NCBI GenBank assembly: GCA_963664675.2
Contig: CAXXLB010000002.1
Location: 235,114 to 299,113 of the forward strand
Reading direction: 5' to 3'
From: Petrotogaceae bacterium
Lineage (GTDB): Bacteria > Thermotogota > Thermotogae > Petrotogales > Kosmotogaceae
Length of the DNA stretch: 64,000 nucleotides
Shown here: piece by piece, positions 1 through 64,000 of the stretch
Layout: each line of letters starts with the position of its first letter
How positions within the stretch are numbered: the first letter of the stretch is position 1
Position numbers and translations under genes: made by a program
The notes under the pieces: model-generated
Seen by the model: the letters and a program-made list of their open reading frames with translations, nothing else
Told to the model about the DNA's origin: nothing
Databases searched by the model: none

Positions 1-8
1 CTCATGAT

Positions 9-605
9 TTACACCTCGTTTTCTCTAATATAATCAATGGTTTTTTCAATAGATTCAGTCAGAAAATCTTTGCTTGCAGATGCTATATTTGGATTATCAG
101 TAACTTGTTCTGTTAAAAAAGGTAAATGGATGAAAATTACTTTAATAGACTGATTATATGACATTATATAATTCAAAACGCAATAATACAAATAATTACA
201 TACATACGTACCCGCAGAATAGGAAATATAACAGGGAATCTGTATTTTTTTTAAATGATGAGTCATTTTCTCTAAATCTACATTGGAAAAATATCCTTCC
301 GGGGTATCACTGAATATTTTTTCATTTGTTGGTTTAGAGCCATTATTATCAGGAATTCTGGCACTGATAAGATTAAGCGCGACTTTTTCAAAGGATATGG
401 AGGTTCTCCCGCCTGCCTGTCCCATCATTATTATTGCGGATGGATTGATCTTTTCTATTTTCTTTTTTATAATGTTGAAGGATTCAATGAATTTTGTTGG
501 TAAAATCAATGTAGTGATTTGTCGGGTGTTCAATTTTTTAAGAACTTCCATAGATGAATTAATCGTATTTTTTCCAAAAACATCGAATGCAGTTAATAGA
601 ATCAT
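9..605 (-). CDS. pcp: pyrrolidone-carboxylate peptidase (pyroglutamyl peptidase I)
   Basis: 198-aa ORF with family-typical blocks: MILLTAFDVFG at the N-terminus, MGQAGGR..FEKVALN, the catalytic-Cys context SAGTYVCNYLYY, and IHLP. Confidence 0.9.
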   Translation of the reverse strand: MILLTAFDVFGKNTINSSMEVLKKLNTRQITTLILPTKFIESFNIIKKKIEKINPSAIIMMGQAGGRTSISFEKVALNLISARIPDNNGSKPTNEKIFSDTPEGYFSNVDLEKMTHHLKKIQIPCYISYSAGTYVCNYLYYCVLNYIMSYNQSIKVIFIHLPFLTEQVTDNPNIASASKDFLTESIEKTIDYIRENEV

Positions 606-935
606 ATTTTAACCTCGCAAAATATTGTCGTTATATCTTATTGATTGATTTTGAGGCGAATTGGTTTGAAATTAAAATAATAAGCCCAAATAATAAGATA
701 TCTCATTGTATAGATTTTATCATAACAAGTTTCCAATATACTGAAGTTAATTTTGGCTGATTAAGAATTGATTTGCTGGTTTGCTGGCAAAAAGCAAAAC
801 TATTTTTTAGACTTTACGTCTAATTTTATTGCTTATTGAAAAATTTGGACTGATGAAATACTTATGTTTTATAAAAGGTTTTTGATATTATTTATCATAG
901 AATGAAAGAACTAAATATATTTAGGAGGGAGTGTT

Positions 936-3900
936 ATGAAAAAATTTATTTTTTTTATCTTGTTTTTGGTTATTTCATTTATTGGTGTTGGAAATAACAT
1001 TTACGATTATGTTCCTGGTGGAACGGAGTTTGTTTTAAGTGTGGGTAATGTTGATCCTCTTTTGGAAGCGGTTGAAGGTCTTTCGACCTATATGGGAGAA
1101 AGTACAATGGATGAAAATTTGCAAAATGCTTTAAATACGGCGCAGGGAGCGGAGATATTGCTGTTTGGTAATACTTCTCTGGCTCTGTCTTCAGGCTTAT
1201 TAAATTCTGATTTTGATTTTAAAGATGAGGAAGCGATAATACCGTTTATTTTAACTCAAGATCTAGTTTTAATAAATAATGTTTTCAATTCAGAATTTAT
1301 TGATAATTTTGTTCAAAGTACTTTTAAACCATTTATTGAAAGTAAGGGAACATTTGAAAGAGAAGAAATAAACATGCAGGATTATCCAATTTTGATTTAT
1401 AGAATTACTATAAACGGAAAAACCGAAAACCTTTACCTTATGCAGGATAATGATTATGCGATTCTATCGACAGATGAACACCTTCTTAGAAAGTCAATGG
1501 ATGCAAAAGAGTTTGAAGACAAAAGATTGAAAACGAATTATCCTTTTTTCAAAAATATAATAGAAAAAGATGGATTGATAACTTTTATGAACAGAGGATT
1601 TCAAATTAATGGGATTTTTCTGAAAGCGGCCGATATCATATATGGTTTTCCTGTGGCGGAATCTTTTGTGATATCTGTTGATAAAGAGATGAACTTTTAT
1701 TTTGATTTTCTTGCCGATTTGGAATACGATACAGATGTTGATAGAATTTATACAATAAACAGTGCAAGAGATACAGATACGTATGGAAATCTACCCGTTC
1801 CGGAAGGATTCAATCTGTTAATTTCAACGGGTAAAATTAATTTTTCACCTGAAAATATTTCAGATGTGCTGGGTAATTTTGATCCGCTGGACGATGTTCT
1901 TGATGCTGTAGAAAGTATAGAATCATTGGATATACTTTCGGAAATAATTCCTGTTTTTTTAAAATTTGCTAATTATCCTGAAATATGGTTTGACACCACA
2001 GGAGAAAAAGATTTAGAGATTTTCTTTAAAACTGATAACGCCTCTGAAGCAATTGAATTATTATCGGAAGAATTGGGTTCGGAAATAGAATTGAATGATG
2101 GGTTATACTTCATGTCTGATGGAAACGCATATATTATGGGACGTGACTCCGGAAATTGGCTTGAGATAGGGGCACCCGTTCCGGATGAGAGACCGTTGTA
2201 TGAAAACTCTCCAAAATTATCGGAAGTTCATCCTGCGTTTTTTGAAAAGCTGGAGGAATCGTACGCTTCAATAAACTCTTTAATATTTGCAGAAGAATAT
2301 GGAGAAGGAGCGTTAGGCTTCAACGGTGAAGGTGATTTAAAAATAAATCTGCATTTGAATTTGAAAAAATTTATAGAAATGTATCTTACGTTAGCTAACG
2401 ATTTCAGCATTACAGATTACAGTAATTCAAATGCTTCTGGAAATGAAGAAATTCTGAATATGATAATCGATGGAGAATTAGAATCATTTAAAAATAAAGT
2501 GAATGAAGGCTTTAACCCAGAATCGATAATAGATGATTGGGACATGGAAACTGCGCTTCATATAGCTGTTATATATGATCAACTTGAAATAGTTAAATAT
2601 TTGCTTGAAGAACTTCATGTATATCCTGATCCTCTTGATTACTATAATCAAACCCCTTTATATCTGGCCGTTTTATATGAAAATTATAATTTTTCAGAAT
2701 TATTGCTCGAAAATGGAGCGGATCCAAACATCGAAAATGATTATGGAGAAACCCCTCTATATATAGCCATTTCTTATGGGTATGATGATATTGCAGGGTT
2801 ATTGAAGGAATATGGAGCTGAAGAAGTGGAAATTCCTGAAACAGAAAAAGTTTTTAATATGGTAATGAATGGGGAATTGGAATCTTTCAGGAATAAAATA
2901 AACGAAGGATTCGATCCCGAAACGGTGATTGATGACTGGAATATGGAAACCGCCCTTCATGTTGCCGCTGCATATGATCAGCTTGAAATAGTTACATATT
3001 TACTTGAAGAACTTGATGTCTATCCGGATGTATTGAATTATTATGGGCAAACGGCATTAATTTTAGCGGCTTCATACGGGGACTATGATCTTTGTGAACT
3101 CTTGCTGAAAAATGATGCCGATCCCAACATTAAAGATGCTTTCGGTGAAAGTGCCCTTTATAATGCTGCAATGTATGGTTATGATGAAGTGGCTGAATTG
3201 TTGAAGGAATACGGGGCAGAAGAAGTGGATATAAATGTGACAGAAGGCAGCGACGAGATTTATAACATAATAATTTCCGGTGATATTGAAGCTTTTAAAA
3301 CAAAAATTGATGAAGGATTTGATCCCGAAGCGATAGTTGATAGCTGGTTAGATGAAAATTCTCTTCATGTTGCAGCAGCCAATTCGCAATACGATATTGC
3401 TGAATATCTTCTTGAGGATTTATGGGTTAATCCTGATCCTCTGAATGTTGATGAACAAACACCTCTTTATTTGGCCGTTATGAACGGTGATTATAATATG
3501 GTGGAACTACTTCTAGATAATTGGGCAAATCCTAACAGTGTTGATTCCTATGGTGACTCGGTGTTGTATATTGCAAAAATCTATGAACTCAGTGATATCG
3601 CTGATCTTTTGATTGAATATGGGGCGAATGATGATATAGATACAAGTGATATTTCATCTGTTATAAGTTCCGGAGATTTTGAAAAATTCAAAGAGGCCGT
3701 GGTAGATAAAGATCCGGATTATATAGTTGATAGTTGGATAGGTGATACTTTATTGATTACAGTGGCTAGATACGGAACACTGGAAATGGCCGAATATCTT
3801 TTGGATATGGGTGCAAATATCGAAATAACAAATCAGGATTTAGAAACCCCTATACTTGCAGCTTCGTATAATGGCAATTATGAAATGGTTGAATTCTTAT

Positions 3901-4997
3901 TGGAAAACGGTGCAAATCCTGATGTTATTGATTCATATGGATATACGCCGCTTTCAAATGCTTATTATGCTGATCCTGATATGATCGAATTGCTTCTCAA
4001 AAATGGTGCAGATCCGGATATTGAAGACGAAAATTACGATAGATTTCTATTTGATGCTATATACAACGAAGACAAAGAACTGGTTGATTTATTATTATAT
4101 TATGGAGCCGACGCTAATAAAGCAAACTCATATGGAGAAACACCGATAATGCTTGCAGAATACTACGGGTATGATGATATTGAGAGAACTTTAATGAATT
4201 ATGGGGCAGAAAGCCAAGCCTATATAGTGGAGTCATTTGAATTAGGGGATCTTGGATTTGTGAAAAAACTCGTTGAAGAGGGAAAGATCGATGAGAAAAT
4301 TAATAATCGAACCCCCATTTATTTGGCAACTTACTACTATCAACCAGAACTGGTAGAGTATCTGGTTGAAAACGGTGCTGATTTGAATATCCTTTCAGGA
4401 GAAAACGACGACCCTCCTATTTTCAATGTTATAGACGCCGGAGATACTGAAATGCTTGGTTATTTAATTACGAACGGCGCAGAGGTGAATATTTACAACA
4501 TGAATGGAATAACTCCGCTTTTGCTTGCCGCATCTTATAGCGATAAGGATGTGTACGATTTATTAGTTGAGTATGGGGCCGATGAAGATGTTAGTGATTA
4601 TAGCGGTAATATACCACTTTCTTACGTTATATATTTTGGCGAAGAAGGATATTTGGATTTTGCAAAATATTTAATTGAAAAGGGAGCGGTTTCGGATATA
4701 AATAAACTTTCAGACTACGGAGAGGCACCACTTTATTGGGCTTTGAGTGCAGCGAATTACGAGGGAGCCGATTTATTGATTGAATATGGAGCAAATATAG
4801 ATCTGAAAAATATTTCTGGTAACACTCTATTACACGCCGCTGTAGAAAACAATGATTTGCAGTCTGTAAAGTACCTCGTTGAAAAAGGAGCTAATCTTGA
4901 TCCGGAAAATGAGTGGGGAGAAACTCCTTTACAATTATCTCAAGCGTATGAATTCACTGAAATTTCCGAATATTTGAAGGAAATGGGTGCAAAATAA
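936..4997 (+). CDS. exported ankyrin-repeat protein (about 500-aa N-terminal domain of unknown function plus about 24 ANK repeats)
   Basis: GGAGGG lies 6 nt upstream of the ATG. The N-terminus MKKFIFFILFLVISFIGVG is hydrophobic and signal-like. From about aa 505 there are repeated ANK signatures (TALH.A...LEIV.YLLE, G.TPLY.A...G..D....LL..GADPN). Confidence 0.85.
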   Translation: MKKFIFFILFLVISFIGVGNNIYDYVPGGTEFVLSVGNVDPLLEAVEGLSTYMGESTMDENLQNALNTAQGAEILLFGNTSLALSSGLLNSDFDFKDEEAIIPFILTQDLVLINNVFNSEFIDNFVQSTFKPFIESKGTFEREEINMQDYPILIYRITINGKTENLYLMQDNDYAILSTDEHLLRKSMDAKEFEDKRLKTNYPFFKNIIEKDGLITFMNRGFQINGIFLKAADIIYGFPVAESFVISVDKEMNFYFDFLADLEYDTDVDRIYTINSARDTDTYGNLPVPEGFNLLISTGKINFSPENISDVLGNFDPLDDVLDAVESIESLDILSEIIPVFLKFANYPEIWFDTTGEKDLEIFFKTDNASEAIELLSEELGSEIELNDGLYFMSDGNAYIMGRDSGNWLEIGAPVPDERPLYENSPKLSEVHPAFFEKLEESYASINSLIFAEEYGEGALGFNGEGDLKINLHLNLKKFIEMYLTLANDFSITDYSNSNASGNEEILNMIIDGELESFKNKVNEGFNPESIIDDWDMETALHIAVIYDQLEIVKYLLEELHVYPDPLDYYNQTPLYLAVLYENYNFSELLLENGADPNIENDYGETPLYIAISYGYDDIAGLLKEYGAEEVEIPETEKVFNMVMNGELESFRNKINEGFDPETVIDDWNMETALHVAAAYDQLEIVTYLLEELDVYPDVLNYYGQTALILAASYGDYDLCELLLKNDADPNIKDAFGESALYNAAMYGYDEVAELLKEYGAEEVDINVTEGSDEIYNIIISGDIEAFKTKIDEGFDPEAIVDSWLDENSLHVAAANSQYDIAEYLLEDLWVNPDPLNVDEQTPLYLAVMNGDYNMVELLLDNWANPNSVDSYGDSVLYIAKIYELSDIADLLIEYGANDDIDTSDISSVISSGDFEKFKEAVVDKDPDYIVDSWIGDTLLITVARYGTLEMAEYLLDMGANIEITNQDLETPILAASYNGNYEMVEFLLENGANPDVIDSYGYTPLSNAYYADPDMIELLLKNGADPDIEDENYDRFLFDAIYNEDKELVDLLLYYGADANKANSYGETPIMLAEYYGYDDIERTLMNYGAESQAYIVESFELGDLGFVKKLVEEGKIDEKINNRTPIYLATYYYQPELVEYLVENGADLNILSGENDDPPIFNVIDAGDTEMLGYLITNGAEVNIYNMNGITPLLLAASYSDKDVYDLLVEYGADEDVSDYSGNIPLSYVIYFGEEGYLDFAKYLIEKGAVSDINKLSDYGEAPLYWALSAANYEGADLLIEYGANIDLKNISGNTLLHAAVENNDLQSVKYLVEKGANLDPENEWGETPLQLSQAYEFTEISEYLKEMGAK
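2444..4994 (+). repeat. ankyrin-repeat region organised in roughly 133-aa (about 400-bp) super-repeats
   Basis: The unit (I/V).N(M/I)(I/V)..G(E/D)(L/I)E.F..K(I/V).EGF(D/N)PE..(I/V)D.W...(T/S)(A/L)LH recurs starting near 2444, 2839 and 3249, with a degenerate copy near 3652. Each unit is followed by 3-4 ANK repeats ending EYGAEE. Confidence 0.75.
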
Positions 4998-5024
4998 AAA
5001 AATACAAAATTTAATTTTTAAAAA

Positions 5025-5052
5025 TGCTGCCTTACTCGGCAGTATTTTTTTT
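5025..5052 (+). terminator. rho-independent terminator after the ankyrin gene
   Basis: Stem TGCTGCC / GGCAGTA (one G-U pair), loop TTACTC, followed by T8. Confidence 0.7.
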
Positions 5053-5228
5053 GATAGTAAAATTAAAAAAAAAATTTTAAAAAGAAAGAAAAATACGATT
5101 CAAATCATTGATTCATTCGTATTTTTTTGGTTTTAACATACAGTTCACAGTTTTTTTCTTTTAGGTTGTTTAAATCATGTTAACATAAAATATATAAGTG
5201 TTATTTTTGGTTTACTGAGGAGTTTTTA

Positions 5229-6152
5229 ATGGAATGTAGGGGTAACATTCGAAAAATATTTGAAGGACTTCCCTTTTCGGCTTTTGATGGAAAAAGTTAT
5301 TGCTATACGGATATAAGCTTGAATTTTGAAAATTATAAGCTTTTATTCGATATGAACATACCATTGAAACAATTTTCCTTTTTTAAAAAGTTACAGAATA
5401 GTTCTTTGAAATCATTTTTTAATGGGATTAAAAGAGTAACTGTTATGTCTTATAACTTTTATAAAGTGGGTTTGGTAAATGTTGTCATTGAAAACCAACA
5501 GAGTGACATTCAAATTTTTGATCTGAATGATTTTGTATTGATCTGCAAATTTTTCTTTTACATAATAATTGCTTTGGAATACGATTTAGATTTTAGTCAG
5601 GAATCGGAGATAATAACAGAGCTTGTAAATATTTGGGAATCAAGAAATTTTTTCGAATTTTCCCATAGTAGAAGAGTTGCATTTTATTCTAAAACTTTTG
5701 CTGAAAAACTAAAAATGTCAAAAAGAGAAGTAAATGAGATTTATTGGGCGGCATTGGCACACGATTTAGGTAAAATCTTAGTGCCGGTAAAAATCTTGAA
5801 TAAGCCCGGACCTCTTTCCGATTCTGAATACAGGATTATAAAAAAACACAGTGAGAATGCGGATGTAATATTTTTTTATTTTAATACTTTCTCTAAATTT
5901 ATGCCAATAATAAAGCACCATCATGAGAAGTGGGATGGAACAGGTTATCCCGATCATTTGCTTGAAAATAATATTCCATTTTATTCGAGAATAATAAGTC
6001 TGGCAGATTCATACGACGCTATGACAAACTTTAGAGTGTACAAATTTGCAAAAACCACGCTTGAAGCTCTTAAAGAAATACATGAGGGTAGTGGAACCCA
6101 TTTCGATCCGGATTTATCGAGAGAATTTCTAAAATATGAAAAATTTTTGTAG
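5229..6152 (+). CDS. HD-GYP domain protein (putative c-di-GMP phosphodiesterase) with an uncharacterised N-terminal domain
   Basis: Motifs HDLGKILVP and HHHEKWDGTGYPDH, plus ADSYDAMT. It is a paralog of 10186-11106 over its whole length. Confidence 0.85.
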   Translation: MECRGNIRKIFEGLPFSAFDGKSYCYTDISLNFENYKLLFDMNIPLKQFSFFKKLQNSSLKSFFNGIKRVTVMSYNFYKVGLVNVVIENQQSDIQIFDLNDFVLICKFFFYIIIALEYDLDFSQESEIITELVNIWESRNFFEFSHSRRVAFYSKTFAEKLKMSKREVNEIYWAALAHDLGKILVPVKILNKPGPLSDSEYRIIKKHSENADVIFFYFNTFSKFMPIIKHHHEKWDGTGYPDHLLENNIPFYSRIISLADSYDAMTNFRVYKFAKTTLEALKEIHEGSGTHFDPDLSREFLKYEKFL

Positions 6153-6161
6153 GTGTAAAAA

Positions 6162-6842
6162 ATGTGTAGAATAGTGGCTTTTAAAAGTGATATAAAAATG
6201 AATACAGAACCGTTTTTGAATTATTTAACTTTTATTTCAAAATATGGTTATAATTATCCTCACAGAGATGGATATGGATATGTTGTTTTTGATGAATTGA
6301 ATTCATGGACTTTCAGATCTATGAATTGTATTTATGAGGAAGAAAAAACAGACAGCAAGATGGCTAATGCAGGAATATTTCATTCAAGAAAGGCATCGAC
6401 TTCGAATGGTTATAAACCGAGATTCAATCATGTTCATCCCTTCACAGGAATTGCAAATGGTATAAATTATGCTTTTATCCACAATGGAACAATAAATGAT
6501 TTTTCTAACTGCCCAGGTGAAATCGATACTCAAAAATATTTCAGGATATTGTTATCGAATTTAATTAATCAGAGCCCCGAGGAAGCTTTGAGGAGTACTT
6601 CAGATTTTATTTCGGAAAGATATAAGTATACATCTTTAATTTCTGTTCTTACGGACTACAAAAACATATGGTGTATCAAAAAGGTATACGATGAACATGA
6701 TTATAAACACGATCTTTTTTTGATAGAATTCAACAATTTTAGGATGATAGCCAGTGAAAAAGTCGAAGAAAAATTTTGCTATTTTGATATTAACCCATTA
6801 GGGTGCAGAAGAATACCAAATGGTAAAGTTATAAAATTATGA
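6162..6842 (+). CDS. class II (Ntn-type) glutamine amidotransferase-like protein
   Basis: Starts MCRIVAF (Cys2 nucleophile position). Contains HSRKAS......HPF and FIHNGTI blocks typical of YafJ-like GATase-2 domains. It begins 9 nt after the HD-GYP gene. Confidence 0.65.
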   Translation: MCRIVAFKSDIKMNTEPFLNYLTFISKYGYNYPHRDGYGYVVFDELNSWTFRSMNCIYEEEKTDSKMANAGIFHSRKASTSNGYKPRFNHVHPFTGIANGINYAFIHNGTINDFSNCPGEIDTQKYFRILLSNLINQSPEEALRSTSDFISERYKYTSLISVLTDYKNIWCIKKVYDEHDYKHDLFLIEFNNFRMIASEKVEEKFCYFDINPLGCRRIPNGKVIKL

Positions 6843-8522
6843 ATTACAGTATACTATTTTGCTTTTTTCTACAAGAGTAATTTCTTCCAAAAAATTGAAA
6901 ACACGTTTTCTTTCGGTTTTGCTTTTAAAACAAAACAATGAAATAATACCAGGTTGAATTTTCAAGCCTAAGATTTTGAAGATTTCTTTGTAATCTTCAT
7001 TGTCAATTTTTATTCCCCATTTTCTGGAATATCTGACATAGTTTCTGATGAAATTATCTATGGATTCCCTGATATCTTCTTCGAGAAAAAAATATCTGTT
7101 AATAAACTTTTCTTTGTATTTCTTGTTTAAATCGGCGAAAAAATTGTCTATCAGGGAAAATCTGGCTTTTTCAAATGTGTTCAGGTTACTTATTAAATAA
7201 AGAAATTTGATCCATTCACTTCTATTTTCCAGATAATCAATATTTTTAGTTCCAGAGATGATAATTTTTACAAAGAAATCAATGGATCCTTTCCTACATA
7301 GTTTTTTTATGAAGTGTTTTCTTTTGTATAAACAACTGTAAGTTTTAAAGATTAGAAATAATCTGTCTGTTTTTGGTAATGAGTTCAGATATTTCAGGTT
7401 CATTTTTGCACTGAACAGCTCTCTGGACTTAAATGATTCTCGTGCTACCGCAAAGGGTAAATGAAGAATATCCTTTTCAATATTAATGTTACTCAATAAC
7501 CCATTTAAAGTAGCGGAATTAATTGTTTTCTTTTTTCCGTTTATTATTTCAGAGATAGTTTTTCTTTGAATACCCGTTTTTCTACTGAATTCAGATATAT
7601 TATCAATTTTGCTTAAAAGGAATTTCTGAAGTTTTTTAGTATTTTTATAAGTATTGCTCTCACTACATGTTATTTGATCTAATTCGATGGATTTATTTAT
7701 AACATTTTTTGTCATTTCTTTTTCCTGTTTGGATATTTCTTTAGAAAAGGAGATGATTAAACGGGATATCTTGATCAATTCATCGCAATTATTGATAAGA
7801 AGAACACTGAAGTATGTATGAATTATATAGAAATGTCTTTGGCTATCAAAAAATCTCCCAAATATTGTAACGGCTTTTTCAATTATTATGCGGGAAAGAA
7901 GAGGATGACTCTGATAAATATACCATGCAATTGCATTCAGGGATAAAAGCATACCCGAAACGTGGAAACATTTATTTGAAACTTTATAAGCGGTTATAAA
8001 ATCTTGGATTCCACTTCTGCTATTTCCTTTTTTCATTTTTTCTCTTCCAAGATTGATCTTTACAAAAGCCAGAGCGCTGTCCTTAACACTTTTTAATTTA
8101 AGCTTACCGAGACAATTTTCATAAGAATCGTTGAGAGAACAATATCCCAAAGTTGTTACGACAACCGAATCATATCTTATATTTGGAGGAACATTGTGTA
8201 GATTTTTTCTTAAATAGTTGTATAGCCTGTCTCCATTTTTAAAATCTTTCATTTTCAAATACATATTTAATTTTCTGGAATTAATTAAAAACTCTAATGA
8301 TTTCGATTTTTCGAAATGTTCTGCTGTCTCAATGTACTTGAAGCTTTTCTCATAATTACGCGTGTGTTCCACGTTTAAAGCCTTTATGAAAAATTTCCAT
8401 GATTTTTCCTCGTCCGAAGAACAATTCTTTAACTCAACTTCAAGTAAATATATTATAAACGGATTCGAAAAAGAACCGTTATCAAAAAGTAATTTTGCGA
8501 AATTGAAAAGTCTGTTATTCAA
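6837..8522 (-). CDS. putative transcriptional regulator with a helical-repeat N-half and a central XRE-type HTH
   Basis: 561-aa ORF. An HTH-like segment, ISEFSRKTGIQRKTISEIINGKKKTINSATLNGLL, lies near aa 308-345. The rest has no motif I recognise. It is divergent from the repeat-protein gene. Confidence 0.45.
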   Translation of the reverse strand: MNNRLFNFAKLLFDNGSFSNPFIIYLLEVELKNCSSDEEKSWKFFIKALNVEHTRNYEKSFKYIETAEHFEKSKSLEFLINSRKLNMYLKMKDFKNGDRLYNYLRKNLHNVPPNIRYDSVVVTTLGYCSLNDSYENCLGKLKLKSVKDSALAFVKINLGREKMKKGNSRSGIQDFITAYKVSNKCFHVSGMLLSLNAIAWYIYQSHPLLSRIIIEKAVTIFGRFFDSQRHFYIIHTYFSVLLINNCDELIKISRLIISFSKEISKQEKEMTKNVINKSIELDQITCSESNTYKNTKKLQKFLLSKIDNISEFSRKTGIQRKTISEIINGKKKTINSATLNGLLSNINIEKDILHLPFAVARESFKSRELFSAKMNLKYLNSLPKTDRLFLIFKTYSCLYKRKHFIKKLCRKGSIDFFVKIIISGTKNIDYLENRSEWIKFLYLISNLNTFEKARFSLIDNFFADLNKKYKEKFINRYFFLEEDIRESIDNFIRNYVRYSRKWGIKIDNEDYKEIFKILGLKIQPGIISLFCFKSKTERKRVFNFLEEITLVEKSKIVYCNS

Positions 8523-8701
8523 AAAACACCTCTATAAGCTAATTACAGATTATGCCTGAGTAATTATACTACAATTTTACAAAAAAAATCAAACGTATAA
8601 ATTTGCTGCTTTTGCATCGCCCATGAACAAAGAGTTATGAAAGGCTATAAAATTGACAATCAAAATAAGAGTTGTATCCTTAGAATAAGGGAGGTGTCGA
8701 T

Positions 8702-9871
8702 GTGAGAAGGTTTTTCTTAAAATCGACGAAAATATTTTTATTTTTGTTTGTATTTTTGTCTTTTCAATTTTTGTTTTTTTCTGATGCTGTTAGTTTAGAT
8801 TTGTTTTCGAGTAATTATGATTATCTTAATAGGGTTTATGATCCACCTGACATAGATAACCTTGAGTCCGGAAGAGGATTGCTTGCCTACGATCCACCTG
8901 ATATAGATAACCTTGAGTCCGGAAGAGGATTGCTTGCCTACGATCCACCTGATATAGATAACCTTGAGTCCGGAAGAGGATTGCTCGCCTACGATCCACC
9001 TGACATAGATAACCTTGAGTCCGGAAGAGGATTGCTCGCCTACGATCCGCCTGATATAGATAACCTTGAGTCCGGAAGAGGATTGCTTGCCTATGATCCT
9101 GATGATATAGACAATATCGGGGCGAAAATGTTCTCGGAAAGATTTGAGGGAGCACTTGCCTATGATCCTGATGATATAGACAATATCGGTGCGAAAATGT
9201 TCTCGGAAAGATTTGAAGGAGCGCTTGCCTATGATCCTGATGATATAGACAATATCGGAGCGAAAATGTTCTCGGAAAGATTTGAGGGAGCGCTTGCCTA
9301 TGATCCTGATGATATAGACAATATCGGGGCGAAAATGTTCTCGGAAAGATTTGAAGGAGCGCTTGCCTATGATCCTGATGATATAGATAATATCGGGGCG
9401 AAAATGTTCTCGGAAAGATTTGAGGGAGCGCTTGCCTATGATCCTGATGATATAGACAATATCGGGGCGAAAATGTTCTCGGAAAGATTTGAAGGAGCGC
9501 TTGCCTATGATCCTGATGATATAGACAATATCGGAGCGAAAATGTTCTCGGAAAGATTTGAGGGAGCGCTTGCCTATGATCCTGATGATATAGACAATAT
9601 CGGGGCGAAAATGTTCTCGGAAAGATTTGAAGGAGCGCTTGCCTATGATCCTGATGATATAGATAATATCGGGGCGAAAATGTTCTCGGAAAGATTTGAG
9701 GGAGCGCTTGCCTATGATCCTGATGATATAGACAATATCGGGGCGAAAATGTTCTCGGAAAGATTTGAAGGAGCACTTGCCTATGATCCTGATGATATAG
9801 ATAATCTTGAATCTGTGAGAGATCTTGCTTGTTTGAAATTTGAAGGGAGAGAATATTTATGGAGAATATAG
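8702..9871 (+). CDS. exported tandem-repeat protein (5 x 17 aa plus 10 x 23 aa)
   Basis: GGGAGGTG lies upstream of a GTG start. The N-terminus KIFLFLFVFLSFQFLFF is signal-peptide-like. About 90 percent of the mature protein is perfect repeats. All nucleotide differences between units are synonymous. Confidence 0.75.
   Translation: MRRFFLKSTKIFLFLFVFLSFQFLFFSDAVSLDLFSSNYDYLNRVYDPPDIDNLESGRGLLAYDPPDIDNLESGRGLLAYDPPDIDNLESGRGLLAYDPPDIDNLESGRGLLAYDPPDIDNLESGRGLLAYDPDDIDNIGAKMFSERFEGALAYDPDDIDNIGAKMFSERFEGALAYDPDDIDNIGAKMFSERFEGALAYDPDDIDNIGAKMFSERFEGALAYDPDDIDNIGAKMFSERFEGALAYDPDDIDNIGAKMFSERFEGALAYDPDDIDNIGAKMFSERFEGALAYDPDDIDNIGAKMFSERFEGALAYDPDDIDNIGAKMFSERFEGALAYDPDDIDNIGAKMFSERFEGALAYDPDDIDNLESVRDLACLKFEGREYLWRI
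8837..9091 (+). repeat. tandem repeat A: 5 x 51 bp encoding YDPPDIDNLESGRGLLA
   Basis: Five head-to-tail in-frame copies. They differ only at synonymous sites (tat/tac, gac/gat, cca/ccg, ctt/ctc). Confidence 0.95.
9092..9781 (+). repeat. tandem repeat B: 10 x 69 bp encoding YDPDDIDNIGAKMFSERFEGALA
   Basis: Ten in-frame copies with identical amino-acid sequence. gag and gaa alternate strictly. Units 3-6 are repeated in units 7-10 (a 276-bp higher-order repeat), apart from one synonymous gcg/gca difference in unit 10. Confidence 0.95.
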
Positions 9872-9963
9872 ATTTAAAAAATACGGAAGAATCGATTGTA
9901 AAAGAAACAAAGAAAATAATGGAAAATGTATACAGTTCAGAAGAGTTAATTTTAGAGTGGTAG
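9859..9963 (+). CDS. small acidic peptide, 34 aa (MENIDLKNTEESIVKETKKIMENVYSSEELILEW)
   Basis: Not on the ORF track. AAGGGAGAG lies 7 nt upstream of the ATG. It overlaps the repeat-gene 3' end by 13 nt. It has a paralog 17 nt downstream, and many differences between the two are synonymous. Confidence 0.55.
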   Translation: MENIDLKNTEESIVKETKKIMENVYSSEELILEW

Positions 9964-9979
9964 AAGGGGGAAATAATTA

Positions 9980-10084
9980 ATGGAAAATATAGATTTAAAA
10001 AATACTGAGGAACAGATCATCAATGAAACAAAAAATGTTATGGAAAATATTTATAATTCAGAAGAATTAATCATTGAATGGTGA
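9980..10084 (+). CDS. small acidic peptide, 34 aa (MENIDLKNTEEQIINETKNVMENIYNSEELIIEW)
   Basis: Not on the ORF track. GAAGGGGG lies upstream of the ATG. It has the same length as 9859-9963, the same N-terminal 11 aa and the same C-terminal EEL(I)(L/I)EW. Confidence 0.55.
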   Translation: MENIDLKNTEEQIINETKNVMENIYNSEELIIEW

Positions 10085-10185
10085 TTGTTAATTATTTAAG
10101 TTGATTCAGAAATCAAAAAATTATAAGAAATGTGAAAATAGAAAAAAACGGAATAGGGTGAAGTATTACTTAGAAGGAGTTTGAT

Positions 10186-11106
10186 ATGAATAAAGTGCTG
10201 AAAACGTATGAGATTTTTGAAAATTTACCATTTCAAAGTTTTTACAAAGATTCTGTATTATTAAATGACCAGACACAGATAGGGGAATTAGATCTTATTT
10301 TTAGAATTAATATACCTCTCAGGAAATTTGATTTTATAGATGATTTTTATACCTGTAATTTAAGTTGTTATGGTTTGAACAATTCGAGTCAGGTTGTAAT
10401 ACGTTTTGAATGTGATAATATGTCTGCAGTGGACATAAAAATTCTTAAACTGAAAAGAGATCTTGAATTGTATGATCTTAATGATTTCATCCTTCTCAGC
10501 AAATTCTTTTTCTATTCTGTATTGGTATCTAATCAACAATTTACATTCGAAGAAGAATGTCATTTGGTATCGGAACTGGTTAATATCTGGGAATCCAGAA
10601 ATGTTTTTGAATATGCACATAGCAGCAGAGTAGCCTTTTATTCAAAAAGATTTGCGGGAACAATAGGTATGTCTCCAAGTGATCAGAATGAAATATATTG
10701 GGCTGCCTTTGCTCATGATTTGGGGAAGATTTTTGTCCCCAAAAAAATTCTGAACAAATCGGGAGAATTATCTCAAGAAGAGAGAGAACAGTTAAAGAAT
10801 CATACTTATTTGATAGATTGTATATTTGACGCTTTTGATAATTTTAATGCTTTACTTCCTTCCATAAAGCATCACCACGAAAGGTGGGATGGATACGGAT
10901 ATCCTGATCACCTTTCAAGAGAAGAGATACCATTGTATTCAAGAATAATAAATATTGCTGATTCATATGATGCAATGATAAATTTTAGAGTTTATAAAAA
11001 CGCTTTATCTTCCTCTCTGGCCACAAAAGAAATAGAAAAAGGAGCTGGATATCAGTTTGATCCGGATCTTGCAAAAGAATTTATTAAATTTCAAAGAAGG
11101 TTATAA
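10186..11106 (+). CDS. HD-GYP domain protein, paralog of 5229-6152
   Basis: Motifs HDLGKIFVP, HHHERWDGYGYPDH and ADSYDAMI. It shares N-terminal blocks with the first copy (IFENLPF, DLNDFILLSKFFFY, ELVNIWESRNVFE). Confidence 0.85.
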   Translation: MNKVLKTYEIFENLPFQSFYKDSVLLNDQTQIGELDLIFRINIPLRKFDFIDDFYTCNLSCYGLNNSSQVVIRFECDNMSAVDIKILKLKRDLELYDLNDFILLSKFFFYSVLVSNQQFTFEEECHLVSELVNIWESRNVFEYAHSSRVAFYSKRFAGTIGMSPSDQNEIYWAAFAHDLGKIFVPKKILNKSGELSQEEREQLKNHTYLIDCIFDAFDNFNALLPSIKHHHERWDGYGYPDHLSREEIPLYSRIINIADSYDAMINFRVYKNALSSSLATKEIEKGAGYQFDPDLAKEFIKFQRRL

Positions 11107-12003
11107 ATTATTTTTTTCTAAAAAATTGTAGATAGTTTTTTCATATTCTTTTCTGTTTGTTGCAAAAGATTCGACGTGCCTTGCATCATCAACCAGATAT
11201 AATACTTTTTTCCCAATATTTTTTGCGTTGTATAATTCTATACTCATAGAAGTGGGTACAAAATCATCTTTCTTTCCGTGTATTAAAAGAGTAGGAATGG
11301 TGCTATTTTTAATATCTTTTATAGGTGAAACTTCTCCAAAAAAAAATTTAAATTTTATTTTTGAAATTAAACTGGTAATTGGTATTATAAGAAAATAAGG
11401 AAGTTTGTAGTCTTTCTTTAATCTATATCCTAATTGTTTTTTTAAATCTGAATAAGGACAATCGGCTATAATGAAAGATGCTCTATTATCTATGGCAGAA
11501 TATTGAATGACCGTTCCTCCACCAAGGGATTCACCCATAGCACCTATTTTTGCATTTTCGCCCAATTTTTCAAAAAGCCAATTAATGCACGTTTTCAAAT
11601 CATATTTTTCAAAAAAGCCAAAACTTGTAAACTTTCCACCACTAAATCCATGATACCTGTTGTCGAACAGAAGAACATTGTATTCTTTTTTTCTGAACAT
11701 ATCAAGATATTTTATAGTTCCTGCATGGGTCCATGTGTAGCCGTGAACAAGAACGATTGCTTTTTTTGATCCTGGTTTTTCAAAGAATTTGCCATATAGC
11801 TTATAACCAAATTCAGAAGATATATTGACCTCTTCATATTTAAGATTGTCGATATATTCCCGTGTATAATCCCCGTTTTCAACGCCAAAATTAATTGTAT
11901 AGTCATAATCCTTTGTTTTTGGCTTATTTGCCAAATTTGAAAATATTATGCCAATAGAAATAAATGCTCCCAGAAAAATGATTGATACAATAAAAAAAAT
12001 CAT
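11101..12003 (-). CDS. membrane-anchored alpha/beta hydrolase
   Basis: N-terminal TM segment, HGYT oxyanion region, nucleophile elbow GESLGG, and C-terminal D...H (DDARH). Confidence 0.8.
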   Translation of the reverse strand: MIFFIVSIIFLGAFISIGIIFSNLANKPKTKDYDYTINFGVENGDYTREYIDNLKYEEVNISSEFGYKLYGKFFEKPGSKKAIVLVHGYTWTHAGTIKYLDMFRKKEYNVLLFDNRYHGFSGGKFTSFGFFEKYDLKTCINWLFEKLGENAKIGAMGESLGGGTVIQYSAIDNRASFIIADCPYSDLKKQLGYRLKKDYKLPYFLIIPITSLISKIKFKFFFGEVSPIKDIKNSTIPTLLIHGKKDDFVPTSMSIELYNAKNIGKKVLYLVDDARHVESFATNRKEYEKTIYNFLEKNNL

Positions 12004-12018
12004 TTATTATTTAACACC

Positions 12019-13506
12019 TCAGGAAATGTTATAAATTTCGTAATATTTTATATTTAAGTAATTCATAAATGATTCGGAAGATAAAGTGTGGCCTGTAACC
12101 TTTTTAATGAGTTCTTCCGTATCATATAAAGCCCCATGTTTATAAACATTATTTTTGAGCCAGTCTATTACTTCTTCAAAGTTTCCGGTACTTACAGTTT
12201 CGAAAGCATTTTTCTTTTCCGATAACAATTTTTGAAAAAATTGTGAAGAGATCAGGTTCCCAAGCATATACGATGGAAAATATCCAAATTTTCCACCTGC
12301 CCAATGAATATCTTGTAAAATACCTTCCGAATAATTTTCGGGAACGATATTTAAGTATTTATTCATTTTTTCGTTCCATATTTTGGGCAAATCATCCAAA
12401 TTTATATTATTTTTCAAAAGGGCACTTTCGAGTTCGAATCTTATAAATATATGTAAATTATAGGTGACTTCATCAGCCTCGATTCTTATTGGTTGTTTTT
12501 TAACGGCGTTGATGGCTTTATAAAAGTCCATTAATTTTATCTGTTGCATATTTTCAAAATAAAATTTTATTTTGTCAAATAGATATTTGATGAAGGGAAA
12601 GCTTTTTCCTATGAGATTTTCCAAGAGTCTTGATTGAGATTCATGAACAGAAAAAGATGCGCCCTGGGAAATCGGAGTCCATTTATAACTTTTATCGATA
12701 TTCATTTCATATAAAGCATGTCCGCATTCGTGAATCGTTCCATAAAGAGATGAAGTAAAGTTATTGGGATTGAATTTTGTTGTTATTCTCACATCATCTC
12801 TTGTTATTGAAATTGTAAAAGGGTGTTCTGATTCATCATATCTGCCGTTATTAAAATCGAACAGAAATTTTTTTAAAATATGTTTGCAGAGTTTTTTCTG
12901 AGTCTCGATTGAATAATTATTATACAGAAAAGAATCATCAACTTGCCTGGAAGCAAAAATTCTTTTTGTTAAATCGATGAGATCATCTTTAAAGGTAGAA
13001 ATAAGATTTTCTATTTTGCTTTCTGTTATTCCATAATCATAAATATCCAGAAAATAATCATATGGATTTTCAACGTATCCATTCGCGGCAGCAATTTCTT
13101 TAGATAGTTCAATGTTGTCCTTTAAATAGGGTTTAAAAATTTCGTAATTTTCTTCTTTTTTTGCCTTTAACCAATAAAACTGAGCTCTGGAAATTGCTTT
13201 TGTATATTTTAAGTAAAGTTCAGGAGGAATATTTTTGAGTTTTTTGTAATTTCTGAAAATCAAGCTATAAATTCTTTTATTCACTTGATTCAATTCATCC
13301 GGATTGATTTTATCCATTATTTCTTCTGTTTCATTAGAAGTGCTTTTTCTCTGATATTCAGAAGAAAGATATCCTATGACTTCCGACCTGTCACTTCCCG
13401 AATCCGGAGGAAGATAAGTTCTTTGATCCCATTGAAGAAGTGATAGAGCGGAATTCAAATAAGAAATTTCATTAAATTTTTTCAACAGCTTTTCGATATT
13501 TTCCAT
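12019..13506 (-). CDS. carboxypeptidase Taq family metallopeptidase (M32)
   Basis: 495 aa. Contains HPF, the HEXXH site HECGHALYE, and DIHWAGGKFGYFPSY, all hallmarks of M32. Confidence 0.9.
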   Translation of the reverse strand: MENIEKLLKKFNEISYLNSALSLLQWDQRTYLPPDSGSDRSEVIGYLSSEYQRKSTSNETEEIMDKINPDELNQVNKRIYSLIFRNYKKLKNIPPELYLKYTKAISRAQFYWLKAKKEENYEIFKPYLKDNIELSKEIAAANGYVENPYDYFLDIYDYGITESKIENLISTFKDDLIDLTKRIFASRQVDDSFLYNNYSIETQKKLCKHILKKFLFDFNNGRYDESEHPFTISITRDDVRITTKFNPNNFTSSLYGTIHECGHALYEMNIDKSYKWTPISQGASFSVHESQSRLLENLIGKSFPFIKYLFDKIKFYFENMQQIKLMDFYKAINAVKKQPIRIEADEVTYNLHIFIRFELESALLKNNINLDDLPKIWNEKMNKYLNIVPENYSEGILQDIHWAGGKFGYFPSYMLGNLISSQFFQKLLSEKKNAFETVSTGNFEEVIDWLKNNVYKHGALYDTEELIKKVTGHTLSSESFMNYLNIKYYEIYNIS

Positions 13507-13858
13507 AAAATTTGATCACCTCATTCGATTATAATATATATCTTAAAGCGAAAAATAAAATTTACAGCGATTTTTGGATGAGAAATATTTGTATTACTAT
13601 TTTTAAATATCTACGATTAAAGATAGTTATAGCCTATTATTGATAATATTCGTTGTTTTTGAAATAAAAGTGAAAGAATACGCATGTTATTTTAACAAAA
13701 CGTAAAATTACGGTAATCGAAAATAATCAATTGTAGATTACAATAATCATGAAATAGGAGAAATAGTTGAACCCCAATGTCACGATTAATGTATAAATGC
13801 TAACCCCACCCCTGTTCGAAAAGATATTTCCCCGTTGTGGAAAATTGATTTTACGACC

Positions 13859-13890
13859 AAAGCGATCCCTTCCCCAGGATCGCTTTTTTA
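13859..13890 (+). terminator. orphan rho-independent terminator (no upstream plus-strand CDS)
   Basis: Stem AAAGCGATCC / GGATCGCTTT, loop CTTCCCCA, then a T run. It lies 55 nt upstream of ruvC. Confidence 0.55.
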
Positions 13891-13944
13891 ATTATTAATT
13901 TTTTTCTTCAATTATTATGATTTAATATAATTGGAGGTGTCAGT

Positions 13945-14487
13945 TTGAGTAATTATAATTATAAAATACTTGGAATCGATCCGGGATTTGGAAGAATGGG
14001 CTATGGAATAATAGGAATAACCGGCTCCAGGGTTTCCTGTTTGAATTACGGAGTAATAGAAACCGATCCTAGCTGGGAACTGCCGGAAAGGATAGTATAT
14101 ATATATAACGATATAAAAAAAATAATCAGAGAGTTTGAACCCGAAGAATCGGCGATCGAAAAACTTTTTTTCTTCAGGAATGTTACCACTGCGATTCATG
14201 TCAGCCAGGCTACGGGAGTTGCTATTTTGGCTTTGCAACAGGCCAAAATTCCTATTTATGAATATACTCCTTACCAGATAAAACAATCTGTTACAGGATA
14301 TGGAAAAGCCGAAAAAGGACAGATTCAAAGAACACTGAAGCTTTTTTTCAATTTAGAAAAAACACCGAAACCTGATGATGCTTCCGATGCTTTAGCGGCA
14401 GCGTGGTGCAGATACACATCTAGATCTACATTGGGGGGTGAAAAAGTTGGTAATAAGTTTAGAATTAAAAAACAGGGAACTGAGTGA
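13945..14487 (+). CDS. ruvC: crossover junction endodeoxyribonuclease RuvC
   Basis: GGAGGTG plus a TTG start. Contains ILGIDPGFGRMGYGII, IEKLFFFRN, GYGKAEK.Q and PDDASDALAAA. Confidence 0.9.
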   Translation: MSNYNYKILGIDPGFGRMGYGIIGITGSRVSCLNYGVIETDPSWELPERIVYIYNDIKKIIREFEPEESAIEKLFFFRNVTTAIHVSQATGVAILALQQAKIPIYEYTPYQIKQSVTGYGKAEKGQIQRTLKLFFNLEKTPKPDDASDALAAAWCRYTSRSTLGGEKVGNKFRIKKQGTE

Positions 14488-17400
14488 TTTATATGAAAAA
14501 ATTACAGGATATTTACCTGATGAAAATTATAACGAACTTAAAGTTGAGAAAATTAATATAAATACCAATAGAAGAGAAATAGTTTTTTATGTTCAAAAGA
14601 GGAATAAAGAGTTGAATTTAGAGAAACTGAATGATGAATTTAAAGGTTTTTTTAAAAAAAATTTCAATTCCTTCGTGAAAGTGATCGATCTGGAAAACAG
14701 AAATGAAAATATGGAATTTAACATAGAGAGTTTTTATGAAATGTTACCCAGAATTTTAGTTGACAATCTCATGGTATCTAAAGTTGAGTTGAAAGAAGAT
14801 AAATTTTTTATAGGATGCCCCAATGAATTTATAAAGGATTTTATAATCAAACACGAAAAAGAACTTGAGGAAAATCTTCAGAAATACTTTTCCAGGAGCA
14901 TAAGTTACAAAATATATTTGGAAGAAAACAAATTAAAAGAAGAAGATATAATTCCCCCCGAAATTGCAAAGGAAATCAGAACGGTTAAAAAAGAGAAATC
15001 CAAGAAAATTATATTGGGAAGAAGGATAAATGAGATTCCCAGACCATTGAACAGGATAAATGAAAACGACCAGAAAGTAACCGTTTCCGGAGAAATTGTT
15101 GAAATAGATTCAAGAACGGGGAGGTTCAATGTTATAACATTTGTTTTAACGGATTATACGAGTTCGATTACTTGTAAAGCTGTGGGTGAAGATGCGAAAA
15201 TTCTTATTGACAATCTTTCAGAAGGGGATGAAGTTATCATTAGAGGTTTTCTGGATAATAATGATAAATATATAAAGGAAAGATACATAAGTGTTAAAGA
15301 TTTGAGCAAATCATCTCTTAAAAAAAGAAAGGATCTGAGTGAAGAGAAAAGAGTAGAACTACATTTACATACGAAAATGAGTATGGTCGATGCTACTACG
15401 GATATAAAAAAGTTGTTTAAAACCTTAAAGGACTGGGGACATGATTCGGTAGCACTGACTGATCACGGTGTGGTTCAATCAATACCTGAATTTTATTTTA
15501 CGGCGAAGGAATTTGATATAAAGCCTATTTTTGGAATGGAAGGGTATTTAGTGAACGATTCTGAACCGATTTATAAATATTTCACAGATGAAAGAATGAG
15601 AATGGATGAGGCGGTTTATACCGTTTTCGATTTGGAAACAACGGGGTTTGAATCAATAGATAACGAAATAATTGAGGTTGGAGCGGTGAAAATGCAGGGT
15701 GAAAAAATAATTGAAACCTTTTCCGCTTTCGTAAAGCCCAAACAGGAAATACCTCAAAAAGTAACGGAAATAACGGGAATAAATTATGAAATGGTAAAAG
15801 ATGCTGAGTCCGATGAAAAAGTATTGAGAGATTTTCTGGACTTTTCTAAAAATACCATTCTTGTCGCTCACAATGCGAATTTTGATTATTCATTCATAAA
15901 GAATGTAATAAGAAGTAAAATAAATGATGAATGGGATATGCCTATAATAGATACATTAATTCTTTCACGATCACTTGTGAATTTAAAAAGTCATTCGTTG
16001 GATAGACTGATAAATTATTTTAAATTGGGAGATTTCGAACATCACAGGGCAAGTGAAGATGCGCGAGTGACCGCACAAATGTTTTTAAAATTACAGGAAA
16101 TTGCTAAAAAAAAGGGAATTGAAAAAATTTGGGACTTTGATTCTCTGAGAAACAAAGAAGCTTATAAGAAAGCTCCAAGATACCATATCACAATGTTGGC
16201 AGCAAATGAGACCGGTCTCAAAAATCTTTACAAATTAGTCAGTATATCTCATACGGAGGATTTCTATTTCACTCCGAGAGTTTTTAAGAGTATTCTTGAT
16301 AAATACAGAAATGGTCTTCTGATTGGATCGGCTTGTGTAAGTGGATTGCTTTCTCAGACGTATCTTTCATCGGTGTCCGAAAAGGAATTGGAAGAAACGG
16401 CAAAATATTTTGATTACATAGAAATTATGCCTCTTGATATTTATGGAGGTGTCAAGAAAGAAACTATGAAAGATATGTACATAGAATTTTATCGTATTGG
16501 GAAAAAATTTAATATTCCCGTTGTAATGACTGGGGATGTTCATTATATAGAACCTCATGAGGAATTATTCAGATCTGTTATACAAGCCGCAGAAAAAGGA
16601 AGAGAGAAAACTTTTGACAAGCAACCTCCTTTATATTTAAGGACAACGGAAGAGATGCTTGAAAAAGCATATGAAATCTTCGAAGATGAAAAAATTGCAA
16701 AAGAGATAGTAATTGATAACACCAGAAAAATAGTTTCAAGAATAAAAGAATTAGTTCCAGTGAAAGGTGTTTTGAATCCCCCGAAAATAGATGGTGCCGA
16801 AGAAAAAGTAAGAAATATAACGTATGAAACTGCCAGGAAAATATACGGGGAGCCTCTTCCGGAAATTATTCAGGAAAGAATAGAAGTTGAACTTCATGCG
16901 ATTATAGATAATGGTTATGCCGTACTGTATTTGATAGCAGCCGATATGGTAAAAAAATCTAATGAGGATGGATATATAGTCGGTTCCAGAGGTTCAGTAG
17001 GGAGTTCGTTGGTGGCCAATTTAATGGGAATCACCGAGGTTAATCCTTTGTTACCCCATTACGTTTGTCCAAATTGCAAATATTCAGAGTTCATAGAAGA
17101 ACCATATTATGAATCCGGTTATGATCTACCCAGAAAGGAATGCCCGCATTGCGGGATGGATTTGCAGAAAAACGGTCAGAGAATCCCGTTCGAAACTTTT
17201 TTGGGTTTTGGAGGGGGAAAAGTACCGGATATCGATTTGAATTTTTCGGGAGAATATCAGGAAAGAGCACATAGATTTTTAGAAGAAATGTTCGGCAGAG
17301 ATCACGTTTTTAGAGCCGGAACGATAGGAACTCTGGCGGAAAAAACGGCGTATGGATTCATCAATGCCTATACAGAATTGAAAGGAACATACTTTACCAA

Positions 17401-18649
17401 CGCGGAAAAAAGGACGATTGTAAAAAATCTTGTTGGTGTAAAAAGAACGACCGGACAACATCCCGGTGGATTGGTTATCGTTCCAAAAGACAGAGAAATT
17501 TATGAATTTTCTCCATATCAATTTCCCGCCAATGATAAAAATTCAAGAACATACACGACCCATTTTGCATATGAGTATATACACAACGATTTAATAAAAA
17601 TGGATGCACTGGGACATGACGACCCAACGTTTATTAAGATGCTGGGTGATCTAACAGGGGTAGATCCCACGAAGATACCCATGGACGACAGCGATACGCT
17701 TTCTATATTCAATTCTCTGGACAAATTGAATCTCCAGGCAAAAAATATAAATACCACTGTTGGAACACTGGGCGTACCGGAATTTGGTACATATTTTGTT
17801 AGAAGTATGTTGGAAGATACGAGGCCTAAATCTTTTGGTGAACTGGTTAGAATATCAGGATTATCTCACGGAACGAATGTTTGGGTTAGTAATTCAAAAG
17901 ATCTTATTGCATCAAAGAGGGTAACACTATCTCAAGTAATAGCTTGTAGAGACGATATAATGAACTACTTGATAAGTAAAAAGATAGATCCCGAAAAATC
18001 CTTTAAAATAATGGAAAAAGTGAGAAAAGGCAAAGGTTTGAATGATGAGGAAATAAAATTAATGCAAAAGTACAATGTGCCCGAGTGGTTTATCGATTCC
18101 TGTCATAAGATCAAATATCTTTTTCCAAAAGCACACGCGGCAGCTTATGTAAGTATGGGTTATAGAGTTGCATATTTTAAAGTTCATTATCCTATAGCAT
18201 ATTACGCTTCTTATTTTTCGATAAGGGGTTCGGAGTTCGATGTAAAGCTTGCAATAAACGGGGTTAGTGCTATTAATAATGAATTATCAAGGTTGAGGGC
18301 CCTTTCGGATAAAAATGTTAAGGACTTTTCAAGAGAATCGTGTTTGGAGGTAACGAGGGAAATGCTTCTCAGGGGGTACAATTTTTTACCGGTTGATCTT
18401 TATAAATCGGAAGCGAATAATTTTGTTATAGAAGATGAAAAATATCTGCGTATTCCTTTTAACAGATTACCAAATTTGGGAACCAAGGCCGCTTTTTCAA
18501 TAATTGATGAGAGAGACAAAAGACCTTTCAGTTCTGTTGAGGATCTTTTGAAAAGAACACTTGTCAATAAAACAGCCCTTGAGGTTTTGCGTGAATTCGA
18601 TTCATTGAAAGGGATGCCAGAACTTGATCAATTGAATCTTTTTGGGTAA
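14438..18649 (+). CDS. polC: DNA polymerase III PolC-type alpha subunit
   Basis: 1403 aa. Contains a PHP region (ELHLHTKMS), an inserted 3'-5' exonuclease (VFDLETTG, HNANFDYSF, HRASEDA), a Zn-finger CPNC...CPHC and the polymerase core. The start is uncertain: GTG at 14438 or TTG at 14447. Confidence 0.95.
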   Translation: MKKLVISLELKNRELSDLYEKITGYLPDENYNELKVEKININTNRREIVFYVQKRNKELNLEKLNDEFKGFFKKNFNSFVKVIDLENRNENMEFNIESFYEMLPRILVDNLMVSKVELKEDKFFIGCPNEFIKDFIIKHEKELEENLQKYFSRSISYKIYLEENKLKEEDIIPPEIAKEIRTVKKEKSKKIILGRRINEIPRPLNRINENDQKVTVSGEIVEIDSRTGRFNVITFVLTDYTSSITCKAVGEDAKILIDNLSEGDEVIIRGFLDNNDKYIKERYISVKDLSKSSLKKRKDLSEEKRVELHLHTKMSMVDATTDIKKLFKTLKDWGHDSVALTDHGVVQSIPEFYFTAKEFDIKPIFGMEGYLVNDSEPIYKYFTDERMRMDEAVYTVFDLETTGFESIDNEIIEVGAVKMQGEKIIETFSAFVKPKQEIPQKVTEITGINYEMVKDAESDEKVLRDFLDFSKNTILVAHNANFDYSFIKNVIRSKINDEWDMPIIDTLILSRSLVNLKSHSLDRLINYFKLGDFEHHRASEDARVTAQMFLKLQEIAKKKGIEKIWDFDSLRNKEAYKKAPRYHITMLAANETGLKNLYKLVSISHTEDFYFTPRVFKSILDKYRNGLLIGSACVSGLLSQTYLSSVSEKELEETAKYFDYIEIMPLDIYGGVKKETMKDMYIEFYRIGKKFNIPVVMTGDVHYIEPHEELFRSVIQAAEKGREKTFDKQPPLYLRTTEEMLEKAYEIFEDEKIAKEIVIDNTRKIVSRIKELVPVKGVLNPPKIDGAEEKVRNITYETARKIYGEPLPEIIQERIEVELHAIIDNGYAVLYLIAADMVKKSNEDGYIVGSRGSVGSSLVANLMGITEVNPLLPHYVCPNCKYSEFIEEPYYESGYDLPRKECPHCGMDLQKNGQRIPFETFLGFGGGKVPDIDLNFSGEYQERAHRFLEEMFGRDHVFRAGTIGTLAEKTAYGFINAYTELKGTYFTNAEKRTIVKNLVGVKRTTGQHPGGLVIVPKDREIYEFSPYQFPANDKNSRTYTTHFAYEYIHNDLIKMDALGHDDPTFIKMLGDLTGVDPTKIPMDDSDTLSIFNSLDKLNLQAKNINTTVGTLGVPEFGTYFVRSMLEDTRPKSFGELVRISGLSHGTNVWVSNSKDLIASKRVTLSQVIACRDDIMNYLISKKIDPEKSFKIMEKVRKGKGLNDEEIKLMQKYNVPEWFIDSCHKIKYLFPKAHAAAYVSMGYRVAYFKVHYPIAYYASYFSIRGSEFDVKLAINGVSAINNELSRLRALSDKNVKDFSRESCLEVTREMLLRGYNFLPVDLYKSEANNFVIEDEKYLRIPFNRLPNLGTKAAFSIIDERDKRPFSSVEDLLKRTLVNKTALEVLREFDSLKGMPELDQLNLFG

Positions 18650-18659
18650 TATTTATTAT

Positions 18660-19727
18660 ATGGAATTCAGTATAAAAAATGTTGATTTGATAAGAATTAT
18701 TGAGATATGTGAAAATTTTTCGGGTACGATAGAGCCTGGGTACAGGTTCATGAGTCTGTATTACAATAAAGGACTGAAAATCTTTTCATCTGAAGGATGT
18801 GCAAAGATCGAAATAAACTTTCCAACGGTTAATATAGTCCCTTTTAGCGGGACATACATAATTTCGATAGATTACATAAAATCCCTGGTAGACAAAAAAG
18901 GTTCCGATGATGAGTACATTTCTTTTCAGGGAGATAAAAGGGATCTCAGAATTAAGACCTCTGAGGACCAATTGATTTTAAAAAATTGCTGTTTGGAAGG
19001 ATTTCCCGAAATGGAAAGAAAATTCGAAAAATTGTTTAAAATAAGTCGAAGAGATTTTATTGATAAATTAAATTTTGTTTCTTCTATTAATTATGATGAA
19101 GTACCTGCTGATATTGAAAGAATAGGGGACAAAGTATTATTTTCGAGTAATAGTGGAAATATAACTCTTCTATCTTTTTATGAGTATTCTTTTGAAAAAG
19201 ATGATAATTTCAATTTTGTTTTACCATACACCACTTCCAGGCATTTAGTGAAATCAATGGAAAAGATAAAAACCGAAGAGCTTTTTTTTGGAGAAGGAAT
19301 TTCTGAGGGTGGTATAAAAACAGGTAAAATTCTCATTTCTTTTTGTACTGATAAAAATCTTCATGAATCTAGTTTTAAAGATCTGGAAATTTTTAATGAT
19401 AGACAATCAAGAGTAATTAAGAAAAAGGTTTTTTCGGATTGTTTAAAAAAGGTGGGTAATTTTATCAGAAGAGGATATAAAGCTATCTTGATATCGGATA
19501 AAGATGGCTTAAGAGTTTATTTGAAATTGGGTGAAACGGAATTTCAAACGTTTATCTCAAGAGATAGATTCGAAGATTTTGTAACCATAATTCAACCACA
19601 TTTATTGCGTTCTGCCATAAGCAGATTAAAAACACAAAATCTTTATCTCTTTAAAAGAGGAGATTTTCTGTATATTTCTAACAAAAACAGAGAAAAAGTG
19701 ATAATAATACCTATAATGAAAAATTAA
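18660..19727 (+). CDS. hypothetical protein, possibly a divergent DnaN (beta sliding clamp)-like fold
   Basis: The ATG is 10 nt after the polC stop. 355 aa is about clamp length. N-terminal, middle and C-terminal segments resemble DnaN as I recall it (see findings). No search was done. Confidence 0.45.
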   Translation: MEFSIKNVDLIRIIEICENFSGTIEPGYRFMSLYYNKGLKIFSSEGCAKIEINFPTVNIVPFSGTYIISIDYIKSLVDKKGSDDEYISFQGDKRDLRIKTSEDQLILKNCCLEGFPEMERKFEKLFKISRRDFIDKLNFVSSINYDEVPADIERIGDKVLFSSNSGNITLLSFYEYSFEKDDNFNFVLPYTTSRHLVKSMEKIKTEELFFGEGISEGGIKTGKILISFCTDKNLHESSFKDLEIFNDRQSRVIKKKVFSDCLKKVGNFIRRGYKAILISDKDGLRVYLKLGETEFQTFISRDRFEDFVTIIQPHLLRSAISRLKTQNLYLFKRGDFLYISNKNREKVIIIPIMKN

Positions 19728-20125
19728 GTATATATAAAATCAACATCGTAATCAATTTTTGCGACAGAAGATATTGTGCTGAATACGGAACAATATTTGG
19801 CCGCTAAATCAACGGCCTGAATCAACCCCTTTTCTTTTTCGGCATTTGTGATGATTATATTTATTTTGACTTCTTTAAGCGTTGTCGGAATTTCTTCTCT
19901 TTTTTCTCCCGATATTTTTATTTCTACGGATTTAAAATCTATTCTTTTTTTATTGGCGATTCCTAAGAAAGTTGCATAAAGGCAGGAGCCCAATGATCCC
20001 AGGAGCATATCATAAGGTACGACTTCTCCCTTTTCGATTCCTATTTTTATTTCTCCATTTTTTGCATACAATATGCCTTTAAATTTGTTTGAAAATTCCA
20101 GTTTTACATTTGTTTTTGCACCCAT
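19724..20125 (-). CDS. OsmC/Ohr family protein
   Basis: 133 aa. PYDMLLGSLGSCL and a second Cys in AAKYCSVF are spaced as in the OsmC family. Confidence 0.75.
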   Translation of the reverse strand: MGAKTNVKLEFSNKFKGILYAKNGEIKIGIEKGEVVPYDMLLGSLGSCLYATFLGIANKKRIDFKSVEIKISGEKREEIPTTLKEVKINIIITNAEKEKGLIQAVDLAAKYCSVFSTISSVAKIDYDVDFIYT

Positions 20126-20137
20126 TAAAAATCTCCT

Positions 20138-20443
20138 CTATACATATTCTTCAAAAATAAATTTAAGAAGATCCATTGTATTTTCCTTTCCGGTGTTTCC
20201 TATTAAGATCAGATAGAATCTTTGAAAATCTAAAAGCATAGGAATTACGGTTACAGGAATATTGTTAACATTTGTTGTGCTTCTTGAATTTGTTCCTCTG
20301 GCCAGAGAGATGGACATTGGAGGAATTTTTACCGGGGGTAAATCCAGGATGGGAATTTCATTTTCATCGAGCACATAAACATCTAAACCTGTACTTATTT
20401 TCAATTTAGAAATTAATTCAATAATTCTATCTGTAATATTCAA
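20138..20443 (-). CDS. hypothetical protein
   Basis: 101-aa ORF tightly packed between the QueH-like and OsmC genes. No motif recognised. Confidence 0.45.
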   Translation of the reverse strand: MNITDRIIELISKLKISTGLDVYVLDENEIPILDLPPVKIPPMSISLARGTNSRSTTNVNNIPVTVIPMLLDFQRFYLILIGNTGKENTMDLLKFIFEEYV

Positions 20444-20447
20444 GGGA

Positions 20448-21245
20448 TCATCTCCTAATTTCTACTCGGCAACTGTAACCAGGACATTTTAACCATTTAG
20501 AATATAATTCAAGTTTTCTTGAATTATATTCATCTATAATGAGTTTACCAGGTTTTACTATTCCTAACAATTGTTTTAAGTTCGTCAGATGAGGAGGTAA
20601 ATAATCGGAATAAACGAGGGATTTACCTCTGAATTTCCATAAATTTTTAAAAGAAAAAAAATGCTCGTATAAATTTTTAAAGTCCTTTTTATCTCTTTCT
20701 ATACTTTTTAAATTTTGATTTATGAGTCCGTATAAACAACCGCAATAATTCTGTATATAAATTTTCTCCTTCATTTGATTTCTGGCAAGTGATTGAGGAA
20801 ATATTTTTTTGTAATTTTCAGAAAAGAACTTTATTTTATATTTTTTCGAGATCTCATTACCTATGGAAGAAATTTTTTCATAGATCTTTTTGGGACTTGC
20901 CATTAAAGTGGTAGAAAAGGAATAATAATTATTTTCCAGGGCCTTTTTCGCAGTATTTTCCAACCTGAGTTGAATACACTTCTCGCATCTTGATGAATTT
21001 TCTTCCTGCCTGTAAAATTCTTTTGTCTTTTCTATAAAAAAATTTTTATCGTATGTACTTTCAATTTTTTTTAAATTAAATTCATTATTCAAAAAATCCA
21101 CATCACGATATCTTTTGATATATTCTTCGTATGGAAATATATTTGGATTATAAAAATATGTTTTTATTTCCAGTTTTTTGTTTTCAATAGCTTTTAATGT
21201 TACATATTCATCAATCGCACAGCATATATGTAAAAATAATTTCAT
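20448..21245 (-). CDS. queH: epoxyqueuosine reductase QueH-like (DUF208) protein
   Basis: LHICCA at the N-terminus, CEKCIQLR in the middle, and QNYCGCLYG. The N-terminal motif reads CCAID rather than the CCAPC I recall for this family. Confidence 0.6.
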   Translation of the reverse strand: MKLFLHICCAIDEYVTLKAIENKKLEIKTYFYNPNIFPYEEYIKRYRDVDFLNNEFNLKKIESTYDKNFFIEKTKEFYRQEENSSRCEKCIQLRLENTAKKALENNYYSFSTTLMASPKKIYEKISSIGNEISKKYKIKFFSENYKKIFPQSLARNQMKEKIYIQNYCGCLYGLINQNLKSIERDKKDFKNLYEHFFSFKNLWKFRGKSLVYSDYLPPHLTNLKQLLGIVKPGKLIIDEYNSRKLELYSKWLKCPGYSCRVEIRR

Positions 21246-21250
21246 ACTTT

Positions 21251-22045
21251 TCAGAATGTTATATAATCGTGTATTTTTTGTATGGTTGCATTGTCGATTC
21301 CATTTATATTTTTTAATTCTTCCTCATCATGTATTTTTCCGAAAATTTCTCTGTATTTAACTATTCTATTAGAAAGTATACCATCAATACCGGGGATTTC
21401 TCTAAGTTCTTCAACGTTGCATTTATTTATATTTATCTTCGGTATATAATCTTTTTTTATAGTACCTGAAGAGTTGTAAGTACGTGATATACATATTTTG
21501 TTTTTTAAATTTTCCAGGGTTTTTTCTCCTATCCCGTTTACTTCAAGTAATTCCTCCGGTTTTGTAAATTTGTGATTTTTTCTGTAATTTAGAATATTTT
21601 TTGCCTTTACTTCGCCTATACCCGGAAGTGATTGCAATTCCTTATTTGATGCAGTGTTTATGTTTATCAGATTTTCATTTTTGAATGTACTTTGACCGGT
21701 TTCTTCTATACAAATAAGATCTTTCATTTTTGAGAGGGTGGATTCTCCAATTCCCTTCACGAGGAGTAAATCATTAAGATTTGAAAATTTACCGAGTTCT
21801 TCTCTTTTTTCTAATATTAAATTTGCTTTGCTCTCTCCAATACCGGGAAGTTTTATTAAAGTTTTCAGGTCGGCTTCATTTATATCTATGGGGAAAATTT
21901 GTTCGTTATCCTCAGAATTATTTTCTAAAACCTTTTCAGGTTTTTGATTTAAGTTATCTAAAGAATTCACCAGAACGAGGGCAATTATAAGGGAAAAAAG
22001 AATTACCCCGATAAAACGGGCTTCCCTTAAAGTGATTTTTTTCAT
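21251..22045 (-). CDS. comEA: ComEA family helix-hairpin-helix DNA-binding protein (three HhH modules)
   Basis: N-terminal TM anchor. L(P/R)(G/E)IPGIG(E)..A..I(L/V).(Y/K)R occurs three times, each followed by (V/I)(K/N)GIGE(S/K)TL. Confidence 0.8.
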   Translation of the reverse strand: MKKITLREARFIGVILFSLIIALVLVNSLDNLNQKPEKVLENNSEDNEQIFPIDINEADLKTLIKLPGIGESKANLILEKREELGKFSNLNDLLLVKGIGESTLSKMKDLICIEETGQSTFKNENLININTASNKELQSLPGIGEVKAKNILNYRKNHKFTKPEELLEVNGIGEKTLENLKNKICISRTYNSSGTIKKDYIPKININKCNVEELREIPGIDGILSNRIVKYREIFGKIHDEEELKNINGIDNATIQKIHDYITF

Positions 22046-22590
22046 TCTTTTATTTGAGATCTTTCAAATTCAGTGGAAAGAATATCCATATATATGATAT
22101 CGTGATATTTTCCAGCGTAGAAATAAGCCTTTCTCCTTTTTCCTATGCTTTTAAAACCACATTTTTGATAACAATTGATAGCCCTTACATTGTAAGAAAA
22201 AACTCTCAGCATAATATTTTTCAAATTTAATATATTGAAACTGTAATCAAGCAGAAGGCCTATAGCTTCTGTACCATATCCTTTGCTAAGAAAATCTTTG
22301 TTGCCTATAAATATTCCAAGTTCTGCCGATCTGTTTATATTGCTTATATCCATAAGCCCAATATTTCCTATCAGTTTATCTGTTTCGCAATCTATAATTG
22401 CGTAATTGTGACCCTTGGATAAGGTTTCCAGCGCTTTTTTCTCAGATTCCAGGGTAATATTAACTGAAGAAAGTGATAAGTATTTAGTTATATTTAGATC
22501 GTTTAACCACTCAGTATATTGGTCAAAATCATTTTCGTTTATTGGTGAAAGATAACATTTTTTCCCGGAAATTTTTTTGAAATATTTCAT
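22042..22590 (-). CDS. GNAT family N-acetyltransferase (RimJ/RimL-like)
   Basis: 182 aa. Contains the GYGTEA acetyl-CoA loop region and the usual GNAT length and pattern. Confidence 0.8.
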   Translation of the reverse strand: MKYFKKISGKKCYLSPINENDFDQYTEWLNDLNITKYLSLSSVNITLESEKKALETLSKGHNYAIIDCETDKLIGNIGLMDISNINRSAELGIFIGNKDFLSKGYGTEAIGLLLDYSFNILNLKNIMLRVFSYNVRAINCYQKCGFKSIGKRRKAYFYAGKYHDIIYMDILSTEFERSQIKE

Positions 22591-22871
22591 TATGTGTCCC
22601 TCTTTCTTAGGCTCATATAAACGAGTTATATTAAACTCACCTGTTCTACTATAAACCTTTCTTTCCGATTTTCATAAAAATCGTATATATTTATTATATT
22701 AAGTAAAATCTTTTCTTGCAACCTTTACAATTCGTGATATTGCAAATAAATATCTTATGTTTTCAAGAAATGCGTATTATTTTAGAGGGAATAGTGAAGT
22801 GACAGAAATGATTTGCCAATAACATATTCATATTTCCCGCTTTCCGGTCCTATAATATGATTTTGAAGAAT

Positions 22872-22900
22872 AAAAAAGCACCATTACCGGGAGGTAATGG
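22872..22900 (-). terminator. rho-independent terminator on the minus strand
   Basis: Minus strand reads CCATTACC-TCCC-GGTAATGG, then TGC and T6. Confidence 0.55.
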
Positions 22901-23441
22901 CGATACATGAAAAAGATAGTAAAGTTAGTATTTTTTATTATACCAAACATGCCATTTAAAAATTGACACAAAAAAATTAAAGAAGATATTTCTTCTTTTC
23001 ATAAAAATATTTGAAATTTAGGAAGTATGATTATAAAACGTTGTTATCAACTTCTAAATCGGCAATATTTCTATTAATTTTTGGTTGCTTTGTTTTCTTT
23101 TCATCTTTGCATTGATTTTCTGAAAAAACCATAAATCCACCTCAATATATATGATTTATTTTAGTTTTTTCCATATTATGACCTGCAAAAAACAATTTTG
23201 TAAATGATAGTTTTTTTATTGAACTAGTAATTGGGCTGAAAATAGACAATTATATTTGTTCCACCCCTTAAAAGGGAAATTTTAACAGTAAAATTTTTAT
23301 ATATTATTTTGAATTTTATGAGAGTTCAAAAACAATCTGAGGAATTTGAAAAAACTCTTTGGTATGGGAAAAATTGCATTTTAATTTTTAGGTGAAAAAT
23401 TTATAATCGGAAATTTTATTTTTAAAGATTTGAACCAAAAT

Positions 23442-23470
23442 AAAAAACGCCCTTTGAGAGGACGTTTTTT
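23442..23470 (-). terminator. terminator downstream of the tRNA cluster
   Basis: Minus strand reads AAAAAACGTCC-TCTCAAA-GGGCGTTTTTT (one mismatch). It starts 23 nt after the tRNA-Gly 3' end. Confidence 0.65.
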
Positions 23471-23492
23471 ATACGAGATAATATTATTTAAT

Positions 23493-23567
23493 TGGAGCGA
23501 AAGACGGGATTCGAACCCGCGACCCCCTGCTTGGCAAGCAGGTGCTCTACCACTGAGCTACATTCGC
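23493..23567 (-). tRNA. tRNA-Gly (anticodon GCC)
   Basis: Reverse complement reads GCGAATGTAGCTCAGTGGTAGAGCACCTGCTTGCCAAGCAGGGGGTCGCGGGTTCGAATCCCGTCTTTCGCTCCA. Cloverleaf fits, the anticodon loop is TTGCCAA, and CCA is encoded. Confidence 0.88.
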
Positions 23568-23591
23568 ATACCCTTTCACGAGTGGCAAAAC

Positions 23592-23679
<88 letters not shown>

Positions 23680-23755
23680 TGGTGACTCGCCCGGGGCTCG
23701 AACCCGGGACCCCTTGATTAAAAATCAAGTGCTCTGCCTTCTGAGCTAGCGAATC
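23680..23755 (-). tRNA. tRNA-Lys (anticodon TTT)
   Basis: Reverse complement reads GATTCGCTAGCTCAGAAGGCAGAGCACTTGATTTTTAATCAAGGGGTCCCGGGTTCGAGCCCCGGGCGAGTCACCA. The anticodon loop is TTTTTAA. Confidence 0.88.
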
Positions 23756-23955
23756 AAACGAGTGTTATAACTCATTAGCGAAAACATTATATCATCTAAA
23801 AAAAGATAATGCAACAATAATTCCGAACATAAAAAAATATATTATCTCATTTTATAATTGTCTAAAACAAAAGGATATAAACATCCCAAAATTATCTTTA
23901 ATTTTCTATTATGATATAATATTTCTGAATTTTGTATATTTTTCTGGAGGGATAA

Positions 23956-24759
23956 TTGAAAAATAAAATTTCCGATTTTAGGATTTTGCTTTTGTTTTTT
24001 TTAACAACCTTTATCCTTTCATGGTTGCTATGGATTCCTTCTGCTCTGAATTCAAATAGAATGAATACAGACGGTACTTTTCTTTTTTTGGGAATATTTG
24101 CGAATTTCATGCCATTTTTTTCCGCTTTCGTTATTACAGGGATATTTTATGGAAAATCCGGTATTAGAAAATTATTGAAAAAGGGATTCAGAATGGAATT
24201 CAATAATCAAATTCTCTTTTTTATTTTTGGATTGCCTCTAACAATAGCATTCGTTGGTTATATTTTTTCTCTTTTTTTTAATCAAAATCTTTATTCGGAT
24301 TTTTTGACGAATCCTTTATCCGTATTTCCAACCTTCTTCATATTGTTTTTCACAGGAGGAGCAATAGGCGAAGAATTCGGGTGGAGAGGTTTTGCGTTGG
24401 AAAAACTTCAAAAGAAGTTTAATGCCTTCAATTCAAGTTTGATTTTAGGAATACTCACCAGTCTCTGGTGTTTGCCACTTTTTTTCGTTATGGGAACTGT
24501 TCAATACTATGTTCCAATATGGGAATTTATCATTTTAACTATGACCATCTCATTGATTTACACGTGGATATATAATAATTCTAAAGGAAGTGTTCTGGCT
24601 ACCATTCTATATCATAATATGATCAGTCTTACGGCGTGGATGTTCCCCTTCTGGAAAATTGCCATAGGAAGATATATAGTGTTTTTACTCAATTTGGTGA
24701 TTGTTTTGTATTTAGTAAAAGTTTATGGGTATAAAAAATTGGTTAAAAATGAGTCATAA
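23956..24759 (+). CDS. CPBP family intramembrane glutamic endopeptidase (CAAX protease/Abi-like)
   Basis: Polytopic membrane protein with the EEFGWRGF motif and a later H..(N) motif region (YHNM). Confidence 0.8.
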   Translation: MKNKISDFRILLLFFLTTFILSWLLWIPSALNSNRMNTDGTFLFLGIFANFMPFFSAFVITGIFYGKSGIRKLLKKGFRMEFNNQILFFIFGLPLTIAFVGYIFSLFFNQNLYSDFLTNPLSVFPTFFILFFTGGAIGEEFGWRGFALEKLQKKFNAFNSSLILGILTSLWCLPLFFVMGTVQYYVPIWEFIILTMTISLIYTWIYNNSKGSVLATILYHNMISLTAWMFPFWKIAIGRYIVFLLNLVIVLYLVKVYGYKKLVKNES

Positions 24760-25300
24760 AGATAAATATAGTTTCTACATTTATTTTTTCAGATGTTTTT
24801 TTGTGATTGTTCTCCTGTACAGTATTTTTAATGACAATTTGTATACGGTTGTCCCTTCCTTTTTTTCTCTGTTCATTGGTTTTTTATCCAGAGAAAATCT
24901 AAGTTTTCTGGATAGAATAAAAATTCTTCAGATAATAGTAGTTTCCTTTTTCATATCCTTTTTTTTATTGATAATAACGGATTTTTTCCCCATCAGTTTA
25001 TGGTGGTGGGATTTAATGCTCCATACTCTATTCGGATTCATGCTGGGATTTCTTGGATATCTTCTTCTTTTTTTGCTGGATAAGGATAGCAAATCATATA
25101 TTTTGATTGCTCTTTTTGTGATCATGTTTTCTACATTTTCCGGATTCGTTTGGGAATCCTATGCTTATATAAGTGATTTGATTGTTAAGAGTGAAGCTAT
25201 AAGAACCCTGGATGACACGATCACCGACATGATGGCCGATGCTGTGGGAGGATCTATAGCGTGTTTATACGTTATTTTCAGATTAAAAAAGAATATTTAG
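24725..25300 (+). CDS. hypothetical integral membrane protein
   Basis: About 5 hydrophobic segments and no recognised motif. The true start may be the ATG at 24749. Confidence 0.5.
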   Translation: MGIKNWLKMSHKDKYSFYIYFFRCFFVIVLLYSIFNDNLYTVVPSFFSLFIGFLSRENLSFLDRIKILQIIVVSFFISFFLLIITDFFPISLWWWDLMLHTLFGFMLGFLGYLLLFLLDKDSKSYILIALFVIMFSTFSGFVWESYAYISDLIVKSEAIRTLDDTITDMMADAVGGSIACLYVIFRLKKNI

Positions 25301-25377
25301 CTTTAGAAACTATTTCGACAGAAAAATCATTTTTGATATAATTGAATACGAAGAATCGATAAAGGAGAGTGTAACCT

Positions 25378-26502
25378 ATGAAATACAGAACGTTGGGAAA
25401 AACAGGTGAAGTTGTTTCGGTACTTGGGTTCGGATGTATGAGACTTCCTACGGGGAAAGATGGGGAAATCGAAAGAAGAGAAGCAAAAAAAATGATTCAA
25501 TATGCCATCGAAAATGGAATAAATTATTATGATACCGCCTATCCTTATCACAAAGGTGAAAGTGAGCCTTTTGTTGGAGAAGTTCTTGAAAATGGCCTGA
25601 GAGAAAAAGTTCTGTTGGCAACCAAGTATCCAAGCTGGTTGACCAAAAAATACGATGATTTTAACTATTTTCTTGAAGAACAGTTGAAAAGGTTGAAAAC
25701 GGATTATTTTGATTTTTATCTCATTCATTCGATAAACAGAAATTTTTGGGAAACCATGAAAGAAAATGGATTGTTCAAATTTCTCGAAAATTTGAAAAGA
25801 GATGGAAGAGTGAAACATATAGGTTTTTCCTTTCATGATGATTTAGATCTTTATAAGGAGATAGTTGACAGCTTTGATTGGGAATTTTCACAAATTATGT
25901 ATAACTATTATGATACAGATTTTCAGGCGGGGCAGGAAGGGCTAAAATACGCTTATGATAAAGGAATGGGTATAGTCATAATGGAACCTCTCAGAGGGGG
26001 AAAATTGGTGAATAACATTCCCAAAGATATCAATGGTGAATGGGACAAAGCAAAAATCAAAAGAACGCCGGTTGAATGGGCTTTAAAATGGCTCTGGAAC
26101 GATCCCAGAATATCCATCGTGCTCAGTGGGATGTCTTCAATGGAACAACTGAGGGAAAATGTTGAAATTGCTAATAGAGCTGAAAAAAGCGAATTAACGG
26201 TGGAAGAGTTAAAGTTAATAAATAAAGTCAGAGAGCTTTATAAATCTAAAATTCAAGTTCCGTGCACCGACTGCAAATACTGCATGCCCTGTCCGTCAGG
26301 AGTAAATATTCCGGAGTGTTTCACGCAATACAACAATGCGTTCATTTTTAATGATGAAGAAGGTTCCAGAAAGTCATATTTGCAATTCATCAAAGATGAA
26401 AATAAAGCTTCCAATTGTATACAATGCAAATTATGCGAAACGAAATGTCCCCAACAAATTATTATTTCCGAAGAGTTGAAAAAAGGTAGTGAATTTGTTT
26501 GA
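25378..26502 (+). CDS. aldo/keto reductase with a C-terminal 4Fe-4S ferredoxin-type domain
   Basis: AKR N-terminus MKYRTLGKTGEVVSVLGFGCMRL. Cys clusters CTDCKYCMPCP and CIQCKLCETKCP near the C-terminus. Confidence 0.85.
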   Translation: MKYRTLGKTGEVVSVLGFGCMRLPTGKDGEIERREAKKMIQYAIENGINYYDTAYPYHKGESEPFVGEVLENGLREKVLLATKYPSWLTKKYDDFNYFLEEQLKRLKTDYFDFYLIHSINRNFWETMKENGLFKFLENLKRDGRVKHIGFSFHDDLDLYKEIVDSFDWEFSQIMYNYYDTDFQAGQEGLKYAYDKGMGIVIMEPLRGGKLVNNIPKDINGEWDKAKIKRTPVEWALKWLWNDPRISIVLSGMSSMEQLRENVEIANRAEKSELTVEELKLINKVRELYKSKIQVPCTDCKYCMPCPSGVNIPECFTQYNNAFIFNDEEGSRKSYLQFIKDENKASNCIQCKLCETKCPQQIIISEELKKGSEFV

Positions 26503-26519
26503 AAACAGAGGAGGAAAAC

Positions 26520-28218
26520 ATGAATAAATTTAGTGATATGGAATATATCAGACCGGACATGAATGTCCTTGGCTCATATATGCAAAATTTATTAGAAGAT
26601 TTTGAAGAAGCGGAGACTACAGTTGAACAGATAAAAATAATAGATAAGATGAATGAAGCGAGAGGACACATAGAAACCATGATGACGCTTTCTTCTGTAA
26701 GACATTCGATAGATACGATGGACAAGTTTTATGATGAAGAGAATAAGTTCTTTGATGAAAATTCTCCTAAGTTTCAGGATCTGGAGCATAAATTCTATTT
26801 TGCGTTGAATAATTCCAAATTTAAAAAAGAACTGAAAGGTCACTATGGTGATCATCTGTTCAATTTAATTGAAGTAAAACTGAAAACATTTGACCCAGCC
26901 GTCATGGAGGATTTGAAAGAAGAAAATCTCCTTGTGAGTGAATATGTTAAATTAACTTCTTCGGCTCAAATTGAGTATAAGGGAGAGAAGTACAATTTAT
27001 CTCAGATGACGCCTTTTTTGGAATCTAAGAACAGAGCGGAAAGGAAAGAGGCATATGAAATTTATATGAATTTCTTCAAAGAAAATGAGGGGAAATTTGA
27101 TGAAATATATGATAAATTGGTTAAAATCAGAGATAAAATTGCGAAAAAATTAGGATTTAAAAATTTTATTCAGTTAGCTTATTACAGATTGGAAAGAACC
27201 GATTATAATGCTGATGATGTGAAAAATTTCAGAGAACAGGTATTAAAGGATCTTGTTCCACTTGCGACAGGACTCAGAGAAAAACAGAGAAAAAGATTGG
27301 AACTTTCTGAATTAAAATATTATGATGAAAAAATAAATTTCAAAACGGGAAAATGCTACCCCAAAAGGAACATCCGAATGGATAATGGATAATGGTAAAA
27401 AAATGTATCACGAGTTATCCACAGAGACCGACGAATTTTTTAAATTCATGAACGATAATGAACTCCTTGATCTTCTGGCAAAAAAAGGGAAAGCTCCGGG
27501 AGGATACTGCACGTTTATATATGATTTCAAAGCTCCTTTCATATTTTCAAATTTTAATGGAACTGCCGGTGATATAGGGGTTTTAACACATGAAGCCGGA
27601 CATGCTTTTCAAATATTTTCCAGTAGAGACAAGAATGTTCCTGAATATTTGGCTCCAACTCTTGAAGCGTGTGAAATCCATTCGATGAGCATGGAATTTT
27701 TTACCTGGCCCTGGATGAAACTTTTTTTCAAAGATGAGGAACTTAAATACAAATATGCCCATTTAGCAGATGCGGTACTGTTCATTCCCTATGGCGTCAC
27801 TGTAGACGAATTTCAGCATTATGTCTATGAGAATCCGGAGGTTACGCCAGAGAAAAGAAAGGAAAAATGGAGGGAAATTGAAAAAAAATATTTGCCTCAT
27901 AGAGATTACGAAGATAATGATTTTCTCAACAGGGGAGGAATGTGGTTCAGACAGGGGCATATTTTTCAGGTTCCATTTTATTACATAGACTATACCCTTG
28001 CGCAGATCTGTGCTTTGCAGTTCTGGGTTAAGAATAATAAAAATCATGAAAACGCGTGGAAAGACTATTTAAAATTATGTAAAGAAGGAGGAGCGAAATC
28101 GTTCACGAAATTACTTCAAGTTGCCGGTTTAAAGAATCCTTTCAATGAAGGTTCCATAGTTGAAGTTTCAGATGAAGTCAGAAAGTGGTTGGAAAATGTG
28201 AATGATTTGGAATTATAA
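26520..28218 (+). pseudogene. pepF: oligoendopeptidase F-like M3 metallopeptidase, interrupted by a +1 frameshift
   Basis: Two adjacent ORFs (to 27392, and from 27385) form one M3B protein. HEAGHAF is in the second part. The frames overlap over 27337-27392, and an A4 run at 27350-27353 is the likely indel site. Confidence 0.7.
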
Positions 28219-28220
28219 TT

Positions 28221-29045
28221 GTGAATACCGATAAGATAATGGAACTCGCCTTACAGATGGCGGGTTTGAATTACATACCTGAAGATACGGAAATATATGT
28301 GAAAGGCAGTGAGATAAAGAAAATTCTTTTTGGAATTGATATAGATAATGCCACCCTGTTTTATGCGAAAAATAAAGGTTATGATCTCGTGATAGGACAT
28401 CATCCAACGGGGAGCAGAATAGGATTATCTGAAGTTTATAAGAGAAATATTGAAATGATGATCAATAATGGTGTATCCATTGAAGATGCCGAATCAGCGG
28501 TAAAAGAAAAGGCTTTGGCAATCGAATTTGGTAATCACAGCTCTAATTATGCCATTATTCCGGATTTTGCAAAGGCGGTAGAAATGCCGTATATGAATAT
28601 ACACATGCCGTGTGATGAAATTGGAAGAAAAATTATTCAAGACAAAATAGACGATGCATGTCTTATTGATAAAGAAATAAATCTGGAAAGATTGAATAAT
28701 ATGCTGAATGATATTTCCGAAATAAAAAATGCCAAAACTGATTCTGTGATCAGAATAGGAAATCCATTGTCCAAAGCCGGAAGAGTTATTTTTTCACATG
28801 GAAGAGGAACCAATGGTGGTGTTGAGATAGCGAAAGCCTATTATAAAGCAGGATTTGATACTGTTATTTATATACATATTTCCTATGTAGATTATTTGAA
28901 GCTTAAAAAAATAAACGAGGGAAACCTCATTATAACCGGTCACATCGCTTCGGATTCTGTGGGGATAAATCCTTTTATACAGGAACTTGAAAAAAGAGGT
29001 ATTGTTGTGGATACGATCAGCGGGATAATTAAAAACAAACGGTGA
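28221..29045 (+). CDS. hypothetical protein, possibly NIF3 (DUF34)-like metal-binding protein
   Basis: GYDLVIGHHP near the N-terminus and ITGHIASDS near the C-terminus recall NIF3 family metal ligands. This is a weak, memory-based call. Confidence 0.4.
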   Translation: MNTDKIMELALQMAGLNYIPEDTEIYVKGSEIKKILFGIDIDNATLFYAKNKGYDLVIGHHPTGSRIGLSEVYKRNIEMMINNGVSIEDAESAVKEKALAIEFGNHSSNYAIIPDFAKAVEMPYMNIHMPCDEIGRKIIQDKIDDACLIDKEINLERLNNMLNDISEIKNAKTDSVIRIGNPLSKAGRVIFSHGRGTNGGVEIAKAYYKAGFDTVIYIHISYVDYLKLKKINEGNLIITGHIASDSVGINPFIQELEKRGIVVDTISGIIKNKR

Positions 29046-29064
29046 TTTCACCGTTTGTTTTTTG
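29033..29064. terminator. hairpin terminator between convergent genes
   Basis: Perfect 12-bp stem AAACAAACGGTG / CACCGTTTGTTT, loop ATTT. It spans the stop codon of 28221-29045 and is T-rich 3' and A-rich 5'. Confidence 0.7.
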
Positions 29065-29114
29065 TTCTTAATAAAAAATTTTGAAATTTCTGAAATATAA
29101 ACTGTTCGATTTTT

Positions 29115-29981
29115 TTATTTGCTGTCATAATCTTTTTTATTCAATATGATATCCTGAATATCTGATATAGACTCATATGTAAATCTTCCAAAATTTCCTT
29201 CATTTAATTCCTTGAAAAAGTTTATAACTCCTCTTGAAATATCGTAAGTTCCGCTTTTTCCTAAAAAACGTTTTATGGAGCAATAATTTTCTACCAGCTT
29301 TTCATAGTCATTATCAAATATATTCTCTTCGCCAAAAATATGTTTTATTTTATCGAAAGAATACATGTTTATCAAAAGATCAATGACCAGTTTAAAACTT
29401 TCCATTAGATCCGTTTTGTCAACGGGAATAGAACCAACAGCCAGTAATTTAGCCAGAATACTTTTGTTGTAAACATTTTTATAAAGTATACCTGGGGTGT
29501 CAAGAATCATCAGTTCTTTATTGAGAGACAACCACTGGACTCCCCGCGTAACTCCGGGTCTGTTACCAACGGAAAGAGCCTTTTTTCCCTTCAGTCTGTT
29601 GATGAAAGTTGATTTTCCAACGTTAGGCATTCCAACGACCATTATTCTTTTTTCAATAAATTTACTTTTTATCAGAGGAGACACTTTTTTTATAAGAAAC
29701 GATTTTGCATCGGATTTTTTCAAATTAGCTTTTATTATTTTATCGGTTTTTTTGAAATATTTTACCCATTCCGATGTGAGTTTTTCGTCTGAAAGATCAA
29801 TTTTGTTCAGAATAATAATTTTTTGTTTGTCGCCGAATATTTTTTCGTACTCATAAGCTCTGCTTGTATAAGGAATTCGTGAATCCAAAATCTCTATTAT
29901 CGCATCTACACCTTTTAAATTTTTCCTTATTTGATTTTTCGCCTTTTCAATATGACCGGGGTACCACATAAAAATCACCAT
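29115..29981 (-). CDS. rbgA: ribosome biogenesis GTPase A (YlqF/RbgA)
   Basis: Circularly permuted GTPase order: NKIDL (G4), then GMPNVGKSTFIN (G1), then DTPGIL (G3). N-terminal WYPGHIEKA. Confidence 0.9.
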   Translation of the reverse strand: MVIFMWYPGHIEKAKNQIRKNLKGVDAIIEILDSRIPYTSRAYEYEKIFGDKQKIIILNKIDLSDEKLTSEWVKYFKKTDKIIKANLKKSDAKSFLIKKVSPLIKSKFIEKRIMVVGMPNVGKSTFINRLKGKKALSVGNRPGVTRGVQWLSLNKELMILDTPGILYKNVYNKSILAKLLAVGSIPVDKTDLMESFKLVIDLLINMYSFDKIKHIFGEENIFDNDYEKLVENYCSIKRFLGKSGTYDISRGVINFFKELNEGNFGRFTYESISDIQDIILNKKDYDSK

Positions 29982-30163
29982 TCCCTGTTATTAGGATAAT
30001 ATTCTATCATATAAAAGAGATAACTTTTTCGAATATGATATCAAAAAAGTTCGGATGACTTCTTAAAAAGATTTAAAACAAAGAAAATATTATTTAATTA
30101 CCATTATTTTGGGTAGATTAAATTTCTTGAGATCATAGGGGTCCTCTTGCGGGTTGATTTCTT

Positions 30164-30442
30164 GTGAAAAGAAAAGTATTTGTGAAAATTTTTGAAAATT
30201 ATTCGTATTTTTTGGGATTGTCTTTAAAAAATATAATTAACCTGTTTTCCCCGGATTACATTTTAATAGGAGGAGAAGCCATGGAATTTAAAGAATACTT
30301 TCTGGAAAGATCAATTGAGATAGCTAAAAAGAATTCATTTGGCAGACTCTCACTGAAAATAGTTTTTGATCAGGATAAATTAGGGGAAGATTCCTGGGTA
30401 CTTGGAGGAATATACAGGGTTATAGAATCTAATCTTTTTTAG
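30164..30442 (+). pseudogene. 5'-truncated ROK family gene remnant (C-terminal about 90 aa only)
   Basis: SLKNIINLFSPDYILIGGE matches the ROK C-terminal region. There is no N-terminal ATPase or HTH part and no room for one upstream (rbgA starts at 29981). Confidence 0.55.
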
Positions 30443-30459
30443 AGCAGGAGTTGATAGTT

Positions 30460-32736
30460 GTGATAGAAATTAATCATTTCCCATTTGGAATGAATGATCC
30501 TTATATAAAAATTAATGGATGCGAAAGAACTCCTAATGACCCGCTGGAAGGGGAAAATGTTTTAATAGAATTTTCTGTCAGTACAGGTGGTGCAGGAGAG
30601 CGTGCCTGGATCGAATTTCCGGATTCCGTAAAAAAAGATATCAGGGCACAGTTCCAGTATTCCAGAGATGGGAAAGCATATTGGCTGGCCACATTTGTTA
30701 ATGGGCAAGCGGGTGAGAAAATAAAATACAGGATATGCACCGGACAGGGAAAAAAGAGTGCAACTAAATCAGCAATATTTGAATACACCGTTAAAAAGTG
30801 GAAGGATATCGATATAAATTCTCTGGATAATTTGTTCAATTTCAACGGAGATTTTAAAAAGGAGTTGTTGAAACTTCAAGCGTTGACGGATGGTAAGAAT
30901 ATATTTTCTGTTAAATTGTCGCTTAAAAAAACTGAAGACGAATCATTTTATGGTTTTGGAGAACACTACGAATCATTGAAAGCAAGGGAAAATGACAAAC
31001 GTTACCTTTGGGTTTTCGATCAGTACAAAGTTCAAAGGAAAAGAGGATATGCACCCGTTCCATTTTTCTTTTCCAAAAAAGGAAGGGGTATATTCATAGA
31101 TACAGGTTATATGTTGGAAATAGAAATTGTGAATGACAGAGTGGATATACATATAAATACGCAGGGAGATATCTGGAAAAAAACGAACTTGCATTACTGG
31201 AATGAAAAGAATCCTGTCGATATTATTAAACGTATTCAGAGTATTTCGAACCCCTGTATTCCTCCGAGTTGGGCTTTCGGACCCTGGCTTTCAGCTAATG
31301 AGTGGAACTCTCAGGAAAAAATTGAAAGAGTTCTTAAAATCATCAAGGATTTGGATTTACCTTCTTCGGTTATTGTGATAGAAGCGTGGACAGATGAACA
31401 GACATATTATATCTTCAATGGTGCCGAATATGAGCCGGGAAATGGCGACAAGTTTTTCAAACTTGAAGATTTTAAATTTGAACATCCCTGGCCCGATCCG
31501 AAGGGAATGGTGGAAAAATTATCTTCAGAAGGAATCAAACTTGTTTTATGGAATATCCCTATTTTAAAAAAGGAAAAATTCGAAGAATGTGAACAGTTGA
31601 AAAATGATAAAAAATACGTTTCCGAAAAAAACTTTTCGGTAAAAAATGGTGAGAAAGATTTCGAGATTCCTGAAGGGCGCTGGTTTGAAGGAAGTTATGT
31701 GGTCGATTTTTTTAACGAAAAGGCTCGCGAATGGTGGATTGAAAAAAGAAAATATTTGGATGATTTAGGTATATCCGGATTTAAAACTGACGGGGGAGAA
31801 CATTTATATTTAAGAGGCACCAGAGGTAAGAATTTATCACAGGCAAAGATGAAAAATCTCTATCCGGAAAAATATTTTGAAAGTGCGAAGAAAATTTTAA
31901 ATGAAGACTCTCTCCTGTTCAGCAGATCCGGCTATACAAGATCGCCATCAAATTCTCTTTTCTGGGTTGGAGATGAAGATTCTAATTTTGATGCGCTAAG
32001 AGCGAATATAACAGCAGGACTGAATGTATCAATTTCCGGAAATCCTTTCTGGGGATGGGATATTGCGGGATTCAGTGGGGAACTTCCAAGTGTTGATCTA
32101 TATATAAGATCCCTTCAGATTGCGCTTTTCACGCCGATTTTTCAGTGGCACTCCGAGACCTCCGGCGATCCGGAACCATCTGCGGAAAGATCCCCCTGGA
32201 ACATAGAAAAGTATTGGAACAAAAGAGGGATTGTAGATTATTACAGAAAAATAGTTTCAATAAGAATGGCCATGATGCCTTATATTGAAAAAGAAGTTAA
32301 ATATGCCCTGGATAATAAGATTCCGTTGACCGTTCCCATAGAAATTATCACCGAAGAAAATGATGAAAATCTCGCGTATTTGTTTGGCAGAGACATATTG
32401 GTTGTTCCATTTGTAAGTGAAGAGATAAAGAGTGTGGAAATTCAATTTCCGGAAGGTGAATGGATAGATTTCAGGACGGGTGATATTTTTAGAGAAGGCG
32501 GGATAACGAAAGCCAGTTTAGAAAAATTCATACCGGTTTATCTGAGAAAAGGAGCATATATACCGATCAGTCTGCCAAAAAGTAAAAATATACTTGATAC
32601 TCAATGGCATCCTTATCACAATGCATGGTTACATTGTCGGATGCATGAAGGAAATATGGATGAGGGATTTGAAACCGGACATTTAACGAATGATTTAAAT
32701 GAATTAGGACTTTTAAAAGTGAAATGGAGAAATTAA
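30460..32736 (+). CDS. glycoside hydrolase family 31 protein (alpha-glucosidase/xylosidase-like)
   Basis: IEAWTDEQ, GFKTDGGE and WVGDEDSNF blocks are typical of GH31. The GTG at 30460 is 9 nt after AGGAG (the track start at 30451 abuts the SD). Confidence 0.75.
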   Translation: MIEINHFPFGMNDPYIKINGCERTPNDPLEGENVLIEFSVSTGGAGERAWIEFPDSVKKDIRAQFQYSRDGKAYWLATFVNGQAGEKIKYRICTGQGKKSATKSAIFEYTVKKWKDIDINSLDNLFNFNGDFKKELLKLQALTDGKNIFSVKLSLKKTEDESFYGFGEHYESLKARENDKRYLWVFDQYKVQRKRGYAPVPFFFSKKGRGIFIDTGYMLEIEIVNDRVDIHINTQGDIWKKTNLHYWNEKNPVDIIKRIQSISNPCIPPSWAFGPWLSANEWNSQEKIERVLKIIKDLDLPSSVIVIEAWTDEQTYYIFNGAEYEPGNGDKFFKLEDFKFEHPWPDPKGMVEKLSSEGIKLVLWNIPILKKEKFEECEQLKNDKKYVSEKNFSVKNGEKDFEIPEGRWFEGSYVVDFFNEKAREWWIEKRKYLDDLGISGFKTDGGEHLYLRGTRGKNLSQAKMKNLYPEKYFESAKKILNEDSLLFSRSGYTRSPSNSLFWVGDEDSNFDALRANITAGLNVSISGNPFWGWDIAGFSGELPSVDLYIRSLQIALFTPIFQWHSETSGDPEPSAERSPWNIEKYWNKRGIVDYYRKIVSIRMAMMPYIEKEVKYALDNKIPLTVPIEIITEENDENLAYLFGRDILVVPFVSEEIKSVEIQFPEGEWIDFRTGDIFREGGITKASLEKFIPVYLRKGAYIPISLPKSKNILDTQWHPYHNAWLHCRMHEGNMDEGFETGHLTNDLNELGLLKVKWRN

Positions 32737-32737
32737 A

Positions 32738-33766
32738 TTGAATTATTTAGACAAATCAGTGCAGATAATAAAAGAATTTCAAGATGAATCTGGGGCCTAT
32801 ATGGCTTCGCCCAATTTCAGTCAGTATAAATATTGTTGGTTCAGAGATGGAGCGTTTATAGCGGATGCTATGAACTCAGTGGGTGAAAAAGAATCGGCAT
32901 TCAGGTTCTTTGAATGGGGCTTGAAAGTTATACTCAATAATAAAGAAAAAATAGAAAAAATAATTTCAAAGAAATTGGAAGACATCGTTCTGGAAGATTT
33001 TCTTCCCACGAGATATCGAAAAGACGGGTCTTCCGATACGGGAAAGTGGACTGATGAACAGACGGATGGCTACGGAATATTTTTGTGGGCGTTTGAGAGA
33101 TTTTTGAACAGGGAAATGAACGAAAATGAAAAAAGTGGTATTGAATACATAACCGGATATCTTCAAAAAATATGGAAGTTGCCCTGCTATGATGTGTGGG
33201 AAGAGTCTTCTGACGATATTCATACTTCAACATTACTGTCGATAGCCGCAGGTTTGAAAGCTGCGGAAAAATTACTTGAAAGAAAAACAGGATGGGAAAG
33301 TGTTGTAAAATTTATAAAAGAAAATCACACCGAAAATAATAGATTAATAAAATCCTCCAGCAACTATGGTGTTGATGGTAGTCTTATCTGGTGTATTTCT
33401 CCCTTTGAACTTTTTACTTCTGAAAGCGATTTGACAAGAAACACATGTGAGAAAATATATAAAGATTTATGTATAGGAGGAGGAGTAAAAAGATATCTGG
33501 AAGACAGTTATTTTGGAGGGGGAAGCTGGATACTTCTTTCCTGTTATCTGGGAAAATATTATAAAGATATTGGAGATTACGAAAAATCAGAGTTTATTAT
33601 GAATTGGGTCGAAAAAAACTTCGATGAAAATGGATATTTAGCTGAACAAATACCTCAGAATTTACTGAGGCCCGAATCTTATAAACCCTGGGTGGAAAAA
33701 TGGGGAAAAATCGCCTCTCCTCTTTTATGGTCACACGCCGCATATATTTATTTTAAGAAATCATGA
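32738..33766 (+). CDS. glycoside hydrolase family 15 (glucoamylase-like catalytic domain)
   Basis: YCWFRDGAF, TDGYG, YDVWEE and LAEQ blocks. It begins 2 nt after the GH31 stop. Confidence 0.75.
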   Translation: MNYLDKSVQIIKEFQDESGAYMASPNFSQYKYCWFRDGAFIADAMNSVGEKESAFRFFEWGLKVILNNKEKIEKIISKKLEDIVLEDFLPTRYRKDGSSDTGKWTDEQTDGYGIFLWAFERFLNREMNENEKSGIEYITGYLQKIWKLPCYDVWEESSDDIHTSTLLSIAAGLKAAEKLLERKTGWESVVKFIKENHTENNRLIKSSSNYGVDGSLIWCISPFELFTSESDLTRNTCEKIYKDLCIGGGVKRYLEDSYFGGGSWILLSCYLGKYYKDIGDYEKSEFIMNWVEKNFDENGYLAEQIPQNLLRPESYKPWVEKWGKIASPLLWSHAAYIYFKKS

Positions 33767-34441
33767 AGTTTTCTTTCCCGGAGCTTTGTGCTTGAGAAAA
33801 AAAGCGATTAGAATATTTTTTTCACTGCTTTTATTACGTCTGATATGAATAAAAATGTTTTGTCGTATTTTTTCTATTTTACTTCTGAATTTTTGATAAC
33901 TTTTCTTTGAAAGTCACGGGTATTTTCAATATCCTTCACTTTGAAAAATTCTCTTTGATGGAAAAAAATGAAATAAAGATAGTTTATAGAATAGTGATAA
34001 GTGTATAAATCCACCTGAATTTTCAGTTATAATTGTGGAAGAAATGATTCACAGGCAGTCAATCGTTATAAAGAAAATATGAAAAATCTGTTGTTTCGGT
34101 TTTTCGGATAATCGATCAGGATATAAAATATTATAGAGAATAATCCCATAAAAAAAGAAGACCAGGATTCATATTAGAATAAATCCTAGTTTAAACTTAC
34201 ATAAGGGGGGTGTAAGGTTTAAGACGAACAAATATATTTGTTCTGAAAGGTTAAAAATAATTTTTTATAGACCTGATAGTTATACTTAACTATTTTTATC
34301 TGATATTATGACTGATATATGATAAAAAAGGTTCAAATTAAATGACGATATTTAAAATTATTTTAAAAATATGGTTAAAAGCTTATTGGAGGCGATATTA
34401 TTAAAGAAAACAAAAATATTCTTATCCCCATTTTCCTGATA

Positions 34442-35425
34442 TTGTTGATTATTATCACAGGAACGGTCGGATATTTATTAACCGAAGAATGGAATTTTTT
34501 TGATTCTTTCTTTATGACTATAATAACGATTTCCACTGTTGGGTACGGAACCCCCGATAATCTTTCCAATACCGGAAAAGTTTTTACAAGTGTTTTGATT
34601 CTTTTGAGTCTCACAGTAGTAGTATATGCATTTTCCAAGATTACGGCCTTTTTTGTTGAGGGTAATATGAATAGATATTTAAGGAGGAGAAAGCTTTTGA
34701 AAGAAATCGATAAGTTGAGAAATCATTATATTATTGTCGGTGGTGGAAACCTCGGCTTGAATGTATTGAGAGAACTGATAAAATACGGCAAGAAAGTGGT
34801 TATTATTGAAAATAATGATTCAAAAATAAACGAAATAAAGATTTTGTACAGTGAATATGATAATTTAACGATACTTGCAGGAAATGCAAAAAATGAGGAG
34901 ATACTTGAAGAGGCGAATATAAAAAATGCTGAAGGCTTGGTGGCAACTTTAAACAGCGATTCCGAAAATGTTTTTGTTGTTCTTACCGCAAGGAATTTGA
35001 ACAGGGATTTGAAAATAATATCCCTTGTGAATGATCACGTGAATTCGAAAAAACTTGAATTTGCAGGTGCGAACCGGACGATTCCTCTGGATGAAATCGG
35101 TGCAAATAGAATCAGGAATTTAATGCTTAACCCGGAAATAGTAGGATTTTTGGATTCTATTAATAAAACCGGTGATGTAGAAATAATGTTTGAACAGATA
35201 GATATTCCGGATTACTTTCCGGATAATTTAACACTTTCAGATTTAAAAATACCTCAGAAAGCAGGATTGATAGTCATAGCCATGTACAGAGAAGGAAAGA
35301 GTTTTTTTAATCCTTCTGCGAGTACCCGAGTTGATAACAAGTGTTCTCTTATGGTTTTGGGAAGCAGAGAGAAAATATCGAAGCTGAGAGATTTGATGAG
35401 TTCAAAGAAGATATTGGAAAACTAG
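34442..35425 (+). CDS. potassium channel with a C-terminal RCK/TrkA-N domain
   Basis: Selectivity filter TISTVGYGT, and the Rossmann motif IIVGGGNLG. The reading frame is open from 34379 and the first TM helix extends upstream of the TTG at 34442 (see finding). Confidence 0.85.
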   Translation: MLIIITGTVGYLLTEEWNFFDSFFMTIITISTVGYGTPDNLSNTGKVFTSVLILLSLTVVVYAFSKITAFFVEGNMNRYLRRRKLLKEIDKLRNHYIIVGGGNLGLNVLRELIKYGKKVVIIENNDSKINEIKILYSEYDNLTILAGNAKNEEILEEANIKNAEGLVATLNSDSENVFVVLTARNLNRDLKIISLVNDHVNSKKLEFAGANRTIPLDEIGANRIRNLMLNPEIVGFLDSINKTGDVEIMFEQIDIPDYFPDNLTLSDLKIPQKAGLIVIAMYREGKSFFNPSASTRVDNKCSLMVLGSREKISKLRDLMSSKKILEN

Positions 35426-35486
35426 AAAACCGCCGGATAGATAATGATTTAAATTTTGTTATAGATTGAAAAAATTGTATCATTGA

Positions 35487-36107
35487 ATGAAAAGTGAGGA
35501 AAGACCAGGAGATGATGCAATGAATTTTTATGATGGTTTTATGAAGGGATTTGAAGAAAGCTCTCTCAAAAGAGAAAGAAAGGAATTGATACAGAGGGCT
35601 CATGGAAATGTGCTTGAAATAGGTGCCGGAACGGGAGCTAATCTGAAATATTACGATTTTAAAAAAATAAAAACACTTGAATTAACCGATAGAGTGATAA
35701 AGAATTCCCTAGTTCAAAATCTGAAAAATTTGGAAGATAAAGAAAAAATAAGAACGAGAAATGTGGATGTGATCTCTCTTCCCTATCCGGATAAAGTTTT
35801 TGATACGGTTGTATTCACTCTTGTTTTTTGTTCAGTTGTCGATGTTTCAATGGGTATTCAGGAAGTAAAAAGGGTTTTAAAGGATGATGGAGAAGTTGTT
35901 TTTATTGAGCACGTTTTACCTGATAATATACCCCTGAAGTATATGTTTAATTTTATAAATCCCGCCTGGAAAATTATGGCAAACGGATGTAATTTGAATA
36001 GGAACTTCATACATTCCTTTGAGGAGGAGGAATTTAAAATAAAATGTTTAAACAAATTTGGAATAACAGTATTTATTTCAGGATGTGCAGTCAAAGCAAA
36101 AGTTTAG
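35487..36107 (+). CDS. class I SAM-dependent methyltransferase
   Basis: Motif I VLEIGAGTGANL and a post-I acidic residue pattern. The alternative ATG at 35520 has the better SD. Confidence 0.75.
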   Translation: MKSEERPGDDAMNFYDGFMKGFEESSLKRERKELIQRAHGNVLEIGAGTGANLKYYDFKKIKTLELTDRVIKNSLVQNLKNLEDKEKIRTRNVDVISLPYPDKVFDTVVFTLVFCSVVDVSMGIQEVKRVLKDDGEVVFIEHVLPDNIPLKYMFNFINPAWKIMANGCNLNRNFIHSFEEEEFKIKCLNKFGITVFISGCAVKAKV

Positions 36108-36655
36108 AGAATTAATTTTTTCCCGAGGGAATAAACCTCCTCAAGCGACTCCGCCTTTTCAGCAGGTCCTATTTCGGAACTTGTACCATAATGTTGAACA
36201 AAATCCATTTTCAAAAAATCCGCAAAATATTTGAATATATTTATCACATTAACAGCTCCCGAAAGTTTTTCATCTTTATCTCCGAATGTCATGAGTAAAA
36301 CGAGTTTCTTATTCACAGGGAATTTTTTGAAATTCAACGCGTACAATCTGTCGATAAAAATCTTCGTTTGTGCAGACATATTGAACCAGTAAATAGGGGT
36401 GGCAAAAATCAGAAGATCGGCATTCTCCACCTTTCCGTAATATTTTTGCATATCATCATTTATTTTACATTCTGCATCGTCACCTTTTTTACAGACATTA
36501 CAGGCTTTACATGGCTGTATTTTTTCCCCCTGTAAAAAAATCTTATCTACAGAAACATCTTTGTGATTTTCTTTTATTCCTTCCAAATATTTTTTCAAAA
36601 GTTCGGAAGTGTTTCCTTTTTTTCTCGGACTTCCGAGAATAGTCAATATATTCAT
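36104..36655 (-). CDS. flavodoxin-like / NAD(P)H-dependent FMN reductase family (iron-sulfur flavoprotein-like)
   Basis: MNILTILGSPRKKGNT FMN-binding N-terminus. Cys cluster CKACNVCKK...C. Confidence 0.7.
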   Translation of the reverse strand: MNILTILGSPRKKGNTSELLKKYLEGIKENHKDVSVDKIFLQGEKIQPCKACNVCKKGDDAECKINDDMQKYYGKVENADLLIFATPIYWFNMSAQTKIFIDRLYALNFKKFPVNKKLVLLMTFGDKDEKLSGAVNVINIFKYFADFLKMDFVQHYGTSSEIGPAEKAESLEEVYSLGKKLIL

Positions 36656-36710
36656 TTACTCGCCTCCAAAATATATGTATATATATCAATTATAATCCAT
36701 ATTGAGATAT

Positions 36711-37487
36711 TTATAGATTTTCATAGAGAATTCGATAAAAATCTTCTCTGGCATATTTTTCATTCCAGGGAGAATGGCCGCATTTTTTTAAAAGATAAAA
36801 CGAAAAATTTTCCAACACATTTGATAATGGTTTTTCCACTCCCTCGTAGGGATGTGGGTCATCTTCCCCGTGAATTGCTATAACCGGGCATTTAATATCG
36901 CGTCCGATGTTTAACAAATCTCCGCTGGTTCTCAACAGATTTATTTCTTCCATGCAATTTTTAAAAACCTCCGGTTGAAAATCGATAGCGTAACTCTTAT
37001 TTTCGATCGGGCAAAACGAATCGGCTTTACCCATCAATTTACCGAATTCATTTAGGATTTCCCCTCTGTTTTCAGAGGAGGCGTTCAGAAGTTTTTTGTA
37101 AATGATCGATGCCTTTTTGTTTTCTTCAGGCGTGAGATTATTCTTTCTTTTTTTATGCATTAATGAAAGATATTTGTCCTCGAAAGAACCACAGTTTATC
37201 AATATTAACTTTCTGACAACATCCGGATAAGATGCTGAAAAAATAAAACTCAGCCAGGCTCCCCATGAATGACCAACGAGCGTTACCGGAACATTTGCAT
37301 TGACAGCGATTTGTTCCTTCAATTCAGAAAGCTGTCCCTTTATAGAATTTTTTGACTGAAAAGGTTCCAGTATTCCATATTTTCCGGATAGTTCAAGTGC
37401 AACTGGAGCCATACTACCTGGAGCTCCGGGACCTCCATGTACTAAAACAATGGAAAATGGAGATGTTCCATATTTTCTCAAATTCAT
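36711..37487 (-). CDS. alpha/beta hydrolase
   Basis: HGGPG oxyanion region, nucleophile elbow GHSWGA, and late D..H (CGHSPW). Confidence 0.8.
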   Translation of the reverse strand: MNLRKYGTSPFSIVLVHGGPGAPGSMAPVALELSGKYGILEPFQSKNSIKGQLSELKEQIAVNANVPVTLVGHSWGAWLSFIFSASYPDVVRKLILINCGSFEDKYLSLMHKKRKNNLTPEENKKASIIYKKLLNASSENRGEILNEFGKLMGKADSFCPIENKSYAIDFQPEVFKNCMEEINLLRTSGDLLNIGRDIKCPVIAIHGEDDPHPYEGVEKPLSNVLENFSFYLLKKCGHSPWNEKYAREDFYRILYENL

Positions 37488-37920
37488 CTGATCTTTTCAC
37501 TCCTCAAGTAATTTTATAATATGATTATACGTCAAAAGTGGATGTGGTTTTGATATTTTTTTATGAATAATAGTACCCGGGTATCTATGATTTGAGGGAA
37601 ATTTTTGTATTTATACTTTTTTATCCGATTTTGAATCCCGGATCAATTTAAATATAGTTTGTATTTGTATATGAATAAAAATAATTTTGAAGTTACGAGT
37701 ATAGACATGGAAAAAAATGAATGTTGCAGATAAAAATAAGATAATTTGAAATAAAAAGATAATTTAATGTAATAAATATTAATCGAATTAGAATGACTCT
37801 GATGCCGTATAAAATCCAAATTTTGTCGTTGATTTGAAAAGTTATATATGATAAGTTTGTTATAACAATATAAACTTATAAACATATAAATATATAATAT
37901 ATGTTTTTAAGGAGGGAAAA

Positions 37921-38685
37921 ATGGATTTTACAAAAGAAAATATATATATAGATCAGAATTCCGCAATGCCCCTGTTTCAACAGATATTTGAGTGGTTTAA
38001 AAATGCTATCAATAACAACTTAATAAATGAGGGGGAAAAACTACCTTCCGAAGTGGAGTTATGCAATAAATTTAATGTGAGCAGAATTACGATAAGGCAG
38101 GCCTTGACGAAATTAAAAAATGAAGGGTTTATTGAAAGAAAACAAGGAAAAGGAACGATTGTCGTTAACAACAGCAAGCTGGAATTTTCTTATATAAATC
38201 AATTTTTCGGTGTTGGGGAAGAGCTTAAGAGAAAAGGTGTTCAGTTGTCGGATAAAGTTCTTTTGTGCAAAGTTCTGAAGGCGAATGAAGAGTTGGCAAC
38301 AAAACTTTTTATCAACCCTAAAGAAAAGGTTTTTGTTCTGAAAAGGGTGAGAATAATTAATAAAATTCCTTCAATCCTCTCTTATAATTACGTTCCCTAT
38401 AAATTTGTGCCCGATATAGAGAAAATAGATTTTACCAAGAATTTTTTGTACACGGTCCTGGAAAAAAATTACAATATGCATATCGATAATTATATCAGAA
38501 CGTTCAAACCGGTGATAATAAACAAAGAAGAAGCAAAATTACTGGATTATAAATCCGATGAACCGGTTATGAAGATGTTGAGTACATCATATGATTCTAA
38601 AAATAATATAGTTGAATATTATTATGGAATTCAAAGGGGAGATATAGGTAATTTAACTATCAAAATGAAAAGAGTCAGGTATTAG
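37921..38685 (+). CDS. GntR family transcriptional regulator (HutC/UTRA subtype)
   Basis: LPSEVELCNKFNVSRITIRQALTKLKNEGFIERKQGKGTIV winged helix plus an effector domain of about 170 aa. Confidence 0.85.
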   Translation: MDFTKENIYIDQNSAMPLFQQIFEWFKNAINNNLINEGEKLPSEVELCNKFNVSRITIRQALTKLKNEGFIERKQGKGTIVVNNSKLEFSYINQFFGVGEELKRKGVQLSDKVLLCKVLKANEELATKLFINPKEKVFVLKRVRIINKIPSILSYNYVPYKFVPDIEKIDFTKNFLYTVLEKNYNMHIDNYIRTFKPVIINKEEAKLLDYKSDEPVMKMLSTSYDSKNNIVEYYYGIQRGDIGNLTIKMKRVRY

Positions 38686-38728
38686 TTTTTTTTGGAATAA
38701 AAATTGGGAGTTCGGTGGGGAGTTTGAA

Positions 38729-40213
38729 ATGAATGATTTTATTTTAGCGATTGACCAGGGAAGTACTGGGACTAAGGTTTTGTGTGTTGATAAAAATGGG
38801 AAAATAATAGAGTCCACTTATCAAAAAATAAAATCTTATTACCCAAAAGAAGGGTGGGTCGAACATGACGCAGAAGACATCTGGGATTCTGTTGAAACAT
38901 GTTTGAGAAATTTATCCAAAAAAATCGATTTTTCAAAAATAGCTGCGTTGGGTATAACTAATCAAAGAGAAAGTACTTTGCTATGGAACAGGAAAACCGG
39001 AGAATCCATTGGTCCGGTTGTCAGCTGGCAGTGTCACAGATCGGAAGACATCTGTTCAGAATGGAAAAGAGCGGGTTTGGAATCGGTGGTAAGAGAAAAA
39101 ACGGGTCTGAACATCGATGGATATTATTCCGCTTCAAAAATAAAATGGCTGCTTAACAGATTTCCTGATACGAAAGAATTAATTTACAAAGATGAACTGT
39201 GTTTTGGAAATATAAATACATGGATAATATGGAAACTGACATCGAAAAAGGAATTCAAAACGGATTACTCGAATGCCGCGCGAACTCTTTTGTTTAATAT
39301 AAAGGATTTGAAGTGGGACGGGTATCTGGGAAAACTTTTCGATATTCCTTTGGAAATATTTCCGGAACCTGTCGAATGTGATGGTTATTTTGGTGAAGCG
39401 GTGTATCCAGAAGAAGTCTTTAAGAAAAAAATCCCAATACTGGCTTCGTTGGGGGATCAACAGTCTTCACTTTTTGGCCAGAATTGTTTTGATAATAAAA
39501 CGGTTAAGTGTTCATTTGGTACTTGTTTGAATCTGGGCTTTTTCACCGGAGGCGAGATTCAGTTCGATTTGAAGGGTATTATTCCGACCATAGCCTGGAG
39601 TTATAAAGGGAAAATCAATTATGCTGTAGAAGGAGGTGTATATGTAGCCGGGTCTATGTTCGACTGGCTTATGGAAAAATTAAATTTATCCGACAATATC
39701 GGTGAACTCACCGAATTTGCAAAAGAAGTGAAAATAGAAAATTTGTACCTGGTTCCGGCCTTTGTCGGGCTGGCAGCACCTTATTGGGATCCGAAAGCAC
39801 GTGCGCTTCTGATAGGGCTTACATTTAATCACGATAAAAGACATATTGTAAGAGCGGCCTTTGAATCAATAGCTTTTCAGACCAACGATGTTCTTGAAGA
39901 AGAGAAGAGAATGATAAATTCTGATCTGGTTATCAGGGTTGACGGTGGTATGACAAAAAATGATTTTTTGATGCAGATTTTATCGGATTATACGAATTGT
40001 AAGATTGAAAGACCTGTAAACCAGGAATGTACTTCTCTGGGAGTTGCTTATCTGGCGGGTTTGTCTCATGGCCTTTGGAAAGATTTAAATGAAATAAAGA
40101 AACTCTGGGTGGTAGATAAAACTTTTTACCCAAAACTCAATAAAGAAGCGAGAATCAAAACAATAAACAAATGGAAAAAGGCGGTATTGAAATCTTTAAG
40201 CTGGATTGAATAA
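38729..40213 (+). CDS. FGGY family kinase, glycerol kinase-like
   Basis: AIDQGSTGTK, EGWVEHDAEDIW, GITNQRESTLLW and VSWQC.RS blocks, as in GlpK. Confidence 0.8.
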   Translation: MNDFILAIDQGSTGTKVLCVDKNGKIIESTYQKIKSYYPKEGWVEHDAEDIWDSVETCLRNLSKKIDFSKIAALGITNQRESTLLWNRKTGESIGPVVSWQCHRSEDICSEWKRAGLESVVREKTGLNIDGYYSASKIKWLLNRFPDTKELIYKDELCFGNINTWIIWKLTSKKEFKTDYSNAARTLLFNIKDLKWDGYLGKLFDIPLEIFPEPVECDGYFGEAVYPEEVFKKKIPILASLGDQQSSLFGQNCFDNKTVKCSFGTCLNLGFFTGGEIQFDLKGIIPTIAWSYKGKINYAVEGGVYVAGSMFDWLMEKLNLSDNIGELTEFAKEVKIENLYLVPAFVGLAAPYWDPKARALLIGLTFNHDKRHIVRAAFESIAFQTNDVLEEEKRMINSDLVIRVDGGMTKNDFLMQILSDYTNCKIERPVNQECTSLGVAYLAGLSHGLWKDLNEIKKLWVVDKTFYPKLNKEARIKTINKWKKAVLKSLSWIE

Positions 40214-40229
40214 AAAGTGGGGTTTTTAA

Positions 40230-41750
40230 ATGAATAAAAATGTTATCTTATCTTTAAAAGGTATAAATAAGATATTTAGTTCTGTTCAGGCCTTGAATGA
40301 TATAAATTTAGATATTTTAAGTGGAGAAACTCATTCGCTGGTTGGTGCGAATGGTGCTGGAAAATCCACTCTTATTAAAATTCTTGCAAGGGTATATAAA
40401 GAGAGTTCAGGAGAAATATTTTTAAACGGTAACAACATAAATCAAGTTACTTCTGAGTATATCAGAAATTATGGTATAGATTTCATATTTCAGGAACTGG
40501 AATTGATTGAGAATTTTTCGGTGGCCCAAAACATATTACTCGGAATAGAACCGACAAAAAATGGATTTATTAATTGGAATAATATGGAAAAACAGGCTCA
40601 AAAATATCTTGATATGCTTATTCCCGGCTTTATTAAAGCCAGAGAAAAAGTGAGGAATCTCACTATAGCTCAGAAACAACTGGTCTGTATAGCGAGGGCA
40701 CTGTATAGAAATCCAAGAGTACTGGTTTTGGATGAACCGACATCAAGGTTGAGTAAAACAGAAACAGAGGCGTTATTCGAAGTGATAAACAAATTGAAAA
40801 GAGAACAGAATATCACGGTCATTTTCGTTTCTCACAGAATGGAAGAAATATTTGAAATTTCCGATCGAATTACTATTTTAAAGGATGGGAAAAAAGTGGG
40901 AACCTTTGAAAAAAGCGATATCACACATGATCAAGTTGTAGAACACATGGTTGGTAAAGATATATTTTATAATAAAGAAGAAATAGATTTTTCAACTGTA
41001 AAGTCCGATTCAACACCTTTACTTGAAATAAATAATCTTGATATTGACAATATGTACGGTCCGGTTTCTTTTAAAGTATTCCCCGGCGAAATATTCGGGA
41101 TAACGGGTGCGGTTGGTAGTAAAAAAACCGAAATCATCGAGACTATCTTTGGCCTGAGAAAAAAAGACGGTGGAAAAATTATAATAAATGGAAAAGATGT
41201 TAAAAGTATTAATCCCAGAAAAGCCATATCTATGAATATTTCATTGGTTCCCGAAGACAGAAGGAATTCAGGGATTATATATGATTTTTCTGTGAAAAAT
41301 AATTCGACTTTATCTTATTTAAAAAATTACACAAAATTACGCTTGTTTTTAGATTTTAATAAAGAGAAGAAAGATTCCATGAAGATGATAGACCGTTTAT
41401 CAATTAAAACTACTTCTGAAAAAAAATTGTTGAGATATTTGAGTGGAGGTAATCAGCAAAAAGTTGTTATTGCAAAATGGTTGCTTGGGAAAGCGAAGAT
41501 ATATTTTTTTGATGAACCTACTATTGGAATAGATGTGAAGGGAAAGGAAGAAATATATAAAATAATAAGAGAACTGTCCAGAGAAGGAAATGCTGTTGTG
41601 GTTGCTTCCAGTGATATAGATGAAATTCTTCCGCTTGTTCACAGAACTATAGTCTTATTCAAGGGAAAACAGATGAAGGAGTTTTCAACGAATGATGTTG
41701 ATAAAAAAACTTTACTTTATTTAACAATGGGGGGAAACAATAATGAATAA
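40230..41750 (+). CDS. sugar ABC transporter ATP-binding protein (tandem ABC domains, RbsA/LsrA-like)
   Basis: GANGAGKST Walker A, an LSGGNQQK signature in domain 2, and two Walker B sites (LVLDEPT, YFFDEPT). Confidence 0.9.
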   Translation: MNKNVILSLKGINKIFSSVQALNDINLDILSGETHSLVGANGAGKSTLIKILARVYKESSGEIFLNGNNINQVTSEYIRNYGIDFIFQELELIENFSVAQNILLGIEPTKNGFINWNNMEKQAQKYLDMLIPGFIKAREKVRNLTIAQKQLVCIARALYRNPRVLVLDEPTSRLSKTETEALFEVINKLKREQNITVIFVSHRMEEIFEISDRITILKDGKKVGTFEKSDITHDQVVEHMVGKDIFYNKEEIDFSTVKSDSTPLLEINNLDIDNMYGPVSFKVFPGEIFGITGAVGSKKTEIIETIFGLRKKDGGKIIINGKDVKSINPRKAISMNISLVPEDRRNSGIIYDFSVKNNSTLSYLKNYTKLRLFLDFNKEKKDSMKMIDRLSIKTTSEKKLLRYLSGGNQQKVVIAKWLLGKAKIYFFDEPTIGIDVKGKEEIYKIIRELSREGNAVVVASSDIDEILPLVHRTIVLFKGKQMKEFSTNDVDKKTLLYLTMGGNNNE

Positions 41751-42699
41751 ACAATTTTCAAAATTTTTGGATAAATTTGGAACTATTTTTTCCTTTGCCG
41801 TTGTATGGATAATTTTCTGCATTTTATCTCCCCATTTTCGTACCGGTAATAATTTTGTGAATATATTAATTCAAATTTCTCCTCTGCTGGTGTCGGCACT
41901 GGGAATGACATTTGTGAATATGGCAGGTGAAAGTGATTTATCTATCGGGGGAACATTCGGATTATGTACAACTCTGTTCTGTCTTTTACTGCAAAAAAAT
42001 ATAAATCCTTTTTTGAGTGTACTTATAACTATAGCTGCTTCACTTGTAATAGGTCTGCTCAATGGGTACCTTATAGCGTATAGAAAAATGTCATCGTTCA
42101 TTGTGACGGTCGGGACCATGTTTATTGCTATGGGTATTGAAAGAACGTTGAATGGTGGATTCAGTATATGGATAAGAAATAACGATGTTCTGGAATTTTC
42201 CGGGGGAAGCACACTGGGAATACCGAATCTCATTATAGTTTCTGTTGTATTTTTCATCTCCGTATATTTTGTATTGCATCAGACGAAGTATGGGTCACAC
42301 ATTCAGTCTGTGGGAGAGAATTTGGAAACGGCAAATCTTGCCGGAATAGCGGTTAAAAAATTGAAATTCGGAACATTTTTAATCGCCAGTTCATTTTATG
42401 CGGTAGGAGGGATATTGTACGCTCTCAGAGGATCAGGTGCAATATGTTACGCAGGTCAAAAGGTTCTTCTGCCGGTTATGGCGATAACATTTATTGGTAA
42501 AACTTTCCTGGGGTATAAAAGACCTAATGTGATTGGGATATATATCGGAACTTTAATTTTGGGAGCAATAAGCAATGCTTTTACTCTTATTGGAATAGAA
42601 TTTTATTTTACACCGATTGCTCAGGGAATAGTGCTCGCTTTAGCAGCCGCGGTATCTTCCGCTAACAAAGACTACATTCTCCAGGAAAAACTAGATTAG
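41743..42699 (+). CDS. sugar ABC transporter permease (RbsC/LsrC-like)
   Basis: 318-aa polytopic protein with the BPD_transp_2-like pattern. It overlaps the ATPase stop. Confidence 0.85.
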   Translation: MNKQFSKFLDKFGTIFSFAVVWIIFCILSPHFRTGNNFVNILIQISPLLVSALGMTFVNMAGESDLSIGGTFGLCTTLFCLLLQKNINPFLSVLITIAASLVIGLLNGYLIAYRKMSSFIVTVGTMFIAMGIERTLNGGFSIWIRNNDVLEFSGGSTLGIPNLIIVSVVFFISVYFVLHQTKYGSHIQSVGENLETANLAGIAVKKLKFGTFLIASSFYAVGGILYALRGSGAICYAGQKVLLPVMAITFIGKTFLGYKRPNVIGIYIGTLILGAISNAFTLIGIEFYFTPIAQGIVLALAAAVSSANKDYILQEKLD

Positions 42700-42714
42700 G
42701 TGAAGGAGCAAATT

Positions 42715-43692
42715 ATGTCTGAAAATATACTTAAAAACGAAAAGAATCGTTTTAACAACTTTTTATCAATAATGATCAGAAGATATTTGATATTTATAAT
42801 ATTTATCGCGATGGTGGTCGTATTCAGTGTGATTAACCCTATATTTTTATCTCCGAGAAATTTCAAGATGATACTAACCCAGGCGAGCTTTCTTGGGATA
42901 GTATCCTTCGGTATGACCATAGTTATGATAACCGGTGGTGTAGATCTTTCCGTAGGAGCTGTGGCAGGACTGGCGACTATTTTTGGTGTGGATTTAATGC
43001 TGTATTCTGGTTTTAGCGGTTTGGAAGGAATATTATTTGGAATCTTTTGCGGTGCATTTATAGGTGCTATAAGTGGATTGTTTGTTGGAAGGTTGGGCGT
43101 AGCACCATTTGTGGCAACATTGAGTACTATGTTCATTGCTCAGGGATTACAGTATGCTGTGAATGGCGGAGAAAGTATGGGCTATGGTTTCCCGAGTTCA
43201 TATTTATTTATAGGTTCAGGTGAATTGTTGAATATTCCTTTTCCGATAATTATTTTTGTTGTGATATTCTTAGTATTTCTGGTGTTAACTGAATTTACAA
43301 AATGGGGAAGATATATACGTGCTGTTGGTTTAAATCAATTCACTTCAAAGCTTTCCGGATTGAGAATAAGAGCTTTGACTTTCTCAACGTATGTTATAGC
43401 AGGAGGTCTTGCTGCCGTTTCAGGATTGATGCTCGGCGCAAGCCAATCTTACATTCAACCGAATCTTGGTGACAGTTTTTTATTAGATGCTTTAGTTGTG
43501 ACATTATTGGGAAAAGCTACATTTGGAGGAAAACCCTCTATATTGGGAACCGCCTTTGGGGTAATATTCATAAAGACATTTGAGACAGGTATGTCAATGC
43601 TGGGAACCCCCATCATGATGATGAATATTTTAAAAGGGTTCCTGCTCTTGGGTGTTCTTCTGTTGGGCTCTTTTCAGAGAAAGATGGATTGA
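42715..43692 (+). CDS. sugar ABC transporter permease (RbsC/LsrD-like)
   Basis: Polytopic paralog of the preceding permease. The ATG at 42715 follows GAAGGAG (the track start at 42700 is a GTG at the stop of the previous gene). Confidence 0.85.
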   Translation: MSENILKNEKNRFNNFLSIMIRRYLIFIIFIAMVVVFSVINPIFLSPRNFKMILTQASFLGIVSFGMTIVMITGGVDLSVGAVAGLATIFGVDLMLYSGFSGLEGILFGIFCGAFIGAISGLFVGRLGVAPFVATLSTMFIAQGLQYAVNGGESMGYGFPSSYLFIGSGELLNIPFPIIIFVVIFLVFLVLTEFTKWGRYIRAVGLNQFTSKLSGLRIRALTFSTYVIAGGLAAVSGLMLGASQSYIQPNLGDSFLLDALVVTLLGKATFGGKPSILGTAFGVIFIKTFETGMSMLGTPIMMMNILKGFLLLGVLLLGSFQRKMD

Positions 43693-45245
43693 TTATGAGT
43701 TGTAAAGATTACATAATCAATATCGATTGTGGATCCAGCAGTTTCAGGAGTATTGTTTTCGATGTAAAAACGGGTAAAAAAGTTAACGTCTCTCAGGAAC
43801 AATGGTATAGAGAATCCGGAGAAAAGCAGTATTTCGACACGGAGAAGAATTGGAAATTGATATGTAAATGTATAAGAAACTCCATAAGAAATATAGATAA
43901 AAACCGAATAATCGGAATAACCGCAACGAGTTTCAGACATGGATTCGTATGCATAGACAAGCAGGGAGAAGTTATTTTTGCGTGTACCAATACGAGTAAA
44001 AGTTCCGAAGAAGAGATCAGATTTCTTAACGAAAGTGGGTTATCAGAAAAAATTTATAAAATTGGAGGAGATTGGCCGAGTGTACATGCGCTACCCGTTT
44101 TGTTGTGGCTCAAAAAAGAGAAATCGGAGATATATGAAAATATATGGAAAATATTGATGATTTCGGACTGGATTATTTTCAAATTATCCGGAAAGACTTT
44201 TACAGAGCCGGCCAATGCTTCAAGTACTCTGTTGTTCAATGTGAAAAACAGGAATTGGTCAGAAGAAATAATCGAAGAGGTGGGTTTAAATCGCGACATT
44301 CTTCCGGAATGTGTAGATGGCGGAACGGTGATCGGTAATGTTACCCCTGAGGTTTCCGGTTATACAGATTTAAATAAAAGTACCCCTGTTTTAGTGGGAT
44401 TGGCCGATACACAAGCGGGATTAATAGGTATCGGAGCGATTGAAGATGGAAAATCATCTATTATTGCCGGAACTTTCTGGTTGTGCAATCAGCTTAGAAA
44501 TGAGCATTTAATAGATAAAATGGAAAAGATAAGAACTCAAAATCATTGTTTGAAAGATATTTGGATGTACGAAACATGTATCTTTTTGCCTGGCGCTTCA
44601 GTAAGATGGTTTAAAGATTCGTTCTGCAAGATCGAGAATTTTTTGGAAAAAGAATTCGGTTACAACGCCTATGATTTATTAAATATGAAGGCGAAACAGG
44701 TACCGGTTGGATCTAATGGAATTCAAGTAACCTTTTCAGACGTAACGAACGTTAAAAATTGGAAACACGCTTCGCCATCTTTTTTGAACTGGGATGTTTT
44801 AGCTTCGGAAAATTCAGGTCCGGAAGTATTCTACAGGGCGATTTTAGAAAATATAGCTTATGTATCCTACGGAGATTTTTTAAATATAAATGATGTCTGT
44901 GGGAATAAATCGGAAAGGGTTTATTTTTCGGGAGGTGGTTCTTACAGTATTTTATGGGCGAAAATACTGGCGGATGTACTGAATACTGAAATAGTGCTGA
45001 TGACAGAAAATGAATGTACTTCACTTGGAGCTTTTATAATGTCTTCTTATGGTTTACAGGTATACAAAAATATAGAAGATGCCGTGGCAGACTATACTTC
45101 GGAAAGGATGATAATAAAACCTAACAGAGAGAACAATCTGATTTATATGGATTTATACAAAAAATGGAGAGAGATATACAAAAATTCACTAGAAGCCGCA
45201 GATAGGAATCTTACTAAATATATGTGGAAAGCTGCAGGAATTTAA
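43689..45245 (+). CDS. FGGY family kinase, LsrK (autoinducer-2 kinase)-like
   Basis: 518 aa. Segments FDTEKNWKLICKCIR, MISDWIIFKLSG, SVRWFKDSFC, ASPSFLNW and the C-terminal YMWKAAGI resemble E. coli LsrK as I recall it. Confidence 0.6.
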   Translation: MIMSCKDYIINIDCGSSSFRSIVFDVKTGKKVNVSQEQWYRESGEKQYFDTEKNWKLICKCIRNSIRNIDKNRIIGITATSFRHGFVCIDKQGEVIFACTNTSKSSEEEIRFLNESGLSEKIYKIGGDWPSVHALPVLLWLKKEKSEIYENIWKILMISDWIIFKLSGKTFTEPANASSTLLFNVKNRNWSEEIIEEVGLNRDILPECVDGGTVIGNVTPEVSGYTDLNKSTPVLVGLADTQAGLIGIGAIEDGKSSIIAGTFWLCNQLRNEHLIDKMEKIRTQNHCLKDIWMYETCIFLPGASVRWFKDSFCKIENFLEKEFGYNAYDLLNMKAKQVPVGSNGIQVTFSDVTNVKNWKHASPSFLNWDVLASENSGPEVFYRAILENIAYVSYGDFLNINDVCGNKSERVYFSGGGSYSILWAKILADVLNTEIVLMTENECTSLGAFIMSSYGLQVYKNIEDAVADYTSERMIIKPNRENNLIYMDLYKKWREIYKNSLEAADRNLTKYMWKAAGI

Positions 45246-45269
45246 ATTCTTTAAAAGGAGAGGTTCATT

Positions 45270-45677
45270 TTGGAAAAAATCACCATTGGAAAATTACCAA
45301 TTTATCGTGCTGCACCGCCTAATGTAAGAGACAATCTTATAGTTATCGATAAGGAAATAGGTGCAAAAAATCTTTCGGTTGGAATAGGTATTTACTCTAA
45401 AGGGCAAACATCCGAGTTTCATGTTCATTCCGAAGAAGAAGAAGTAATGATTTATACCAAGGGAAAGGGAATCATGAAGACAATTGATGGAAAGGAGGTT
45501 GAGTTAAAAGAAGGGGATGTTACATATGTACCAGCTGGGGAGAAACACCAACTCATAAATACGGGCGATGAGGATTTCGTGTTTCTATTTATTTACACAC
45601 CAGCTGGCCCTGAAAAGAATATCAGGAAATGGAACATTGTCGAAGATGGAAATTATTCTATCAAAGAATTGTTTTAA
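45270..45677 (+). CDS. cupin domain protein
   Basis: 135 aa. Contains the cupin motifs (F)HVHSEEEEV and GDVTYVPAGEKHQLIN. Confidence 0.75.
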   Translation: MEKITIGKLPIYRAAPPNVRDNLIVIDKEIGAKNLSVGIGIYSKGQTSEFHVHSEEEEVMIYTKGKGIMKTIDGKEVELKEGDVTYVPAGEKHQLINTGDEDFVFLFIYTPAGPEKNIRKWNIVEDGNYSIKELF

Positions 45678-45701
45678 AAATGTTAAAAAGGGGGCAAAAT
45701 C

Positions 45702-46661
45702 ATGAAAAAAAATTTAATGTTAATTAGTTTGTTACTTTTGTTCGTTTCAACATTTATGTTTGGAGAATTCGTAATAGGGGTTGCGAGCCAACATTTGGGA
45801 AACGACTGGAACAGGGGAGTTGTAAAAGGAATTAAGGATGAAATGGAAGCGCTGAATTTGGAGTATATTCATACCAATGCCAGAGGAGATACAAATCAGC
45901 AGGTGAATGATGTGGAAAACTTTTTGCTCAGAGGAGTAGATGCGGTTATCATTGCCGGAGGAGAAGGTCCGGCATTTGCGCCTGTAATGAAAAAGCTCAA
46001 TGATGCTGGCATTCCTGTTGTAACAATAGATATCGCTTCTGAGTACGCTTTGACAAATATAACTTCCGATAACTTTAATGCCGGTGAAAAATTATCACTT
46101 TATACCGTTAACAAATTAAGAGCAAGCGGACAGATAGTCGTTTTTGATACACCGGGATGGCAGAGTCTCCTGATAAGAGGAAGAATGCTTGATGCAGTTT
46201 TAGTTGATTATCCAAATGTAGAAGTCGTCGCAAGGTTTGAATGCTCAGTTATTGATTCAGTCAACAACAGTTATCAGCAGATGAAAAGTTATTTGTTATC
46301 GAATCCCAATGTTGGAGCAGTATACTGCACATGGGGATTACCTGCAATAGGCGCTTCAAAAGCCATAAAAGAATTGGGAATGGAGGATGAAATATTTGTC
46401 GTTTGTGTTGACGCCGACCAGGCAATACTTCAAGAAATGATGTCGGAAAATTCTCCACTCACAGGTGTAATAGGACAGTATCCGGAACTGCTGGGAAAAT
46501 TATCGGTAGATATGTCAAAACTTGCTCTGGAAGGTAAGGGCGATCAGATTCCAGTTGAGGTTTATGCTCCAATTATTTGTATTGAGCAGACGGATCCCGA
46601 TGCATGGTTCGCCGGTACCGAAAATAAAACTCCTGGAGATGCCTGGGAAACATTGTACTAA
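45702..46661 (+). CDS. sugar ABC transporter substrate-binding protein (RbsB/LsrB class)
   Basis: Signal peptide. Periplasmic-binding-protein type I pattern (VDAVIIAG, IPVVTID). Confidence 0.85.
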   Translation: MKKNLMLISLLLLFVSTFMFGEFVIGVASQHLGNDWNRGVVKGIKDEMEALNLEYIHTNARGDTNQQVNDVENFLLRGVDAVIIAGGEGPAFAPVMKKLNDAGIPVVTIDIASEYALTNITSDNFNAGEKLSLYTVNKLRASGQIVVFDTPGWQSLLIRGRMLDAVLVDYPNVEVVARFECSVIDSVNNSYQQMKSYLLSNPNVGAVYCTWGLPAIGASKAIKELGMEDEIFVVCVDADQAILQEMMSENSPLTGVIGQYPELLGKLSVDMSKLALEGKGDQIPVEVYAPIICIEQTDPDAWFAGTENKTPGDAWETLY

Positions 46662-46723
46662 TTTTAATTGGTTCCGGAGGTTTCTCCGGAATCATCTTTA
46701 TATAATTTTTAGGAGTATTTTTT

Positions 46724-47452
46724 ATGAATAAGACAGCGATAATAACCGGTGGAGCGGACGGAATAGGGAAAAGTATTTTCGAATTATTTTTATCGCAGGA
46801 TTATAACTCTGTTGTCATAGACAAAGATAGTGAAAGAATTGAAGATTTAAGAAGTAAATACAAAGAAAAAACGTTGTTTTTTAATGCGGATGTATCAGAT
46901 TACACGATGATGGAAAGGGTATTTGAAGAGATTTATGACACTTTCAACAACATTTTTGTTTTAGTTAATAATGCCGGGATACATACGCATGATTTGTTGG
47001 AGAACATGTCTGAAGAGAAGTGGAAAAATACTATAAACATTAATTTAAACAGTGTATTTAATTGTAGTAAATTTGCGGTCAGATACATGAAAAGAGAAAA
47101 GTGTGGAAGAATAATAAATATTTCTTCGATGTCGGCGGAGAGAGGATCGTACAAACACACACATTATTGTGCATCTAAGGCCGGCATTGTAGGCTTTACA
47201 AGGGCTTTAGCGAAAGAAGTGGGAGTTTATAATATAACTGTTAATTCAGTTTGCCCGGGAATAGTTGTAACCAAAATGCAGACTGATAATTTGTTTTATG
47301 AAAAGAAAGATCAATGGATGAAAGAAATGACGATAAAAAGATTTGGAAAACCATCTGATATAGCTAACGCAGTTTATTTCCTATCATCCGAAGATGCAGG
47401 GTGGATTACCGGACAATCACTACATGTAAATGGTGGAATAGTAATGCATTAA
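46724..47452 (+). CDS. SDR family oxidoreductase
   Basis: TGGADGIGKS, NNAG, and the catalytic S...YCASK. Confidence 0.9.
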   Translation: MNKTAIITGGADGIGKSIFELFLSQDYNSVVIDKDSERIEDLRSKYKEKTLFFNADVSDYTMMERVFEEIYDTFNNIFVLVNNAGIHTHDLLENMSEEKWKNTININLNSVFNCSKFAVRYMKREKCGRIINISSMSAERGSYKHTHYCASKAGIVGFTRALAKEVGVYNITVNSVCPGIVVTKMQTDNLFYEKKDQWMKEMTIKRFGKPSDIANAVYFLSSEDAGWITGQSLHVNGGIVMH

Positions 47453-47466
47453 TGAAAGGAGAAAAT

Positions 47467-48117
47467 ATGGATAAAAGAGAATTAGCAAAGTATATTGATT
47501 CATCATTGTTAAATGTCGATTCGACCTATGATGATCTGGTTAAGATTTGTGAACTGGCAAAAAAATATGAATTTGCAACGGTGGCTATAGCGAATTCATG
47601 GATTCCTTACGCGAAAAAACTACTTGAGGGCAGTCCTGTCGGAATTGATTCTCCGGTTGGTTTTCCAAATGGATATTCAACCACAGAAGCCAAAAAATAT
47701 GAAATTATTGACATTCTGGAAAAGGGAGCCACGGAAGTGGATGTGGTTATGAATATCACGTGGCTGAAGAGCAGAATGTATAATAAGATCGAAAACGAAC
47801 TGGAAATACTGAGAAACGCATGTAAAAAAAATGTATTCAAAGTGATAATAGAAGCTTATTATTTAACAGATGAAGAAAAAGCTATTGCAGCCGAACTGGT
47901 AGTAAAAGCGAAGGCAGATTTTGTAAAAACATCGACTGGATTTGCTCAGGGCGGAGCGACCGTAGAAGATGTAAAGCTTCTTTACGATAAAGTTGGCAGT
48001 AAAATAAAGGTGAAAGCTTCCGGAGGAATAAAAACCTATGATGAAGCAATGAAATTCATAGAAATCGGAGCATCCAGATTGGGAGCGAGTAACGCACATC
48101 TATTAATGGAAGATTGA
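47467..48117 (+). CDS. deoC: deoxyribose-phosphate aldolase family (DeoC/LsrF class I aldolase)
   Basis: The ATG at 47467 follows AAAGGAG. Contains the Schiff-base Lys context DFVKTSTGF and later KASGGI(K)T. Confidence 0.8.
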   Translation: MDKRELAKYIDSSLLNVDSTYDDLVKICELAKKYEFATVAIANSWIPYAKKLLEGSPVGIDSPVGFPNGYSTTEAKKYEIIDILEKGATEVDVVMNITWLKSRMYNKIENELEILRNACKKNVFKVIIEAYYLTDEEKAIAAELVVKAKADFVKTSTGFAQGGATVEDVKLLYDKVGSKIKVKASGGIKTYDEAMKFIEIGASRLGASNAHLLMED

Positions 48118-48245
48118 AGTAAAAGCGTGAAAAAACACCGATGTTTCTTTATTAAACTCAAAAATATTGAAATGCATTGTGCTATGTGAGATAAATGTTT
48201 GGAAAATATTGTTTTGACCGGAAGAAACTCAATTCTATGAAGAAT

Positions 48246-48280
48246 AAAGAAATCCGTAGATAAGGATTTCTTTATTTTTA
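48246..48280. terminator. bidirectional hairpin terminator between convergent operons
   Basis: Perfect 10-bp stem AAAGAAATCC / GGATTTCTTT, loop GTAGATAA, A-rich 5' and T-rich 3'. Confidence 0.7.
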
Positions 48281-48337
48281 TAATAATACTTTGATTTTGT
48301 ACTTGATTCATGTTTTGGAATTTTTTAAGAATTATTG

Positions 48338-50674
48338 TTACTTTAAGGTTATTGAGAAAATATGTGTGTTTATACTATCAGAAAAAATTATTCCTTTTAT
48401 TTTTCCTTCGGGAATTTTTACTTTCTGGATGTAAAGATAGCAGTTGATGTTCTGTTTATTACCGTTGGATTCGTACCTGAATGAGAATTCCTTCGCTATT
48501 TTTTCTCCGAATGAAGGTCCCGAACACCAATCGGAAAACGATAAAATTTTCGATTCAAATGAATCGTCCTCATAAATGATTTTTATTTCAGAACTGTAGT
48601 TACCGTGATTTGCAGAACCCAAAAAGTATATTTCATTTACCGGTAAAGGTTCGAATTCAATTGCCTGATTCTGCAATCTGAAATTGTTTAATTCATCTGT
48701 TTGAACGATAAAGGGAACAGTATCGCGGAAAAGAAGAGAAATTGAAGAATATTGATTTTCATCTCCACTCTTCATGAATTCGTTTATTTTTAAATCACTT
48801 TTCAGTTCTTCCAGCGGGTATCCTGCTCCGAGTGTGCCCTGAATGTTGTCGAAATTACCCCTCGTTCTTTGAATATCTGATGCGAATCCATCGTTGTTAA
48901 ATATCCCATTTAATTGAATGAGAGTATAATCGTCATATTTTTTATAGAGGACTCTTTCTGGAGTATCCATTTGAATTTTATTCTGATTCATTTCAAAAAT
49001 CTTCCCGTTAACTTCTTTCAGAAAATTTTCGTCGGGAGAAATATAAATTGTTTTATCCAGATTTTCCGAATATATAACGGGATTTTCAGGGATAATTATG
49101 ACCTGGTCCAGAACGATCGATTCATCGGAATTGTATGAGAAGCCGATTGAAAATTTTTCTTCTTTGCCATTTCCGGATATGTTTCCCAGAAATACAATTT
49201 TTTCATTCTGTATATTTATTGTGTTTTTATTTTTGTTTTCTCCACATCTTATGGAAACCGATAACTCTCCAGAATAATTTCCTTTTCCAAACACACCATA
49301 AATTTCATAAGAGAGAGGAGACAATTCCATCTCTTCTTTTATTCCGGAACTTCCGTTAAACGATAATGCCGCATTCCCCGAATAAGAAGTGTTCTGCAAT
49401 ATTTCAACCGGAGACAATCCCCAGTCGAATTTTTCTGCTTCCACGGTTAATGAGGGATTCAAAACTTTGTTGTCCTTCGATAAATATATTTTATACTCTT
49501 TCGGTAAGGTTTCGATAGCTGAAAGTGACAACAGATAACTTATCGTAGATTCAGCACCGGAGTTTTTATTCACGTGTGTTATCTCCATTCCATCATATCC
49601 CTGATTTGATGGACCAATCATCGCTTCCTGAAGGCCGTTCATCCCGATGAACCAGCTCATAAAGAGTTCCATAACTGTTGAGGTTTCTTCAGCCTTTTTT
49701 ACATCTTTGAAATGAACGGAGGCTTTATTTAAAGAAAGAGCCGAATTGATGAATACTTCCATTCCATAAGCCAGTTGGGGATATGAATCCACCCTGTCCC
49801 AGAATCTGTAAACGGGTCCGAACGAAATGATAAAAGCCGTTAATTTTTCAAAAATCCTGTATGTTTTTTCAAATAAAGTTTCATCGTTTAAAATAATGGA
49901 GGATTCCGCAAGGCCCTCAAGTTGTCTGGACCCCCAGCTGTGCCAGTTGAAATCTTCATTTCCCTCGTCTATCAGTCCAAAGTTTTTGTATGGGTTTTCA
50001 CTTTTATCCATCAAAGCGTCTGAAATCTGTTTTATGGTTTCCAGAATTTCATCATTTTTACTCGTTTTATACAGATCGCAACAGGCGAGCAGGAAAACTG
50101 ATGAAATATCACTGTAATTATTCAGAAGACCGTTTTGAATCTGTTTTTTCAGATGACTATATGTTCTCAGGGATTTTTCCAGAAGAATATTCGAATAGTC
50201 AAGATCTATGCTTTTAAAAACTTCAGAACCTAGCGATGTTGCCCACACAGCCCTGACTGCCCACCAGTTGGAATCCGGTCTGGAAGTTATTCCGTTTTTA
50301 TTTATACTTCCGTTTTCATAGATAAAATTATAATAATCACCATTTGAAAGTCCCATAGACAATACAAAATCCAGTGCTTCCCTTGCCCTCAATACAAAAA
50401 AATCTTCGCTGTTACCCCTTTGAATCTCCCTCAAATATAAAATTGCCGCCCTTGCAACGTCGTCTACACAGGTAATACCCTCTTCGGAAGCTTCAACATG
50501 ACTGTAAGTTCCATCAGGTTTGAGGTCTGCGTAAATCCAATAACCAGTCTGGGGAATTCCTTCAACGCTGAATTCATCTCTTAAGAATTCCAGGTGTTGA
50601 AATGATGAAATCGGGATTGCCGAAAAAACAGCAATCCCAATTAAAACAAATAATATCAGAAAAAAATTCTTCAT
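48338..50674 (-). CDS. exported protein of unknown function (778 aa)
   Basis: Signal-like N-terminus MKNFFLILFVLIGIAVFSA. Its start overlaps the stop of the upstream gene (TAATG). No motif recognised. Confidence 0.6.
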   Translation of the reverse strand: MKNFFLILFVLIGIAVFSAIPISSFQHLEFLRDEFSVEGIPQTGYWIYADLKPDGTYSHVEASEEGITCVDDVARAAILYLREIQRGNSEDFFVLRAREALDFVLSMGLSNGDYYNFIYENGSINKNGITSRPDSNWWAVRAVWATSLGSEVFKSIDLDYSNILLEKSLRTYSHLKKQIQNGLLNNYSDISSVFLLACCDLYKTSKNDEILETIKQISDALMDKSENPYKNFGLIDEGNEDFNWHSWGSRQLEGLAESSIILNDETLFEKTYRIFEKLTAFIISFGPVYRFWDRVDSYPQLAYGMEVFINSALSLNKASVHFKDVKKAEETSTVMELFMSWFIGMNGLQEAMIGPSNQGYDGMEITHVNKNSGAESTISYLLSLSAIETLPKEYKIYLSKDNKVLNPSLTVEAEKFDWGLSPVEILQNTSYSGNAALSFNGSSGIKEEMELSPLSYEIYGVFGKGNYSGELSVSIRCGENKNKNTINIQNEKIVFLGNISGNGKEEKFSIGFSYNSDESIVLDQVIIIPENPVIYSENLDKTIYISPDENFLKEVNGKIFEMNQNKIQMDTPERVLYKKYDDYTLIQLNGIFNNDGFASDIQRTRGNFDNIQGTLGAGYPLEELKSDLKINEFMKSGDENQYSSISLLFRDTVPFIVQTDELNNFRLQNQAIEFEPLPVNEIYFLGSANHGNYSSEIKIIYEDDSFESKILSFSDWCSGPSFGEKIAKEFSFRYESNGNKQNINCYLYIQKVKIPEGKIKGIIFSDSINTHIFSITLK

Positions 50675-51999
50675 TATTCCCCTATTGAATAAGATTGAAT
50701 CTCATGAGTTAATTCCTCAATAGTATTTATAGCTTCCGCAATTCCTTCCGAATGGAAAAGTTTGAAACATCTGTAAAATTCCACTTCATCTCCAGCCTTG
50801 AAATGCATTACATAATCTTCCCAACCACCTGCTGCAATGCCTTCTGTTGAAGGATAGGCCTGAAATTCTCCTGGGATCCACATGAAATATCCATCTCTGA
50901 ATTCTCTGCTTTCGTATACCCATTGAGGTCCACGAATCCACTTTTCATAATCGGCATAAACGAGGGGTTTTTCAGGAAGAATTTCTGCAACACCTATTTT
51001 CATAGATGGAGAGTAATTGGATCTCCAGTTTTCCTCCGAAGCATAAATATACGTTGCGCCCCACCATAACGGTCTCATCGCATCGGTGGCGGGGAAAACG
51101 GTGAATAATTTGTCATTGAGTTTCAGAGAAGCGCCTCTGTCTGACCAGTATTCCCAGGGAGTCGAATTGAGTTGATCGGCCCATAACAATCTTCTGAATG
51201 TGGGTAAGATATGAACGGAATCATCGGAAATATCCGTGATTGGTCTTGTAACCATGGGCTGTAGCTTCATGAGATCCTGGTAATTTTCAAATTCGAATGT
51301 AGTATCGACAATGATGTAACCGTTTTTGAAAATTGTGGTTTTGATTATCTGATTGAGACCCACAAACTGTGGCGATCTCAATTTCGCGTATACCGTAACA
51401 CCTACGTTACCGGCGGGATTTACATCCATATTTTCAACAATAAACTCTCCCGAAGTTTTTTCCTGATGACTGTTCCCATAACTTCCGTCGATATAATATG
51501 TTGAACCTACCCAACCTGCAACACGCGCCGTTCCGATTTCGTCAACTATCGTTCCTTCGTTTCCCATGAACTCAACTATTCTTACCAGACCGGATCTATT
51601 GACCAGCGCTTTGAAATTGTCAAAAGTGATCAGTATTCCGTCTTCGGTATCTTCGATTGTGGCGCATGGGGTGATTTCCTGTGCGAAATCATCTTCGGAT
51701 AGTACGATTTTCGCTGGGCCTTCCAGTAAGGTCATCAGAATGTCATCCGAGGATAGTTTTTCGTTTTTGTCCAGATCGTCGATTTGAAATTGTATAACAT
51801 TTTCTTCTCCGTCAACGATTTTTAAAGAATTCCAGTTTACATCCACATCGAATCCGACGATATCTAATAGATCCTCCAGATTTATCGTTACAGGTACCGG
51901 ATCGTCTGTAACTTTTGTAATGTTTAAGGGAATTTCCACTACTTCAGCCGTGAGTACTATACCAATAAGTAAAATAAAAAGAATTAACAGTCTTTTCAT
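50674..51999 (-). CDS. exported protein of unknown function (441 aa)
   Basis: AGGAGG precedes the start. Signal-like MKRLLILFILLIGIVLTA. A LacI-type operator lies 26 nt upstream. Confidence 0.6.
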   Translation of the reverse strand: MKRLLILFILLIGIVLTAEVVEIPLNITKVTDDPVPVTINLEDLLDIVGFDVDVNWNSLKIVDGEENVIQFQIDDLDKNEKLSSDDILMTLLEGPAKIVLSEDDFAQEITPCATIEDTEDGILITFDNFKALVNRSGLVRIVEFMGNEGTIVDEIGTARVAGWVGSTYYIDGSYGNSHQEKTSGEFIVENMDVNPAGNVGVTVYAKLRSPQFVGLNQIIKTTIFKNGYIIVDTTFEFENYQDLMKLQPMVTRPITDISDDSVHILPTFRRLLWADQLNSTPWEYWSDRGASLKLNDKLFTVFPATDAMRPLWWGATYIYASEENWRSNYSPSMKIGVAEILPEKPLVYADYEKWIRGPQWVYESREFRDGYFMWIPGEFQAYPSTEGIAAGGWEDYVMHFKAGDEVEFYRCFKLFHSEGIAEAINTIEELTHEIQSYSIGE

Positions 52000-52024
52000 A
52001 AAGTGATACCTCCTAATATTTATA

Positions 52025-52038
52025 TGGAAACGCTTTCA
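52025..52038. promoter_or_regulatory. LacI-family operator TGGAAACGCTTTCA
   Basis: Fits the TGnAAnCGnTTnCA palindrome. It sits directly upstream of the minus-strand 441-aa gene. Confidence 0.6.
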
Positions 52039-52290
52039 TACTTATATTAATTGAATAGGCAATTGTTGTCACGCGCTGTTATGAGCGTATATCAGTAATT
52101 ATGAGCGGTTAAGATAAAATATCAGAGCAATTCATCATATTCTGCAATGTTTTTTATTTAAATATTCCACATTGCTTTGGAAATTATTGTAATGAAGAGT
52201 TTTTGGCGTTTATTTGTATATAATCCCGTTTAATCAGCTATCACTGGAATTGTTTGCGTATGTAAAACATAAATATAATGTCAGTATATA

Positions 52291-52304
52291 TGAAAGCGCT
52301 TCCA
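52291..52304. promoter_or_regulatory. LacI-family operator TGAAAGCGCTTCCA
   Basis: Its reverse complement, TGGAAGCGCTTTCA, differs by 1 nt from the site at 52025. It lies 20 nt upstream of the lacI-family gene. Confidence 0.6.
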
Positions 52305-52323
52305 TATTTTAGGAGAGATAAAT

Positions 52324-53301
52324 GTGAGTAAAAAAATTGCCGATGTTGCAAAGATAGCCGGAGTATCAATTGCCACAGTATCGAGAATAATAAACAAATC
52401 GGGTTACGTTTCCGAAAAAACCAGAAAAAAGGTCCTGAAAGCGATAGAAGAAGTGGGTTATAAACCGAGTCAGGTGGCCTCATATCTTGCGAGTAAAAGA
52501 AATTCTTTCAATTGTGTGGTTATTGGAGGAAATTTAACGTATAAATCAATTACTCAGGAACCGGACGAATTTTATACCGTTATTCTCAAAGGAATTCAGG
52601 ATTATTGTAATAACAACAATATGAATCTGGATATAAAAAAAATCGGAGATGATATAGAGGAATATGACGGGTATATCCTGATCGGGGGAGAGATCACAGA
52701 AAAGGATGTTCAGAATATACGATTTTTCAACAAACCCATAGTTGTTGTGGATCAATATTTACCGTCTTTAAAGGTGGATTTCATTCTGACGGACGGGTTC
52801 GATGCAGGTGTATATGCGGTGAGATACCTTTACGAAAGAGGAATAAGAAGAATATATCACATAAGGGGACCGTTGGCTCACACGGGTTTCAAAGATAGAT
52901 ATGAAGGATATTCCTCTGCTATGGAGGAACTTGGATATTTTCCGAAGTGCTACGAATTCAATGAACAGAGTGATAACACCGATGAAATTTTAGATAAAGC
53001 ATTTGCAGAAATAAGGAAACCTCAGGCTTTCTTCTGCTGTAACGATACCGCCGCAAGAAGAGTGATCTTATCTTTGAAAAAGAGAAAGATAAAAGTTCCC
53101 GAAGAGATTTCCGTTATTGGTTTTGATGACATTTTAAGTGCTTCAATTGAAGAACCTGAATTGACCACATTTAAAATTTTTAAATATGAAATGGGCGATA
53201 TAGCCGCAAAAAGGTTATTCAATTTGCTTATAAAGGAGGATACTCATCCCGTTAAAACTTATATATTCACCGAATTCATAAAGAGGGGGAGCAGTATCTG
53301 A
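52324..53301 (+). CDS. LacI family transcriptional regulator
   Basis: IADVAKIAGVSIATVSRIINKSGYVSEKTRKKVLKAIEEVGYKPS HTH plus a PBP-type effector domain. Confidence 0.9.
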   Translation: MSKKIADVAKIAGVSIATVSRIINKSGYVSEKTRKKVLKAIEEVGYKPSQVASYLASKRNSFNCVVIGGNLTYKSITQEPDEFYTVILKGIQDYCNNNNMNLDIKKIGDDIEEYDGYILIGGEITEKDVQNIRFFNKPIVVVDQYLPSLKVDFILTDGFDAGVYAVRYLYERGIRRIYHIRGPLAHTGFKDRYEGYSSAMEELGYFPKCYEFNEQSDNTDEILDKAFAEIRKPQAFFCCNDTAARRVILSLKKRKIKVPEEISVIGFDDILSASIEEPELTTFKIFKYEMGDIAAKRLFNLLIKEDTHPVKTYIFTEFIKRGSSI

Positions 53302-53323
53302 AACTCAAAAGGGAGGTATATAT

Positions 53324-54595
53324 ATGAAAAAACTTTTAGTTGTTCTGGTTATTTTATTAACTATCAGTTTTGCTTTTGGAACGATTAATTTCTGGACGGC
53401 TCCAAATCCTCAACAGGAGGAATTTTGGAAAGAAATGGTTGGAGAATGGAATGCAAACAATCCTGATGCACAGATCAAATGGAAAGTAATTCCTGCAACG
53501 GGAAGCTCCGAAGAATCTATACTGACAGCAATAGCTTCGGGAGAAGGTCCTGATCTCTGTACGAATATTTTCAGTGGATTCGCAGCACAATTGATAGAAG
53601 CTGGTGTTCTGGTACCGTGGAATGATTTCGATGGATATGAGGAATTATTGGAAAAAAGAGGAATGGTTGAGGCCATTAAAGGATGGGAATTCGGTGGAAA
53701 TTCATACGTAATTCCTATTTATTCGAATCCTATGCTCGTCTGGTGGAGAAGTGATATTTTAGAAGAAGCCGGGTTCGATAATCCACCGAGAACTTACAGT
53801 GAAGTTCTGGCCCTTGGAGAAAAAGTAGCAATCCCAAAGGAAAGATACGCTTATGCATTCATAAAGGGTAAAAACTGGTGGGACAGATGGTACGATTTCA
53901 TCACTCATTATTACGCAGCAGGCGATGGAGCACCGTATTTTGATGTTCAGAATAACAAATGTCTTTTTAACAAAGAAGAAGGTTCCAGTGGAGAAGCGAT
54001 AGGTTATGAGGTTGCAAATTTTATAGAAGAATTGTTTGATAAAGATTACGATGCCATATCTATGATTGACAACGCTTTGTATCTTGGGGCTGTTGTAGGT
54101 CAGATAAACGGTCCCTGGGATATGCCGACAGCTGCCAGTGTTTTTCCGGACGTTTACCCGGAACACATAGTTTTCAGCGCTCCACCTGTGCCGGATAGTT
54201 ATCCCGCCGATAAGCCGGTTAAAACTTTTGCCGATACGAAGGGAATGGTTTTATTCAATTTTGCCAAAGATAAGGATAAGATATGGGAATTTGTAAAGTG
54301 GGTATACTCTAATCCGGAACATGACAAAAAATGGTTGGAATTGACTAATCTTCCTCCGGTAAGAGATGATTTGACAACGAATGAATTATTTGCGTCGATC
54401 TTTGAAAATAACGTAGGATTGAAAGCATATGCCGAGTATGTTCCTTATGCGGTTCCGCCGGCACTGACAACTTTTACAACCGAAATACAGGATTTGATGA
54501 CTCAATTCTTAATTGAACCATTATCACTTCAAAAAGAAACCGCCAAAGATGCTGTAGATAGAACTGTCAATGAAATAAACAAAGAATTGTTCTAA
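53324..54595 (+). CDS. ABC transporter extracellular solute-binding protein (family 1, oligosaccharide type)
   Basis: Signal peptide, 423 aa, and a MalE-like pattern. It is the first gene of the SBP-permease-permease unit. Confidence 0.85.
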   Translation: MKKLLVVLVILLTISFAFGTINFWTAPNPQQEEFWKEMVGEWNANNPDAQIKWKVIPATGSSEESILTAIASGEGPDLCTNIFSGFAAQLIEAGVLVPWNDFDGYEELLEKRGMVEAIKGWEFGGNSYVIPIYSNPMLVWWRSDILEEAGFDNPPRTYSEVLALGEKVAIPKERYAYAFIKGKNWWDRWYDFITHYYAAGDGAPYFDVQNNKCLFNKEEGSSGEAIGYEVANFIEELFDKDYDAISMIDNALYLGAVVGQINGPWDMPTAASVFPDVYPEHIVFSAPPVPDSYPADKPVKTFADTKGMVLFNFAKDKDKIWEFVKWVYSNPEHDKKWLELTNLPPVRDDLTTNELFASIFENNVGLKAYAEYVPYAVPPALTTFTTEIQDLMTQFLIEPLSLQKETAKDAVDRTVNEINKELF

Positions 54596-54653
54596 AAAAT
54601 ATTTGAGGAAAGAGTTTTAATGCTCTTTCCTCCTTATTTATTGAGGAGTGTTT

Positions 54654-55589
54654 ATGAAATTTTTTAATCGGAAGCGAGAAGAAGCTAGTAATCTTAATTA
54701 CTCATTGGGAAAACTCCATAGAAAACAAGCGAGTAAAGGATGGTTATTGATCTCGCCTTATATTATACATCAGGGGATATTTTTTGGAATACCACTTGGG
54801 TGGCTTATTTACCTCATGTTCGTTAAATGGAATTACCTGTCTCCCGCTAAATTTTATGGATTGAAGAACTTTGTAAATTTATTCACAGACGACACTTTTT
54901 GGCTGGTGTTGGGAAATACATTCAACATGATGGCATATTTTATACCGATTTCAATGATCGGGGCAATTTTTCTTGCTCTGGCATTGAATAAACTGAAATA
55001 CTTCAGAACGATGGTCGCTTTGTCCTTTCTTGTAGCGAATGTATCTTCGGGGGTCGGCTATTCAATAGTATTTCAAAAAATACTCGCAGAAAACGGTCCG
55101 ATAAATAAAGTTTTGTATAATTTATTTGGAATAACGATACCTTGGTTCAAAGAACCCCAACTCGCGATTTTGAGTATTGCTTTGATGATTTCATGGAAAT
55201 TCATAGGTTATTACGGTTTGATATTGCTGGCAGGAATAGGTGCCGTTCCAAAGAATCTTTACGAGGCGGCAAAGCTGGACGGTGCAACTAAGAGGACACA
55301 GTTTTTCAAAATAACTCTTCCCCTTATAAATCCTGCTCTCGTCATGGTTTTGGTAATGCAGATAACGCTGACCTTCGGTATATTCACCGAACCATATATG
55401 ATAACCGGCGGTGGTCCTATGAAGAGAACATACACTTTCATGATGTTCATATATGATAATGCCTTCAGGACATTTACAAGGACCGGTCCGGGTTATGCAG
55501 CAACTATAAGTGTTATAACCGCCGCGGTCAGTTTCAGCTGTATTTTCTTTGTCAGAAAGATCATTGAAAGAAAGGTGGATTTAACATGA
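54654..55589 (+). CDS. carbohydrate ABC transporter permease (MalF-like)
   Basis: EAA-loop YEAAKLDGATKRTQFFKITLP. The ATG at 54654 is 5 nt after GAGGAG. Confidence 0.85.
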   Translation: MKFFNRKREEASNLNYSLGKLHRKQASKGWLLISPYIIHQGIFFGIPLGWLIYLMFVKWNYLSPAKFYGLKNFVNLFTDDTFWLVLGNTFNMMAYFIPISMIGAIFLALALNKLKYFRTMVALSFLVANVSSGVGYSIVFQKILAENGPINKVLYNLFGITIPWFKEPQLAILSIALMISWKFIGYYGLILLAGIGAVPKNLYEAAKLDGATKRTQFFKITLPLINPALVMVLVMQITLTFGIFTEPYMITGGGPMKRTYTFMMFIYDNAFRTFTRTGPGYAATISVITAAVSFSCIFFVRKIIERKVDLT

Positions 55590-56410
55590 AGAAAGGTAAA
55601 GTTGGAATCTGGATATTTGAAATATTAATGCTGGGAATTGCGTTGATCTGGCTTTATCCTTATATATGGCTTTTACTTTCGAGTTTCAAGCCACAGAATG
55701 AAATATATACGACTATTATTCCCTCATCGCTGACGCTGGAACATTATGAATTCATATTCAGCTCCGCCGAGAAAATGGAGAGACCTTTTCTGAGAGCGTT
55801 GGGAAATAGTTTATTCATATCTGTCGTGGTGACTTTCAGCGTAATAATAACTTCGGCGTTTGTCGGTTATGCCATAGCAAAAATTAAGTTCAGAGGCGGC
55901 AGGTTTTTAAACCATTTCACCATTTTTCAGATGTTGTTTCCGGGATTCATGTTTATTTTGCCCTTATACATAGTTATTAAGAATCTTGGAATGTACAACA
56001 GCCTTGCCGGATTGATTGTTCCGAGTCTTTTTGGTGCATGGGGTGCCTTCATGTTTGCCCAGAGTTTAAGGGCCCTGCCGGATGCCTATATCGAGTCGGC
56101 AAGAATAGAAGGGGCCAGCGAGTGGAAAATAATAATGAAAATAATGTTTCCCCTCGTAAGATCCACTGCCAGTATTGTGGGATTGTTCACATTTATCGGG
56201 ATCTGGGATAATTTTCTATGGCCTTTGATTGTCATACAGGACTATGATAAAATGCCCCTTTCTGTTTTACTGGCAAGTTTCAACCATGAGTATGCCAGTT
56301 ATATAGGGCCACTACTGGCCGGATCGGTTATACAGACTATACCTATGGTATTATTGTTTTTGGTTTTCAGAAAGTATTTCCTTAAAGGAATATCAGTTTC
56401 ATTAAAATAA
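55586..56410 (+). CDS. carbohydrate ABC transporter permease (MalG-like)
   Basis: EAA-loop ESARIEGASEWKIIMKIMFP. It overlaps the previous gene by 4 nt. Confidence 0.85.
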   Translation: MKKGKVGIWIFEILMLGIALIWLYPYIWLLLSSFKPQNEIYTTIIPSSLTLEHYEFIFSSAEKMERPFLRALGNSLFISVVVTFSVIITSAFVGYAIAKIKFRGGRFLNHFTIFQMLFPGFMFILPLYIVIKNLGMYNSLAGLIVPSLFGAWGAFMFAQSLRALPDAYIESARIEGASEWKIIMKIMFPLVRSTASIVGLFTFIGIWDNFLWPLIVIQDYDKMPLSVLLASFNHEYASYIGPLLAGSVIQTIPMVLLFLVFRKYFLKGISVSLK

Positions 56411-56430
56411 AATAATTTAGGAGGAAAATT

Positions 56431-57315
56431 ATGGAACTCAAACTTAAAAGACATCCTTTAAACCCTTTATTATCACCAGTATTTAATCACAGCTGGGAAA
56501 ATAAGTATGTGTTTAATCCCGCTGTGATAAAAGATAACGGTTTGTTCCATATGTTGTACAGAGCGCAGGGAGAGGATATGGTATCGAGATTTGGTTATGC
56601 GGTCAGTTCAGATGGAATTCACTTTAACAGACTCGAAAAACCCGTTTTTTCACCGGCGAATAGAGACGAGTTGTACGGTGTTGAAGATCCGAGAATAACG
56701 AAAATAAATGATGAGTATTATATTCAATATACCGCATATGCTCCGGGAAGTATAAGAATCGCTCAGGCCCACACCAGGAATTTTATCATTTGGGAGAGGG
56801 ACGGAATAATAATACCCGAATCGCCGAATAAAGATGCAGCGCTTTTTCCTGAAAAAACAAACGGAAAATATGTGATGTTTCATAGATTGGAACCCGACTT
56901 ATGGCTGGCTTTTTCAGATGATTTAATTCACTGGGGCGATTACAGAAAGGTCGCTTCGCCACGCGAAGGCTATTGGGATAATGAGAAAATAGGAATAGCC
57001 GGATCTCCGATAAAGAAGGAATACGGATGGCTGGTTCTTTATCATGGAGTGGAAAAAGGACCAAGGCTGACGTATAGATTGGGATTCATGGTACTGGATA
57101 AAGAAGATCCGTGCAAAGTATTGAAAAGAACGGAAGGGCCGATTCTGGAACCTAAGGAAGAATGGGAAGTTTTTGGAGGAGTTCCGACGGTTGTCTTTTC
57201 CGATGCAATCGTTGAGCATGATGAACAATTTTATGTATATTATGGTGCTGCAGATAATCATATCGCTCTGGCGACGATAGAAACTCAAGAGGTAAAAAAA
57301 TGGGCAGAAAGTTAA
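56431..57315 (+). CDS. glycoside hydrolase family 130 protein (beta-mannoside phosphorylase/hydrolase family), cytoplasmic
   Basis: FNPAVIKDNGLFHMLYRAQG, GVEDPRITKINDEYYIQYTAY and YYGAADN blocks. No signal peptide. Confidence 0.8.
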   Translation: MELKLKRHPLNPLLSPVFNHSWENKYVFNPAVIKDNGLFHMLYRAQGEDMVSRFGYAVSSDGIHFNRLEKPVFSPANRDELYGVEDPRITKINDEYYIQYTAYAPGSIRIAQAHTRNFIIWERDGIIIPESPNKDAALFPEKTNGKYVMFHRLEPDLWLAFSDDLIHWGDYRKVASPREGYWDNEKIGIAGSPIKKEYGWLVLYHGVEKGPRLTYRLGFMVLDKEDPCKVLKRTEGPILEPKEEWEVFGGVPTVVFSDAIVEHDEQFYVYYGAADNHIALATIETQEVKKWAES

Positions 57316-58253
57316 TAATTTTATTTTTGATAGTTTTTTTAAGTTCTTTAGCCTTTGGAATTTCAATAGATTTCGATAAAATGGAAAAATTTATCAGAGT
57401 TTCAAATGAGCCTATTTTGATGCCTGAGGGTATAGGGTTTGAGTGCAAAGCGGTTTTCAATCCGACGATTGTTGAAGAGAACGGAAAATTCTATCTTTTT
57501 TACAGAGCGGAGAATTGGGAAGGCGAAAATAAATGGAACGGAACGTCTTCAATAGGTCTGGCGGTGAGCAACGACGGGATCAATTTCGAGAAGAGGTCCG
57601 ATCCGGTAATTTTTCCAACTGAAGACTATGAGATCCCCGGTGGATGCGAAGATCCGAGAATAGTGAAGATCGAAGACAAATTCGTCCTGACCTACACGGG
57701 ATATAACGGAAAGGTAGCCAGACTTTGTCTGGCTATTTCCGATGATTTAATAAACTGGGAAAAACTTGGACCGGTTTTCAAGGGAGAATCCTGGACCAAA
57801 TCCGGAGCAATTGTTCCGGAGAAAATAAATGGAAAATACTACATGTACTACGGTGATACCAATATATACTTGGCCACTTCGGAGAATTTAACGGATTGGA
57901 AAATTTCATTATCCCCCGTTCTGGAAAAAAGGATAATCAATTTTGATTCCGCGCTAGTTGAACCAGGTCCAACACCGTTGATCACTGATGAAGGAATTTT
58001 GTTGATATACAACAGTGCGGATTATTCAAAAATTTATAGAGCCGGTGCCGCACTCTTCGACATAAAAGATCCGGGAAAACTCGTAAAGAGAACGGAAGAT
58101 TTCCTGATTGAACCGGAATTCAGTTGGGAAAAATATGGACAGGTACCGAACGTCGTTTTCATTGAAGGTGCAGTGATAATAAATAACAGATTGTATGTTT
58201 ACTACGGAGCTGCGGACACTTATATCGGAGCTGCCTATATCGAATTGAATTAA
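57300..58253 (+). CDS. glycoside hydrolase family 130 protein with an N-terminal signal/anchor
   Basis: MGRKLIILFLIVFLSSLAFG, then FNPTIVEENGKFYLFYRA, GCEDPRIVKIEDKFVLTYTGY and YYGAADT. Confidence 0.8.
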   Translation: MGRKLIILFLIVFLSSLAFGISIDFDKMEKFIRVSNEPILMPEGIGFECKAVFNPTIVEENGKFYLFYRAENWEGENKWNGTSSIGLAVSNDGINFEKRSDPVIFPTEDYEIPGGCEDPRIVKIEDKFVLTYTGYNGKVARLCLAISDDLINWEKLGPVFKGESWTKSGAIVPEKINGKYYMYYGDTNIYLATSENLTDWKISLSPVLEKRIINFDSALVEPGPTPLITDEGILLIYNSADYSKIYRAGAALFDIKDPGKLVKRTEDFLIEPEFSWEKYGQVPNVVFIEGAVIINNRLYVYYGAADTYIGAAYIELN

Positions 58254-58271
58254 AATACAGAAAGAAGAGGA

Positions 58272-60086
58272 TCAGTCACTCAAACTGTTTTCTATAACTA
58301 TCTTTTCCTGTTTGAGATTTTCTATTTCTTCCAGCTGGAAGATCACCTTTTCTTCCTTTTCTTTTTTCGTTTTATTAAACTGCTCTATTTTTTCGTAGTC
58401 GGAGCCGAAAGTAAACATCTTCTTATTCAGTATTTCGAGTTCCCTCTCCAATTCAGTTGAAGATTCTGTTAGTTCTTCTATTTTTCTTATTATCGATTTA
58501 TACCTGTTCTGCATCTTTTTTCTTTCTTTATATGAGATTTTGGATCCGCTTTTTTCTTTTTTCGTTTCGTTGTTGTCGAAGATGTGTTTCAGATAGTAAT
58601 CCAGCGAACCGATCTTTTTCAGTTTTTGATTTTCTATAAGAACGTATTTATCACAGATGTTCTCGACGAAATCCCTGTCGTGTGAAACCAGAATAATGGC
58701 ACCTTTGAATTCTTTCAAAACTTTTTCAAGACTTTCGATAGTCCAGATATCAAGGTTATTTGTGGGCTCGTCCATTATCAGGACATTGGGAGCCTGAAGT
58801 ATTACTTTGCTCAGTGCCAGTCTCGTTTTCTCTCCTCCGCTCAAATCACTCACATTTTTGAAAACATCGTCTCCGGTAAATCCGAATCTTCCTATATATT
58901 TTCTGATTTCAAAATCCGGCCAGTAGGGTTTAATTTTCCAGATTTCTTTGAGAACATCATTATCTCTGTTCAAATCTTCCTTCATCTGGGATAGATACTT
59001 CCATTTGACATTGTATCCCCATTCTATTTCCCCGGTTTTTTTTGGAATGTTATCGGTGATCAGGTTTAAAAGGGTAGTTTTACCACTTCCGTTTATTCCC
59101 AGAATCGAAAGTTTTTCTCTTCTGTTGAGTTCGAGATGGACTTTTTTAAATATTTTTTTATCCCCGTAATTGTACGATAAATCCTCGATGCTGAGAACCA
59201 CATAACCCGTTCTGCTGGGTTCGGGTATGGAGATTTTTTGCTCTTTTATTTCTTCATCCGGCAGATTTATTTCATTCATCTGTGCTTTTAATTTTTCTGC
59301 CTGCCTTTCCTTGCTCTTCGCCTGCTTGATGAATTTATCTTCGCCCCATATTCTGTATCTTTTTGCGATGGCGGTCAATCTGTCTATTTCCTTTTCCATA
59401 TTCGCTCTCTGTCTCAAACCGCTTTTAAGGAGCACTTCTCTTTCTTTTCTGTAAAGTTCGAAATCACCTTTAAAATCCCAGAGAGATCCTGAATTCAATT
59501 CCCAGAAACGATTTCCTACTTTTCTCAGCAGATATCTGTCATGAGTAACCAGAATTACTGCCCCGTTGTAACTTTTTATGAAGTTCAACAACCATTGAAC
59601 CGATTCTATATCGAGATGGTTGGTGGGCTCGTCCAGTATTAAAAGGTCGTAGTCCACGAGGAGTAATTTTCCGAGCGAAATCCTCGTTATCTCGCCTCCC
59701 GAGAAGCTGGAGATCTTTCTTTCCCATGTTTTTTCGGGGAATTCCAGACCTGTGAGAATTGATCTGACCCTTCTCTCAAAACTGTAAAACTCTTCGGTAT
59801 CCTTTAAAACCAGATTTATACTTTCCATATAATAATCGAAAAGTTTTTGATCCATATTTTTAATTCTTTCCTGCGTCTGATAGCCTATCTTTAAGTTGGA
59901 TGAAATATAAAGTGATCCTTCCGACTGCTCGAGTTTTCCGGATAAAATTTTCAGAAGAGTTGTTTTACCACTTCCATTTTTTCCTATCAGTACTATTTTG
60001 TCCTTTTTATATAATGAGGAAGAAACATTTTCAAAAAGAAAACCGTTTCCGTAATCGTGCCCAATTTTTTCCATAGTAAGTAACAT
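58272..60086 (-). CDS. ABC-F family ATPase
   Basis: Two ABC cassettes (GKNGSGKTTLL and GINGSGKTTLL, each with an LSGGE signature). A charged linker and a coiled-coil C-terminus. No TM domain. Confidence 0.85.
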   Translation of the reverse strand: MLLTMEKIGHDYGNGFLFENVSSSLYKKDKIVLIGKNGSGKTTLLKILSGKLEQSEGSLYISSNLKIGYQTQERIKNMDQKLFDYYMESINLVLKDTEEFYSFERRVRSILTGLEFPEKTWERKISSFSGGEITRISLGKLLLVDYDLLILDEPTNHLDIESVQWLLNFIKSYNGAVILVTHDRYLLRKVGNRFWELNSGSLWDFKGDFELYRKEREVLLKSGLRQRANMEKEIDRLTAIAKRYRIWGEDKFIKQAKSKERQAEKLKAQMNEINLPDEEIKEQKISIPEPSRTGYVVLSIEDLSYNYGDKKIFKKVHLELNRREKLSILGINGSGKTTLLNLITDNIPKKTGEIEWGYNVKWKYLSQMKEDLNRDNDVLKEIWKIKPYWPDFEIRKYIGRFGFTGDDVFKNVSDLSGGEKTRLALSKVILQAPNVLIMDEPTNNLDIWTIESLEKVLKEFKGAIILVSHDRDFVENICDKYVLIENQKLKKIGSLDYYLKHIFDNNETKKEKSGSKISYKERKKMQNRYKSIIRKIEELTESSTELERELEILNKKMFTFGSDYEKIEQFNKTKKEKEEKVIFQLEEIENLKQEKIVIENSLSD

Positions 60087-60111
60087 TTCTTCACCTCTTA
60101 TTTATAATATC

Positions 60112-60141
60112 AAAAAAAGAAGCGGTTATTAACCACTTCTT
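60112..60141 (-). terminator. rho-independent terminator ending the ABC-2 operon
   Basis: Minus strand reads AAGAAGTGGT-TAATA-ACCGCTTCTT (one mismatch), then T7. The loop contains the permease stop codon. Confidence 0.65.
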
Positions 60142-60959
60142 TTTAAGACACCCTTTCTTTTTGCCCATTTTTCCATTATAGAAAAGATTTTCAGACCTGT
60201 GGGCAACAAAACCACTCCCATTAAAATGAGAGGCCATATATTACTCCACTGGCTGGAAAAATCCTGTCCTTCTAAAATTGAAGCCCGCATTCCTCTGAGA
60301 GCATACGTTGCGGGTGATAGTTTTGCAACGTTCTGCATCCATGCAGGCAGTACGTCAATTTCATAATAAACACCCGAAAACATTAGCAGCAGCGCCTGAA
60401 ATATATGGACGACCTGAACACCCTTTTCCGGAGAAATGAGCGGCAGTATGGCTGCCACCACCCCAAGCCCTATAAAAGAGAAACTGGCTACGAAAAGGAT
60501 ACCTATGGCCGAAATGAAATTTGCTCCAACCAGATTCAGATCGAAGAAGAAGGACACTATTACAAGTATAACCACGCTTCTTAAAAGTCCGTATAAAATG
60601 GCGTATCCACAGGTGCTCAGAAGGTGAGTTGATCTTCTAACCGGGGCCATGAATGTATATTCGATGGTTTCTTCCCATCTTTCCCATGCGACGGTTTCGG
60701 CAACTATTTCGAAAAGTATAGAAAGATACCCCCACAAAATAGAACCAATAAGCATGTAAAGTATCAGATAATTTGTATCAACAGCCGTTCCAGAAAAGGC
60801 TTCTACTCCCTTTCCGATGAACCCCATGGTTATAGAATTGGCTATTGTATATAAGAAAAAAACCACTTCCCATTTCCAATACCTCTTCGTGAGATTGAAA
60901 TTTCTTTCTATAAAAGCCAGAGAAGCTCTCAACTCTCTGACCAAAGGTTTTACACTCAT
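60129..60959 (-). CDS. ABC-2 type transporter permease
   Basis: 276 aa, 6 predicted TM segments, ABC-2 pattern. It overlaps the ATPase stop by 4 nt. Confidence 0.8.
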   Translation of the reverse strand: MSVKPLVRELRASLAFIERNFNLTKRYWKWEVVFFLYTIANSITMGFIGKGVEAFSGTAVDTNYLILYMLIGSILWGYLSILFEIVAETVAWERWEETIEYTFMAPVRRSTHLLSTCGYAILYGLLRSVVILVIVSFFFDLNLVGANFISAIGILFVASFSFIGLGVVAAILPLISPEKGVQVVHIFQALLLMFSGVYYEIDVLPAWMQNVAKLSPATYALRGMRASILEGQDFSSQWSNIWPLILMGVVLLPTGLKIFSIMEKWAKRKGVLKRSG

Positions 60960-61762
60960 GCGGATACAACCTCCCCGGAACTTTTCCCGTATTCGGCATC
61001 TTCAAAAGACAAACCAGTGAATTCAATGAATACATCTTCAAATGTCGGATTGGATATTTTACTCACCAGCTTTCTTTTTAGTTCCTGAGGGTTACCGGTT
61101 ATCATTATTCTTCCGTTATGAATTATTGAAACCCTGTCACACAGTTTTTCTGCTTCACTCATATCGTGAGTCGTCAGTAAAATAGTTGCCTTCGTTCTGG
61201 CTCTCAGGTCGAGAATTAATTTCTGAACATCCTTTTTCGCTCTGGGATCCAATCCTGTTGTCGGTTCGTCAAGCAATAATATTTTTGGATCGGTTATGAA
61301 TGCCCTCGCTATGGCAACTTTTTGTTGCATTCCCCTCGAAAAGTCTTCAAGGGGATCTTTGAGTCTTTTTCTGTCCAGACCGACTTTATCTATCAAATTT
61401 TCTATCTTATTTAAAGCTTCTTTTTTACTTATTCCGTGAATACCTGCAGAATAAAACAGATTTTCATAAGCGGATAGTTTTCTGAAGAAACTGGCCTCCA
61501 CCGAAACTCTGTTCATTATTTCCTGTACATATTTCTGGTGTTTCTTCACATCATGATCGAAGATCTCGATCTCGCCTTCATCCGGAAAAAGTAATGTAGA
61601 AGCAATTCTTATGAATGTTGATTTACCTGAACCGTTGGGCCCCAGTAATCCGTATATTTCACCTTCGTAAATATCGATGTCTATACCTTTTAAGGCCGTG
61701 ACGATTTTTTTGTTCTTCTTAAACCTTTTAACTATATTTTTCGCGTGAATGGCAATTGCCAT
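60956..61762 (-). CDS. ABC transporter ATP-binding protein (DrrA/ABC-2 partner type)
   Basis: GPNGSGKST, FSRGMQQK and LLLDEPTTGLD. The ATG at 61762 is 8 nt after GGGAGG (the track start at 61771 is a GTG inside the SD). Confidence 0.9.
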   Translation of the reverse strand: MAIAIHAKNIVKRFKKNKKIVTALKGIDIDIYEGEIYGLLGPNGSGKSTFIRIASTLLFPDEGEIEIFDHDVKKHQKYVQEIMNRVSVEASFFRKLSAYENLFYSAGIHGISKKEALNKIENLIDKVGLDRKRLKDPLEDFSRGMQQKVAIARAFITDPKILLLDEPTTGLDPRAKKDVQKLILDLRARTKATILLTTHDMSEAEKLCDRVSIIHNGRIMITGNPQELKRKLVSKISNPTFEDVFIEFTGLSFEDAEYGKSSGEVVSA

Positions 61763-61792
61763 GAAATTCACCTCCCAGATAAATTGGAAAAA

Positions 61793-61930
61793 CTATTCGA
61801 ACTTTACTCTCTGTTCCCGGTAAAGGGCAAAATCTGAGATAATTATCGATTCCGCATTACATAATCCTGAACATTCTCCGCGTTTTTCGTTGATAGTGTT
61901 TCTTAAACCTATTTTTCCTGCATATAACAT
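61793..61930 (-). CDS. small protein P4, 45 aa (MLYAGKIGLRNTINEKRGECSGLCNAESIIISDFALYREQRVKFE)
   Basis: Not on the ORF track. GGGGGTG lies 6 nt upstream of the ATG. It shares the C-terminal ISDF(A/L).Y..Q(R/K) motif with three upstream ORFs. Confidence 0.55.
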   Translation of the reverse strand: MLYAGKIGLRNTINEKRGECSGLCNAESIIISDFALYREQRVKFE

Positions 61931-61966
61931 TTCTTCACCCCCTGAACATGTTTCAGACTTTCTCGC

Positions 61967-62083
61967 TCATATCTTGAATCTCTGATTGTTGTAAGAGAGA
62001 AAATCTGAGACAGCATCCGCTTTTGCTTTACTCAAATCCAAATACCTTAAATCTCTTCTTCTTTTTTTATTTTTTAAAGACAT
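61967..62083 (-). CDS. small protein P3, 38 aa (MSLKNKKRRRDLRYLDLSKAKADAVSDFLSYNNQRFKI)
   Basis: Not on the ORF track. GGAGGG lies 6 nt upstream. It carries the shared VSDFL.YN.Q motif. Its Ser codon is tca, against agt in P2, which argues for selection at the protein level. Confidence 0.55.
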   Translation of the reverse strand: MSLKNKKRRRDLRYLDLSKAKADAVSDFLSYNNQRFKI

Positions 62084-62111
62084 AAAAATCCCTCCTGTAT
62101 TTAATCGATTT

Positions 62112-62234
62112 TTATAAATCTATTTTTTGAATGTTATAGGGTAGAAAATCACTCACTATTTCAGCCCTTGTCCCTTTTATAATTTTGTTTACACCCGTCT
62201 TTCCTTTGTAGATTTTTTTATTTATATTGAACAT
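62112..62234 (-). CDS. small protein P2, 40 aa (MFNINKKIYKGKTGVNKIIKGTRAEIVSDFLPYNIQKIDL)
   Basis: Not on the ORF track. GGGGAGGT lies 7 nt upstream. It carries the shared motif. Confidence 0.55.
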   Translation of the reverse strand: MFNINKKIYKGKTGVNKIIKGTRAEIVSDFLPYNIQKIDL

Positions 62235-62420
62235 AAACTTACCTCCCCGGATCTGTGATAATAAATCTTAATGATCTGATGCTCCCGGCCCGCTTTGGAA
62301 CAGAGCGCCTGCCGTCATAAACATCAACACTGAGAATTCCTTGTATACAACTCCGACGTTCACATTTTCAGAATACCCGTTCTCTTTTCTGTCATTTTTT
62401 ACCTCCTTAGCCATGGATTC

Positions 62421-62540
62421 TTACAGTATTATCTTTTTCACATGATACTTAAAAGAATCTGGTTTAGTGACATTTTTCGACTTCTCTGAACTCTCCTTCT
62501 CCTGCTTCGACTCGTTGATGATTTTTTCTTCAAATAACAT
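62421..62540 (-). CDS. small protein P1, 39 aa (MLFEEKIINESKQEKESSEKSKNVTKPDSFKYHVKKIIL)
   Basis: Not on the ORF track. GGAGGT lies 7 nt upstream, immediately after the leader terminator. It carries a more divergent copy of the motif (PDSFKYHVKKIIL). Confidence 0.45.
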   Translation of the reverse strand: MLFEEKIINESKQEKESSEKSKNVTKPDSFKYHVKKIIL

Positions 62541-62553
62541 AATTCTTACCTCC

Positions 62554-62586
62554 AAAAAAAAACGACCGTGGTCTACGCCACGGTCG
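62554..62586 (-). terminator. leader (attenuator) terminator upstream of the small-ORF/ABC-2 operon
   Basis: Minus strand reads CGACCGTGG-CGTAGA-CCACGGTCG (a perfect 9-bp GC-rich stem), followed by T9 and then directly the SD of P1. Confidence 0.75.
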
Positions 62587-62735
62587 CTATGTATGTAAAA
62601 GAGATCACTCTCAAATTATCACCATACGTTCATACAAGATGCGACGTGGCACACTCATCCCTGCAACAGTATCAACTTTTACTACGGTTCTAAATCTCAA
62701 AATCATCCACTCGCACCTCCTTTTCTCAAAAATTC
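62587..62735 (-). promoter_or_regulatory. 5' leader with mutually exclusive helices (attenuator-like) and an SD-preceded 31-codon leader ORF (62611-62706)
   Basis: Segment 62640-62650 can pair either with 62707-62715 or with the terminator 5' arm at 62577-62587. The leader ORF is MILRFRTVVKVDTVAGMSVPRRILYERMVII. Confidence 0.5.
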
Positions 62736-62741
62736 AAAAGT

Positions 62742-62769
62742 ATTATACCACCATTTGAAAAAAAATCAA
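62742..62769 (-). promoter_or_regulatory. sigma-70-type promoter (TTGATT, 16-nt spacer, TGgTATAAT extended -10)
   Basis: Minus strand reads TTGATTTTTTTTTCAAATGGTGGTATAAT. It lies about 30 nt upstream of the leader SD. Confidence 0.65.
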
Positions 62770-63011
62770 TAGTGACCCAAGTCATAAATGTGTTTTTTCA
62801 GTTACAATCAATTTTTCATTATGGTGTAATAAACTTTTTTTACAGAAAACGAAGGATATATGAGTTGCTTTCAATCAAGTTTACATGAACAGAGAAAAAA
62901 CATAATAATTGATAATAAACGGAAATAATTATTTAATGTGACCAAATTTGGTGTTTGAAATTTAGTAAGGATTAGTAATAAAATCCATATATACTATATA
63001 GGAGGGGTTTT

Positions 63012-63620
63012 ATGAAATCTTTAAAAGTTTTATTTCTTTTTGTTGCTATTTTGATGGTATTCAATACCTTTGTACTGGCTGCGGTCACGGGTGATGAACC
63101 TATAAAGGGTGAAACACCATTTTTATTGACCAATGCGGGACAGGGTCCAGGCGGTAAAATGGCCAGATTGCTCATGTTTCAATCCAAAGCATTGTTGCCC
63201 ACAGATTTCGATTACAATGCAGAGCCATTGAAGGAGGACTCAACGGATCTTACGAAGAAGGATTACGAAATACTCTTTGTAATAATAGGTTCTTCTGCAA
63301 AGGGGTTGGGGGCCTCCGGAATCACAATCGACGATGAAATAAATAGATTGAATCTTATGATTAAAGAAGCCAAGAAATTGGGAATGACAATAGTTGCGGC
63401 TCAGATCGAAGGGGATGCCAGAAGGGGAAAACCCGGAAGTGCGGACGAAAGATCAATCGATGCCATAATTCCATTTGCGGACTATATAATAGTCAAAAAA
63501 GATGGAGACAGTGATGGAAAGTTCACAAATATGGCGCAGGAACTCGGTGTTCCCATAACTTACATCGATGAAACCCTTGATTTTATGCAACTTATGCAAC
63601 AAATGTTTCCAACTGAATAA
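63012..63620 (+). CDS. exported protein of unknown function (202 aa)
   Basis: GGAGGGG precedes the ATG. Signal peptide MKSLKVLFLFVAILMVFNTFVLAA. No motif recognised. Confidence 0.6.
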   Translation: MKSLKVLFLFVAILMVFNTFVLAAVTGDEPIKGETPFLLTNAGQGPGGKMARLLMFQSKALLPTDFDYNAEPLKEDSTDLTKKDYEILFVIIGSSAKGLGASGITIDDEINRLNLMIKEAKKLGMTIVAAQIEGDARRGKPGSADERSIDAIIPFADYIIVKKDGDSDGKFTNMAQELGVPITYIDETLDFMQLMQQMFPTE

Positions 63621-63651
63621 AAGTAAAAAATAATACGGGGGGTAGAAAAAT

Positions 63652-64000
63652 ATGTATTTACAGGCGACCATTGTATTAATCGCAATGATTGCAACCTTCG
63701 CAATTAGCAGTTGGAAACTCAAATCCACCGAATTATCGATGGTAGTAACTGCAATTGTTGGAGCACTGGTAGGGGGATTTGGATTCCCGGCTAGATTGCT
63801 TGTAGAGGGTATGTTTACATTTTTCGATGTGGGGATGACTTTTATCACTGCGGCGATATTTATAAACATATATTCTGCAACCGGTGCTATGGATGCTATA
63901 GTAAGAGCGATTGTACAGAATTTTCATTCGAAGAAATGGGTAGTTTTCATATTGCTTGGAGGCATTATGTTGATCCCGGGTGCTTTGACGGGCGCGGGAA
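63652..64000 (+). CDS. integral membrane transporter, partial (runs off the window; ion-transporter-superfamily-like)
   Basis: Not on the ORF track because no stop lies within the window. GGGGGG precedes the ATG. The frame is open to the window end and the sequence is hydrophobic (MYLQATIVLIAMIATFAIS...LIPGALTGAG). Confidence 0.5.
   Translation, partial: MYLQATIVLIAMIATFAISSWKLKSTELSMVVTAIVGALVGGFGFPARLLVEGMFTFFDVGMTFITAAIFINIYSATGAMDAIVRAIVQNFHSKKWVVFILLGGIMLIPGALTGAG

Follow-up and report, generated by a model that had tools for sequence, protein, structure and literature searches.

Comparison of related loci indicates that P2, P3 and P4, three short minus-strand ORFs upstream of an ABC-2 exporter, are real, translated and intrinsically disordered small proteins, and that P1, a fourth ORF at the head of the array, is perhaps another. 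The pattern of substitutions further indicates that a linear motif 13-15 residues long at the C-terminus is under selection and that the N-terminal part, which is cationic in P2 and P3, is fast-evolving. The analysis was computational; its loci come from metagenome-assembled genomes (MAGs) of uncultured organisms, and the window is the whole 64-kb stretch of DNA that was analysed.

All features described here lie on the minus strand, where the order is promoter, P0, intrinsic terminator, P1, spacer, P2, P3, P4, ABC ATPase and ABC-2 permease. The promoter-like site (62742..62769) consists of TTGATT, 16 nt and TATAAT with a TG extended -10 (10/12 matches), and related loci also have the -10 region TGnTATAAT. 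The ATPase (60956..61762) has a DrrA/ABCA-like nucleotide-binding domain (Pfam PF00005), and the permease (60129..60959; Pfam PF01061) gave no match to PDB sequences. A terminator-like hairpin (60114..60144) closes the unit, as had been described. The neighbouring gene encodes an ABC-F protein of the ribosome-protection-like type (58272..60086); its linkage to the operon is found in only part of the Kosmotogaceae. Besides ABC-F, the neighbourhood holds genes for DUF6305, GH130, a sugar ABC importer, LacI, an AstE/AspA-like protein and unknown proteins. Among these neighbours there is no modification enzyme (radical SAM, YcaO, LanM etc.), in agreement with the earlier reading, and no peptidase-domain ABC transporter, so the locus does not qualify as a RiPP locus. 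No receptor or immunity gene lies nearby, and no signal peptide or double-glycine leader was found on the small proteins.

Between the promoter and P1, P0 and the terminator look like a four-segment, ribosome-dependent transcription attenuator when modelled by RNA folding. P0 (62611..62706) is a 31-codon leader ORF, MILRFRTVVKVDTVAGMSVPRRILYERMVII, identified by its reading frame and by a uORF at the equivalent place in orthologous loci. Such a uORF, of about 21-35 codons, occurs in at least 27 orthologous loci, and it is followed by an intrinsic terminator in the 27 that were aligned. P0 has its own SD and stands in the operon 5' leader immediately upstream of the terminator (62552..62588), which comprises segments 3 and 4 in an 11-bp stem with 7 G-C pairs (62561-62588) and then T9, with the P1 SD coming immediately after it. 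Segment 1 (62704..62722) contains the P0 SD (GGAGG, 62716-62720) and the P0 start codon and pairs in the MFE fold with segment 2 (62641..62652), GTGCCACGTCGC, which lies inside P0. Folds and duplex energies indicate two alternative partners for segment 2, namely segment 1 and the 5' terminator arm.

The cognate mean for the 1:2 duplex was -17.4 kcal/mol, as compared to -13.1 kcal/mol for non-cognate pairs. Cognate and cross-clade values were -17.7 and -12.6 kcal/mol for the 2:3 duplex, and -21.7 and -13.5 kcal/mol for the 3:4 duplex. Both 1:2 and 3:4 were present in the full-length MFE fold in 27/27 loci; when the region from the SD to about +16 was masked and the transcript was cut before segment 4, 2:3 formed in 26/27 loci. 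By this covariation and by the constrained folds, the terminator and antiterminator pairings exclude each other. Were a ribosome to halt on or close to the P0 start, segment 2 would be free to pair with segment 3 and RNA polymerase would read through; normal translation of P0, or none, would let the terminator form. Rfam yielded no family for this attenuator, and the P0-type leader with its terminator looks like an undescribed attenuator class in several phyla. The preliminary description had the small ORFs co-transcribed with the exporter; they do belong to one unit, but P0 and the strong terminator had been overlooked, and because the terminator stands between the promoter and P1, co-transcription depends on read-through. 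P1-P4 and the pump would be made together, solely upon read-through.

The four ORFs were found as described, with lengths of 39, 40, 38 and 45 aa and gaps of 186, 28, 36 and 30 nt, the last of these between P4 and the ATPase. Their SD sites are GGAGG in P1-P3, as expected, but GGGGG in P4, and the spacing to the ATG is 7-8 nt rather than 6-7 nt. Although the ORFs had been called unannotated, related MAG records already list them as 'hypothetical protein'. We define the family by a C-terminal [IV]SDF..Y..Q[KR], a length of 38-45 aa and a position between the P0 terminator and the ATPase gene. P2 (62112..62234; ...IVSDFLPYNIQKIDL), P3 (61967..62083; ...AVSDFLSYNNQRFKI) and P4 (61793..61930), which has a conserved CSGLC in its N-terminal half, fit this definition. 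P1 (62421..62540; ATG start, ...PDSFKYHVKKIIL), with orthologues in the related loci L001, L032 and L051, is a doubtful, divergent member that fits by position and length, not by motif or profile. A profile built from P2-P4-type sequences did not find P1 at E<10, and over its last 13 residues P1 has no more than D, Y, K, I and L in common. The motif once attributed to all four ORFs therefore belongs to P2-P4, with a loose resemblance in P1. In a six-frame translation of the window, SDF..Y occurs 4 times, 3 of them within 330 nt at the array, as compared to about 1.0 occurrence in shuffled sequence of 64 kb.

Over the last 17 codons, pN was 0.13-0.23 and pS 0.46-1.0 in L032/L051 orthologue pairs and within-locus P2 paralogues, so that C-terminal pN/pS is about 0.15-0.3 with synonymous change near saturation. 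The value for the N-terminal parts is about 0.4-1 and approaches 1 in some pairs; the C-terminal pN/pS of P1 is about 0.4-0.5. The conserved Ser is encoded by AGT in P2 and by TCA in P3 and P4, two codon families as previously noted, and the constraint seen in the L001, L032 and L051 arrays upholds the claim of conservation at the protein level. RNA structure over P2-P4 was not in excess (z = 0.17 and -1.1), with nothing detectable to mask an SD, contrary to a structured 5' UTR with incidental ORFs. The 4-6-copy arrays in three related loci, the low C-terminal pN/pS and the undetected RNA structure together argue for coding genes rather than chance ORFs.

The small proteins are hydrophilic, with net charges of +2 (P1), +5 (P2), +7 (P3) and +1 (P4); of the four proteins described as basic, only P2 and P3 are strongly so. 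Nor are the N-terminal halves all unrelated to one another, as had been stated, since that of P4 is constrained (pN 0.18, pS 0.75) and weakly matches the same-position sORF of the sister-clade loci L003, L004 and L039 (hhalign P = 2.6e-4, probability 42%). The muH of the conserved segment is about 0.25-0.3 in P2 and P3 and 0.10 in P4, and a Pro lies within the motif. An AlphaFold2 model was disordered, with pLDDT 52.7 and no helices. Pfam, NCBIfam and Rfam gave no family match for the small proteins, bacteriocin families included.

A profile search of 5.8 billion proteins returned 15 matches, and an exhaustive search of 1.84 billion representatives returned only family members and two repeat-protein artefacts. 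These searches indicate that the tandemly duplicating family is restricted to one narrow clade of uncultured Kosmotogales. L001, L032 and L051 carry orthologous arrays of 4, 5 and 6 sORFs, each sORF with its own SD and ATG, and start codons, SD sites and reading frames survive in-frame indels among them. The ABC-2 pair lies directly downstream of the array, in the same unit, in every motif-bearing locus, which bears out both the linkage and the conservation of the motif among relatives. Besides these differences in copy number, the window has a truncated slot: the 186-nt spacer between P1 and P2 (62235..62420) contains an SD, an ATG at 62395, 11 codons and a stop where L032 and L051 have an intact extra paralogue. 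The spacer retains no significant DNA similarity; from its position, it is possibly a decayed copy.

Other lineages have 0-3 sORFs at the equivalent place between the attenuator and the ATPase. These are near neutral outside Kosmotogaceae (pN/pS 0.58-0.78) and constrained in two Kosmotogaceae sister clades (pN/pS 0.25-0.39). In sister lineages the slot uORF keeps its position while its sequence is free; nine lineages have a Pro-stop end, and in several of these the uORF overlaps the listed ATPase start. The SDF family arose in this short-ORF slot, which many relatives have. A uORF conserved in position and free in sequence suggests that the small-protein genes probably descend from a cis-acting uORF.

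Thermotogota, Caldisericota, Armatimonadota and Chloroflexota have exporter orthologues preceded by the same attenuator, where the sORF is absent or the sORFs are unrelated. Since these orthologous pumps have the attenuator without the peptides, the pump predates the peptides; the phylogenetic distribution indicates that pump and switch are older and that the peptides were added in one lineage. Wherever the peptides occur the pump is present, and the pump is widespread without them. The SDF-clade permease is not accelerated, with 71-75% identity to four Thermotogota outgroups and 55-57% to Mesoaciditoga L041, in both cases about as in sister clades. The SDF-clade ATPase is slightly more diverged from the four outgroups (53-56% versus 56-62% identity), but no different when compared with L041.

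Our preferred explanation, which is tentative, is that the peptides act in trans and dock by their C-terminal motif on the pump made with them, probably serving as cargo with an export tag. The conserved motif would be the tag by which the ABC-2 pump docks or recognises them, with the variable N-terminal part as the payload. Such export-tagged linear peptides would have taken over an older pump whose ancestral substrate would have been something other than the peptides. Points against the tag are the lack of a signal peptide, a double-glycine leader and a nearby receptor or immunity gene, the ancestral pump, the unaccelerated permease, and P1 and P4, which are not cationic; a conserved C-terminus with a free N-terminus in a 5' leader is also a hallmark of nascent-chain arrest. 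We consider it rather unlikely that the fullest form of the idea holds. In that form, SDF..Y..Q(K/R) would be a new uncleaved export or docking tag for an ABC-2 (type V) pump in a new leaderless peptide secretion system, with genes derived from a cis-acting uORF. Its fast-evolving cationic N-terminal payloads, as signals or as antimicrobials acting inside target cells, would be released when the attenuator reports translation stress.

A serious competing possibility, though somewhat unlikely, is that P1-P4 are instead cis-acting regulatory uORFs. The motif would then act in the nascent chain to arrest or pause ribosomes in response to a drug, a metabolite or the translational state, and the array would be a second layer after the P0 attenuator that tunes the ABC genes. 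The array sits in a transporter-operon 5' leader that has a ribosome-sensing attenuator as well, its C-termini are conserved while the N-termini are free and have no predicted fold, and sister lineages keep a position-conserved uORF here, nine with the Pro-stop end. At 38-45 aa, each of these proteins would roughly fit the ribosomal exit tunnel. However, 3-6 paralogues each retain the motif despite saturated synonymous change, even in copies far from the ATPase, and we know of no arrest system that uses tandem paralogous arrays. The ends vary in the last 1-4 residues and the stop (IDL-TAA, FKI-TGA, KFE-TAG), no SD-masking RNA structure is detectable, and the next SD, as read from the sequence, lies 15-24 nt beyond each stop codon, outside the footprint of a terminating ribosome. 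Of the features expected for nascent-chain arrest, the array shows conservation at the C-terminal end of short leader ORFs but not a conserved PTC residue or stop context, nor a downstream RNA structure (same z values).

P1-P4 might also stay in the cytosol as modulators, docking by the motif on the nucleotide-binding domain of the pump, on the ribosome or on ABC-F during the stress that opens the attenuator; this we regard as unlikely. Their hydrophilic, disordered character is consistent with such a role, as are their expression only together with the pump, predicted from the attenuator, and the slightly greater divergence of the ATPase rather than the permease (L041 excepted). A precedent is the transporter inhibitor SgrT, itself small and hydrophilic. 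For a review, see also PMC10710835. Against modulation, it is not obvious why a modulator should come in 4-6 variants, with N-termini that are hypervariable and a copy number that changes, and the same pump runs without such a protein in many lineages.

The preliminary description likened the layout, with its dedicated ABC exporter, to multi-peptide leaderless bacteriocin or exported-signal loci. On this reading the array would be a classical leaderless multi-peptide bacteriocin, or a PSM-like membrane-active set, with a dedicated exporter and immunity pump. Several leaderless paralogues of 30-50 aa in one operon, here in tandem and adjoining an ABC-2 pair, cationic P2 and P3, and a copy number that differs between close relatives would all suit it. 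We nevertheless judge it improbable. The peptides matched no bacteriocin family in Pfam or NCBIfam, the AlphaFold2 model has no helix bundle, such as the cationic amphipathic (saposin-like) fold of leaderless bacteriocins, and the hydrophobic moment is low, with Pro inside the motif. Gating would be through an attenuator that senses translation, not through quorum or immunity genes. The ancestral pump, which with its attenuator is found without these peptides in at least four phyla, the disordered model and the low amphipathicity thus weaken the case for a dedicated bacteriocin exporter. That the ORFs are incidental, or neutral duplication relics, in a long 5' UTR is highly improbable: the family is very young and narrow, N-terminal pN/pS nears 1 in some pairs and one slot may have decayed, but the low C-terminal pN/pS with pS up to 1.0, the starts, SD sites and frames kept across in-frame indels, and a conservation that RNA structure does not explain stand against it.

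As export-tagged cargo or as modulators of the pump, the peptides would provide a new recognition motif for ABC-2 exporters and a clear case of small-protein genes that arose from a regulatory uORF slot and then multiplied; as ordinary coupling uORFs, they would be of local interest only. Whatever the peptides do, the attenuator suggests that stalled ribosomes switch on a conserved ABC-2 pump, which is therefore a candidate for an intrinsic drug-response system in Thermotogota, Caldisericota and other phyla that have been little studied.

Among known systems, RiPP 'follower' peptides and type I secretion C-terminal signals are C-terminal recognition sequences, and they resemble the array in that the C-terminal tag is conserved and the rest varies. 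Unlike those systems, the locus lacks a modification enzyme, a membrane fusion protein, TolC and repeat domains. TnaC, SpeFL, SecM and MifM are single-copy, with critical conserved last residues and stop context and a defined RNA structure or rut site. P1-P4 are like them as short 5'-leader ORFs of tunnel-fitting size with a conserved C-terminus and a variable or basic N-terminus, but they are multicopy, their ends and stops vary, and a defined RNA structure is not seen. Aureocin A70, enterocin L50 and garvicin KS comprise 2-4 paralogous leaderless peptides of 30-45 aa with their own ribosome-binding sites beside an ABC exporter, an arrangement that the array shares. Leaderless bacteriocins have compact amphipathic helical folds and form recognisable families, whereas P1-P4 are predicted to be disordered, weakly amphipathic and family-less, with a pump that predates them. 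Leaderless bacteriocins have been the subject of genome mining (PMC11580447).

The array is also like psm-alpha and Pmt of Staphylococcus aureus in combining tandem leaderless small ORFs with an ABC-2-type pump, export being putative here. In S. aureus, psm-alpha consists of four tandem leaderless small ORFs whose products are exported by the ABC-2-type Pmt. Unlike P1-P4, PSMs are 20-25-aa amphipathic helices, the psm genes lie outside the pmt operon, and regulation is by Agr and PmtR rather than by an attenuator. The closest parallels to the switch are the BmrB leader peptide, which acts in the attenuation of bmrCD of Bacillus subtilis (PMC4191407), and the related uORF attenuators that control ABC-F genes, e.g. 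vmlR and msrD (PMC9226507; 10.1101/2021.11.29.470318). As in those systems, a translated leader ORF, an intrinsic terminator and an alternative antiterminator gate an ABC operon for export or resistance, with the state of the ribosome as the input. In contrast to them, the SD and start codon of the leader ORF themselves make up segment 1 here, and what is regulated is an ABC-2 (type V-like) pair. Conservation of the design extends over at least four phyla, and in this clade a constrained small-protein array stands between the terminator and the pump.

The operon of P1-P4, the small ORFs upstream of the ABC-2 ATPase and permease genes, lies on the minus strand and begins with a promoter-like site (TTGATT-16-TATAAT with TG upstream, 62769-62742). 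This is followed by a Shine-Dalgarno (SD) sequence, GGAGG (62720-62716), the 31-codon ORF P0 (62706-62611), and a strong intrinsic terminator with a stem of 11 pairs, 7 of them G-C (62588-62561), and nine T, immediately 3' of which the SD of P1 starts. P0 and this terminator had been overlooked in the preliminary description. On the same strand, P1 (39 aa, 62540-62421) is separated by a 186-nt spacer (62235-62420) from P2 (40 aa, 62234-62112), P3 (38 aa, 62083-61967) and P4 (45 aa, 61930-61793). The genes for the ATPase (61762-60956) and the permease (60959-60129) follow, then a terminator-like hairpin (60144-60114) and a gene for a ribosome-protection-like ABC-F protein (60086-58272; NF000355, 403 bits). 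Re-reading of the sequence reproduced the coordinates, C-terminal sequences, gaps (186, 28, 36 and 30 nt) and serine codons (AGT in P2, TCA in P3 and P4) described earlier; the SDs were likewise present, but their distance to the ATG was recounted as 7-8 nt, not 6-7 nt. An E-value scan of 59500-63500 with Rfam found nothing relevant, and no family for the leader or attenuator.

Several features of the surrounding genes were also recorded. PDB sequences contained no match to the permease. When the pump genes (60129-61762, minus strand) were compared with those of L002-L046, loci with orthologues of this pump, the permease was better conserved than the ATPase in most of the comparisons with Thermotogota and Caldisericota (e.g., 81 vs 69% and 75 vs 54% identity). 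Usually the ATPase is the better conserved of the two, and the reversal hints that the substrate or a partner is strongly conserved. The divergent upstream neighbor encodes a DUF6305 protein (63012-63620, plus strand), an arrangement kept in L001 and L032; a 138-aa ORF on the opposite strand (63453-63869), overlapping part of its 3' end, is probably spurious. Two adjoining large ORFs on the minus strand (48338-50674, 778 aa; 50674-51999, 441 aa) had no Pfam match at E ≤1e-5.

The string SDF..Y, from the C-terminal motif [IV]SDF..Y..Q[KR] that defines the small-protein family (SDF motif), is present four times when the 64-kb window is translated in all six frames, with three occurrences falling within 330 nt at P2-P4, as compared to 1.0 on average in shuffled windows. 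A permease scan with one genome per species yielded 49 orthologous loci, and the strict motif was found in the two closest of these (L001 and L032, permease identity 97% and 92%) and in an ENA contig (L051, 91%). These three loci carry 4, 5 and 6 small ORFs (sORFs), respectively, all located after the P0 terminator and before the ATPase gene, and each with its own GGAGG-type SD and ATG. The P4 of L032 reads SDSIPY, so the Phe of the motif is not invariant. In Nei-Gojobori comparisons of orthologues (against L032 and L051) and of P2 paralogues within a locus, pN was 0.13-0.23 and pS 0.46-1.0 over the last 17 codons, as compared to pN/pS of ~0.4-1 for the N-terminal parts of the same pairs; P4 was constrained over its full length (against L032, pN 0.18, pS 0.75). 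Indels between orthologous sORFs were in frame, and the P2-P4 region folded no better than shuffled sequences (z = 0.17 and -1.1), which led us to reject a long structured 5' UTR there. Taken together, the conserved arrays, pN/pS constraint, in-frame indels and lack of excess folding exclude the outcome that the preliminary description had named as fatal to its reading, namely incidental ORFs in a structured UTR. These results show that P2-P4, and perhaps P1, are real genes under selection, which form a tandem family that is narrowly restricted, changes in copy number and is tied to the ABC-2 operon. The proposed four-member family is firm for P2-P4; P1 is a doubtful member since a profile of P2-P4-type sequences did not detect it, while its position, length and C-terminal pattern, DS[FL].[YF]H..KI.L, are conserved.

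P0-P4 had no match in Pfam or NCBIfam. When 5.8 billion clustered proteins were searched with a profile, 15 were retrieved, every one of the P2-P4 type, none of them named or carrying a Pfam domain. An exhaustive HMMER search of 1.84 billion representatives added just one further family member and two repeat-protein artefacts, a JGI metagenome scan added one more locus of the SDF-array type, and an exact look-up of P2 found no contig on record. Gene callers list related ORFs of a Kosmotogales bacterium MAG as 'hypothetical protein' (MDK2950723, MDK2950725, MDK2950726). As judged from the databases searched, the SDF family is therefore restricted to a single, narrow clade of uncultured Kosmotogales. 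The suspected linkage to the pump was borne out, with the array directly upstream of this ABC-2 pair at every locus found.

Nearly all orthologous loci share the head of the operon, which consists of an extended -10 promoter, an SD, an upstream ORF (uORF) of ~21-35 codons, a G+C-rich terminator and the next SD. This leader (62552-62769, minus strand) is found upstream of the ATPase gene in relatives from L002 to L048 (e.g., L016:4838-5001, L040:153-325 and L025, ~5040-5225), which by their locus labels belong to Thermotogota (including Thermotoga, Pseudothermotoga and Mesoaciditoga), Caldisericota, Fimbriimonadaceae (Armatimonadota) and Anaerolineaceae (Chloroflexota). It contains four pairing segments: segment 1 is the SD and start codon of the uORF itself, segment 2 lies at ~+55 to +70 of the uORF (GTGCCACGTCGC, 62652-62641, minus strand, in the window), and the arms of the terminator stem form segments 3 and 4. 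Their sequences vary by clade yet change together (e.g., GCCAC/GTGGC, GTCAC/GTGAC, TTCAC/GTGAA). For the 3:4 terminator duplex, the cognate energy was -21.7 vs -13.5 kcal/mol across clades; for the 2:3 antiterminator, -17.7 vs -12.6 kcal/mol; and for 1:2, -17.4 vs -13.1 kcal/mol. In the full-length MFE fold, 1:2 (9-17 bp) formed together with 3:4 (10-13 bp) in 27 of 27 aligned leaders. When the region from the SD to ~+16 was masked, mimicking a ribosome at the uORF start, and the transcript was cut before segment 4, 2:3 formed in 26 of the 27.

Thus, by its predicted folds, the P0 leader with its terminator has the logic of a ribosome-dependent attenuator. A ribosome held at or near the uORF start would be expected to cause read-through, and a uORF translated normally, or not at all, termination; the small proteins and the pump would be expressed together, on read-through only. 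Because no single amino acid is enriched in the uORF, general translation stress or an antibiotic is a more plausible inducing signal than amino-acid sensing. An ABC-F gene lies directly 3' of the permease gene in only part of the Kosmotogaceae (the window, L001, L003, L004, L009-L011, L039 and L047), and its presence beside the pump agrees with a link of the locus to translation stress. The Caldisericia versions (L028-L031, L035-L037) have no terminator, and in these loci a Trp-rich sORF of 30 codons (MFKMRRQNVVNWKNWMLYHVDFSFIYPIYM) immediately precedes the ATPase gene (e.g., L028:5079-5171), an arrangement that may represent a translational form of the switch.

The slot that separates the terminator from the ATPase gene is empty in L020, L025, L027, L038 and L040-L042, and L012 has two sORFs in it. 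Nine lineages (L008, L014-L019, L021, L045) have an sORF of 33-39 codons with a Pro-stop end (e.g., L015:460-561, L017:5027-5128); at least in L008, L015 and L017, this sORF and the listed start of the ATPase gene overlap. Outside the Kosmotogaceae, sORFs are almost neutral (pN/pS 0.58-0.78); in three pairs compared, the Pro-stop sORF had a nearly free sequence (pN/pS 0.58-0.78) but retained its length and end. The Pro-stop sORF probably serves as a coupling or regulatory uORF. Within the Kosmotogaceae, constraint is seen in the sORFs of two sister clades, L002/L005/L006 and L003/L004 (pN/pS 0.25-0.39), that of the L009/L011 pair is intermediate (0.52), and relatives carry 1-3 sORFs in the slot, as compared to 4-6 in the clade of the window. 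The correspondingly placed sORF of L003, L004 and L039 is a weak match to the N-terminal half of P4 (M.Y..K...E.R...SGLC; shuffle z 2.7-5.8; hhalign P = 2.6e-4, probability 42%), and shuffle tests hint at a KKIY.G likeness between P2 and the L005 sORF. We infer from these comparisons that a position-conserved, sequence-free uORF may have become constrained small-protein genes in the Kosmotogaceae, which then multiplied in this clade.

Two other derivations were rejected: homology of the whole SDF family to the sister-clade sORFs (hhalign of A7 against A8 and A9, probability ~1%) and partial duplication of the 5' end of the ATPase gene (BLOSUM62 local alignments to the ATPase N-terminus scored as shuffles, p 0.1-0.97). 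The spacer between P1 and P2 contains an SD and an ATG (62395) followed by 11 codons and then a stop. L032 and L051 keep an intact extra SDF paralogue at precisely this place; by its position the spacer sequence may be a decayed copy, and its DNA similarity to the paralogues did not reach significance (z ≤2). No SD precedes a 48-aa ORF in the spacer (62268-62414), which is not conserved in L001.

AlphaFold2, applied to P2 with the family alignment, predicted a disordered chain without secondary structure (pLDDT 52.7) and was uninformative. P2 and P3 have net charges of +5 and +7, carried by the N-terminal part, as compared to +2 for P1 and +1 for P4. The helical hydrophobic moment of the conserved 15-mer is low (~0.25-0.3 in P2 and P3, 0.10 in P4) and Pro is frequent in it; together with the lack of predicted structure, this makes the segment resemble a short linear motif borne by a disordered chain rather than an amphipathic membrane-active helix.

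As a tentative explanation, we propose that P1-P4 work in trans as export-tagged peptides, whose C-terminal motif would dock on the co-expressed ABC-2 pump as a recognition tag and whose variable N-terminus would be the payload; such peptides would have captured an older pump. This proposal is based on the fact that the peptides are multiple, combine a conserved tag with a variable remainder, turn over in copy number and are strictly linked to the pump. Against it, the pump is ancestral, widespread without peptides and not accelerated in the SDF clade (no faster evolution in the permease, at most ~4 percentage points in the ATPase). It is less likely that P1-P4 are cis-acting arrest uORFs: their position, size and C-terminal conservation agree with such a role, but distal paralogues are maintained, the last residues and stop codons of the sORFs vary, and no RNA element was found in the P2-P4 region. 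That they are cytosolic modulators seems slightly less likely still. The preliminary description had compared the locus to leaderless bacteriocin or exported-signal loci with a dedicated exporter, and the bacteriocin reading was not supported in that form; a classical leaderless bacteriocin is improbable, as the defining fold and family features were looked for and not found, and the pump's age and wide occurrence without peptides weaken the case for a dedicated exporter. No modification enzyme is encoded near the locus, as had been noted, nor are a peptidase-domain transporter, receptor or immunity gene. Incidental ORFs, given the constraint on these genes, have the slightest probability.

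The literature searched contained nothing on the SDF motif, Kosmotogales small proteins or tandem sORFs with ABC-2 pumps, and we found in it no precedent for a constrained array of paralogous sORFs between an attenuator and an ABC-2 pump. The attenuator itself belongs to a known type, and the most similar systems described are the BmrB-bmrCD leader (PMC4191407) and the leaders that precede ABC-F resistance genes (PMC9226507); the range of phyla over which it is conserved is unusually wide.
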